Assembly: GCA_039096225.1 (NCBI GenBank)
Contig: JBBPEB010000015.1
Coordinates: 2,046,001-2,110,000 of the forward strand
Source: Blastocystis sp. Blastoise
Lineage: Eukaryota > Protista > Bigyra: Opalinata
Length of the DNA stretch: 64,000 bases
Direction: 5' to 3'
The translations under genes were made by a program, and so were the position numbers. The notes under the pieces were generated by a model. That model was not told the DNA's origin. It made no database searches and saw nothing but the letters and a program-made list of their open reading frames with translations. Positions 1-64,000 of this stretch are shown piece by piece (position 1 is the stretch's first letter; every line of letters begins with the position of its first letter).

Positions 1-970
1 TTATTATTCATATTATAATTATTATATTTGTTATCATTAGTATAATTATTATTAGTATATTGAGGACTAAAAGTAGTACTAGGAGGAGGTGACCATCGTG
101 ATGAATGTACATATGGTGAATTTCTATTAATAGTAGTATAGTTATTTATATTCATAGTATTATTAGAGGGTTTTTGTTTAGTAGAAGTATTATTTGTATT
201 TAGAGTAAAAGAGGTATCTGAAGAATGGCTACTATATGCAGATAATGTTGGCGACATTAATTTTGAATAATGATAACTAAATACTGATTTTGAACCATCT
301 AATGTTTCTTTTACACTATCATTAAATGAATTATATGTATCTTTCTTGGTATGTTGATAATTCTGATTAGGAATAGAATTAATAGAATAATCACGTTTAC
401 TAGTCATACTATTTGGAGAGAATTGATTTGATAACATAGGTGCCATTTGTTGTTTATATATAGTATTTGGACTACTATTAGTAGAAGAGGAATGATAATA
501 GGTTTGACTACTTGTATAATTATATGTATTTTTAGTTTTATTATCATAAGAAGATTGAAAATGTTCAGGAGATGAAGAAGAAGCAATAGTATGAGACGAT
601 AGAACAGGTATATTTCCTTTAGGAGTAATTTTATTCGAAATACTAGATTTTGAGATAAAATGATTCTCTGGAGTAGAATCAGTAGAAGAAGGAACACTTG
701 AGGGTGTACTAGAAGGAACACTACTTGAACCACTATTATATAAATTATTATTTATAGAATTACGTTTATTAGAATTATTTTTAGAAACAGTATTTGTATT
801 CATAAATAAAGTAGAAACTACTGTAGCACTTTTTACACTATTCTTAAACATATTTCGTGATGATATATTTCCTTTTTTCGAGTAAAAAGGAGATTGTAAT
901 GAAGTATTCTTTATGGCAGGAGGTGAATCATATTGGCTTGATGGAGATGAGAAAACACTATTATTAGGTA

Positions 971-1037
<67 letters not shown>

Positions 1038-1165
1038 TGGAAGCTTATTTCCACTTAAACTCTCTGGACTACAATTAGAAAATGGAGAATCCGAATCTGC
1101 GAGAGAAAGTGGAGGATAGGAAGGGATAGGAAGAGGAGGAGTGAAAGTATTACTATTATTAGCAA

Positions 1166-1264
<99 letters not shown>

Positions 1265-1699
1265 TCTTATTTATAGAATAAACAGAGGTTATACTTTGCA
1301 TAGAATTCTTTCGTGGATTGTGAGAAAAATTAGTAGTAGATTCAGAATCCGAAATAGTTATTTTCCGTGGGAATAAATAGGATGGAGGTTGTACTTCAGG
1401 AAGTGGCCTTAAATGAAGAACATTCTTCTCCCAATCAGGAGTAGTATATTTCTTATCTGATTTCTTAGAATCTGCTGTATAAATAACATTTGGAGATGGC
1501 TTTGAATTCCATCTATTTGGAATAGGAGGATTATATACAGATTGTTCTTTAGGAGATAAAGACTCAATATTTTCTTTATTGATTACCATATTATTATTAT
1601 TATACTCATTATTATTATACTCATTATTATTAAAAATATTATTATTATTATTATACTTATTATTATATTTATTATTACTATTATTACTACCATCATTAC

Positions 1700-1735
<36 letters not shown>

Positions 1736-3941
1736 CATTTTCTTCCTCTTCCTCTTCCTCTTCTTCTTCTTCTTCACTATCAGTAGAAGGAGTAGATAAT
1801 TCTGGATTTAAATATTCAGAGAGTTCTAATTGTAACGCAGGATCTGCCACAATCTGAGGATATGCTTTTGTTGTTGGTCTATATAAATATGATATAAATA
1901 TAAATATAAATATAAATAAAAATAAAAATAAAAATAAAAATAAAAATAAAAATAAAAATAACAATAACAATAACAATAAAAATAGAAATAAAAAAATAAA
2001 ATAAAATAAAAATAAAATAAATATAAAAATATATTCACTGACTAATTAAACAAATATGAATTAAAAAAAAAATAATAGTAAAGTAATATTCTATATTAAT
2101 GAAAAGAAATGAAATATATACTTATATCGTTCTTGTTTCGTTTTTTTATGTTTCCCACAACAACAAAGACAAATACTTAGTATTAATACAAAAAGAATAA
2201 TTCCACCTATAATAAAATACATTAAATAATAATTTTCTAAAGAATTAATAATTTCAAATGTAAAAGAACAAGAACCTTGAGAATTGACTACTTCGATAAT
2301 AATATGATCACGATATATAATATCACTATGAATTGTATAATTATTAATTAATTGAAAATAATTATATTTTTGATTAATATATATAGCTGTAACAATTCCA
2401 GTATAATTAAAAGTTACAGTATATCCTTTAGAATCTGATATAATTTCAAGTTCTTCTTCACATACAGGTTTTTGTAATATACAATAAGTAATATTTGTAG
2501 TCCATTGTTTATTCATACAATAAGAATCATAATTACCTATATAATAAGAAGGACATTGTCTTACTTGCATTTGACCATTTATTCCTGGATATATATTAAG
2601 TAGAGGAGTTGACGGACATAATAATGGTTGATTAATAGTTAATAAATGAATAGATTGTATTAATGGTGAATTATAATATTCATAGGGATAATCAGAATGG
2701 CCATAAATTATACGAATTATTAATATATAATATGTATATCCGTTATATATAGTTGCAGGAAAATATCGTTTATTTATTCCTGTTTGTAAATAATTACTTG
2801 CTATTTTTTCTTTATATATTTCTACATAATATATACCATCTTGACTACCTTGTATAGTAATATGATATTCTAATGGCTTTGAACCTTTTCTATATTCTAT
2901 ACTATATCCATTAACTTCTGTATTCTCATTAAATGGCATATGATATGAATAATATTCTAAAACATATTCTGTTTTTAAGGAACTTGTTTCTGCTAATCGA
3001 GAGACTAATTTCATTGGATAATCTGATCGGTAATAAGATACTTCAACATCTATAGAGTTAAAAAGAGAATAAATAAGAGAAAAAATTATTATTATTTGAA
3101 TTATTTTTGAATAATAATAAATATAATAAACTAATAAATATAATAATAAATATAATAAAATAATAATAATAATAATAATAATAAATATAATAATAATATA
3201 TATATATAATACTATCGGGTATATTTTCATAAAGAGTATATTTCATTTGATCAAAGGATAAAGTATAATGATTTGAATTCGAAATAAATGTATATAATTG
3301 ACAAGAAGAAGATTGTATATATCGTTCTATATATATAGAAGCAGTTCTTATTATACATTCAGTATTCTTTATATCTTTATTACGTGTATCTTTAAATATA
3401 ATTAATTTATTCATATATATAGTAATAGAATCACATAATGGATATTGTATATATAATATTCTATAATTATTTCCTTGTGTTTCTACTCGTAGAGATAATG
3501 TAAATGATTGACGTATATATATATATTGAGAAGAAGTCGGAACAGAAGATAAAGATAAAGTTCGCCATGAAATAGAATCCCATTTTGTGGGTGGAATCGC
3601 ATATTTAGTTGAATGCAAAGAATGTTTTATAGGAAAAGTAGTAGAAGAAGATTCTGTTTCATTTTTAATATATGTATTAATATATGTATTAATATATGTA
3701 TTAATATATGTATGATTATGAATAATATTCCGTAGTTTATGTTTATATTCATGAATCATTTTGTTTAGAGTTACATAATTAATTAAATACCATTTATCAT
3801 CTAGTGGTATATCTGTATTATATACAGTAATAGAAGTAGAAGACATCAATAAGGAATCAACTATATTAATAGAGTATAAAATAGTATATAATGTATAATT
3901 GATTATATAAAGATATTTTAATTTAAAATATTATTAAGAAA

Positions 3942-4027
<86 letters not shown>

Positions 4028-7000
4028 AGGAGGGATGAGAGTGACTGAATTAGTCTGATAATCACTTTCAGAAGGTATATATGTAAAAGGTCGAATAAGA
4101 GCCGGTCCTTCGAAATAGAGGAATGTATCGTTATGGCGAGACGGATTGGTGAGAACTATAGTCATATAATATAAGAATACAAATATAATAAATATTAAGA
4201 TAAATAATAAATATAACATAATAATATAATAATAAATAAATAATAATAAATAAAAAATAATAAATAATAAATAATAAATAATAAAATAATAAAATAATAA
4301 ATAATAAATAATAAATAATAAATAATAAATAATATAAATAATAAAATAATAAAATAATAAAATAATAAAATAATAAAATAATAAAATAATAAAGAATAGC
4401 ATACCAAAAGATTCTTTATCAAAACTTAATTTACTATTAAATATTTGTTTTGATGTATATAAAGAACGAACACGTGAGTTCTTTTTAATTCGATCATCTT
4501 GTCCAATAACCGTGAATATACTGGTATCTCCATTAAATACATTAGACCATATACATTTATTTATATGTATTGTATTCGTATTATTAATATAATATACATT
4601 TAATAAGAAATTAATTTGTTTTTCTTCATATGCATATGCTAAGAATGAATATTGTTGCATAGAATTAGAAGAAAACATTCCTTGAATTGTATTCGTCATG
4701 GTTTGAATAGATATTGTATCTGGTAATATAATACCTCCATTTCTATGTATATATCGATATTCAAAAGGATATAATCCTGAAGTAAGTGGAATAGATTCTT
4801 CTTCATAACCATAATATAAAGTAATATCTTGATTAACAGGAGTAGAGAGAGATGTATACATATGATATGTATATAGAGACATATAAAACAAAGAAAATGG
4901 AGATGAAGGACAATTTATTGATGCTAAAAATATGATATATATATATATATTATAATGAAGTATTGATATATAATAACAAAAAAAAAATAAAAATAAAAAC
5001 TAAATAAATATACAAATATAAATATAAATATATACTAATGAATTTAAAGATCCATGCATCAATATGTAATATAGGAATAATAAACGACAATTCATGTTTA
5101 TAAATATTTTTATTTTCTAAAATAAATTCTTGAAATGGTGTTGATTGACCGTTATAAGAATAGAGGGTTTGTAACGTATATGTACATGCTGAAGGAATAG
5201 AAGAATAAGCATAAACAAGAGTCATATAATTTATATATAATGTACTATGGAATATAAAATTTAATGAATTTAGTTATAAATAATAATAAATAGAATAATA
5301 AATAGAATAATAATAGAATAATAAATATAATAATAAACATAATAAAATATAATAATAAATATAATAATAATATAATAATAAATAGAATAAATAGAATAAT
5401 AATAGAATAATAATAGAATAATAAATATAATAATAAATAGAATAAATAGAATAAACATAATATATCTATATACGAGAAATGTTTATTTATCCAATGATAT
5501 TCAAAGTTACCCGTATATACTTTAGAATCAGTATATATAGAGGAATGAATAGAAGTAGGAGATATAATACCATGAGGAGAAGAAGAAGGATACATAATAA
5601 TAGGAGAAATAGACTCAGTAACTTGATTATTTAGTGTATAAATAGACGAGGAAGAAGAGAAGGAATTATTATGAATTCCCGTGGGAATATGTGTTTCTTG
5701 ATTTATAGAAGAAGATGAAAGATTTGAGTTTGTAGCTACAGTAACAATATTATAGAGGACAGAGAAATCCATAAATAAATGACAAGATGTATGACCATAG
5801 GGAAGAACAATAAAGCGGAAATCAGGCAGGCTGAAAGACTCTGAATCTAAATTTACAAATGCAATTGAAAAATCACTTAATTGAGTTGAAGAAATATATT
5901 GAATACGATAAGAAGTACTATATATATTTATATATATTGTAAATTTTTATGTATATATAATATAAATATATAATATATATAATATAAATATATAATATAA
6001 ATAATATAAATATATAATATAACTATATATATAGCAGCATTGTTTTGTATAATAATAATAATAATAAAATATATATTAATAGTAAATAATTATACCTATT
6101 ATTATCTTCATTATATAAATAAGGATTATATATAAGTTGATGATTCACATAAATAATAAATTTAGTAGTCGTTTCTGTAGAGAGAATAAGAAAATCATGT
6201 TCTTTACTATAATCCCAGTCATGTTCGTACATATTATGAATAGTATTTGTAACTATATAACTTGCATGAAATGTATCTTTTGTAATGATATCCCCGTGGG
6301 AAACAGGTGTATAACTCGAGATTTGAGGAGAAAATACTTCGGGGATAGGGTTAAACTGATCTACTGCAATAGAAGCATAGGAAAATGAACTAATGTAGTT
6401 TGAAACTATATATGTATATATAAGTAGGATTCTATATGAGTATCCAAAAGATAATAGTATATATAGAAGAAGAAAAGTATATATAAATATATATGTATAT
6501 ACATGAGAAATCTAAATAAACAGGTGATGAAGGATAGAATTCCCCGCGGTAATATGTCATAGAATCATAGATAATTTCAAATAATATATATATATCATCA
6601 TCAGCTTCAGGATATTCTTTTCTATATATATATATATATATATATAATAAATAATAAATAATAAATAATATATAATAAATAATAAATAATAAATAATATA
6701 TATATAATAAATATAATAATAAAAACAAAAAAAATCTAATTTACTTGATTATTTTCTGAATTCTGATGAATTGTTCTGAAATACAAAAACAGTGTTTCGT
6801 ATTACTATGTTGAGTGGTGATAGGAATATTTCCAATAATAGTACCTAGTTGTGTATATAGTTGAAGATAATGTGTATTATAATGTCCTTCTAATATATGA
6901 ATACATGCAACATGTTCTTCAGAAGAACAAGATTGACAATTTATTTGTATATATGTATTTATAGGATTATTATCACCTGTTCTAGTAACATAAAAATTAG

Positions 7001-8841
7001 TATTCATATTGTAAGAACAATCTACTAATAAAGCACCTGTATCTTCTATTAATGTTATTCCTTGTATAGGATTAACCATAGAATAAGTTATAGAAGTACC
7101 ACCATGTATTGTTGGATATAAATAATAAATACTATTTGTTATATATCCTTCAGAAGGAGATACATACTGAAATATATGTATTTTCGAAGTAGAACAACTA
7201 TGAAATATAATCTCACTTATACATATAGTAGTATAAGAAGAAGAAGAAGAGTTTTCATTAGTAAATAAATGAAATCGATAATATTGATAACTTTTTATAT
7301 TTGAAGATAATATATATTCATTCTTATTATTAAACCAAGTATATTGATCATATCGAACATCTAAATAATCCCAGTCAACTTGATTATTACTTCCCGCCAA
7401 AATCCATTGGTGGGGAGAACTATCTACATTATTACATGCAACTATAGTATAATTACTAACATATTCGATTCTATAAATAGGATAATTATAGATAAATAAT
7501 TGAAATATAGAATTAATTAAATTATATATATATGTGTTAACAAAATAAATATATATACGCATTTGCGTCAATAATAATATAAGCTGAAGAATTTGCAATT
7601 AATTGAATTTGAAAAGATGTATCTAAAGTTGCATCAATAATATGTGTTAAATCGTTTTCATTAAGAATAGAAGAAGAAGGAGTATTAATAGTAATATCTG
7701 CGACACAAGGAAATATAGAACGACAATTAGTAAGAGGAGATATACCAAAGGAAATAGAAAAGAAAGAAGAAGAAGACATATCATGTATATGAATAAATAT
7801 ACGATTTCGAAGATTATAATGAAATAAACTACCTACAAGTCTAGAGATAAGAATATATATATATATATAGTATTATTATTATATATAATAATATATAAAA
7901 TAGAATAATATTAAAAAACGTTTTATTTGTAAAATAATAATATATAAAAATATAGAATACTAATAAATAAACACAATAAATATAATAAACAAAATTTAAT
8001 AATAAATATAATAAACAAAGTTTAATAATAAATATAATAAACAAAACTAATAATAAATATAATAAATATAATAAACAAAATTTTATAATAAATATAATAA
8101 ACAAAATAATACTCTTTGAATGTAGGTTGAGTAGTAGTTGTTCTTGTTAATATAGGAGTACCATCAATATATATAGTATAAAAGAAATTGGTATTCATAC
8201 TCATTACAAATAAGCCATTATTAAATACATAGTCAGTTATAATAAGTGTATATCTTAAATAATAATTCTATATAACAATATTATAAATAATTAATATATA
8301 AATATACTTTATTACCGCGCATACTTCGAATATCTTTATTTTTATTCCAATGTGATTCATCGTTATCTGTAAGCCATATATCTGTTTGTAGATCAGATAT
8401 ATAATATTCATCTGCATATGATGAAGATATAATCCAATCATCACCTTTAAATCCAACTACATTTGAATAATATGGTTGCATATCTGATCTTTGTATCAAG
8501 CAAGATATCAGTCTTTTCTCAACATAGACAGCAATATATGTATCAATATTCCAATCAAGATCATAATAAGAAGAAGTCTTAATCAATGTAGATGACGTAG
8601 TTAGATTCTTGACAGTCAAGTCACCTGAATCTACATCACTACATACTTTATCATTTGAGAGAAATCCAGTATCATCATAGTAGTTAATCAAAGCATATTC
8701 TAAAGATGATCTTGTTGAATAATATTTTGCTAGGGTGAATCTCATATCTGGAAGTGCAGTTGGATTTGGACTATTCATGAAGCGAGTTTCTCCAAATACA
8801 TTGAAGAAGAACAATAGAATCAACAAAATTATCTTTTTCAT
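1..8841 (-). CDS. Large multi-exon type-I membrane/surface protein: signal peptide, discoidin-like and Cys-containing extracellular segments, one TM helix, long Ser/Pro/Asn-rich cytoplasmic tail; 3' end runs off the window
   Basis: ATG 8841 gives MKKIILLILLFFFNVFG. About 11 GT-AG introns join ORFs 8281-8841, 6741-7598, 3923-4891, 3058-3849 and 2091-3230. QWILAGSNNQVDWDYLD..YQYYRF is discoidin-like. TM segment FIIGGIILFVLILSICLCCCGKHKK lies near 2140-2220. The last exon (1878 to 1) showed no stop where I checked it. That all exons form one gene is an inference. Confidence 0.65.
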
Positions 8842-9396
8842 TGAAGTTCTGATACTTTATAACAAAGTATATATATTACACACTTTCAATAAATAAAGTT
8901 TATTCTTTTGAACTTATTGTTGTTGATTGAAAAATGACTTTAAAATAAAATGAAAAGAAAAAATTAATTTCGACTTTGAAAAGAGAAATAACCATGGTTA
9001 TTATTCTAATCATGAGTTTGAAAAAGAAAAAACAGATTTGTTATTTTGTATTTGAATTATTATGAAAATTTCGGCTAGTTTTCATTCTTTTTCATTTTGA
9101 ACTAAACATTCAAAGAAAAGAGAACTTCAGTTCTTTATATATAGAGTAGATCCTATTTATTTGTTATTTAATATATATATCTATATGTATATATTTGAAA
9201 ACAGGATCTTAATTTAAAGTATAAAATAAGGTGTCGAAGAGAAACTATATATCAAAAGAATAAATACACTTTAAACAACAGAACTCAATAAGAATTCCTT
9301 AAACGATAAAAAAAAATAGTACTAAACATAACGAAAAACATTCAAAAGTTATAAAAATATATTGTTATATATATATGTATGATTTGGTTATTCAAA

Positions 9397-9919
9397 TTAA
9401 AAATCAGTACATCTTCCTTTTCTTTCCCAATCTCCAAAACGAGTTGGTTCAGCACCTTCTAAGCAACCACGTGGAGGATTCCATTCACCTGTTTTAGGAT
9501 CTTTCATTTCTACCCATTCATCATCTTCTAAATCAAATATATAATCTTTTTCTTTATCTTTTAAAAAATCAGCTTTAGCTTTTTCTCTACCTTTGCGTTC
9601 TGCTTCTTCAGCTATTTCCTTTAACTATAAAATGGAATCGTAATAAGAAAATTATTTTATTTAAATTATGATACACTTAATCATATACTCTTTTTTGAGC
9701 AGCAGCTTTCTTTTTGCCTACATCTGTACTGACAAAGTCATCATCCTATAAGATATAAACATAAGATATACAACACTTGATAGGAGGAACTAAAAACATA
9801 TAAAATACATTAGTTTCAGGTTCAGTAACAAGTGATTTGTAGAATGAAGTGGTATTTCTTACAGCAAGAATAGATGTCTTGCCATTATGAATGGCAACAG
9901 AGTATATTCTTGATAACAT
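9397..9919 (-). CDS. SDHAF4: Succinate dehydrogenase assembly factor 4 (DUF1674), 3 exons, likely mitochondrial/MRO targeting peptide
   Basis: C-terminus GEWNPPRGCLEGAEPTRFGDWERKGRCTDF* matches the family signature EPTRYGDWERKGR; N-terminus MLSRIYSV. Confidence 0.9.
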
Positions 9920-10333
9920 TATATTTGGATATTATGGTATAATAAAAATATTCTAAATTATAGAAATAAAAAGAAGAAACGAATATGTCGTATTCCCATG
10001 AAATTATGTAGAAGAAGCCGTGAAATTTTGATTCAATTCATTTTCAATTGTTCGCAATACTTTTTCTATGATAAAGAAAAAGAAAGATCCTTCTTCGTAT
10101 ATTTTAGAGGTTTGTGATATGTATGATATAAGTGAAATGTGTGGAAGGGTGATTTCGAAAAGAAAATATAATTGAGATGGGTGTAGTTGAAGTGTTGTTT
10201 ATGATATAAATATTTTAAAAAGGAATAAATTCAACAAACTAGAAATAAGATTAACAATTTAAAAAAGCAATTAATAAAGGATAAATAAAAAAAATGTGAA
10301 TTTAATTAACAATAGTTAACATATAAATGATGA

Positions 10334-11174
10334 TTATACTTGAGAAGGAGAATCAGGTGTTTCAGTAGTAGAAGTAGATGCAGAAGAATCAGAGTCAGAT
10401 TCAGATTGTTCTCCAATTTCTTCAGCAACAGTTTCAAGATTTTTGCTATACATACGAGGGAAGAGTGTATCTAATTGTTCTATATAAATAGCACGTTAAA
10501 TAATAATAATAAGGAATTCTATATCTATATATAAGAAAATCTATATACCTGTTATGCATCGAACAATATCAACTCTATGAGAATTAACACCTATTGACTA
10601 TAAATATAATATATATATAGATTATAATAGAATGAAGAAAACAACATAAACAAGAATAGAAATAGTAAAAATATTATATATATATATGGATTATAATAGA
10701 ATGAAGAAAACAAAAAAACAATGAATAGAAATAGTAAAAAAAAATTATTATAATTATTTAGAGAATATACTTTAAGATATTCATAAAAAGCATCACGATG
10801 TTCTTGACAAGTCATGCCAGTTTTATATAAGGAAAGAGCCTTACCAATCAATTGAAAAGTATTGGTAATCTATAGAAGACATAATGACTATTTTTTGTTC
10901 TTTTGTTGTAAATAAAATATTTTTAAGCAATATATATACAAGAAAATAGAAAATAACTTTAATAATAAAAAAATATATTAATAAAAAAATATATTTAAAA
11001 AAAAATAAAAAAGAAAAAATTATATACCGCATCTGGTCCTTCAGCAAGTTTTTGAATACCAACGGTACCAATTCCAGGGACAGTAGTAATAGATGGTTCA
11101 ACGTCACCCGTGATGTAACTAATAAGAGTTTCATTATTTATAGTAGATTTCTGTGCGTTATATAAGTTTGACAT
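10334..11174 (-). CDS. Barrier-to-autointegration factor (BAF)-like DNA-binding protein with acidic/Ser tail, 4 exons
   Basis: Spliced product ITTVPGIGTVGIQKLAEGPDAITNTFQLIGKALSL..FYEYLKSIGVNSHRVDIVRCITEQLDTLFP follows the BAF helix-hairpin-helix pattern (AGIG..LG.FL..F.EWLK). Confidence 0.7.
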
Positions 11175-11688
11175 GTTAGAATAATTCAAAAGAAGAGTAT
11201 CTGTAAGTATTTATCTTTTATGAAAGAATAATAAATTCAAATTTTGTAAACTCTATCAAAAATAGATTCTTTTTCTGAATTCATCCAATTAACCAGGTTT
11301 ATTATTAAAAAACAACTAGTAAACTGGATGTTTTTCATGATTATATCTTTTGGATACAGTTCAAAAGAACATTCGTTAATTCATTAAACAAATAAAAAAC
11401 TGAAGTATTTTAAGAATAAATAAGTAAAAATTTGTTTTTCCTTTTTCTTAATAGAAAATTCAGAAAAAAAGTGCATTGTTCTGTGTATTAGACAAAAAAA
11501 TGAGAAGAAATTTTTACTTCAATAAAAAATATGGCTTATTTCATTTTTTTGCTAGAAAAATAGAAATTTCTATGAAAGTATATGGAAATTATTTTTAATT
11601 AAATTGAGTAGAGAAGTTCATTGTGTTTCTATTCTGAGGTCTCAGAAATACGTTGTTGAGTTTGAATAACTGAATTTATGAAATAACA

Positions 11689-12344
11689 ATGAATACTTAT
11701 AAAGTTGATTGGGATTATTTAGATATTCTATTTACCAGACTCTCTAAGGAAGAGTTTATATATGTAGCAAGTATGAATTAAATAGTTTGAATATTAAAAT
11801 ATTAAAAAAATAATAGATCAAATGCATGTTCCGTTAGAAGATTCTATGATTCGTGTTGAGTGGATTCAAAAAGCAAAAGCATTATATGTATATATATGTA
11901 TAACTAGTGTTTATTGAATTGATATTATGATATAATTATAAAATCTTTTATTTAGCCTGATGGACTGACGTTGGATCAAATAGCTGGATTGGAAATAGAT
12001 CGTATGTTATAGTTTAGTAGTTATTTAATTGATTGCTTATTCAATATAAGTTTTAATTTATATTTTTTTTCTCTCATTTAGATGTTCAGAAGAATATGAA
12101 TAAAAAGAATTGGTATGCTTATAAATTAAATGATTCGATAAGTTCAAGCAAACCAATTATTGATTCTGAGTATGTTATAGTTCGTTTTATTTATTAATTA
12201 TATATAAATATTATAGGTATATTCGTTATTGTATTCAAAATGAATTAATTATGTTTTTTAACGTGGTATATATATATATGTTAATTCAATCCTTTATATT
12301 AAATAATATATATATATATGAACTATTTAATTATTTATTAAATT

Positions 12345-12378
<34 letters not shown>

Positions 12379-12791
12379 CATACTTATGTATGTTGGTATG
12401 AAGACGCATTATGGATACGACTTTCTTTCTTTGAAAATGACACCGGGAAAGTCTCTTATATACCTCAAGGAAATGACTCTATATATATTGTATATATTAT
12501 TATGATTATGATTATTTTATTATTATTAACTTTGTTTTTGATAGATATAGTCGTTTTTTATTAATATTTTTTATATAATTATATAAATGATTTTTTATTT
12601 TGTATTTTTTATTTGTTTTTTTTTTCATATATATATATATATATATAGACACATATAGTAGGAAGTGATTTGATATTAAGTACAGAAATAAAAGAAGGAT
12701 ATAAACAATATATAGATCAATGTATATGTCTTGCTTTAGGGAGAAAATCGATGAATTTTGTTCAATTATCAGGCAATGATATTCGTATATT

Positions 12792-12867
<76 letters not shown>

Positions 12868-13736
12868 GAATCATTAGTTAATTTGATAAATAATAAGAAA
12901 TGTGCTGGTGGTTTGTCAAGGTATATATATATAGAAATATCTTTATATAATAATAATTATTATAATAATTATATATATAGTTATAAGAATCAATATATGG
13001 AATCTCCGCCACTTGTCACAAAAGTAAAACATCATAATACTACTATACCAAATAATGTATGTATTTATAACATATATATATATATAGCATATATAATATA
13101 TATATACATATACATAGTCATCAACAGTTATTATGGAAGATACGTCCGTTATATCAAATAATATAAAGAAAAGTAATTATATATTTGGTGAGGGAATTCC
13201 TGATTCTATTCAATCTATAAAATTCAATGTATATATTTATATATATACAAGTGTTATTTATTATAAATATTTTATTGTTCTATTATGTATATATCAAATA
13301 GATTTATTATATATATATATATTCTTTATATAATATATTATATTTTAAATATATATATATAGATCCATTCACATGTTCCTGAAGAAGAATCGAATGAATA
13401 TGTTTCGATGGAAATCTCTATGAAAGGAAAAAAAGTATTACTATTAATAATATATATATATATATTATTCCATATATTTTTAATCAATATTTATTTATTA
13501 TGTTTCTTTATATATATAGTATATTAAATGGATTAAAAGAATTTATATCACAAGGCTATGTTTCTGATCTTCCACAATTTGTATATTTATATATATTCGT
13601 TTTCTTTCAAATATACATATCATTTTATTTATATATATATATCTTTAAAAGAATTTTAAATCATTATTATTTACTATAGTTAAAAGATATTCCTGCAAAT
13701 CCATCCAATCAATATACAATCAACTCATTACCATAG
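11689..13736 (+). CDS. Centromere protein N (CENP-N/Chl4)-like kinetochore subunit, about 12 exons
   Basis: Spliced motifs KKNWYAYKL, YEDALWIRLSF (compare human ENAVWIRIAW) and C-terminal LNGLKEFISQGYVSDLPQFLKDIPANPSNQYTI appear in the order and spacing of CENP-N. Recognised by eye, no search run. Confidence 0.6.
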
Positions 13737-14928
13737 ACATCATTCTCTTTTTTATTTGTTCTTCTTCTTGTTTTGAATTCTTCTTTTTCTTTTTTAATTT
13801 TTGTGTTATTTTTGCTCTTTTCTATCGTTAATCTTCTTTTTTATTTTCAAAATAATCAGTGTCATCTATTTCATTGTATTTTGCTTAGTTTAAAAAACAT
13901 TTATACAAATAATTTGAAATTAGTTTTTGTTTTTAATCAATTTGAATAGTAATACCAATTCAACTCTATTATTAATTTAAAATTACATATATTCAAAGAC
14001 TTCATAGGTAAAACAAATAAATTTGCGTTCATATTGGTGACTCCAAATAACTTGAATCACTAGATAATGTACTGAAACGATCGCGCTAGCATATACATAC
14101 AATATTCCATATTTCTTTAATGAATAAACATGAATATTACCTTAAAATAAGGATAGAATAATGTATTTAATTTCTGTGTCATTTTTCTTTGGATTTTGTT
14201 TCTTCTACATCACCTGCGTTAACTATCAAACTTCCATTATGAATATTCTATTCAACATCCTAACCATTCTTTATCTATTTTTATTTACTCTATTTATACT
14301 TTATCTCTAAACATTAGTTTTTATTAATTAAACATTATAAAACATAAAAAAATGATAATTGATTTCAAATTAGTGATTGCGAAAAACGTGACTAACGATG
14401 AACACTATGCTTCCTCAAGTAAATACTCTGTGTGATCATGACAAAAACACTTTAAGAATTGAAGTCGGAGAACAAATGTTCGGTTTCATTAAAGACAATT
14501 TAAAAAAAAATATCAAACACAATATATGTGAATACACTTAAAAATAGATAAAATAAAGTTATAACGATATGACACTATCACTTTCATTATTAAAAAACAC
14601 AACATATCTAAAAGATATAAAAAACAAATGAAAAATTGAAAACAGTCCAATATTGACCTATAAAACACATATGCTTTTCGAATAAATCATTGATTTGAGG
14701 TATATACACTATGACTGTCATCCCTATATTATGTATTTTCTTCTAAAGAAGCAAAACAAAAGTAAAAAATATATATATAGAAAAAAAGTAAACACTAAAC
14801 ACAAACAATAATAAAAGTCGTGAAATTTATCGGAAAAGTTCGGAGAATTACAAGATCCCCGTGGAAGAGAGTGAGGCAGATGTTTTTTTTTCCTTGTTTA
14901 ATTTAATTTGAACAATAACAACACAACA

Positions 14929-15931
14929 ATGCAGAAGAGTATTCAGTTACCTATAGATAATAAAAGACCTGGTATTAAAATACATAAAAATTGTCTTTTT
15001 AAATGTTAGGACCACGAAGAAGTACTTGTCCATGGTGTTTTCAATTGTCGTGTAAACACTGTAGATGCTTAGGTTATGAAGGATGTGACCACAAACCTGG
15101 TGAAATGTGTACTAGAACCAAATACAATCGTCGTTTGGTTTGTAACTCCTGTGAACGACACAAACTGGCTAAAAAGTATTCATTATATGTTTGTTTATGA
15201 TTCTAGAACATTGTATTCATGAATATATCTTTTTCTGTAGAGATAAAAGTGTAGATGATTCCATGAGTATTATGACTGATAGTAAAACAGAGGCACCTAT
15301 GTCTGAATCAGGATCAAGAACACCTGCACAAAGTAGTATTACTCCTATAAACAAACAAGACACTAATCATTTGGTTTCAACTCAACCACCTCGTTTATTT
15401 GAACCTGATAAATTAGACTTTCCACCTCCACAACTACCTGTTAAACCAGTATATGTTTGGCATAGTCTTCATTGTCTCTTTCTTTTATTTTTCTTCATTT
15501 TTTTAATATTCTAATTATTTTGTTTGTGTTTTTTATGATAAATAATGTGTTTTCTCTATTAGCAATCGTATATAAAAGATGAATCGAATACATATCCATC
15601 TGTACTATCAAAAGATGGACAGTTATTTAATTATGATGGAAGTGTGAAACTAGATCACAAACCAATGCTCACTCAAAAAGGAACTATTTTATCATTTGAA
15701 AATCTCAATGATGTATATAGATGCTTTTATTTGGTTTTTTCTATATTTTTTTAATATTATAATATAATTTATTTGAATTGATTTTTATAGATCTTACTTG
15801 ATAATAAAAATGTCTCTCTCAATTCCATTGATACCTTAGAACGATTTAATGATTTTGATGTATATTTTTATACATTTATTTATATAATAACATCTTATTT
15901 TTATAGTTTACTCCTTTTGATCAAGAAATGG

Positions 15932-16000
<69 letters not shown>

Positions 16001-16355
16001 CTATTCGTTAATCATTTATTATATACTTTATAAATCACTATAATATATATATACTATTTCTATAGAATTATAGTAATTTCTCCTTATCCAGTAATATCAT
16101 TCCTCCAGCGATCACTTCGAAACGTCCTTATCAATCAAATAGTTCTCTATATAATAATAGTTATGGAGCACTAAATACTATGGCTCAAAATGTTGCAGCA
16201 CCTTTATATCCCGTGGGACAACCTACACAGAAAGGACAAAATGATGATATTACCATGAGAAACCAACATTCTTCAAGTATATATTTTATTTTATTTACAA
16301 ATGTATTAATCTTTGAGGATAAAAAATATATAACTATGTTATGCTTTTTATATTG

Positions 16356-16406
<51 letters not shown>

Positions 16407-16414
16407 GTTATATT

Positions 16415-16451
<37 letters not shown>

Positions 16452-17768
16452 TCAGCCTTCACCTGCTACCAGAGTGGCTCCAGTTCTTCCAAATCCTAAT
16501 AATTCCCACGGGAATCAGGATATTTATATATGTAATATTCCTGCTGCTATTCCTATTGTAGATAATATAGAACGATACGATTATATTCATATTAACGTCA
16601 AATACTGTAAATCACCTTTTGCGGTTATTCCTGTATATATATACTGTTTTATTATTATTATTATGTTTATTTTAGTTATTTTATACTATTTCTCTTATTT
16701 CTCTTATTTCCCTTATATTATTATTACTCTATTTATAATACTATTTCTACTCTACATACTTCCCTTAGGTGAATAAAGATATTGATACATTATCCTATAT
16801 ACGTCATTATATTGAAGAGAAACTATGGTCTGAATATCGTGATTTATCTTTTACATTTATAAGTCGTGACGGAGCAGATATATATCTATATCAAGAACCT
16901 TCAATTAAAGTTTTTGACCATGTTGTATATATATAGTTATAGTTTAAGTTATCATTATCTATATATTTTAATTTTTTTTTATAAATATTTTTTTTTATAA
17001 TTTTATTATTTGCTCCTATTATAGTTTCCAGTATTGCTATTATTTATTTATATATATAGGTAGATGAAGAATGGACTCATCATACCTATTATAAGATTAT
17101 ATTACGTCATCACTTATTTATTAATATACATTATAATAATGAAGTATATAAATATATTATTATTATTATATATATATTTGATTTATTGATATGTCTATAG
17201 CAAGATAAACATAAACGTCGTCGATTATTAGAAGGTGATGATGATAGTAAGAATAATAATACAAATAATAAGAATGAAGAATTTAAGAATACATTTACCC
17301 ACTTAGATGAAGAAAGCCAGTATTGGTGTGCTTGGAAGTTCTTTAATGATTATAATTATAATAGTTATAATGAGAAAGGAGAGAGTTTATTATATAAGAG
17401 TGTACAACGAGGGGATAGTACACTTTGCAATATTATGATCAAATATGGGGCAGATGTTAATTATGTGTATATATATATATTATATTTATATTATTTTTAT
17501 TATTAGTATTGTTTTTATATTATATTATATACTATTATATATATAGTAATAATAAAGGAGAAACATTATTACATATTGCAGCAAAGAATAATAATAAATC
17601 GTTATGTATGTTGTTTCTCTCTCTTCTATGGAGACGTAGCGTTGTTTTAGGGGGATATCCAGATTTACGCAGATTAGATAAGAATAACCGCGAATGTGCA
17701 GATGTATGTACAGATAGTAAAATAAAAGAATTAATTAGAGCATGTACTGATAGGTATATATATATATA

Positions 17769-17826
<58 letters not shown>

Positions 17827-18435
17827 CAGATATAAAGTGGTCACTGTTCAAAATTTAACTGGAAAAGAAACATTACATGGTATATATATATATTAATGAT
17901 ATGTTACTATAATATATTAATGATATCTTTTATAATATATTAATGATATCTTTTATAATATATTAATAATATCTTCTATAATATATTAATGATATCTTAT
18001 TATATATAGATATTCGATTAAAGTTATTATCAAATTCTTCACTTCAGGAACCAATCAAACAAGCCAAATTCATACTTCATGATACTATTATCTTTAAATA
18101 TCAAGAGAATGATTTTAATGCAGTAAGTGTAGCTATAAATCGTAATTGTTTTATTCTTTATGTTCCTCCTACTCAATATACTTTAAGTCAAATAGGAGTT
18201 AATTTAGCATCAACACAAACAGAGAGAGATGCATTGCTTCTTCTCTCTCAATCTCTTTCTTCTCTTTCTTTAAATCCTACAGATATTGTCAATCCTAATA
18301 GTAATAATAATATTATTAATAGTAATACTACTAATAATAATAGTTATAATCCATTTAATATATCTTCTATGAATAATATATCTCCTTCTCCAATGATTCC
18401 TCTATATATGCAACATCCTAAATCTAAAAATCTAG

Positions 18436-18471
<36 letters not shown>

Positions 18472-18608
18472 CTATTCATTTACCTGCCATGACACAAGTA
18501 CATTCTGTAGATATGTTTGGAAATGTAGTTCAACAACCATTACCGTTAAATCAAGAAGCACGTGCACAAATGGCAGATCAATATATTAATAATTGTTCAA
18601 TAGTCTAA
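14929..18608 (+). CDS. Ankyrin-repeat protein with N-terminal Cys/His-rich putative zinc-binding domain, about 14 exons
   Basis: N-terminal CPWCFQLSCKHCRCLGYEGCDHKPGEMC..CNSC; ankyrin repeats KGESLLYKSVQRGD..GADVN and KGETLLHIAAKNNN; stop at 18606-18608. Confidence 0.75.
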
Positions 18609-19352
18609 TTTTAATAATTAAAATCATTCTCTAATCTTTACTATATATATAAAGATATTTATAATTATTTTTTATTTTATAATTAACTACATTGTCTTAT
18701 TTCTTTTTCTTTGAATGAATAATATTCTATATTTATATATAATTGAATATACCTGACATTCTCAGTATACTCTGTTAGTACTTCTTTATATATATTCTAT
18801 CTTGGTGTGTTCTCTGCTTCTTTTTTAACATTTTTTTTTGCACTTTTTTCAATTTGAAAACCTATTATTTTCACTTTTTTAATATTATTTATTTAAATAT
18901 AATATATTATTTGTTTCAATATAATAATAAAACATATTTCCTATGAAATTGTAAATTATATCAATTTATTTTATTTCTGTTTTGTTTTTATTATTTCATA
19001 CTATTTTTTATTATATATTTTATGATATATTTATTCTTGGAATTATCATAGGAATATATGCTGATATATATATAATATATTCTTTTCATTTATAATTGAA
19101 ATGTTGTGAGATTTATTTTAATTCGATTTATATGTATTAAAATAATTATATATTGTTAATTGAGACTGAGTAACAATTGTTTTAGACTCCCCTAATATTG
19201 ATATCACAACAAAAAACCAATGTAATTCTTTTATTTCTTAATAGCAACAAAGAAAAAACAAATATATAATTTAAATAAAAGTGATTTAAAAACAAATAAA
19301 GTGGTTATACAATAAAAAAAAAGAATAATGAAAATAGAGTTTCATATTTTGT

Positions 19353-20116
19353 TTACTTTCTATTTCCCTTTCGTTTCTTTGATTTTCCTTTTCCTTTTCT
19401 ACCTTTTCCTTTCTTCTTACGTTCATTAATCTTAATTTTTATTTGAGCTATTTCCTTATCACTCAATCTATATAAAGGACATATATTCATATTCTATATA
19501 ATCTAATATTGACAGAAGTCATAATAATAATTATTTAACAAAATAGTACTTGATAATATATCTAATTCTATTTTATAATTATATAATTCTATATATACGT
19601 GATAGAATTTAATTTATCTTGTTCTTCTTTTGTTAGATTATCAAAGATTGATGCCTTTTTATCTTCTTCTTCTGGATACGTTTCTTCAGAATAATCATCT
19701 GACTCTTCTTTATCATTAGAATCATCTTTTTCATTCAATAGTTCTTCATCAGATTTATCAATAGACTCATTATCTTCACTATCCTTTGTGTCATCTGTAT
19801 ATTGAACAGTTACAGTAACGTTATCTTCTCCAAATACATTCTTTGTGAAGTCACTTGTTATGTTTTCAGAAGATACAACTATTTTGTTATTACCAAAGGG
19901 GTATTTGGATTCAAGTTCAAGCTCTTTTTCTCTTTGTTTCAATTCTCTACGATGAGAAAATTTAGTTGCCATAGCTTCTTGCTTCTTCTTAATTAATGCC
20001 TTCTTGTATCCTTCTAATCTTCTATTTTGTTTTCTCTCATGAAATCCAAGAAGATATTCTTTTCTTGCTTCTTCATCGTAAACAGCATTTATAGAACTTT
20101 TATGTTTCTTTACCAT
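19353..20116 (-). CDS. NOL12: Nucleolar protein 12 / Rrp17 (Nop25 family), 2 exons
   Basis: VYDEEARKEYLLGFHERKQNRR signature, acidic middle, Lys-rich tail. Confidence 0.85.
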
Positions 20117-20403
20117 GGCTTATTAGTTTTATAAATAAAGAAAATAAATGGTTGTTTTCTTTCAAATTTTATTTCAAAGTTTATTATTCTTTTAATCTAA
20201 GGAGAATAAAATTTATAAAAAATATATTTTTATGTGATTTGCATAAATGTTATTATTTTAATAATGGTTAATGAAATATTTTGTTGAACTCATTGAATGA
20301 TTTGATATATGAATGTGAATATACATAACAATAATTCAAAACATGAGTACATAAATGGATACATAGAAATATATATATAATAAATAAAGAAGAGAAAAAG
20401 AAT

Positions 20404-20842
20404 TTAAAAAGCAGAAGCATTAAGAATGGTGTTTAAACCTTGGTTAAGAGTAGCTTCAAGTAATTCAGAAGTTTCATTATCAACATGAAGTTTGTGATTT
20501 CTTTTTCCTGCAATAGATTCTTGTTCTTCTATTTCTTGTTCTTTATCATTCTTTTTATCCTCTGTTATCTCTTTATTCATATCTTTATTATTATCATTTT
20601 CTAATAACTTTCTAAAATCTGATAATTCTGTATTTAAAGATTCAATTAAATTCAATGACTTTTCTTCACTCTTTTCAAAATCATCACATACTAAACCTTC
20701 CTATATAGTAATATTAATAATATTAATAATAATAATAATAATAATAATCATACAAGCCATTCTGTTCTGTGTAAGCGTTTTAATACTTTTTCATCAGGCT
20801 AATAAATAATAATAATAATAATAATAAATAATAATAATAATA

Positions 20843-20882
<40 letters not shown>

Positions 20883-20960
20883 TATACTTCTTCTAGTGTC
20901 CATTGAATAGGAAGCGCATAATATTCTTGTCCCAAACCTCTCATCTTTTGCTATATATTA

Positions 20961-21040
<80 letters not shown>

Positions 21041-21877
21041 TATATATATATACTTGAGTAGTTGGTTTCTTTAAATGTCCTTTATTCGATGTAATCTGTA
21101 TAGTTTGTTTCTTTCCCGGGAAAAAAGAGGCCATACCGCCACCCATAAGTCTGAAGGCTTCAATAACAACATGTCCCTTAACACTTTGAATTGTATCTAT
21201 AACTACACCCACACATCGCTTATGCTGATTCTCAAACATCTATATATATATATATTATTGAAACGAACCTATAATATATTCAAGGTATTCAATATAAATA
21301 TAAATATAAATATAAATATAAATAAATATATATATATATTAAAAAATAAAAATAAAAATAAAAACAATATCTATAAAATAAAAACCTTTTGAGTTTCAAC
21401 ATCAATACCCGAAAACCAACAACCGAAACCAGGATGAGAGTGATACCAACCAACAACACTTTCTTTTCTAATTAAACAAACCATAAAGTTAATGATATAC
21501 AAACAAAAAAAAATATATATATAAAATATAATTATAATAATTATAAGAGATTTTCCATGATTTTTAGAAGGAATAAAAAAAATTCTTTTATATAATATAT
21601 ACCTTTCGGTTTGTTGTAATAATTCGAGCATATCAGTTTGAAATTTTTCATCAATTGTTTCAACAGAAGCATTAGTACCTAATTGTGGACAGGCAAATAC
21701 ATCTACAACATTAATAGTATAATCATCTACAAATTCTCCAAGCATTAAACCCATAACTTCAATAGGAATACCTGCACGACCATGTTTTAACATTTTAAGT
21801 AATGCTAAAGACGAAATGTTCACAGTTTCAGAAGTATCCTTCCTTACTGTATTATTAGCTCCCATCATCATATTCAT
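20404..21877 (-). CDS. RPN11: 26S proteasome lid deubiquitinase RPN11/PSMD14, 6 exons
   Basis: [26 protein letters not shown]; intact JAMM motif [17 protein letters not shown]. Confidence 0.95.
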
Positions 21878-22677
21878 TTATGTTCTCTTTTCAGTAATAT
21901 AAATTAAAAGTTGCGAATAAACTAAAGTGAATTTTCTAATAAAAGAAAAGAAGTAATTGGAAAAACACTGATTCCAAAGGGAAGTCAGTTTTTTAAAGTA
22001 GAAAAATGATTTTTTTCATTTCAAATATAAGATTTCATTTGTGATCATTTTATTTCTTCTGTATTCATTGTTAAATGAAAATAAATCATTCATTATATAA
22101 TAAACAAGGAAAACTGTAAAAATAATATTTATATTTAGTATTTAAGTTGACATTTACTTTTTTATATTTTTTTAAGTTTTTCCTTTTTGATGGTATTGAT
22201 GTCTACTATTTATTCAACGTGAACTGTATATAATATGAATACTTATAAACAGTGATTCTGTGAAAAATATTGTAATAAAGTGATGAATGTTGCGTTCTTA
22301 TGAATTTCTCGAATTCAATGATATTCTCATTATTGCTTGAACAGCGAAAGTTTACGATTATGGATAATAACTACTCATAAAAAGTTGCTAGTAAGTGATT
22401 GTTTTAATTTCTTCAGATAAAAGTTATGCAATTCATTTTTGGCTATTTATTCACGTAAAACATCAAGCAACGAGTTCTTAGATATATTCCTTTTACAAGA
22501 AAAATGACATTTTTAAGGTTTAATGAAGCTTATGAGGATAATTTATAACAAATATATTGTATCTCATAACAAAATACAACAGAAGAGACACCAAAAACAT
22601 TTATATTAACATAGGAAAATAATTTTTTTTATTTTTTAGAAACAATAATATAATTTTTCAAAAAGAGTTAAAACTAT

Positions 22678-23799
22678 TTATTTTGTTAAACACATAGTAA
22701 CAATAGTAAGACACCATAACAATAATAATATACTATCCATTGAATAATATAGAGGAGTAATATATATTTTATTTGAAAGATTCTAAATATATATAGATAT
22801 GCAAGTTATGTTATATAATAGTATATAAAATAATTATATAGAATATAAGTTTAATATAGAATATGATAAAAAAGAATTATATTAGAAAAATAAGATATGT
22901 TGTTTATATGTTTATATCCAAAAAATAAATATATATGTATATACTTGTTCTAGGATAATATAAGGGAAGCACATATGAAGAAGATAGAGAAGAAGTGTAG
23001 TAATAGATGCTGATTTGAAGTCACGATTTAATAAGAAACGAGCAGCTAAGAAGGAATAAAAGAATAATAAGGAATAAAAGAATAAGAGGAATAAAAGAAT
23101 AATAAGGAATAAAAGAATAAGAAGGAATAAAAGAATAAGAAGGAATAAAAGAATAATAAGGAATAAGATAATAATAAGGAATAAAAGAATAATAAGGAAT
23201 AAAAGAATAAGAATAAAAAAATACATGATATATATATTTAAAATAACATAAAAACGATAACAATATTATTAATAAAAAAGAGAATAATAAATAACGATTT
23301 AGTTAACATACAATATATATAGAAAAGAAGCACCATAATGATATAGATTTTTTTTGTTTCGTCATCGTCAAATGAAAATAATGTCAAAAGATTTGCATTC
23401 TTTCTATATATAAATAAAGACATAAGCAAGAATCCACATACGTTAAAAATGAAAAAAGACCAGTAATTTGAAGGCAGTATCCAATAAAAACGTTGTAAAA
23501 TACATCTATAGAGAATTATTTTTATATTAAAGGAATGAAGAAGATATAGACATACAAGCTAAGATAAGAAACAGACCTATTCCACAGTACTTTTTAAATG
23601 ACTTGACAATAATGTCTCGAATACACATGCAGATGACAACAACGTTATAAATCGCAAGTATAAATGTGAATACCATTGAAATAACATATAAATAAGGGTA
23701 GATTCCCTCTAAAAACTCCACTTGTTGTGGCTAGATTATTAGAAATTATAATAAAATAACATGTACAGTTAAATAGTCATAAATATCACCATAATCCAT
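22678..23799 (-). CDS. Small multi-pass membrane protein of unknown function
   Basis: Short GT-AG introns join hydrophobic exons (FLEGIYPYLYVISMVFTFILAIYNVVVICMC...SILLLLWCLTIVTMCLTK*). No family recognised; one internal junction is uncertain. Confidence 0.5.
23050..23216. repeat. About 21-nt minisatellite in an intron of the membrane protein gene
   Basis: Unit aaggaataaaagaataa(t/g)aag, about 7-8 copies. Confidence 0.85.
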
Positions 23800-24439
23800 T
23801 GTTGAAAGAAGTAATTAATAATTATTGACGTTTTAATTCAATTATAAATAGAAAGAAAACTGGAAGAAAATTGCTTTTTGGAAAGTGGTGGGAAAACATA
23901 TGATTCTTATAGAAATTCTAGTTCTTTTTTATGTAAGTTTCATTATGAATCAATTCTATATTTATTTATATGCTTGTCTGCTTATGGAAAGAATATCTAA
24001 TTATAAAAATTGAAAAAAATTGAATAATGGAATGAATTCTGATCAAGATGAGTTTGATTTTATTGTAAAATTCATGTTTAAGTTAATCAACAAAGATTAT
24101 ATTGTCTATAAAGAATGAATTTGAGGATAGTCAAAGCAATAAGCAAAATAAAATGTGATTTATTCTTTTTTTTGGGCCAAAAGAATGTTATCAATTAATG
24201 GTGACACTCTATATATGTATTCAAAGAAGAAATTCATATTCCTAAGAGAAAGATATCTCTGTTAGTGGTTGAAAGTGGAGTATTTTTAGTTTTTATTGAG
24301 TTTAAACAATTATATACAATATAAACAAACAAAAACCATATACAAAAATAAAGCAAATTATAATGAACTATACTATTTAAACTAATAATAGGAATAACAA
24401 TATATGGATATATAATATATATAAAAAGAGACAATACAA

Positions 24440-25891
24440 TTAAAATAATATTTTTAAATTCTTTATAAATGAGAGAGAGATCGTTTAATCATGACACTAG
24501 ATCCATATTCATCATATTGTTCTTTTGTTACACATCCAGATAAGAAATTAGGCTATAGAATATATTTATTATGTATATTATTATTTAATTAAAGAATATT
24601 TAAAAGTGATACTATAAATATATATATTATATAATTATATTATTATTAAAAATGAAATAGAACAAAAATAAATTAGAAAAAAAAAATGAAATAGAATAAA
24701 TAGAATAAAGAATAACAAATAAATAGAATAAAAAATAAAAAAAACTAGAATAAAATAAATAAATAAATAAATATACATTAGAAGCAACATAACTACCTCC
24801 AATATAAGAAGCATATTGGCGATCTTTGGGTTCTGTGACATTTACATCAATAGATTTCTCTGCAATAACTTCAGCACTGCTTAATTTGGATGAAATTTCT
24901 TGACGATTACTTTCAATTCTTGCTTTTACAGAACGATTAATATCTCTTTGTAATCTTTTACCAAATCCCTATATAATATTATAAATATAATAATAATAAT
25001 AATAATTATTATTATTATAATTATAAAAAACTCATTTAAAACAAAGATGTATATATAATATCGACAAGACAAATGAAGAATAATGAATTTTTAATCATAT
25101 TTATGACAATAATAATATTAGTAAAAATATACATATATATACTTTAAATAGACTACTTCCTCCAGCAATAACAATATTATTATATAAACTTCTTCTGGTA
25201 TCAATAGGACACTTAAGTATACAATTATCCACAATAGTAGAGAGAGGCTCTGTATATTCAGGAGAAATAATCTCAGGATTAAAATATAATTCAGGAGCTA
25301 AAAATTGTTCATAACCAACATCTATACTCCATAACTATATATATTATGTATAAATCATTAAAAATAATATTTAATAATATTTAATAAATATAATAAATAT
25401 AATAAATATAATAAATATAATAAATATAATAAATATAATAATAAATATAATAAATAATAATAAATAATAATAAATAATAATAAATATAATATATATAATA
25501 AATATAATAATATAATAAATAGAATAAAATAAACAATATACTTGTTTTGTACGAGTAGCTCTGCTTGAATAAGTTTGGAATTTGTCTTTATTTGAATCAT
25601 ATTTCTTGAATTCTTTCCATATATTATCAGCACTATAACAATAATGTTCTTTAATATATCTACAAGTATCCATCATATCTTCAGGAGGTATCTTTTCATT
25701 TCGTAAACGTAATTGTTTATGTATAAATGCAGTTATATCCTTTCCACCTATAGGAAGTACACGAGAAGAAGAAGATAGTACATACCCTTCTGCCTACAGA
25801 TTTATTATTATTATTATATATATGTAATATAAATTATAAATATCTTCAAATAGAAAAACAATTTACAAAAACAAATATAGGAATATTCAAA

Positions 25892-25939
<48 letters not shown>

Positions 25940-27051
25940 AAAAAAAAAAAAAAAAAAAAAGTAAAAAAAAAACAAAAAACAAAAAAAAATAGACTATATA
26001 CAATAAAAATAGATAAAAATATAGACTAATAGATACATACAACAGGAATAACCGTGGTACCTCCTTCACCAGCATCAACAATACATCCAGTCATTGTGGT
26101 CTAGAGATAGATAGATAGATAAATAGATAGAAAAGTGAGATATAATAACAATATATATATATAGAAATGAAAAAAAATAAAGTGACTATCTATACTATAA
26201 TAAAAAAAATAAATAAATAAATATATATATATATAATATATATATTATAAAAGCAAAACATACATTAGTAGCAGTATGAGAAGCATAGAGACATAATACA
26301 GCTTGAGGAGCCATATAAAGGGCAGGAACATTAAACGACTCAAACATAATTTCTGCAGTAAACTCCTTATTTTCCTATAATGACAGAAATTATAAAGTTT
26401 TACTATTATAATTATTATTAAAATTAATATTAAGTATATAATTAATAATATAAATAACATAAATAAATAACATAAATAAATAACATAAATTAATAATATA
26501 AATAACATAATATAAATAAATAAATAACATAAATAAATATATAACATAAATAATAAAAATAAACATACTAAAGGATTATTAAAAGGTTCAGTTAATAGAA
26601 TTGGATGTTCTGAAGGATCACAACGAAGTAAATGATAAATTGATCTTTGCCATAATTTTTCCATATGATCCCAGTTCTGTATGATACCATGACTTATAGG
26701 GTAATTGACAAGATAATCTGGGTTTTGAATGGCATCTGATCCAATTACAAAATCAATATCTTCTAAATATTCATTTCTTTTTGTACCCGAACGAATCTAT
26801 AGAAATATAGAAATATATATTATAAATGAAATATATCAAATTGGGAAAAGAAATAAAGATTTACAGTAGAGAGTTGAGAACGGAGACCAATTGCAGTAGG
26901 AAACACATAGTCTGGTTCGAAATTAGAGGCAAACCCTATTTTCGTTAAACTATGATGAATAAAAACATAAGAATTGAGTGATTGCAGAAGAAATGCATAT
27001 AAAAAGATACCCAGTACCATTATCAATAACTAAAGGAGTTTCAAGAGACAT
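24440..27051 (-). CDS. ARP3: Actin-related protein 3 (Arp2/3 complex), 9 exons
   Basis: [62 protein letters not shown] are Arp3-type motifs. Confidence 0.88.
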
Positions 27052-28023
27052 GAATTATTACTCTCTTTATATACAAATTATAAAATCAGGAAATAAAAGG
27101 ATATCTTAATAGAAAGAAGATTATTTTTTTCAAAAACAAAAACGGTTTTTTCCATGGGAATATCCTTTTTTCTTGAGGATTGTGCAAACTGAAAAGATAT
27201 TCAGACTTTTTTTATATAGGTGAATTTTTAAAAGCATATATTCTTTAAAAAAGAGGTGGGTAGATTCAATAATTACGGGAACAATCAGAATATCACTGAA
27301 GATATGTTGCTTTTCATGGTTTTTCCTCATTATTGTTCGCTGATTATTACAGTCTTTATATGTAATGTTATAAGTTTTAAATAATTATAATTCATTGTAA
27401 TTTATGTGATATCACATCGTGAGCATAAATGAAGATGCCATCTTTTTTATATGAAGTTACTTTTATTTTAATTGCATAAAATGAGAGAAATTCGACTCAA
27501 TTCGTTAGGAAAATATTGCTATTATGCTAAAAAGGTATATGCATATATTAGGATCATCTTTTTGAGTTTTTGTTTATATCATAAATGCTTTATTTTTTGC
27601 ATATTATTAGTTAGAGTAAGTGATAAATTGTATGAAGTATAAAAATATAAAAATGATACGTTATCCATAAAGAAAAATCAATTTTCTAAAAACTGATAAT
27701 CCATTCTCTGTTAACCTCTCTATTTCTATTTAACCATAAATTACAGTATTCAATGAATATGAGTGACAAAAATCATATAAAGAGCTGCCAAAACGATTAT
27801 TTCCAAAATGAGTTTATACTATAAACTGATTATTATTTTTTTTATACTGATTCTTTTATGTTTACCACGGTTTTCTTGGTTATTCGTTTTTCTAAAATGA
27901 TATTCTTTTTGAGTTTACTATATTAGTTATAGAAGTTCATTGCTTCTTTGTAAATTCTTTTGATTGTATATAAAATCAATCTTAAATAATATGTTTTATA
28001 TTATAGAAAAGTGTATTTGAACA

Positions 28024-29346
28024 ATGCCGTTAGAACATACAATTGCTTGGTAAATTTCTATTTTTTTTATTCAATTTAACTTATGTAGTATTGATAACTC
28101 TGCGTATACAATAAATGAAGATGTGTTTCCAAGTCGTCTCAGTGCTCAATTAGATACAATTACGGATCTCTTTAATGTAAAGCTAGATGACAATCCAGAA
28201 AGTACATTTGGTATCATATCTATGGGAGATGGAAAGTAATAGCTATTTCTTTAATAATTCTAATATATTTTTAGAATACTATATATATAATATATTGAAT
28301 AAATTATTCTATTTTTATATTTATACTTATAATAATATATATAGAGCTACTTTACGTTGTGCATTAACTAAAGAACGTTTTCGAATTGGTGGTTGTATGA
28401 GAAATATTAAAAGTCAAGGGAAATTCGATTTCGTTAAAGGAATATATATGGCTCAAGTATGTATTGTTTATAGAATATTATTTTTATATTATGTGATTCT
28501 TATATAATATGATTTTTATATAATATGATTTTTATATAATATGTTTTTTATATAATATGATTTTTATATAATATGATTTTATATATCATTTATTTTATAT
28601 ATCATTTATTTTATTATATGTATATATATATATAGTTAGCATTAAAACACAGACAGGGTACAACTGGTGAAAATAAAATATTAGCTTTCGTTGCTTCTCC
28701 TATTAATATATCTATGATGGATTTAGAAATGTATATATATATATTATATATATATATTATTAATCATTTTTTATGTTAATCAAATTGTTTGTATTATTGT
28801 ATACTCTATATTATATTATATATATAGTCTTGCTAAACAAGTTAATAAATCGAATTATCATATTGATATTGTTAGTTGTGGGGAAACGGAACACAATAGA
28901 ACACAATTACACAGATTTATGGATATTGTTAATTCTGAAAGAACAAGTTCTGACTTATGTACTTTAATAGAAGTTGATCATAATGATAATTTTGAGTTTA
29001 AACTTCATAGTAGTCCAATATTTAATAATCTTGGGAATGCTTATAATAATGATATGGATGATGATTTAGCGATGGCTTTAGCTCTCTCTAAACAAACCTA
29101 TATGGAGGTATATATATAGTAATCATAATAATAATAATAATAATATATATATAGGAAACCGGTATTCAATTAAATGATCATCAAATTAAAGGTATTTATT
29201 ATTATATATAATAATCTTATATATATATATATTATTATTATTATATATATAGATACGAATATTACTCCAGTCTCAGATGCTCCTATTATTAAACAAGAAC
29301 CTGCTCCTTCTGATTCTGTCCCTTCGTCAGTTCCTAATACTACACA

Positions 29347-29391
<45 letters not shown>

Positions 29392-29685
29392 CACTATCAT
29401 TATAGTTAATAATATATATCAATAATTATTATTTATATAATAATAATAATAATAATATATATGTATATATGTATATATATATAGATGCCCCTGAAGTAAT
29501 GGAGATTATTAAGGAGTTATATGGTGATGATATCGACTTTAATCATCTTCCTGATGATATCTATGTATATATATATAGTATAGTTTAATATATAGTATAA
29601 CATATATATATATATATAGGATTGTTGTGTAGAAATGGGTTTATTGCCTCCTCGTGAAAAGAAAGAAGAGAAAAAAGATTCTTAA
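28024..29685 (+). CDS. RPN10: 26S proteasome ubiquitin receptor RPN10/PSMD4 (vWA + UIM)
   Basis: MPLEHTIACIDNS..PSRLSAQ..NPESTFGIISM, AQLALKHRQ, UIM DDDLAMALALS. Confidence 0.9.
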
Positions 29686-29896
29686 CTATAATTATAACTT
29701 ATAAAAATATTTTTATTTAATCATTTTTAATTATATATATATCATTAAAATCTTTGTTTTTTCTTGTTTAAAAAGTGTTCATTTAAGAATTTATTTTAAT
29801 TATATTTAAATGCATATATACAATAACAAAACAAATAACATAAACAAGAGTTTTCACGGGATCTAATAACTAATATATCATTTTATATAGATATTC

Positions 29897-30184
29897 TTAA
29901 TTCTTAAGATAAAGATCAATTCCTTCAGTAGGAACAGGTGTATCGATAGATTCTATTAATAAACCATTACTATTAAATCCCTTACAGTGACTATCTTCAC
30001 TACATATAAAAGCCATTACTTTAATATCCTTAGTCCATGTAGCAAAATAACCAGCTACACTCATATTCTTCATCTTCTTATAAGACTTAATAGGTTCTTC
30101 AATATATTTATTTTCTATTTCTTTAGAAATTAAATAACTATCACCAATTGGTTCATTAGGATATTCCTTACCCTATAAATAATA

Positions 30185-30221
<37 letters not shown>

Positions 30222-30395
30222 TATAATAAATAATAATATATACATCATTATCCCATTGTACGCCCATTTCGATAACCTTTCCATAATATTCACTCCAATC
30301 GATACTCTTACCTTCCTTTATATACTTAAGAGCAGTCTCAAAGAAATAACTCCAACGACCATAATAATAGGTACCTATATATAATAATAATAATA

Positions 30396-30466
<71 letters not shown>

Positions 30467-30529
30467 GGTACCCACAAGTCCATTCCACATCTTAGCAGCA
30501 TAATCATTAATTTCACCACGAGGACCCCA

Positions 30530-30579
<50 letters not shown>

Positions 30580-30736
30580 CTACATAATATATATATATAT
30601 ACAAGTAATTTGGTTTTTAGCATTGAAATCTAACCAACGACGTTCTTCTTCGTCCTTAGCGAATGACGCAGCACGACGAGTCCAAACACCCAATAAGAAG
30701 TTAAGCTATATGTTATAGTGTTATATAAATATAGTG

Positions 30737-30776
<40 letters not shown>

Positions 30777-30838
30777 TAGTACCAAGAATACGATCAGTAT
30801 CTTTAATTAACTTTAACATAGTCTTAGAAAGAGATTCA

Positions 30839-30924
<86 letters not shown>

Positions 30925-31649
30925 ATCATATTCAGCAGGTTCTTGAGTATATTTACGAGCATAAGTATTTGTACCCTTAAAAGGTGTCTTGGATCCGCAC
31001 GTGCTCTTCATATAACCGTTACTATTAATAGCACCACAGAGGGGATTAGCGTTACAAATAGTGAGGAGTTCGGTAATATTACAAGGTTCACTAGAATCAT
31101 ATCCACATTTCTTAACACGATATAAATCGTTGCCGGGACAATCAGTATCTTCAAGATTATCATATTCATCAATATATTTCTTGTTACTAATCATTTTTTG
31201 AAGTAAGAAATAAAGATCACTAAATAAATATTCGAGAGATTGTCTAGTTAAATCAACTAAATCCTATACATATGTATATATATATTATCAATATATATAT
31301 AATTAGCATACATATTTCCATGGTTCACTAACTGCTTCATATTCCTTATAACTCTATATATATATATATAATAATAATAATAATATATGTATATATATAC
31401 TTGTAAATATAAAGGTAAGGCTTCAGTAACATCTTCAGGTTTTCTGGTCATTTCCACGGGAATTGAGAGATGAGGTTGTTTAGCAATAACTTGTGAATTC
31501 CAACTCCATTGACTATTATAAACACCATGTAAAAGATGTTTCCAAGCGGCAGAAGCAGATTTAGATTCACCACCATATCTTCTAAGTATATATTTCTCAG
31601 TCCAATCTTCAACATTAACTTCTTCAGTTCTCCAGCCCATTTCCTATAG

Positions 31650-31697
<48 letters not shown>

Positions 31698-31747
31698 TCA
31701 TGAGATCATACATAATAGGATTATGCTCAATAGCTTCAGGTGTCATA

Positions 31748-31804
<57 letters not shown>

Positions 31805-31962
31805 GTTCCTACCATAGTATCCTTATTGACTTTATGATCACTGACGGGGTGTTGAGCAATATTATACATATCACCATACATAGCTCTATGACCACCATAA
31901 TTATGAAGCATACACCAAATCCAGTATATATATTAAGGTATATATATAAATAAATAAATAAA

Positions 31963-31999
<37 letters not shown>

Positions 32000-33874
32000 A
32001 TATATATATAAATGAATATATATATTATAAATATTTATAAGGATATCTTTTTATGATTTTTAGCGAATTTTTCGAAGAGAGGACTTTGTTCCGAGTTGAG
32101 ATCCAATATGATTAAACTATATATATATATATATAGAAATGAATAAATAATATACCCTTCATCGGGAATACCAGATAAATAAGCAGCAAGACCTATATAT
32201 ATATATAATATATATATATATATATACGTTCATCATTCCAGAATCCACTATGGAATTGCCATCCCTATATATATATATATTCCCGTGATTATTTACATAC
32301 TTGCATAACCCAGATGCCTTCAGAATCAGCAGATTTAATACCATCATAAACAACTATAAATATATATAAAAATATAAATATATATAAATATATACCTTTA
32401 GCAACATCATGTAAATAGGTGAGATCCGTTGATTTAGGGTATATTATTAAGGATTTCTACGGTAATTACTACATTTATAATAATAATATATAATATATAA
32501 GGATATATCCATTTCATTAAATTGATCAGTATTATAGAAATGAGAAGTAAAACCTAATTCTTCAGTTTGGATTTCGATATATTTCTTGCCGATGGCGGTA
32601 AAGAGAGGGTCTTGAGGGTCTACCATGGTATTGGCGGTATATTTCTCTTGGAATCCATTCCAACCGGTAGCCTTACGAATAGTAGCATTAGGATATATAG
32701 TCTATATGAATAATCATAAGAAATAGATATAATAATCATATATAATAAATAATATTATAGAATATATTATAAGTATTCGCAAAACAATAGTAAAAAATCA
32801 TAATAAATAATAATATACAGCAATAGATTCAGGAACAAATCCAGCAAAAGCAGGTAATACTTGATACATACCAAACTCTTTTTGTCTTTGAACAATCTAT
32901 ATATATAGTATATAATATAATATAAGATATATATATAATATAATATAATATTAATATAATATAAATATATATACCTTAAGATTGATTTCCCATTCTTGAC
33001 GAATCCAGTTGGTAGTTAAAGGTCCACCCCAACGCTGTATATTACCCATACGTTGCCAGGCGTAGAGGAATCAAGGAAAAACACGGGAATAGAATAATAA
33101 CAATATAGTATAATAAAATAATAATTAAAAACTATATAATAATAATAACAATATAGTATAATAATAATAAAAATAATAATAATAAAACTAAAAAAAAAAA
33201 TAATGGATATAAAGAAAGCGGGTCCAGAGAAATAATCTAAAATATCCGATTGAGAAAAACCAAAAGCTAAGAAAACCTTTAACCAAATATATTCTTGACT
33301 ATATATAAATAAATAAAATATATTAAAAAAAAAATAATAATTAAAAAAAAGAAAAAGAAATAATAATTAAAAAATACCCAGTAAAAGTAAGAGGCATATT
33401 GACACCATTAAGAGCCATCCAATCGATTTCTTTTTCCCAACGATTCCAATCCCAGAAAGAGGAAGAATAACTGACAGTACAAACATTCATATAATAACGA
33501 TATTGAACAGCGAAAATATGATGCCAAGTTTCGGTAATTTCAGGTAAGACAGCAGGTAAACGGATATTATTACCAGTACCATTTTCACCCCAACTTATCG
33601 AAGAGTTGCAATAGTATTTCAAGTAATTATTAAGAGCAACACTCATAGCAACAGCATCAGAACCTTTTAACACGATCTTTTCACCATTCTTTCCGGATTT
33701 CGTAAGTTCGAAAACGTCAAGATCATTCTCTTTAGGAATTTCTTCAAAAACGAAAGACTCTACATATTCTTCACCGAGAAGACGACCAACAAGTCCTTGG
33801 ACAGTTTCAACACTATTACTAGCATATGCAGTAGCTAGAATTAAAGCAAAACACAAAAACAATACGTTTTTCAT
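29897..33874 (-). CDS. NAGLU: Alpha-N-acetylglucosaminidase (GH89), secreted/lysosomal, about 20 exons including three AT-AC introns
   Basis: Signal peptide; [80 protein letters not shown]. Confidence 0.95.
31924..32046 (-). other. U12-type AT-AC intron 3 of NAGLU (123 nt, phase 0)
   Basis: 5' ATATCCTTAT; 3' ACCTTAATATATATAC; removal restores NHKK|[11 protein letters not shown]. Confidence 0.93.
32439..32506 (-). other. U12-type AT-AC intron 2 of NAGLU (68 nt, phase 0)
   Basis: 5' ATATCCTTAT; 3' ATCCTTAATAATATAC; removal restores catalytic-region FNEMD|PKS. Confidence 0.95.
33062..33210 (-). other. U12-type AT-AC intron 1 of NAGLU (149 nt, phase 0)
   Basis: 5' ATATCCATTA; 3' TTTTTCCTTGATTCCTCTAC; removal restores GPAFF|AWQRMGN. 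Confidence 0.93.
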
Positions 33875-35030
33875 ATTGAATAAACAATAAATATTTTTAT
33901 TAGTGTTTGATGTTTCATAAAGAGAAAAGATACATGTGCTTTAGCTTCATTATATTAGGGATCATATTCTTTAATTGATCCCAAAATAATTCCTTTTAAT
34001 GGCCATTTTGTTTTATTGTGTTCATCGTTTTTTAAAGAACATGTTTTTCTTTTGGAACATAGTTATATGACGAATTGTATGCAAATATGCTAAGAGAAAA
34101 AGAATTTCTTTGAATTCTTTTTTTCCGTGAAAATGTGCTCTTTGGATTGTTTGCTTATTTCTTATTTGCGATAAAGATATGTACATAGAGAAGTCAGAAA
34201 TTAATAAGAAAAGCTATCTATCATGAGTTCAACAATTATTAAAACTATTTCATAACTGTTTCACATTTTACTTTTTGAAAGAAAAATCATTCGCTTTCCA
34301 TCAGTTTTAAATAATGAAAAACGTTTGATGCGACTTGATACTTATTAAGGAATGCTACTATAATTAAAAAATACACTTTAAAAAATTAAAAAAAAAATAA
34401 AATTCATTTTCACGGTTCAAACTTATTTATTTTTGTGATTATAATAACACGACTATGTAAACAATTTCAAAATTGTGTAGAATGAAAAAATTGATTCAAA
34501 ACTCTTAAATTAGTCTCTTGTCATTAGTTCTTTGTGTAAGACTTTTTAATGATGACACACTGATATTCATGAATAAATATATGTTTCTAGATATAACTAA
34601 AAGAAATGTTATAACGAAATAACTTATTAAGGCGATTCTAATTTGCAAGACTTGAATCAATGTGCTATGATATCTACTAGATCTGAAGACTTCAAACCTA
34701 ATACAGTGTCTTAAGTCAATTCTTACAATTTAGAGCTTCTTCAGTTAGTTTAGTCCATAAATAGGGAATAATCTCGGAGATTTTGATTTGAATAGAGTAC
34801 TAAGAATATTTACGGTTTTAATATGATTTATTGATAAATTATGATTCCATCCCATGAAAAACTTCTAATGGTTGTCATTATTCAGTAAAAATGAAAAGAC
34901 ACAAATATTTCCCCTTTTTTGTTATAGGATTTTTAAATGTTCGGTTATATTTAAACTGATCTAGTGTTGGTTTAATTGTAATTTAATTTTTTTTTATATT
35001 TAACGCTATCTAAATATACTATTAGTTGAT

Positions 35031-37726
<2,696 letters not shown>

Positions 37727-38310
37727 TAAGTATTCTATATATTTATCATATATGTTGTAAGTGAGTCTATAAATACATATATGATTTTTTATTGGTTTTT
37801 AAACATACAACACATTCTATATATTTGTATTCATTTATTATTGTTTATATATATAAATAATAATATATTTTTTTCTAAGTTTTTTTTTCTAATATTATTA
37901 AGAATATTTTGTTTCTAATAGTTTTATATGAATAACTTAAATGAATTATTATTCATAAAAAATTTAGTAATTATTATTCTTTTTCATTTTTATAAAATAA
38001 AACTTATTTTATGTAATGTTAAAAATAATTTCTTACTATCTCTAAAAATAACTTGTATTGTTTGTTTGTTCCAACATGAATAGTAAAAATAATCCTTCTT
38101 CATATGGATTGTGTTCATTCTATATGAACATATAGTATTGAATAGTATTTTGACGTTGTTTATACTATTTTAATTACAGAAAATTTTTTAGAAAAAGTAT
38201 AGCTTATTATAAAAAATATCTGATTATATTATATAGATAATTCTTTATTATAGTAATAAATACGTATTAAAAGAAAAAGAGAAATATATGATAGTATATT
38301 ATTTCATTAA

Positions 38311-38955
38311 CTATGGTTTTGTTTGAATTGCCTATGAAATATATAATAAGAGAATTATTAAATAAAAAATAAATAATATGTAATTTAGATATAAATATAT
38401 AAATATAATAGTTTATAATATAATATAATATAATAGTTTATAATATAATATAATAGTTTATAATAAAATATAATGCTTGTTCAATTTGATTCATGATTTC
38501 TGGAGTCAATAATTTATATACTTCTAAACATTTTAGATTTTCTTGAACCTATGAATATTATACATATATATATATATATAAAATAAAATAAAAATAATGA
38601 CTACTATTAATTGATAGTATTATAAATAATATAATAATAATATACTTGTTGAATAGAAGATGCACCAAATGTAATAGTAGATATATGTGTATTCTAATGA
38701 TAATAATGAATAGAATTTCTTATTATATATATATATATATACTTTAAGAATCCAAGCAAGAGAAAGAAGAGAAGGAGAAACAGAGAGAGATTCACATATA
38801 GGGAATATATTCTTTATTCGTTTATTCATATTATCTAATCCTTCAATATCCATACCATATGAATTATGCTCAACTCTATCTTTAAGTTCTTTATTATGAA
38901 TATCTGCTAATCTTCCTTCTTTTATTCCATCTAAATATTTTCCTATATATAATAA

Positions 38956-38992
<37 letters not shown>

Positions 38993-39041
38993 GTTAAAAT
39001 CCCACCAGCAAGAGGACCATATGCAGATATACCTAAACAAA

Positions 39042-39075
<34 letters not shown>

Positions 39076-39145
39076 ATAAAATTATATTTTTACCAAGTGA
39101 ATAAGGAGGTTCAAAAAGAGGAATATAATCTTTTTATATATAAAA

Positions 39146-39199
<54 letters not shown>

Positions 39200-40189
39200 T
39201 TCAATATCTTTTCTGCATAAAAGATTATATCTATTTTGTTCTACAATGGGAGGAATGAGATGGAGACGATCACAAATGGAAAAGACCTATATATATATAT
39301 ATTTTTTTTTTTTGAAATATATATATATACTTCTTCGATCTTTTCTACAGGCCATTTACTTGTACCTATATTAGTATAATAATATAAATAACACACATAA
39401 TATAAAGATATATAATAATAATAATAAACGTAATAAAAAAAATTAATAAAAATAATAATAAACTTATATATACCCCAATAAAACGTATATCCTTTTTCTA
39501 TAATATAATTCATTGCACGAACAACTTCTTCTAATGGGGTATTTGCATCATATCTATATATTAATATATATATAACTATAATATATATAATTATAATATC
39601 CATAATATATATATATAACTATAATATATATATATTCAACATTGTTTTAATATATATTCTATTAATATAAACAATATACCTATGACAATACGTGATATCA
39701 ACATAATCAAGTTGAAGTCTTTTTAATGAGTTTTGAATGCCTTCAATTATATGTTTTCTACTTAATCCAGTTCTGTTGACACTCCATGAAGGTTTTGGAA
39801 GTTCTTCATCCCAAAATAATTTTGTAGAAATAACAACATCGGATCGTTTACATTCATCTATTTAAAAAAACATTTATAGTTCAGCAAAATATATAATAAG
39901 TATACGATTTTTAAACCATCTATTTAATACTTTTCCCATAATGACTTCACTCTGACCTATTTATAAAATAAATAACAAAAAAAAAGGTATGACGATTAGA
40001 TTCATAGGAGATCATCATTATACCTCCTTCATATTGTTCTGCGGTATCAAAGTAATTCACTCCACCATCTCTTGCAGCTGTCATACAACAATACGCTTCT
40101 TCTTCTCTGTCTGGTCTGAATGTCTTCCATGTGCCAAAGGAAAGAACACTCACTTTAAGACCACTATTCCCAAGTTTTCTGTATTCCAT
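38311..40189 (-). CDS. Aldo-keto reductase, Kv-beta (AKR6)-like
   Basis: MEYRKLGNSGLKVSVLSFGTW, YFDTAEQY, GLSRKHIIEG, TPLEEVVRAMNYIIEKGYTFYWGTSKW, C-terminus IEQAIQTKP*. Confidence 0.92.
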
Positions 40190-40779
40190 AAAAATATATT
40201 TATAGAATAAAAACACTGTTATTTTCCATTCTTTTCTTTAAGATCTACAAATAAACACGATTGCATTTTCATTTGTGTTATTCATGAATTAATACTATTT
40301 AAATACTTTTTACATATAATTAAGGCTCTTTATTAATATACAGGTGAGTCTATGATTGAAATCTGCTTTTTAAAATCATGATGTATGCAAAAAAACGCAT
40401 TGACTTAAATTGGTTAATTATCATGTAAAGAAAACAGTAATAAAGACTATTCTAATGTAATTCTGCTCTTACAATATAATAGTTTATAGCAAGTCCTTCA
40501 ATTTATTTATTAATTCATTAGAACAAAACAATTCGTTGTATATATAAAATAAAACTTCAACCAACTACAAATTAATAAAGGCAAATAACAATACGAATGA
40601 CCTTTAAAAATAAGAGATAAAATAAGTGTTTATAAATGAATAAATACCTGAAATAAGTAAAAAAAAAAATTGAAAAGAAAAATTGATTAAATAATAAATA
40701 AAATAAGCAAGATAAATATATATATGATGAATAGTGTTTAATAAATAAAAGACAAGAATAGTTCTTAAATAAATTGAGT

Positions 40780-43700
40780 TTAATTAAGATCTTCAGGTTT
40801 AGGAGGAATAGGAGAAGTACCTTCTGGATAATCAGCAGGAGTAGTATTCTTAGTATTTGATTCTTGTGTAGTAGAAGTTTGTGTTTGAGGAATAGAACCA
40901 GTATATCCTTTAACCATAGTATAAAGATTAGGATCATTAGCAGCTACGACCATACCACTGAATATACTATTAGGATTATTTAATAGATTAAGAGGAGTAT
41001 CAAATTCAGCGACAATACCTTGATCCATGACACAGACTCTGTCACTATCCATAATAGTATTCAAACGATGAGCAATAGTTAATACAGTACAATTAACAAA
41101 TTGTTTACGAATCATAGTTTGTAAGAATCCATCAGTTTCATTATCTAAAGAAGCAGTAGCTTCATCCATAATTAATACTTTAGGTCTCTTTAATAAAGCT
41201 CTAGCCATACATATAAGTTGACGTTGACCAACAGAGAAATTACTACCTCCTTCATGAACATCACCATCTAATTTACCAGGTAAAGCATCAATAGCTTCTT
41301 TTAATTCGACTTCTTCTAATACTCTCCAAATCTCTTCATCACTAGATTCATTAAAAGGATCTAAGTTAAAACGAACAGAAGCACTAAATAAAACAGGATC
41401 TTGAGGAATAATACATAAATGACGACGAACATCTTCTAAACCTATATCTTCTAATTTAATATTATCCATATATATAGCACCTCCACAACATTCACTTATT
41501 CTAAATAATCCTACCATAAGACTACTTTTACCTGCACCTGTTCTACCTACAACACCTACTTTCTCCATAGGATGAATATCCATATTCACACCTTTTAATA
41601 CTTTAGGACCATTTCTATATCTCATTTCAAAGTTATCAAATTTAATAGCACCTTCAGTAGGCCAATTTTCAGGAGGTCTATGATCCTCTAGTATCATAGG
41701 AGGTTCAGGTTCAACAGTATCTATATAATACTTAACTCTTTCAACACTATTCATTTGAGCTTCCATTTGAGCAACCATTTTAGTCCAATTTTTAAGTGTA
41801 TGACCCATACCTGATGAAGCATTTAAGGCAATACCTAATAAACCAGCATCCATAGTACCTTTAAGAAGATTTGAAATTAAAGCAATAAAGAAAGAAACAA
41901 AAGCAACAAGAGTTTCTGTACGAATAGTTAACCAGCATGAACAGAATTGGAACATAACTTGTCTATGATTATTAATATAAATTCTACTTTCCATCTTATT
42001 AATAAAACGTTCTTGATGACCATAAGCACGAATAGTAGGAGCACCAGAAAGAACAGCTTGGAAATCTTCGAATATAGGAGAACGAGATAAAGATTCGAGT
42101 CTTTGAACATCAGTATTAGCACGTCTGAAATATAATTGAACAAAATAGAAAATAACAATAATAATAGCTAAAATAATAAGCATCCAACCTTTAGTAGTAA
42201 TACCAATTTGAACAACATATCCAACAAGAACTGTGGTTTGCATAACAACTTGTAAAATAGTATTTGAAAGTTGATGATCAATGAAATCAATATCTTTATT
42301 AAATCTATTTAAAATTCTACCTACAGGAGTAACATCATGGAAAGCAACAGGAGCAGACATAATAACTTCACTTAAATCTTTATGAATAGTTTTAGCAGCT
42401 CTAATTCTAGCAGGAACAGAACAACAAGCACGAATAATAAAGAAAACAACAACACATATTAATATATAACCATAACCAGAAAGATAATAATTAGTACTAA
42501 TTTGACATTGTTCAGTAATCTTTGTTAAATTATCAACAGGATCAATATATGTACCATTTGTACATTGATTATCTCCTGACCAATCAGATAACCAGAATTG
42601 AGAATAGATAGACATAGCTTGACCAATAATAAATGCTAATAAAATAACTATTACATATCCATAACCACTTCGTTTGAAATAATAATTATATAATGATAAA
42701 GGAATAGCTCCTTTTTCTTGTTCTTCTTGTTCAACTAATTCTCCTTTATCTTCTTTCTTTTCTTCTTTAGGTTTAGCTGAAGAAGCTTTAGTAGAAGTAC
42801 GAGTTGATGTCATTTCACTAGAACGAGTACCATGTCCTTCTACTGAAGCTAAAACATCTATATTCTGAGATTTTAATTCTTCCCAAGTACCTTGAGCTTC
42901 TATACAATTATCTCCTAGTAATACAATATAATCACATTTAGGTAAATATTGAAGAGCATTGGTAACAAGAATACGAGTCTTTCCATTTAATTCAGTTTTA
43001 ATACATTTATTGAATAAATATTTACCAACATGAGCATCAACAGCAGCAATAGGATCATCCATAATAACTATATCTGTATCACTATATACACAACGAGCTA
43101 AACCAATTCTAGCTTTTTGACCACCAGAAAGATTAATACCACGTTCACCGATCTCACACATTTCACCACCTTTTAATACCTTTAAATCATCTTCCATACA
43201 ACATACATGTAAAGCACGTTTATAACGTTTCTCATCAAATTCTTTACCAAATAAAATATTACCTCGAACAGTATCATTGACCATCCAAGCTTGTTGAGAA
43301 GCAAATGAAATAGAACCATTAACAATACAACAACCACTATTCTTTGTCATTTCACCAATAAGAGCAGAAACAAAAGAAGTCTTACCACTTCCCACTCGAC
43401 CTACTACTGCTACTAATGATCCTTTTTTAACCTATATTATATTATATTATTATATTTTATATAAAATAATAATAAAAACACTATTTTATATATATAAAAA
43501 TATATATTTACAAAAAAAAAAAACTAAATAAATACCTTTAAATTAATATCTTTTAAGACATTATCTCCATCACCCCAAGCAAAGGAACCATCTTCAACAA
43601 GAATAGCATCTTCTTTAGCATCAAAATCATGTATTTGTTTTTTATTTCCATTTTCATCTGTATATTCAATACTATCTGCACTAGTTAAATTACGATAGAC

Positions 43701-45539
43701 TAAGGAATCATCAACTTCATCTAAAGATAAGAAGTGATTAATACGTTTTAAAGAAACATTAAATTGAATAAACATCATAAGACACATAGGTAACATCATA
43801 AAAGGTACACGAATAATTTCAAATAGATTTAATGAAGTAAATACAACAGAAGGAGTAAGAGGTTGATTCATAGCAGAAGGATATAAAGCAAATATAATAA
43901 AAGGTATTAAATAAGGAACAATTTGTAATACTACATCAAAACCAAGTGTCATTAACCAACTCATATTCGCTACTTGTTTTAATTCTTTTTCACGAACTTC
44001 ACTTACTTTACCTAAGAAAGGTCTTTCCCAACAATAATACTTAATTACACGAATACCTATATATAGGAGATATATATATTATATTTATATGTAAAATATT
44101 TATAAGTTGAATATAAATAATAATAATAATAGAAAATAATAAATAAATAATAATAAATAAATAAATAAATAATAATAATGATAATAAAAAAAATAATATT
44201 AAAAAAATAATAATAAGTAAATAAAATAAAACAATATATATATACCCATAAGAACTTCATTTAATAATTTAACTCTTTCATCAGTACATTTCATATTACG
44301 TTCTCTGAATTTTCTTGCATAGACAGTACAGAATATTTGTACAATGAGCATAATCACTAAAATACCAATAACAACAGAAGTTAACCATCCAATTAATTGA
44401 GCAAGAAGTACAATAGCTACTACAAGCATAATAGGTACACTAATTGTCATAAGAATAACAGCAGCAAACATTTGTAACATATTAGTATCTGAACTCATAA
44501 TATTCACTAATTGACCAGTAGAAGTATTTCCTTTAGCTGTAGATGTTAAATATAATGCTTTTCTATAAACAGCTTCAGAAGCCATTGATTTCATTTGAAC
44601 ACCTATTCTTGTCATAATCATTTGAGCACTAGTACTTAAATATGAATTAATTACAGGAAGAACAAATAATAAAACAGTATATGTCCAACGAGTAGCATCA
44701 TTCAAATATTCTTCTTCACCTGTATATTCTAAATCTGTAACTAATTCCTTTAAAATTAATGTAGGAACAAAACCAATAATAATACCAATTATAAAAGCTA
44801 CAAAAGGCCATATCCTATAGAGATGTTTTTGTTATATATGTATTTTAAATTTATATATATAATAAATATAAATATATATAAATATATAAAATTATATATA
44901 AATATATATAAATATATAAAATTATATATAAATATATATAAAATTATATATAAATATATAAAAATAATATAAAATAAACTACATACCAATTCCAAATACC
45001 AGTAGCTTTAACAACAGATCCAAAAAGAGAACGTTTATCAGCAGGTTTAGAATCTTCTAATTTATAATATGATTCGAATTTATTGTACAGCAAAGCAGGA
45101 TCATCAGTCTTACTAGGTGCACCAAGATCTTCAGCTGTAAGAGACTTCTTCATACCACCATAAATCATCTTATCAAGGAAAAGAACCCTATAAAAAAATA
45201 TCAATGTTAGTTTTTTTTATTATCAGAATTTATTGAAATGCTATGAAATGTATATACATTGGCCATGTGAACCAGTTAGATTTACTTTCATAGTTAACTT
45301 CATTCTTTACAGGCTTTTCATCTTTAGTAGTATCATGAATATCAATATCCTATAGAAATACAATTTTAAATTCGTTGTATGCTAAGAAAATTGCTTCAAA
45401 CTTACAATATCTTTATCAGCAGGAGAGTCTAGTTTCTATAGAGATAACAAAATTAGAATTGAAAAAAATATATGCAGAAATCTTATACATTATCTGTCTC
45501 TTCATGAATAGTAGCTAATTCTATTTTTGTATCAGCCAT
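40780..45539 (-). CDS. ABCC/MRP-family ABC transporter (TMD-NBD-TMD-NBD, no TMD0)
   Basis: Walker A GRVGSGKTS and GRTGAGKSS; signatures LSGGQKAR and FSVGQRQL; IIPQDPVLF, DEATAS. Confidence 0.95.
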
Positions 45540-46212
45540 TTTTTATATAATAAAAGTTGTTCTGATAACAAATATTTTTAAAATAAAATATGATGTGATA
45601 ATTCATTCCATTTGTTTCTCTGATGAATAAATTCAGTATTCGAAAGAACTCTAACAACAATGACAGAGAACGCGTATAACAAATTTAGAAGTTCGTTTCG
45701 AAAAATAGAATGTTCGAATTTGAAAAAAGAACTCGAATAGAACTCCTTAAGTATGCTTTTTAATGTGTGATTTATAACCTCTCCTTTTGTTTCTTCTGTC
45801 TCTCCATATATTTTTTGAAAAGATCCATTGGTTCTCCTTTTTTAACCATTCATTTCAGAAAAGAGTTGGTTCTCTATTATTCTTTCGAATTAATCATACT
45901 TTATTTAGTATTTTTCTTCACTATTTTTGCTTCTTTTGTGTAATAGAGTCATTTCATAAGGAATGAAATATAAGAAATAGTGAATGAATTTTAATTAGAC
46001 TGATTTACATGATTTTATATTGTGAATTATACATGTGTGCGTGTAGTTTTTATGAATTATGTTGTTAAATATCATTTTAAAAGAAGAGAGTATATGGTAA
46101 TTCACATTAAAAAAAAATAATAGTAACAATAACAACATAAATTAAAAAGGAGAATATTTTATAAAATGCATGAATAATGAGCATTTTAAATGAAACAGTA
46201 AGTAATCACTGT

Positions 46213-47154
46213 TTAAGGAATAATTTCGATACTGTTGTTGTAGGTAGGATAATGGAAATCTTCAAGAGTAAGAACACCTTTTTGAATTAATTCTTGAATC
46301 TATACAATATATGTATAATAAGTTAATAAAAATAATATATCAATATACTTCAGGTAAGATATCTCTTAATTCTTTGATTAAATGCTTAACAGTAAAAAAT
46401 AATTAAGAAAAAAAGATATTTTTTTTATATTTCTAATAGTAATAAAAATATATATAAAAGATATGTGACACAGACTTCATCAAAACCTTGATCACCCCAC
46501 CATTTATTTTCATTAGCATATAAGCAACGACCACCACAATCACCAAATATTTCACAAGAAGTACATGGTTCACCAATCTTACTTATATTACGAATATGTT
46601 CAGGATCAAAATCTATATATATTTATATAAATATGTAAATAAATAAATATATAAATTAAAAATAATAAATAATTATAATTATATATATACGATCAGTTAA
46701 TTGAGAAACACATTCAACTTCAGCAGCAATAGGACAAGTAGATATATGACCTCCAGTAGTAATATTAAAAGAAGTAAGACCACTAGCACAACGAACACCA
46801 GTAACTTTTTCACCTTTTAACATAGTCCATAAACATCCAGTAAAAGGAGCGATAGGAAGAACTTTTCCAGTACGAGCTTCTTTAATGAATTCAGCAACAA
46901 GCTTAGTAATACCTTTATTTATATATATATAATATACATATATATAATATTTATATTTAAAATAGAATAAAAAAAAATAAAATAAAAAAAAAATAAAAAA
47001 TTAAAAAAATATGATAAAAAATATATATACCAGGATTATAGTTGTTATCTCTCCATTCAGTCCATCCCTTCATACGTTCACTATCGGGAGTATCCCAAAG
47101 AGCATCTATTTGCCAATGAACATGATCAAAACCATTATTTACCAAATCTATATT

Positions 47155-47186
<32 letters not shown>

Positions 47187-48246
47187 TATTAACTTGAGAG
47201 TAAATAAAAACAAAATGTAATTTAAAAAATAATACATATATATATTAAAATAAATAAAATACACATGACATCGTCATAAATATGTCCTTTTTGTTCAATA
47301 GAAACAGTCATTCTAGCAACAATATCTCCTTTATATCCTCTTTCTTTTATTAACTTGACATTATTCATAATCTTCTTATGAGTACCTTTACCTCTACAAT
47401 TATAAAATAAATATAATAAATAAAAATATAATAAATAAAAATAATAAATAAAAATATAATTAATAAAAATATAATTAATAAAAATATAATAAATAAAAAT
47501 ATAATTAATAAAAATATAATTAATAAAAACATAATAAATAAAAATATAATAAATAAAAATATAATAAATAAAAACATAATAAATAAAAACATAATACATA
47601 AAAATATAATAAATAAAAACATAATAATAAATATAATATATACCTCTACATCTATCAGTAGTTTCTTCAGTACCATCAATAGAACATAAAATAGTATCTA
47701 CTTTTAATAAATATTCAGGTTTTACGGTATGTAAAAGAGTAGCATTGGTTTGGAATATGAATTTAGCATTAGGAATCATATCCATAACTTTATAAATGAC
47801 TCTTGTCTTTAATAAAGGTTCACCACCATAAAAACAAATAGCTAAATCATCTTTAACTAATTTAAATTATATTAAAGATTCTAAAATGTGAGCAAAAAGT
47901 AATAATTATTCATAATAGTAATAATTTAGTATAATAATAGAAACAAATAAATTTTTTAAGGATATTTTAATTTCTCAATTAACTTAAGATCATAACTAAT
48001 CTCTTTAGGATGAGTATCAAGCTCATATTGTTCAACCTAAACCAAAAATAAAAAAATAAACATATATATTTAGTAAATTTTGAAAAATAATATAAAGTAC
48101 ATACAGAGATATCTTCTAAATCATCATAATTCTCATCAGAACCACAATAGGTACAAGTCAAATTACAATTCTAAGTATAAAAACATAGTCATTAAGATAG
48201 TCATGATTAATATATATACTTGAGTTAATGTTAGGAAGAATAACAT
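46213..48246 (-). CDS. Radical SAM/SPASM-domain enzyme resembling the archaeal AF0577-type family, about 10 exons
   Basis: CNLTCTYC (CxxxCxxC), FYGGEP, QTNA, SIDG..TD..RG, ARMTVS, HVHWQID, SPASM cysteines RCASG..CPIA..CTSCEIFGDCGGRC, end YNNSIEIIP*. The family assignment is from memory. Confidence 0.85.
46392..46464 (-). other. U12-type AT-AC intron in radical SAM gene (73 nt, phase 2)
   Basis: 5' ATATCTTTT; 3' TTTCTTAATTATTTTTTAC; removal gives GFDEVCV-T-VKHLI. Confidence 0.88.
47862..47965 (-). other. U12-type intron in radical SAM gene, probably AT-AA (104 nt, phase 2)
   Basis: Perfect 5' ATATCCTT; branch-like TCTTTAAT 10 nt before an AA that restores the frame IEKL-K-LVKDDLAICFYGGEP. 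The nearby AG gives an immediate stop. Confidence 0.75.
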
Positions 48247-49280
48247 TAGTTAAAGATGGAAGAAAAGGATAAAAATAAATAAAAATGCTATTTCTTTACT
48301 ACTGGTTCATAAGAATTACGAAAAAGACAAAAGTATGACTCCAAAACAAAATTTATTTAGGAATATTTTTATATTCTTATTTACTTGTTAAATTAGGACT
48401 AATATCAAAGTTATTATTGTCAGAGGAGTAGTTTTCATTCTTTACAAGGTATATCATCTAGAAATTATATTAGAATGCTTAAATTCATGATTTCGTAAAA
48501 ATGAAAAGATTAGAGATCATCATAAATTGCTTTCAATATGAGAATTGCTAATATTTAATCTGGTAAGTCTATATGAATAAATGTGAGCATTATACGACAG
48601 TATTTCACTCTTGTATCTTCTTATTCTATAGATATTTCTTTTCTATGCTGTATAGTATAAAAGAAAAATTCTAAATAATATAGAATTATTGTTGATATGA
48701 AAGAATATATATATTCTTGTTCAAAAATTATTCATCTTAAAATGTATTTGGAAATAATTTGGTTTTTCAGGTTCTATATTGCTATACAGAATCTTCTATA
48801 CTTAAAATATCAATAAAAAGTCAATTTCTATAGAATGAAAAATAGATTGAATCTATTAGGAAGATACTCGAGGTTTCATAACTGAATGCATATTATAATC
48901 ATTCACCTAATATTTTTAATTTCAAGCCATTTCGATATGTCAATTTCAATTCTTTAAAAAAGAATCAACTGTTAAATAAAGAGCACAATTAAACAAATTC
49001 AACGAAAATATCTGAAAATAATAAATTTTCGGTGATGTTTGACTGGATTCTCTTGGGAATTTCAAACCTATAGAACGTAAGAAAAAAATGGAAACTTGCT
49101 CATATAGCCACTTATCTATAAGGTTTCAGATTTTCTTGAGATTGTTGTTAATTATGGGGAATGAGATATTTTTTAGAGAAAAGAAATAATTTTCCAAACA
49201 TCTATAATTTCAAGTCTTTCTGTGTTTTTGATTGTCATAAAACTGTTCTTTTCCGTTTTTAAAATGATAGATATACAACA

Positions 49281-52200
49281 ATGTTAAATATAAGTATATT
49301 GAAACAAGACAGACAAAACATACAAAAGAGTCTTCTTCGTATTATCATGAAAGATAATTATTCTGAGAATCAAATGCCATACGTGAACTTTAAAACGATG
49401 CTTGATCAATTCCCTAAAGAAGAATTATCTACTTGTGGAAGAAGATTCATGTTATATGAAATGACCTACAAATGTCAAGAGTGTAGCGTATATATTTATA
49501 TTTAGAAATAGTTTTCTGTTTTATTTTTCTTATTTTAATTATTTGAAAATATGAATATAGAAGTGAATTATTTGTCATATTCATATATATAAATATTATA
49601 GTTATCTCAGAATTGTATGCTTTGTCAAGATTGTTATGATCCTTCAAAACATATAAATCACCATGTTATTATGGTTTCTCAAAAAACTCCAGGTAAAAGT
49701 TGTTCTTGTGGAAATCCATCTCTAATTAAACAAGAACATGGATGTCCTACTCATAAACAAAAACAGTATATACATTATTATTATTATTTAATATTTATAT
49801 TTATTATTATTTTTTTTTTTGATAATATTATTTAATAATTATTATGAATCCTAGATATATATATATTTATATATATATATATTTATTATTTTTTTCTTTA
49901 TATAGAACAAGAATATATAATACATATACAGATTTTCCCAAGAATTACGTTGTGGGATTTTTGTCATTTTGCCGCCAAACTGTAGCGTTCATATATCATA
50001 CAATAGAATTATTAGATTATGTGATCGATAGAAATTTATTAAAGAAAAAAGGTATATATATAGTATTATGTATGTAGTGTAATAAGTATTATTATTTTTT
50101 TTTGCTTTATAAAATAATATATAAAAAATTTATTTACTTGAATGTATATATATTATGTAAATCTAATTATATTATATATATAGAAATTGTATATTTTTAT
50201 TTACGAAAAGATTTAATTCATTCTGATATTGAATATAAACAGTTATTATTATCTATATATGATCCGCAAGAAACAGATATATATGCAGCTTATAGAACAT
50301 TCTCCAATGATGATTATATATTATTATTAGTATATATATAAGATATACATTATTTTTATTATTATTTTTTTAAATATAAATAATATTTGTTGTTTATAAA
50401 TTATATATATATATATTCTAGAATGGAAAGTTAGGAATTATAAATAATCAGATTGATGCATTATTATCGATGGGTGAATTCTTCTTTGAATTAGATAATC
50501 AAGAGAGATATGAATATCGTCACTGTTTACCTCTCTTAATCGCGGAAATCATCGATATTGTGAAACATCATGCTTTTCTTAAAGATGCTTTTCTTACAGA
50601 AGTATATTATTATTATATTTATTATTATTATATTTATTATTATTATATTTATATTTTATTTTATTATTATTATATTTATTATTATTATATTTATATTTTA
50701 TTATATTATTATTAGATTTAGATTTAATTTTATTTATTATTATATTTATTATTATTATATTTATTATTATTATATTTATTATTAGATTTATTATTATTAG
50801 CTTTATTATTATTATATTTATTATTATTATATTTATATTTAATTTAATTTTATTATTATTATATTTATATTTTTTTTTATTATTATTATATTTATCATTA
50901 AACTTATTATATTTATCATTCAACTTATTATTCTTATCCATTAAAATTATTACACTTATAAATCTATACCCTAGTTATTAAAGCCTATATATAAGCCACA
51001 TACTTCAATGTCTACATTCCAATTAATTCTTCGAAAATGTCATCTTTTATTTCCAAATACTATTGATTTATTTGATAATTTATTTCAATGTTTAATACAA
51101 AATATTTCTCAAGAAAATATTAATTATATAACAAACCAATATATTCGTGAATATTCTTCAATTCAATACAGTAGAACGATGAGTCCCGTGAATAAATTAT
51201 CACAAGGTTTTTATTTATTAAGTGATCAATTGTTCTTATATCCTTATCATTCTATACAAATGAAACATCAAATATTTCAAAGTGTTTTCACAGATTTTAA
51301 TGTATATTATTATTATATTTATTTTTTTTAATTTATTTATTGAACTATTTTTATTCTATATAATATATATATTTAGAACAATATATTAACTGTGATATTT
51401 CCACTTTTATTTCCTTATTTACGTTCTCAACCACCAACGGTTCCCGCGTTTTTAGATACTAAATGGAGTTCTATTTATTAGTATATATATATTAATAATT
51501 ATTCATTGTTATTATTATATAGTGATTTAGAATTATTATTAGATAGCAATTTATATGATGATATTATATATTCAGATAAAGAATATACATTACAATTCAT
51601 TACTTGTCTTTCTATGCTTGAAGTATATTATATTCTATTTTTTTAATTATTTAATTTATATATTTTTATTCTATTATTCTATTTATATATTTTTATTCTA
51701 TTTATTCTATTTATATATTTTTATCGATTATTCTATTTATATCTATTTATTCTATTTATATATATATTATTCTATATATTATATATAAAGGGAGGAGATT
51801 CGTTACATCCTGATAATATTAATAATTTAGATATTCAGAGTTCATTCCCACGGGAAATTATGGATAGTATTAATCGTATTACTTTTAAATGGGGTATATA
51901 TATATATATATATAAATTTCTATATATATGTTTTTAATAGTTATCCACATTATATATATATATATATAATATATAATATTTTTTAGTTCATAAGGCATTT
52001 AATCTCCTTCCTATTACTTCTCTTCTATATATTGTAAAAGAATCATCAAAATTATTAAAGAATATTTTAGAAAGTCGTTCTTTTTATCATATAGAACGAT
52101 ATAATATTATATATAAAGATATTCAATATGATTTCTTCTTTACTCTTCCTTATTATTCTTTATATATACCTTTAACTTCATTTATATCTACACTTGTTAT

Positions 52201-53946
52201 GAAATCAATAGTCTATAAGAAAGATCCCCAATTTATGTCTATAATTGATTTATTTAAAGAAAACAAAGAACTATATTATCCTTTATATGAATTTGCATTA
52301 CAATATAAAGTACATTTAATTATTATTATTTTATTTTTATTATTTTAAATATTATTTTAAATATTTTTATTATTTTTTTGATTATATAATAATTATTCTA
52401 TATATAGTCTGTTGAAATCTTAATTTTATCTGATAATTGGCTTTATAATGAAGCAAACAATTTACTTAAAGTATATATACACATATATACATATATATAC
52501 ATATATATACATATAAATAGGTTTATAAATATCGTCAACCTTCGTTAACAAATACATTTTATCTTTCTATATCGTTCTTCTTATCTTTATCTACCTATAT
52601 ACTTGGACCAGATTCTTTATTTTTATCATTATCAGCCAAATTAAACTTATTTCAGCAACTTCATATTAATTCGAATTCTACTCTTTTATATATACGTTAT
52701 AATCTATTTCAATCACGTGACGAACCCTCTAACCAACGTTTGGTTGCTTATTTCATTCGTTCATTACTTGAAATTATAAGTACTACTATTTCTATAAAAA
52801 AAACCAAAAAACAACATGTTGAAGATTATTCTATATATCGTTGCTATCCACAAAATAATACACATGCATTTATTTCTTCTTTATATACGGATATTAATGG
52901 TATATAGAATTGTTTTTATGGTTATTATACTAGTTTTTTATTTCTTATTATAAATTTTATATATATTATTTTTACTATTAATTGCTATGTATTTATTATG
53001 CTGTTTCTATCTCATTTACATATATTTCTTTAATATACATAATTATACATTTTTAAGAAAATTATATATATATATATATATTTTTTTTTCTAAATATATA
53101 TATATATTATATATATATTATATTCATTCCTTTTTCTTTAGAATATTGTCAGTTTTCTGCTTCTGATATTGATTCTTTGATGCAGTCTATTATAACTATA
53201 AATAGTTCAAATAATCAGATTTCATTTTCGTCATCTTTATATCAGCATATATCTATGATATCACCTTTTTTAGCGAGAATTGCACAAGGTGATTTTATTG
53301 AATATCTAAAAAATAATAATAAGAATCCAAATACATTTACATTTATTTCTTCAGTTAATGATGGATTCTTTGAAGCTACACGTGACTTAACAGTATTAAA
53401 CGGCTTAGAAAGGTCACAAACAGCTCTTCAGTCCTTGTCACGTTCTATTTCGATTGATATCCAAAATAATGATATCACAAAAGAGAATAATAGAATAGAA
53501 GATGATTTCATATATGCTTTAGTATCTACTATATTAACGAGTAATTCAATTACTTCTCTATTAATAGATATGATGAATATACAAATAAATGTATAAATTC
53601 TATTTATTATAATTATATATATATATTTATTGTATTATTAACTAATTATTTTAAATATATATTAAATATATATTCTATTTAGTCCAATGCGCAAACATTA
53701 TTATTTTCTCCATCTTTATATACACAAACTTTACCTTTTTTATTAATATATATAACTGAATTGTCTATATATCCATTCTCTGCTGAAGATATCTTAAAAT
53801 TACCTGAAAATTCTGAATTATGTACACGTTGCTTTATTAATTTAAAACGAAAATGGTCATCATTTAAAGACTTATATATACGATCTAAAGGTATATTATT
53901 ATTTATATTATTATTTATTGTTATTTATTATTGTTATTTATTATTG

Positions 53947-54000
<54 letters not shown>

Positions 54001-54747
54001 ATATATTCATTTATTATATATTTATAGAGAAAAAACAGATAACAAAATCAAATGTTCAATTTGATAATTTATCTAAAATGATGGAAACAAAAATTGTATA
54101 AATTTTATTATTATATATGTATTATTGTATTGATAATTAATTGTTCTATTATTATTATTATTATATATATAGGATTCTTTATGGGGAGATGCATTAGAAG
54201 AATTAAGCGAATCAGATGAAACTTCTCCTGAAACACAATTAAACGTACAAAACACAAATGAATCTCTTTCTATTCCTCAATCTATACATTATATATTTGA
54301 GGATACAACTTGTAGTTATTGTCATAAACCCTTAGATCTACATACTATTCCTTCTTTTCCTCTTTTCTATTTACTGTCTACGTTAGGATATAAAGAACAA
54401 GAACTCATTCCTACAAGTATATATATATATATTTATTTATTTATTTTTTTATTATATATATTTATTTATTTGTTTTTTTTATTATATATATATATTTATT
54501 TATTTTTTTATTATATATATATGTTTTAGTTTTTTTTTATATATTTATTTTTTTTTATTTTTTTTATTAAATATATCAACATATATTATTTATGAATATA
54601 TGAATATATATATATAGATCCAGGTTGTGCTCCTAAAACGAAGACTATATATCCCTTTTATATATATACATGTAATCACCCGATTCATTTTAAATGTTTT
54701 AAACACTTACAAGAACAAAAGAAATCTACATGGTATATATATATATA

Positions 54748-54786
<39 letters not shown>

Positions 54787-57252
54787 ATCTCCCCTATTAT
54801 TATTAATATCTCCCCTATTATTATTAATATCTCCCCTATTATTATTAATATTTCCCTTATTATTCTCTATATAGTCCCTTATGTCGACAGTTTATTTCTC
54901 TCGTTATTCCTTATTTACCTCCTGCATTTTCTATACATAATAAATCTTTAGATATATATACATTTGATTTAAATATGATATTAAAATATCCATCTAGCCT
55001 TAAAGGAAATGAATTCAAAAATTATTTATTTCAAGATGTATATATATATATATATATATATACTATTTTTCATTATTATTATCAAATAAATTTGAATAAT
55101 ATATTTCTAATACTATTAATAATTAATAAAATTATTATTATTAATAATATTATTATTATTATTATATATAGGAGATTATAACATATTTACATATAAATGC
55201 AGAATTGATTACAACAACATTACAGTTCTTCTATAGTTATGGACTTTCTACATTATATTCATTATATATATCTTTCCCTTATACAATATTAACTATTGCT
55301 TATACTGATAAATATAATCAAAATTTAGATACTTATAAAAATTTATTATTTTTCTTTTTATTTTCTATTTCTCAATCTTTAATTAAGAATTCGATGTTTT
55401 CAGCTTTTAACTTAACATTTTTATATGATTCTATTACTAGTTATATAAAGAATCCATTTTCATTATCTTCGGATAATCAAGATTCGATGACCTTATTTTA
55501 TCTTTTTCTTCTTTCTAAAGATATAAATAAAGTCCGATATGCATTTACTTCTTTTATATATTATCGATTATTACGTTGTATGTTATATCCTCAAGATTAT
55601 TGTATTGGAAATTATTTATATTCTTCAGATTCACAAGATATTTATCAACCAAGTATTCAAGAACTATCCTTATTTGATCAATTAGAGAAGAAAATATATG
55701 GAAAATCAAGTGAGAATAATATTGCTTATAAAGTAGTATATAATGCATTATGTGGATTATTAAGAATATGTAATATTTATCTTGATTTATTAATAAATTC
55801 TTCAAATATATATACTAAAGAATGGGATAGTAGTAATATATTTCAAATGTTTGATAGAATATCCTTACAATCAAATTCATTTTCTTATTTTATTGAACAA
55901 TATGAAACATTTGTTCTTACTCAACAAAATATTAAATCTACTATCTATTCTATATTATCAGAATATCCTAAACAACCATTTAGTTTCATTCAATTAAATC
56001 CAAATTCATTATATAATGATCATAATACTAATTTATTATATATACCTAATTGTTCAAAATCTTTGTCAAGTGTTTTATCCTATAGTAGTTCTAGTAGAAG
56101 TCGTATATATAGTGATTATAATTCAAAATATCCTCCTTTATCTATTTCTCAACTCCCTGCTTCTTCTTCTTCTAGACGTACATCTACTTCTATTTCTATA
56201 TATGATTCAGAAGAAGATAAAAAGAGTTTCTCTATATGTGATAATTATAATATAAAAAAATGTTCTTATATAAATAGAATGACTGGAGAACTTGACATTA
56301 ATTCTTATGTTAATCCAAATCATTATATTACTAGTTTATTTTTACATATAGAAACTTCTAGAATGAATTTATATTATAATATATATAAATATATGGGATT
56401 TGTAGGACTTTTTAAATTACCGTCATTATTTGTAGAATTAGTACAATATTTCTCACAATGTGTATGGTTTTATTATTTTTATTATTATTTGTTTTAATTA
56501 TTTTTTTTAATTCTATTATTATTTTATTGTTTTAATTTTTATTTTTTTATTTTATTATTATTTTTATTATTATTTTTAATTCTATTATTTTTTTATTATT
56601 TTTTTAATTTTTATTATTTTTTTATTATTTTTTTTTATTTTTTTATTATTTTTTTATTATTTTTCTTATTTTATTTTTTATATTATTTATATTATATTCT
56701 ATATATTTTATTGTTATTATTATATAGGTTTGTGTAGAATGTCATCATTATCCTGAAGTACCAGTAATATGTTTGATATGTGGTCGTGTATTATGTTATA
56801 AATCGAAATGTTGTGTCAGTAATAATGAAACAGAAGATGTGTGTCATGCGAAATATATACATAAAGGTCATACTATTTATTTACATCCTCAATATCTAAC
56901 CGTATATATATAATTATTATTATTTTATATTATTATTATTATTATTACTTTATATTATTATTATTATTATTATTATTTTATATTATTATTATATATAAAG
57001 GTATTATTGTATTCTCCTGATAAAAAAGTTTATGAGTTACCTTTCCCTTATATATATAATAAAAATACAGTATATATATATATATATATATTATTATTAT
57101 TATTATTATTATATATATTATTATTATCATTTTATATATTTTTATTATTATTATAAATTTAGATAACATCAACAAATACACTACAATTAAATACTTCATT
57201 ATGGATTAATATTATTAAAAGAATATACACATTTGCTATGTCATCTACATAA
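49281..57252 (+). CDS. UBR1/UBR2/PRT6-like N-recognin E3 ubiquitin ligase, more than 20 exons
   Basis: UBR box CGRRF..YKCQECS..CMLCQDCY..HINH..CSCGN; split RING CSYCH..CNHPIHFKC..CPLCR; C-terminal CVECHHYP..ICLICGRVLC..CC. Confidence 0.85.
54778..54862. repeat. 21-nt minisatellite, about 4 copies, in a UBR intron
   Basis: Unit attattaatatctcccctatt. Confidence 0.85.
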
Positions 57253-58257
57253 TTCTCTTTTTTATTATTCTATAATATATCAATTTTATATTTTCAACTT
57301 TTTCTATTATTCACTAGTTTCCATTATTATTTTTTTTGTAGCAAGTCAATAAATATATATTTACATATATATTATTCATTTTTTTCTTTTCTTTTCTTTT
57401 CATCATTTTCAAGGGTTTTATAATTAGTTTTTTTTTCTCTTTTAAAATCTTTTGTTTTTACTTATTTTTTCCTCTTCTATTATCATAATAAATTTAATTA
57501 TTCATTTAAATATCTTTCCTTTTTATGTATTTTTCTTATATATATATAAATATTACATAAAGTTTCACAAAAGTCTGTTATTCTATTTTTGTTTGCATAT
57601 GGCTATAAATTTTCATTCCATCAAATACTTTTTGCATTCTCAGTATATTCTAATTACACCTTTCGATCTAACTACAGTATTATTAAGAGCAGTAAAAAAT
57701 AATATTGACAAATTCCATTATTCCATTTAAATACACGATAAATAATACATACATTCAATTTCTCAGTTATTCGCCTCATTCATATTTGGAAGACCCACTT
57801 TGATAAAGAATAACTAAAACTATCACAATAATTCTTGTCAACCTGATGGCATTTCATAACGGTTTATGATTCGCAGGTACCTCATCATAAATTCGTTTTT
57901 ATAAACAGCATTATAAACAAGATACAAAGGATTTAATTAAAATAGAAACCATAAACATTTTCTTACTGACTCTTTTCCTTTTTGACGGAAATTATAGGCT
58001 ATTTTACTCTTATCCTCCAATCAATTTGCTTAAAAGAGAAAAAAAAATAATGAAATGAAAAAATTTATTCTTTGATGAAAAGCTAGTATTTTATAAAATG
58101 AAGATATTAAGAATTATTTTTCAACGTATACATTCTCAAATAATCACGAGAATTTTTCTCTATTAAAAGGAGCCATTGAAACACAAGATTCCACAATACT
58201 CGAAAATTAGATTTTAGTCTTTCAATGTTTGCAAAAGAAATTTGATTGTTATCCATA

Positions 58258-59934
58258 ATGGATTTAAAGAAAACGGTTCTTGATATTGGAAATATTTCTT
58301 TCTTGAAGAATTATATGAATTTATATGAATTCATGATAAACGAAGAGATTAAAAATCTGAAACGCCTGAATATGTTAGGTAATTATCTGAATGATTTATT
58401 CAAAGTACTTGGTGGTGTAGATAATACAAATTCAGTTGAGAAAAATATGAATCAGTTATTTATGTCATTATTATGTAGCAAGCAAGATATATTTTGTAAT
58501 ATGAATCTTTTAGAGAATGAAAGAATAGATGATGATTCCGATATAGACTATATTTGCTTTACAAATGATGGTCCTTTTTTTCCTATTTCAAAGGAGATTT
58601 TAGATTCGATACAGGGTTCTTATATCGATGAATGTTGTGCTGAAGATCGTAGAACTGAGGATGGAATAATATTCCTTGATTATTGTGGAAATGATGCACT
58701 TACATATTTATTAATAGATAATTTAAATGGTAAAGAAATTGATGTAGATAGTTTGTCTTATAAGCAGCAAATAGAATTATTATATTTATTTGAATTTTGT
58801 GAGATTCCTATTCCTCAAGAACTCTTTTTAATTCGTGAACGACGAGATACTAAAAAGAAGAAGTATAAAGAAGGAGATGAAGTAGAATTGATTATTAATA
58901 GAAATAAGAATACTATGATTAAAGATTATTTGATAAAGAATGAATTATGGAATGAATATGTAATGAGTTATGATAATGGATTTGTAGATTATAATCATAT
59001 AGAAGATAGTTTATATATAAATAAGAATTATGAATATATTGATTATATTACTCAATATATAAATAATGGAACTATAGATATAAAAGATGAAGATTATTAT
59101 CAAATAGATATAATAAAAGTAGAGAATGAGATGAATGAATTATTTGGTGATAAAGGAAAAGAAGAAATAAGAATGATAATGATTCAAAGAAGTTTTAAAG
59201 GATCTTATATTTTGAATATAGACTATAATATTCCTTTAGTGAATTGGTTTGGTAATGAAAAGAAATGGAAGTTATTATATAGGTAGGATTTTTTTATATA
59301 CTATTAATATATAATACATAGAGCAAGTGAACATAATTATTCTTCTAAAGAATTCCATAAATATTGTGATAATCAAGGAGAAACAGTAACTATTATAAAG
59401 CATATAGGTCATAATAATAGAATTAATATATTTGGAGGATATACAAATCAAAGTTGGGAAACTATAAATAGTCATTGTATATATAGATATTGTTGTTTAG
59501 AACATTTATTATTTTTATTATTTTTAGTTTATTCATTTTAGTATTTTTTTTTAATTTTTATATATTATTTATTATATATTATGGTTTATTATAAACTAAT
59601 ATATAATATATATAATATAGGTTGGAAGCCTTATTCAAAAGAATTCTTATTTACATTAAGTAATGAACATGATATTCCTCCTACTAAATATGATTATATT
59701 GATAATAATAAAGATTATGGTATATATTGTAATATTCAATATGGTCCTACATTTATGGGAAATGATCTTCTTCTATATGATGAATGTCATACAATACCCT
59801 CTAGTTCTTGTAATATTCATTATTCAAGTGTTTTAAATACACCTCAAAAGAATTCTTTATTTGTGAATACAAATAATTCAGAAACGAAAAATCATTTTAA
59901 AGTGGATGATTATGAAGTCTGGAAAAGAATATAA
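58258..59934 (+). CDS. TLDc-domain protein, 3 exons; 5' end uncertain
   Basis: WKLLYR|ASEHNYSSKEFHKYCDNQGETVTII..IFGGYT..W, FLFTL, YGPTF..DL, FKVDDYEVW. Confidence 0.88.
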
Positions 59935-60273
59935 TTTATATATATATTTATTTTTCATCTTGTATTTTGTAAATATATTTATAATATTTTTATTATTATT
60001 ATTATGTTTTATATAAACAATATTTACATGACTCTATAAGTTATTTATGTTGTTCTATGGGTCAATACTCTATTATCATATATTGTTTTAAGATCTAAAA
60101 CTCTCTTTTAAGAATATTATTTAAAAAGATAAAGAGAATCAGTTGTATTCTATTAATTTAATAAAATAAGCAAATATATATTTGCTTAATTAATAAAACG
60201 ATAATAATATTAAAAACTAAATTATTTGTATAAAATTATAATATTACAATTATATAAATATATATAATGATAT

Positions 60274-64000
<3,727 letters not shown>

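Follow-up and report, generated by a model that had tools for sequence, protein, structure and literature searches.

Three predicted U12-type AT-AC introns in a NAGLU gene of Blastocystis sp. Blastoise and their probable origin before its duplication into four paralogues

How did a single glycosidase gene of Blastocystis sp. Blastoise come to carry three AT-AC introns, all in phase 0, and do they serve a purpose there? We addressed this question in a window of 64,000 nucleotides (C4:2,046,001-2,110,000; assembly 33.34 Mb, 34 contigs; 22% GC). The initial annotation had placed three AT-AC segments in a gene that it took for a Blastocystis NAGLU, had described them as U12-type introns, and had claimed that their removal restores GH89 motifs, in phase 0 each time. 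Reading the window letters bore out the positions of the segments, which lie on the minus strand, and exact mapping of the deposited protein WA158_001441 did the same for the restored motifs and the phase. The U12, NAGLU and genus assignments were also right; in the deposited protein, the Pfam domains NAGLU_N, NAGLU (TIM barrel) and NAGLU_C score 77, 439 and 192 bits, all above cut-off.

Table 1. Positions of the NAGLU gene, its AT-AC introns and two variant introns in paralogues.
Feature	Coordinates	Strand	Basis or use
GH89 alpha-N-acetylglucosaminidase (NAGLU) gene WA158_001441 (P0163), 848 aa	29897..33874	-	exact protein-to-DNA mapping
Exon 1: hydrophobic leader, NAGLU_N domain, TIM barrel start	33378..33874	-	served as homologue search query
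Predicted U12-type AT-AC intron A, phase 0, GPAFF/AWQRMG, before residue 196	33062..33210	-	donor, branch, protein mapping
Predicted U12-type AT-AC intron B, phase 0, FNEMD/PKST, before residue 316	32439..32506	-	donor, branch, protein mapping
Predicted U12-type AT-AC intron C, phase 0, NHKK/WIWCMLHN, before residue 396	31924..32046	-	donor, branch, protein mapping
U2-type GT-AG intron exactly at site A, without branch motif	L022:3465-3587		
Site C intron, AT...AT ends, donor ATATCTTT, branch TCTTAAT	L021:4549-4640		

Nineteen introns of WA158_001441 mapped on the window residue for residue, 16 of them GT-AG and three AT-AC; the latter, introns A, B and C, are numbers 2, 5 and 10 and together span 1287 nt. 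Intron A (149 nt) begins with ATATCCAT and ends in the branch motif CCTTGAT, 6 nt and AC, while B (68 nt) and C (123 nt) share the donor ATATCCTT and the branch motif CCTTAAT, followed by 5 and 6 nt, respectively, and AC. With a GC content of 5-16%, all three carry an extended donor of the RTATCCTT type and a CCTTRAY branch site near the 3' end with no polypyrimidine tract, and both versions of the branch site are complementary to the stretch GUAAGGA of a U12 snRNA candidate from the same genome. The 8-9 nt that had been given as the distance from CCTTRAT to the terminal AC is in fact measured from the branch A to where the intron ends; the spacer between CCTTRAT and AC is 5-6 nt long.

The junction peptides PAFF/AWQR, NEMD/PKST and NHKK/WIWC align with 14 homologues without gaps. 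In-frame stops occur in both B and C, and neither has a GT/GC-AG alternative within 30 nt that would keep the frame; the sole alternative for intron A, a GC-AG option, would remove 12 conserved residues. Of 2000 dinucleotide-shuffled versions of the gene region, 1963 lacked the motif arrangement seen three times in the gene, 37 had it once, and none had it twice or more. The deposited protein is built on all three AT-AC junctions, and the annotation pipeline behind the deposited models gave preference to RNA-seq-supported introns (PMC12129017), which together provide indirect transcript support; two RNA-type sequencing runs contain 0.39-0.47 of the words from the stretch. Judging from these sequence features, segments A, B and C are almost certainly real U12-type introns.

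Other introns of the gene showed peculiarities of their own. At 30921-30842 (minus strand), a GT intron consists of a TA run without a final AG, probably owing to a base dropped in assembly, and the deposited model uses a longer intron there (30956-30801), cutting residues that the paralogues have. At 30473-30359 (minus strand), a GT-AG intron (30471-30375) with a TAT-repeat interior lies between 15-nt direct repeats; since the paralogue on C19 is also interrupted at roughly this position, this intron need not be newborn.

The genome holds four NAGLU genes that are 58-77% identical across the TIM barrel: the window gene and paralogues C4b (L021), C8 (L022) and C19 (L023). An AT-AC intron occupies site B in all four and site C in three (window, C8 and C19), with AT...AT ends at site C in C4b. 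Site A has an AT-AC intron in the window gene and C4b and a GT-AG intron in C8, and is without an intron in C19. The C8 intron is likely a conversion from U12 AT-AC to U2 GT-AG in which both ends were altered. In C4b all three U12 donors read ATATCT. The model deposited for C4b (WA158_000935) gets each of the three sites wrong, and near residues 360-372 a small exon is missing in a long TA run.

Support for the paralogue tree, (C4b,(C8,(window,C19))), is moderate (88/82, 90/91). AT-AC introns at site A in the deepest and one terminal branch imply by parsimony that the U12 state is ancestral there. The simplest history would thus place all three U12 introns in the ancestral gene, with one conversion and one precise loss at site A later on; the conversion would have been one-way. 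All three sites predate the duplication into four paralogues, so the introns appear to be old and not recent insertions.

Some snRNA genes of the minor spliceosome that would remove them are present in the genome. The search for its snRNAs suggested earlier was partly successful: U11 (62.9 bits) and U6atac (63.8 bits) were found above the Rfam cut-off, and a full-length U12 candidate with an intact branch-pairing GUAAGGA scored 46.8 bits against a cut-off of 53 (E 6e-7). No U4atac was found in the genome by profile search, and complementarity to U6atac gave no convincing genomic match. Weak U4atac-like complementarity was noticed at C3:858884-858959 of the assembly (G000), where the spacer is too short and which may be the end of a coding region. 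All four snRNAs (U11, U12, U4atac and U6atac) have been reported in subtypes ST1 and ST7. Going by established U12 biochemistry, base pairing would join U11 to the ATATCC(T/A)T donor and U12 to the CCTTRAT branch site a few nucleotides before the terminal AC, and U6atac would catalyse excision by the minor spliceosome. In the sole U6atac found (L003:1501-1617, minus strand, equal to C21:544821-544937), the 5' splice-site box reads AGCCGAGA vs AAGGAGA in the Rfam consensus. This box is one pairing with donor positions +4 to +8, in which pairing at +6 and +7 would go; the alteration, of which we found no mention in the literature searched, may be the reason why ATATCT donors are tolerated.

Where the introns came from depends on how far back the sites can be followed. 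The outgroup NAGLU genes were those of Acanthamoeba (tail unmapped), Balamuthia, Aphanomyces, Oscarella, Salpingoeca, Sycon and Nematostella. The 78 introns mapped in these seven eukaryotic genes include no AT-AC intron, and all lie outside sites A, B and C. The closest are U2 introns 5 nt from A (Acanthamoeba, Nematostella), 3 nt from B and 8 nt from C (both Oscarella). Only one of the 19 positions of the window gene is common to any outgroup, and the positions common among outgroups are all missing from Blastocystis NAGLU. Together with the nearest-clade protein, which is encoded without introns on an environmental contig (63% GC), this is consistent with a wholesale turnover of introns in the line leading to Blastocystis, in which U12 introns were gained beside U2 introns.

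The gene itself groups with eukaryotic lysosomal-type NAGLUs (protist, sponge, choanoflagellate), and the Blastocystis NAGLU clade (100/100) falls within a eukaryote clade (100/100). Lateral transfer from bacteria was rejected, the sampled bacteria lying on one side of a 100/100 branch and Blastocystis among the eukaryotes. The top-scoring match, P0164, is a tandem Bacteroidales gene, and a second, partial NAGLU gene lies in tandem in Acanthamoeba (L039:4599-4952). A metagenome scan for a plant genomic NAGLU copy returned transcripts and bacteria only, and no paper on U12 introns in At5g13690 was found in the literature search. Subtype 1 has three GH89 genes on record, AV274_3771, AV274_0131 and AV274_0605.

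We consider an old gain of the U12 introns on the Blastocystis line, before the four-paralogue duplication, the probable origin, on a reading of intron positions and gene trees. U12 introns would have been created alongside most ordinary introns in a vertically inherited eukaryotic NAGLU, which would have gained A, B and C before duplicating into four; afterwards B and C would have persisted while A became a U2 GT-AG intron in one paralogue and was precisely lost in another. The initial annotation had favoured lineage-specific gain over ancient retention. This agrees with the lack of any shared position in the seven eukaryotes, but the gain is placed before the split of the four paralogues. 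That all three introns are AT-AC in phase 0, which had been taken as a sign of gain, is ordinary for the genus (p=0.12 at 49% phase 0).

The main alternative, which we regard as unlikely, is that the three U12 positions date from early eukaryotes and that the sampled outgroups have since lost or converted them. NAGLU is old and vertically inherited, de novo creation of U12 introns is thought to be very rare and a few ST1 minor introns are common to Lingula (PMC10639083), and cross-supergroup conservation is just ~9%, as only 9% of human U12 positions are common to Arabidopsis (PMC7367187). Because such sharing is low even for old introns (PMC7367187), absence from seven genomes is weak evidence; and as the tree does not join Blastocystis with the oomycete, the outgroups may partly be paralogues. 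However, no intron of either type occurs at the three sites in the seven genomes, intron-rich Oscarella included, old U12 sets avoid phase 0 (~22%; p=0.01 for three of three), and nearly all U2 introns of the NAGLU gene are likewise lineage-specific.

Less likely still is that GT-AG introns gained in Blastocystis, with donor GTATAT, mutated to ATATCC, so that the cluster would reflect conversion and not insertion. U2 donors here do begin with GTATAT, which differs from ATATCC by three changes, a U2 intron occupies precisely site A in C8, and such switching would account for the U2-like phase distribution reported in ST1. Against it, the tree makes the U12 state ancestral at A, requiring one conversion and one loss vs two switches and one loss; both ends and the branch site would have to change together; and conversion is held to be one-way, from U12 to U2 (PMC7367187). 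A switch to U12 may have taken place before the NAGLU duplications.

Whether three such introns in one gene call for a special explanation depends on their number in the genome, which we estimated from pattern counts and from random tiles totalling 140 kb. With a spacer of 56-86 nt, a strict pattern gave 86 matches genome-wide vs 30 for a same-composition decoy, and with a spacer of 87-117 nt 54 matches; a looser pattern with a 25-55 nt spacer gave 224, many of them background. The same-composition decoy replaced a reversed-pattern control, which was inflated because its TCCTATA, read on the opposite strand, matches common U2 3' ends; decoy 3' ends in the local scan were uninformative. The local scan of the random tiles, which recovered 6/9 known AT-AC introns, yielded two AT-AC candidates, one convincing (L026:8036-7922, minus strand) and one doubtful (L033:4763-4945). 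A radical-SAM-like gene in the window also has an AT-AC intron of 73 nt (46464-46392, minus strand), with a second ATATCCTT donor from 47965. The counts point to several hundred U12 introns, an order as in ST1 and not on the scale of Physarum. For U12 fractions of 0.5-1.5%, three in 20 introns has a per-gene binomial probability between 1e-4 and 3e-3; across ~8500 genes, chance alone would give 0.1-1.5 genes of this kind.

It had been proposed that the minor spliceosome limits the rate of expression of this gene. Nothing supports this claim, and evidence against slow U12 excision mattering has been cited (PMC7367187). The host-glycan role given to the enzyme is likewise unsupported, the protein grouping with lysosomal-type NAGLUs of eukaryotes. 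From the sequence features at hand, a selected cluster in which three U12 introns would tie NAGLU output to minor-spliceosome activity is very improbable: three of ~20 introns exceeds the binomial expectation and B and C are retained in four old paralogues, but A was lost or converted in two of the four copies, clustering turns up in every genome examined and the slowness of excision is contested (PMC7367187), and chance alone would supply such genes at the number given above. With several hundred U12 introns in the genome, the cluster is an upper-tail case, probably a neutral one and not a regulatory device. Finally, chance motifs or assembly errors in AT-rich, truly GT-AG introns are scarcely credible despite apparent consensus errors in TA-repeat introns of the assembly (30921-30842), an artefact being effectively refuted by ten U12-type introns at homologous sites across the four paralogues, by shuffles that never yield two, and by the extended donor and branch motifs.

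An old gain on the Blastocystis line has to be seen against what is known of other lineages. In ST1, 346 U12 introns were described in 319 genes (PMC5608401) and later 253 minor introns, 77% AT-AC and 49% in phase 0, an excess for which recent gain was already offered as one explanation (PMC10639083). The Blastoise introns resemble these in their AT-AC ends, richness in phase 0, number of a few hundred per genome and occurrence of more than one in some genes (PMC5608401; PMC10639083). They differ in length (68-149 nt in NAGLU vs ~40 nt in ST1) and in coming from a tortoise-derived strain in which their history is traceable in four paralogues; the genome paper of that strain does not mention minor introns (PMC12129017). 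Physarum polycephalum likewise has lineage-specific U12 positions common to paralogues and tolerates ATATCT donors and non-canonical ends; in contrast, its U12 introns number in the thousands and have perfect donors and an altered branch motif, most are GT-AG, phase 0 is under-represented among them, and their ends are transposon-like (bioRxiv 10.1101/2020.10.12.336362), whereas those of Blastoise are AT-AC with a canonical branch motif. By inspection, the ends of the NAGLU U12 introns have no inverted repeats of the kind that a Physarum-type transposon origin would leave, and cross-matches among these introns were AT-rich low complexity only.

Animal and plant genes with several U12 introns share the non-random clustering in one gene, but in those sets phase 0 is under-represented and most introns are GT-AG (PMC7367187). 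Compared with eukaryotic lysosomal-type NAGLUs, the Blastoise enzyme has the same three Pfam domains, leader peptide and conserved FNEM motif, but four paralogues and an intron set of its own; it has a Cys-rich insert in the C-terminal domain that is also present in Oscarella and Acanthamoeba. Human AOX1/XDH have three U12 introns, on which no paper was found in the literature search. For subtype 1, richness in AT-AC ends and phase 0 has already been published, as has a possible recent gain, and U12 clustering is general; the NAGLU gene adds a well-resolved instance of a Blastocystis trait that is in the literature, and on its own it extends a known oddity.

Ongoing creation of minor introns is debated, and Blastocystis has been called an unexplained case for which within-clade comparisons are wanted (PMC10639083). 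The NAGLU family, with three sites to compare among four paralogues and with ST1 orthologues also on record, is a compact test set for these. Deposited models break at U12 introns, as in WA158_000935, so minor introns of this strain are under-annotated. Tentatively, Blastocystis may be a second lineage after Physarum with large-scale de novo creation of U12 introns, here AT-AC, in phase 0 and transposon-free, and the altered U6atac box may have eased their birth. If this is true, about one in six new introns in some genes would be minor, and the NAGLU paralogues would record, within a single family, gain, AT-AC U12-to-U2 conversion, an AT-AT variant and precise loss.

What the first reader, a model, noticed from the sequence alone, without database searches (positions are those of the whole stretch)
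46392..47965. Two U12 introns (AT-AC and AT-AA) inside a prokaryote-type radical SAM gene: evidence for de novo minor intron creation
Seen: 46392-46464 (ATATCTTT..TTCTTAAT..AC) and 47862-47965 (ATATCCTT..TCTTTAAT..AA) interrupt the radical SAM/SPASM gene. Inference: if the gene came from archaea by lateral transfer it arrived without introns, so these minor introns cannot be inherited from the last eukaryotic common ancestor. New U12 intron gain is well documented in very few lineages (Physarum is the main case). With NAGLU this gives 5 U12 introns among my rough count of about 150 introns, none of them GT-AG and confined to two genes.
Basis: partly seen in the sequence, partly recalled or inferred. 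Interest (0 to 1): 0.9.

Follow-up and report, generated by a model that had tools for sequence, protein, structure and literature searches.

The report
Two real U12 introns, Blastocystis gene
Both stretches are genuine minor-spliceosome (U12-type) introns in a radical SAM gene of a tortoise-gut Blastocystis, and relatives carry ordinary introns or none at the same sites, so minor introns are still being made or switched in this lineage.

Summary
On the minus strand a 10-exon, 375-codon gene (48246-46213) of the TIGR04084 (AF0577) radical SAM/SPASM family has seven GT-AG introns plus two others. One is 47965-47862 (ATATCCTT, TCTTTAAT box, AT-AA). The other is 46464-46392 (ATATCTTT, TTCTTAAT box, AT-AC). 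No GT-AG alternative keeps the homologous peptide. The genome encodes U11, U12 and U6atac.

The genome matches Blastocystis sp. Rus-B, a tortoise isolate (33.3 Mb, 23% GC). A sister lineage has the same AT-AA intron at the same site, and an intron-less contig of it shows exactly that junction.

The gene is not a direct archaeal transfer. It sits in a eukaryote-only clade of anaerobes (support 100/99), and its relation to Asgard archaea is unresolved. However, none of its intron positions is shared outside the Blastocystis clade.

- The first intron's site holds a 30-nt GT-AG intron in all human subtypes and in an outgroup.
- The second intron is absent from all 11 relatives' loci examined.
- Two further sites are U12-type in other lineages and GT-AG here.

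So U12 introns arose or switched type within Blastocystis. Blastocystis was already known to be rich in minor introns, so this is a new member of a known kind. No RNA was laid on this window.

The parts
48220..48246 (-). Exon 1 (ATG at 48246; MLFFLTLTQ)
   Evidence: Same N-terminus in P0004, P0005 and L009. GTATAT donor. The frame joins exon 2.
48171..48219 (-). Intron 1, GT-AG, 49 nt, phase 0
   Evidence: The position is shared with L009, L012 and L019.
48105..48170 (-). Exon 2, with the CxxxCxxC radical SAM cluster motif (NCNLTCTYC)
48037..48104 (-). Intron 2, GT-AG, 68 nt, phase 0. The same site holds an ATATCCTTT.. U12-like intron in outgroup locus L022.
47966..48036 (-). Exon 3
   Evidence: It carries a 7-residue insertion specific to the Blastocystis clade.
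47862..47965 (-). Intron A: U12-type, AT-AA, 104 nt, phase 2. 5' end ATATCCTT. The TCTTTAAT box ends 9 nt before the 3' end.
   Evidence: The same site and the same AT-AA ends occur in L009 and L015. Intron-less contig L023 shows the junction. All human-type subtypes and L022 have GT-AG at this site.
47644..47861 (-). Exon 4 (GGEPLL region)
   Evidence: 67.4 bits to TIGR04084.
47392..47643 (-). Intron 4, GT-AG, 252 nt, phase 1, 4% GC. It is full of tandem repeats and TGTAGAGGTA stands at both ends.
47263..47391 (-). Exon 5
47148..47262 (-). Intron 5, GT-AG, 115 nt, phase 1. The same site holds an ATATCC..AC U12-type intron in four human-type Blastocystis lineages.
47031..47147 (-). Exon 6
46913..47030 (-). 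Intron 6, GT-AG, 118 nt, phase 1
   Evidence: Shared with L009.
46691..46912 (-). Exon 7
46613..46690 (-). Intron 7, GT-AG, 78 nt, phase 1
   Evidence: Shared with L012 and L019.
46465..46612 (-). Exon 8 (SPASM cysteines, CGGRC)
   Evidence: TIGR04084 44.7 bits; TIGR04085 19.2 bits.
46392..46464 (-). Intron B: U12-type, AT-AC, 73 nt, phase 2. 5' end ATATCTTT. The TTCTTAAT box ends 10 nt before the 3' end.
   Evidence: This region has no intron in all 11 relatives' loci that cover it. The peptide runs without a gap across the junction in sister P0214 and in all homologues.
46349..46391 (-). Exon 9, a 43-nt mini-exon (VKHLIKELRDILPE)
   Evidence: 12 of 14 residues are identical to sister P0214. 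It needs intron B to be removed.
46300..46348 (-). Intron 9, GT-AG, 49 nt, phase 0. Among the loci compared it is seen only in the window; the 3' half of the sister's genomic locus was not found.
46213..46299 (-). Exon 10 with a TAA stop (..YNNSIEIIP)

Best explanation
Both stretches are genuine U12-type introns of one expressed-looking gene. The gene is the orthologue of a TIGR04084 (AF0577-type) radical SAM/SPASM enzyme in a tortoise-associated Blastocystis.

How they work (inferred from the established minor-splicing pathway):
- The genome's own U11 (5' AUAAAGGG) pairs with the ATATCC / ATATCT 5' site.
- Its U12 (GAGUAAGGAAA, canonical) pairs with the TCTTTAAT / TTCTTAAT box. The C-to-T changes are tolerated as G.U pairs.
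- The 3' cut is set by distance, 10-12 nt past the branch A, rather than by an AG. That is why AA and AC ends both work.

How they came to be:
- The gene belongs to a eukaryote-only clade of anaerobes and has archaeal-type ancestry.
- All of its introns are confined to the Blastocystis clade.
- Within that clade four sites (intron 2, A, intron 5, B) are U12-type in some lineages and GT-AG or absent in others.
- So the U12 introns were born, or switched type, inside this lineage long after the last eukaryotic common ancestor.
- At site A parsimony favours a U2-to-U12 switch on the tortoise-side branch.
- B was either gained on that branch or lost in the human-subtype stem.

Shown here: the motifs, the reading frame, the snRNA genes, the shared and unshared positions, and the sister-lineage junction. 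Inferred: actual U12-dependent splicing in this organism, and the direction of the changes.
For: - Motifs and frame.
- No GT-AG alternative keeps the homologous peptide.
- Chance of the motifs at fixed boundaries is about 1e-6.
- snRNA genes in the same genome: U11 62.9 bits, U6atac 63.8 bits, both above Rfam cut-offs, and a full-length U12 at 46.8 bits with the canonical branch-pairing box.
- Sister lineage L009/L015 (87.7% protein identity) has ATATCCTTT..TTCTTAAT..(9 nt)..AA at the same codon position.
- Intron-less contig L023 reads ..CTCAA|GCTTGT.., exactly that junction.
- Site A is a 27-28-nt-extra GT-AG intron in every human-type locus and in L022.
- The intron 5 site is ATATCC..AC in L012/L031/L033, L019, L026/L030 and L027/L028. 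Proteins P0199 and P0209, from contigs too short to hold the introns, read through the junction as predicted.
- The B region is exactly 111 nt with no intron in 11 loci.
- Pelomyxa, Cirrosporium and Anaeramoeba share no intron position.
- Careful tree: eukaryote clade 100/99; Blastocystis clade including L022 98/97; window plus sister 100/98.
Against: - Junctions 47966|47861 and 46465|46391 rest on homology. For A they also rest on a sister-lineage contig.
- U4atac was not found, and U12 scores below Rfam's cut-off.
- Intron B has only 7 of 8 matches at the 5' site. Both branch boxes have 6 of 8 matches.
- Outgroup L022 keeps only 5' introns. That is the pattern of reverse-transcriptase-mediated loss, so it says little about whether B is ancestral.
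- The sister lineage's 3' half was not recovered as genomic DNA.
- Only three other eukaryotic homologues could be read as genomic DNA with known structure.
Confidence: 0.72

Rival explanations
1. One reading: the gene was transferred directly from an archaeon into this lineage without introns, and both U12 introns were inserted afterwards.
For: The family is a prokaryote-type NCBIfam family. The nearest named prokaryotes are Asgard and Bathyarchaeota. No named hit comes from an aerobic stramenopile.
Against: The Blastocystis sequences are nested in a eukaryote-only clade with Euglena, Anaeramoeba, Entamoeba, Pelomyxa, Neocallimastigomycota and Tritrichomonas at 100/99 support. They are not next to any archaeon.
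Confidence: 0.08
2. The introns are old. The gene was in the last eukaryotic common ancestor (from the Asgard-related host) or came from a eukaryotic donor, already carrying U12 introns at these sites. Other lineages lost them or converted them to U2-type.
For: The eukaryotic distribution is broad and the clade is monophyletic, with Asgard relatives. U12-to-U2 conversion and intron loss are the classical directions of change. Blastocystis subtypes clearly lose introns: L021/L029 lack two.
Against: No intron position is shared with Pelomyxa (4 introns), Cirrosporium (1), Anaeramoeba (0) or the P0004 contig (0). It would also need four U12-type sites among about 12 in one ancestral gene, although minor introns are about 1% of Blastocystis introns (PMC5608401).
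Confidence: 0.1
3. They are not spliced by the minor spliceosome. Either they are U2-type AT-AC introns, or the gene model is wrong: a pseudogene, or a single long GT-AG intron 46469-46300 that skips the mini-exon.
For: There is no RNA evidence from this organism. A GT-AG pair 46469-46300 keeps the frame. ATATCTTT is a common word in a 22% GC genome, with 29 copies in the window.
Against: That alternative deletes 17 residues that are conserved in every homologue. The skipped mini-exon still encodes 12 of 14 residues of the sister protein although it lies between two introns of 8% and 12% GC. At A no GT-AG solution keeps the peptide. The 5' sites match the U12 consensus, not the U2-type AT-AC consensus. 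The same AT-AA excision is seen in a sister lineage's intron-less contig.
Confidence: 0.05

Closest known systems
U12-type introns of Blastocystis ST1/ST7 (Gentekaki et al. 2017, PMC5608401; Larue and Roy 2023, PMC10639083)
   Same: The same genus by all signs. Mostly AT-AC ends and none of the GTATCC type, all four snRNAs reported, fast turnover between subtypes, and authors who suspected recent gain.
   Different: These two introns lie in a tortoise-clade genome (PMC12129017) whose paper does not mention U12. They are 73-104 nt instead of about 40. One is AT-AA. Here the change of type at orthologous sites is seen directly within one gene.
Minor-intron expansion in Physarum polycephalum (bioRxiv 10.1101/2020.10.12.336362)
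   Same: Lineage-specific creation of U12-type introns after the last eukaryotic common ancestor.
   Different: From my own knowledge of that work, Physarum has tens of thousands of such introns with transformed signals. Here the number is probably hundreds, and the signals are near-canonical. I found 3 unverified candidates in 150 kb of sampled genome.
AT-AA subclass of U12-type introns in animals and plants (PMC10639083, section on non-canonical termini)
   Same: AT-AA is the commonest non-canonical minor-intron end. The 3' site is chosen by distance from the branch box.
   Different: Here AT-AA is conserved between two lineages whose third-codon-position GC content differs fourfold (0.15 against 0.64).
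U12-to-U2 intron conversion (Burge et al. 1998; cited from my own knowledge)
   Same: Orthologous sites hold U12-type introns in one lineage and U2-type in another.
   Different: At site A the outgroup and all human subtypes are U2-type, so parsimony points the unusual way (U2 to U12). This is not proven.
TIGR04084 / AF0577 radical SAM/SPASM family
   Same: Collinear match over the whole profile, the CxxxCxxC motif, SPASM cysteines and the conserved C-terminal ..YNNS.E.IP.
   Different: This is the eukaryotic branch. The substrate is unknown, and there is a 7-residue clade-specific insertion after intron 2.

Membership tests
U12-type (minor spliceosome) intron | 5' splice site matching /[AG]TATCCTT directly at the exon boundary | tested here: met
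   A: ATATCCTT, 8 of 8. B: ATATCTTT, 7 of 8, and the change keeps a G.U pair with U11.
U12-type (minor spliceosome) intron | TCCTTAAC-like branch box close to the 3' end (branch A about 10-15 nt from it) and no long pyrimidine tract requirement | tested here: met
   A: TCTTTAAT, with the branch A's 10-11 nt from the end. B: TTCTTAAT, 11-12 nt. Both are 6 of 8, and both changes are C to T. The spacing is the same in sister L009.
U12-type (minor spliceosome) intron | Terminal dinucleotides of a recognised class (AT-AC, GT-AG, or documented non-canonical such as AT-AA) | tested here: met
   B is AT-AC. A is AT-AA, the commonest non-canonical class (PMC10639083).
U12-type (minor spliceosome) intron | Minor spliceosome snRNAs encoded in the same genome | tested here: inconclusive
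   U11 and U6atac score above Rfam cut-offs. U12 is full length at 46.8 bits against a cut-off of 53. U4atac was not detected.
U12-type (minor spliceosome) intron | Excision at these boundaries seen in RNA, and dependence on U12/U6atac | not testable with these tools
The only evidence is indirect: the sister lineage's intron-less contig L023 shows the A junction, and RNA runs hold 0.29 of the stretch's words, about the exon share.
TIGR04084 (AF0577) radical SAM/SPASM family | Whole-protein score over the curated cut-off of 225 bits | tested here: inconclusive
   The gene was scored exon by exon only. The seven collinear hits sum to 229.9 bits over profile positions 6-347. The joined protein was not sent to any search tool.
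TIGR04084 (AF0577) radical SAM/SPASM family | CxxxCxxC cluster motif and C-terminal SPASM cysteines | tested here: met
   CNLTCTYC in exon 2. CTSC..CGGRC in exon 8, with a weak TIGR04085 hit of 19.2 bits.
Laterally acquired gene (direct from archaea) | Recipient sequence nested within, or sister to, a donor prokaryotic clade with support | tested here: not met
   It is nested in a eukaryote-only clade (100/99). The relation of that clade to Asgard and Bathyarchaeota is an unresolved polytomy.
Laterally acquired gene (direct from archaea) | Absence from the recipient's close relatives (other stramenopiles) | tested here: inconclusive
   No named stramenopile other than Blastocystis-type contigs appears among the named hits.

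The most novel reading that the evidence does not exclude
In Blastocystis, U2-type and U12-type introns interconvert in both directions at orthologous sites, and new AT-AC/AT-AA introns are still being born. In this one gene four sites are U12-type in at least one lineage. Site A changed from a 30-nt GT-AG intron to an AT-AA U12 intron on the branch leading to the tortoise clade. That would make it one of the first concrete cases of major-to-minor conversion, and it would make the genus a natural system for watching the birth of minor introns.
Probability: 0.4. Interest if true: 0.8.

Novelty: new member of a known kind. Interest (0 to 1): 0.58.

Why it matters
Minor introns are usually treated as relics that are only lost or converted to the major type. 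Clear cases of gain are very few.

Larue and Roy (2023) suspected recent gain in Blastocystis and asked for comparative work within the genus. This gene gives a worked example:
- all of its introns are clade-specific;
- four sites differ in spliceosome type between lineages;
- one U12 intron, B, is so far known only from the tortoise-isolate genome.

With the eight published long-read genomes the same comparison can be run genome-wide. That would measure the rates and directions of U2/U12 switching.

The gene also shows that intron lengthening (about 30 nt to 115-252 nt) happened on the tortoise side. The genome paper left that point open.

Tried and rejected
No RNA was laid.
2. I rejected the ORF starting at 48457 as first exon. 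Its GTAAAT donor is in the wrong phase, and homologues show that the true exon 1 starts at 48246.
3. The search for homologous proteins with exon 8 and with exon 7 found nothing.
4. The search for related loci with P0214 alone found nothing. The alignment A1 gave nine human-gut Blastocystis loci but no tortoise-side locus. The 3' half of the sister lineage's gene, and therefore whether it has intron B, stays unknown.
5. A search for other copies of intron A or B in the genome, as a test of an introner-like origin, found only the introns themselves. The tool skips common words, so this is weak evidence.
6. U4atac was not found.
7. L020 seemed to have a degenerate 5' site at the intron 5 position. 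The cleaner contigs L027/L028 of the same lineage read ATATCC, so L020 has assembly errors.
A strict scan gave 8 candidates against 1 in the reversed control over 214 kb. Three were outside the window. Two of those in the window (55268 plus strand, 14618 minus strand) do not look coding, and nor does the looser-scan hit at 11343. Any genome-wide number is only a rough 'hundreds'.
9. Motif counts alone are not convincing in this AT-rich DNA: 56 observed against 32 in shuffles.
Full report
**Observation.** The gene lies on the minus strand. I read 45000-49500 on both strands and built the model in a script. It has ten exons from the ATG at 48246 to the TAA at 46215-46213, giving a 1128-nt frame of 375 codons with no internal stop. 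There are nine introns.
- Seven are GT-AG, 49-252 nt long and 4-13% GC.
- Intron A is 47965-47862 (104 nt). It starts ATATCCTTAA. Its TCTTTAAT box ends 9 nt before the last base, and it ends in AA.
- Intron B is 46464-46392 (73 nt). It starts ATATCTTTTA. Its TTCTTAAT box ends 10 nt before the last base, and it ends in AC.

Both introns are phase 2. The ORF at 48457 is not part of the gene, because its donor is in the wrong phase. The N-termini of homologues P0004, P0005 and of locus L009 settle this.

**Is it more than chance?** ATATC[CT]TT is a common word in this 22% GC DNA (45 copies on both strands), so the word alone proves nothing. The context does.
- I enumerated every GT-AG, GC-AG and AT-type pair between conserved peptide anchors.
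- At A, the only solution that gives the 20-residue peptide seen in the sister species is 47965-47862. A 2-nt slide gives the same mRNA. The GT-AG solutions delete 12-17 residues.
- At B, the framed GT-AG alternative (46469-46300) would delete 17 residues that every homologue has. It would also skip the 43-nt exon 46391-46349. That exon still encodes 12 of 14 residues of the sister protein, although it lies between two introns of 8% and 12% GC.
- From the window's own motif frequencies, a 5' motif plus a box at fixed boundaries is expected about once in a million.

**The gene.** I searched exon by exon, by reference. Seven exons hit NCBIfam TIGR04084 (the AF0577 radical SAM/SPASM family) in order, from profile position 6 to 347. 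The hits sum to 229.9 bits against a cut-off of 225. Pfam sees only weak Radical_SAM pieces. Exon 2 carries CNLTCTYC and exon 8 carries the SPASM cysteines. The gene is single-copy in the genome. I never sent the joined spliced protein to a search tool. I assembled it only inside scripts from window.fa, for local alignment and trees.

**Splicing machinery.** The window's assembly (33,340,088 bases, 34 contigs) encodes three of the four minor snRNAs.
- U11 scores 62.9 bits and U6atac 63.8 bits, both above Rfam's cut-offs.
- A full-length U12 scores 46.8 bits against a cut-off of 53.
- U4atac was not detected.

The U12 keeps the canonical GAGUAAGGAAA branch-pairing stretch, and U11 begins AUAAAGGG. 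The C-to-T changes in both boxes and in B's 5' site would therefore still pair as G.U. This last point is my inference.

**Organism.** Size, scaffold number and GC match Blastocystis sp. Rus-B from a Russian tortoise: 33 scaffolds, 33.3 Mb, 23.1% GC. This is the largest of eight genomes in PMC12129017. That paper reports long introns and retained stop codons for the tortoise clade and never mentions U12.

The relatives I found fit this. GC-rich contigs from human-gut metagenomes carry the orthologue with 30-nt introns and TGTTTGTT after the stop. One lineage (L021/L029) has no genomic stop at all, which is a Blastocystis hallmark. Notes of other first readers on this genome also say 'Blastocystis-like'. 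I treat those notes as leads only.

**Relatives and transcript-like evidence.** A phmmer search with exon 4 led to several loci.
- **L009/L015** are faecal-metagenome contigs of about 46% coding GC, with 87.7% protein identity to the window over 227 residues. They share the window's first seven intron positions, with introns of about 30 to 73 nt. At site A both read ATATCCTTT..TTCTTAAT, then 9 nt, then AA. That is again AT-AA with the same spacing, even though the intron sequence has otherwise diverged.
- **L023** (protein P0214, 375 residues) is an 1181-nt contig with no introns, from the same lineage. Its first 50 aligned bases are identical to L009. It reads ..CTCAA|GCTTGT.. across site A, exactly the predicted junction. 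It is most likely transcript-derived.
- **P0199 and P0209**, full-length proteins from contigs too short to hold the introns, read through the predicted AT-AC junction at the intron 5 site of the human-type lineages.

For the window itself there is only indirect support. Two RNA-type runs hold 0.29 of the sampled words of 46100-48500. That is about the exon share (31-mers lying wholly within coding exons are about 35% of the total), not the near-100% expected of genomic DNA.

**Intron sites across lineages**, in window codon numbering.

| Site | Window and L009 | Human-type lineages | Outgroup L022 |
|---|---|---|---|
| Intron 2 (31, phase 0) | GT-AG | GT-AG | ATATCCTTTTT.., U12-like |
| A (54, phase 2) | AT-AA, U12-type | GT-AG, about 30 nt, in all five lineages | GT-AG |
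| Intron 5 (170, phase 1) | GT-AG | ATATCC..AC in four lineages; absent in L021/L029 | absent |
| B (332, phase 2) and 347, phase 0 | present in the window; L009 unknown | no intron | no intron |

- For B and 347, the anchor-to-anchor distance is exactly 111 nt, with no intron, in all 11 other loci that cover the region.
- The four human-type lineages with ATATCC..AC at intron 5 are L012/L031/L033, L019, L026/L030 and L027/L028.
- Other GT-AG sites are shared or private in a patchwork. Codons 127 and 209 occur only in the window and L009. Codons 237 and 257 occur only in human types. Codon 91 is in L009 and human types but not in the window.

Outside the clade, no position coincides. Pelomyxa schiedti has four introns at other places, Cirrosporium has one, and Anaeramoeba ignava and the P0004 contig have none.

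**Origin of the gene.** A full-length homologue search and cluster look-ups name these eukaryotes: Entamoeba (three species), Pelomyxa, Anaeramoeba, Tritrichomonas, Neocallimastigomycota, Cirrosporium, Euglena, Carpediemonas, Trepomonas, Ergobibamus and Barthelona. Among prokaryotes they name mostly Asgard archaea, plus Bathyarchaeota and one Leptospiraceae.

I built a careful IQ-TREE tree (LG+C20, 72 rows). It gives:
- a eukaryote-only clade at 100/99 that holds the Blastocystis group (98/97 including L022);
- window plus sister at 100/98;
- human subtypes at 100/100.

The fornicates group apart, with a bacterium. The relation of the eukaryote clade to Asgard and other archaea is an unresolved polytomy.

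The gene is either an old archaeal-type eukaryotic gene kept by anaerobes, or one passed among them. If the donor was a eukaryote, 'arrived without introns' is not guaranteed. The comparison of positions argues that the introns are nevertheless clade-specific.

**What the pattern means.** Four sites of one gene are U12-type in at least one Blastocystis-clade lineage, and none is shared outside the clade.
- If only the classical U12-to-U2 direction is allowed, the ancestral gene had three or four U12 introns among about a dozen. Minor introns are about 1% of Blastocystis introns (346 in ST1, PMC5608401), so that is very unlikely by chance.
- If both directions are allowed, site A needs one U2-to-U12 change on the tortoise-side branch, against two parallel changes the other way.
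- B is a gain on that branch, or a loss in the human-subtype stem.

L022 cannot decide B. It keeps only its 5' introns, which is the pattern left by reverse-transcript-mediated loss. On every reading, U12-type introns were created within this lineage.

**Known or new.** Blastocystis ST1 was reported to hold 346 U12-type introns (PMC5608401). A re-count gave 253. Of those, 77% are AT-AC, they are unusually often phase 0, and 11 of 12 aligned minor introns are lost between ST1 and B. hominis. The authors note that they may be recently gained and that more genomes are needed (PMC10639083). AT-AA is the commonest non-canonical minor-intron end.

The phenomenon is therefore known, and these are new members of it. 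Three things were not found in the papers I searched:
- U12 introns in the tortoise clade;
- a change of type at orthologous sites within one gene;
- their presence in a gene whose introns are all clade-specific.

**Limits.**
- The look-up caps for encoding contigs, homologue searches and genome letters were reached. So the sister lineage's 3' half, more eukaryotic gene structures and a genome-wide count are missing.
- A strict motif scan of 214 kb gave 8 candidates against 1 in a reversed control, with none of the GTATCC type. Two of the window's candidates do not look coding. I claim no more than 'probably hundreds genome-wide'.

Noticed in passing
window 46300-48219 against L009:226-1134: At the same intron sites the sister lineage has introns of 31-33 nt where the window has 115-252 nt of 4-8% GC. 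Third-codon-position GC is 0.64 in the sister against 0.15 in the window. With short introns also in L022 and in the human subtypes, intron lengthening and GC loss happened on the tortoise side. The genome paper (PMC12129017) left that point open.
   Followed up: partly
window 47392-47643 (-): Intron 4 has the same 10-mer, TGTAGAGGTA, at its donor and just before its acceptor, so the boundary can slide. Its inside is a run of imperfect tandem repeats of about 20 nt. It looks like a target-site-type duplication.
   Followed up: no
L002:1501-1617 (G000:C21:544821-544937, -): U6atac of this genome reads ..UUGAGCCGAGAGAAGG.. where the Rfam consensus has ..AUGAAAGGAGAGAAGG... The AAGG just upstream of the AGAGA box, which I recall as pairing with the CCUU of the 5' splice site, is replaced.
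   Followed up: no
G000 whole genome: The Rfam model found no U4atac, while U11, U12 and U6atac are present. It is either very divergent or missed by the first-look filter.
   Followed up: partly
L021:1620-1660 and L029: This human-type Blastocystis lineage has no genomic stop codon in the orthologue (..ATTCCTTGG.. followed by TGTTTGTTTG). That is the polyadenylation-made stop known from ST1/ST7. The window, L009, L012, L019 and L020 have encoded stops.
   Followed up: partly
L022:1-1150: An AT-rich outgroup lineage (Logan contig, protein P0233) keeps introns only near the 5' end of the gene and has a continuous reading frame from codon 56 to the stop. That is the pattern expected from loss through reverse-transcribed mRNA. 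Its intron at the intron 2 site starts ATATCCTTTTT and probably ends in AA.
   Followed up: partly
window 48015-48036 (exon 3 start) and homologues: All Blastocystis-clade proteins, including L022, have a 7-residue insertion (VEQYELD / IDEYERD / PEEYAEE) directly after the intron 2 site. Every other eukaryotic and archaeal homologue lacks it. It may be former intron sequence turned into exon.
   Followed up: no
family level (P0004, P0020, P0042, P0068, P0188, P0198-P0208, P0249): The TIGR04084 radical SAM/SPASM gene forms a well-supported eukaryote-only clade. It spans Amoebozoa, Metamonada, anaerobic fungi, Euglena and Blastocystis, with Asgard archaea among the nearest prokaryotes. It has no known substrate. 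It is a candidate 'anaerobe toolkit' gene worth a study of its own.
   Followed up: partly
L012:2838-2868 and L009:657-689: There are GC-AG introns of 31-33 nt at sites where other lineages have GT-AG (or, at the second site, where the window has no intron). So the first two bases of the intron also vary at orthologous sites in this clade.
   Followed up: no
I did not check the other two.
   Followed up: partly
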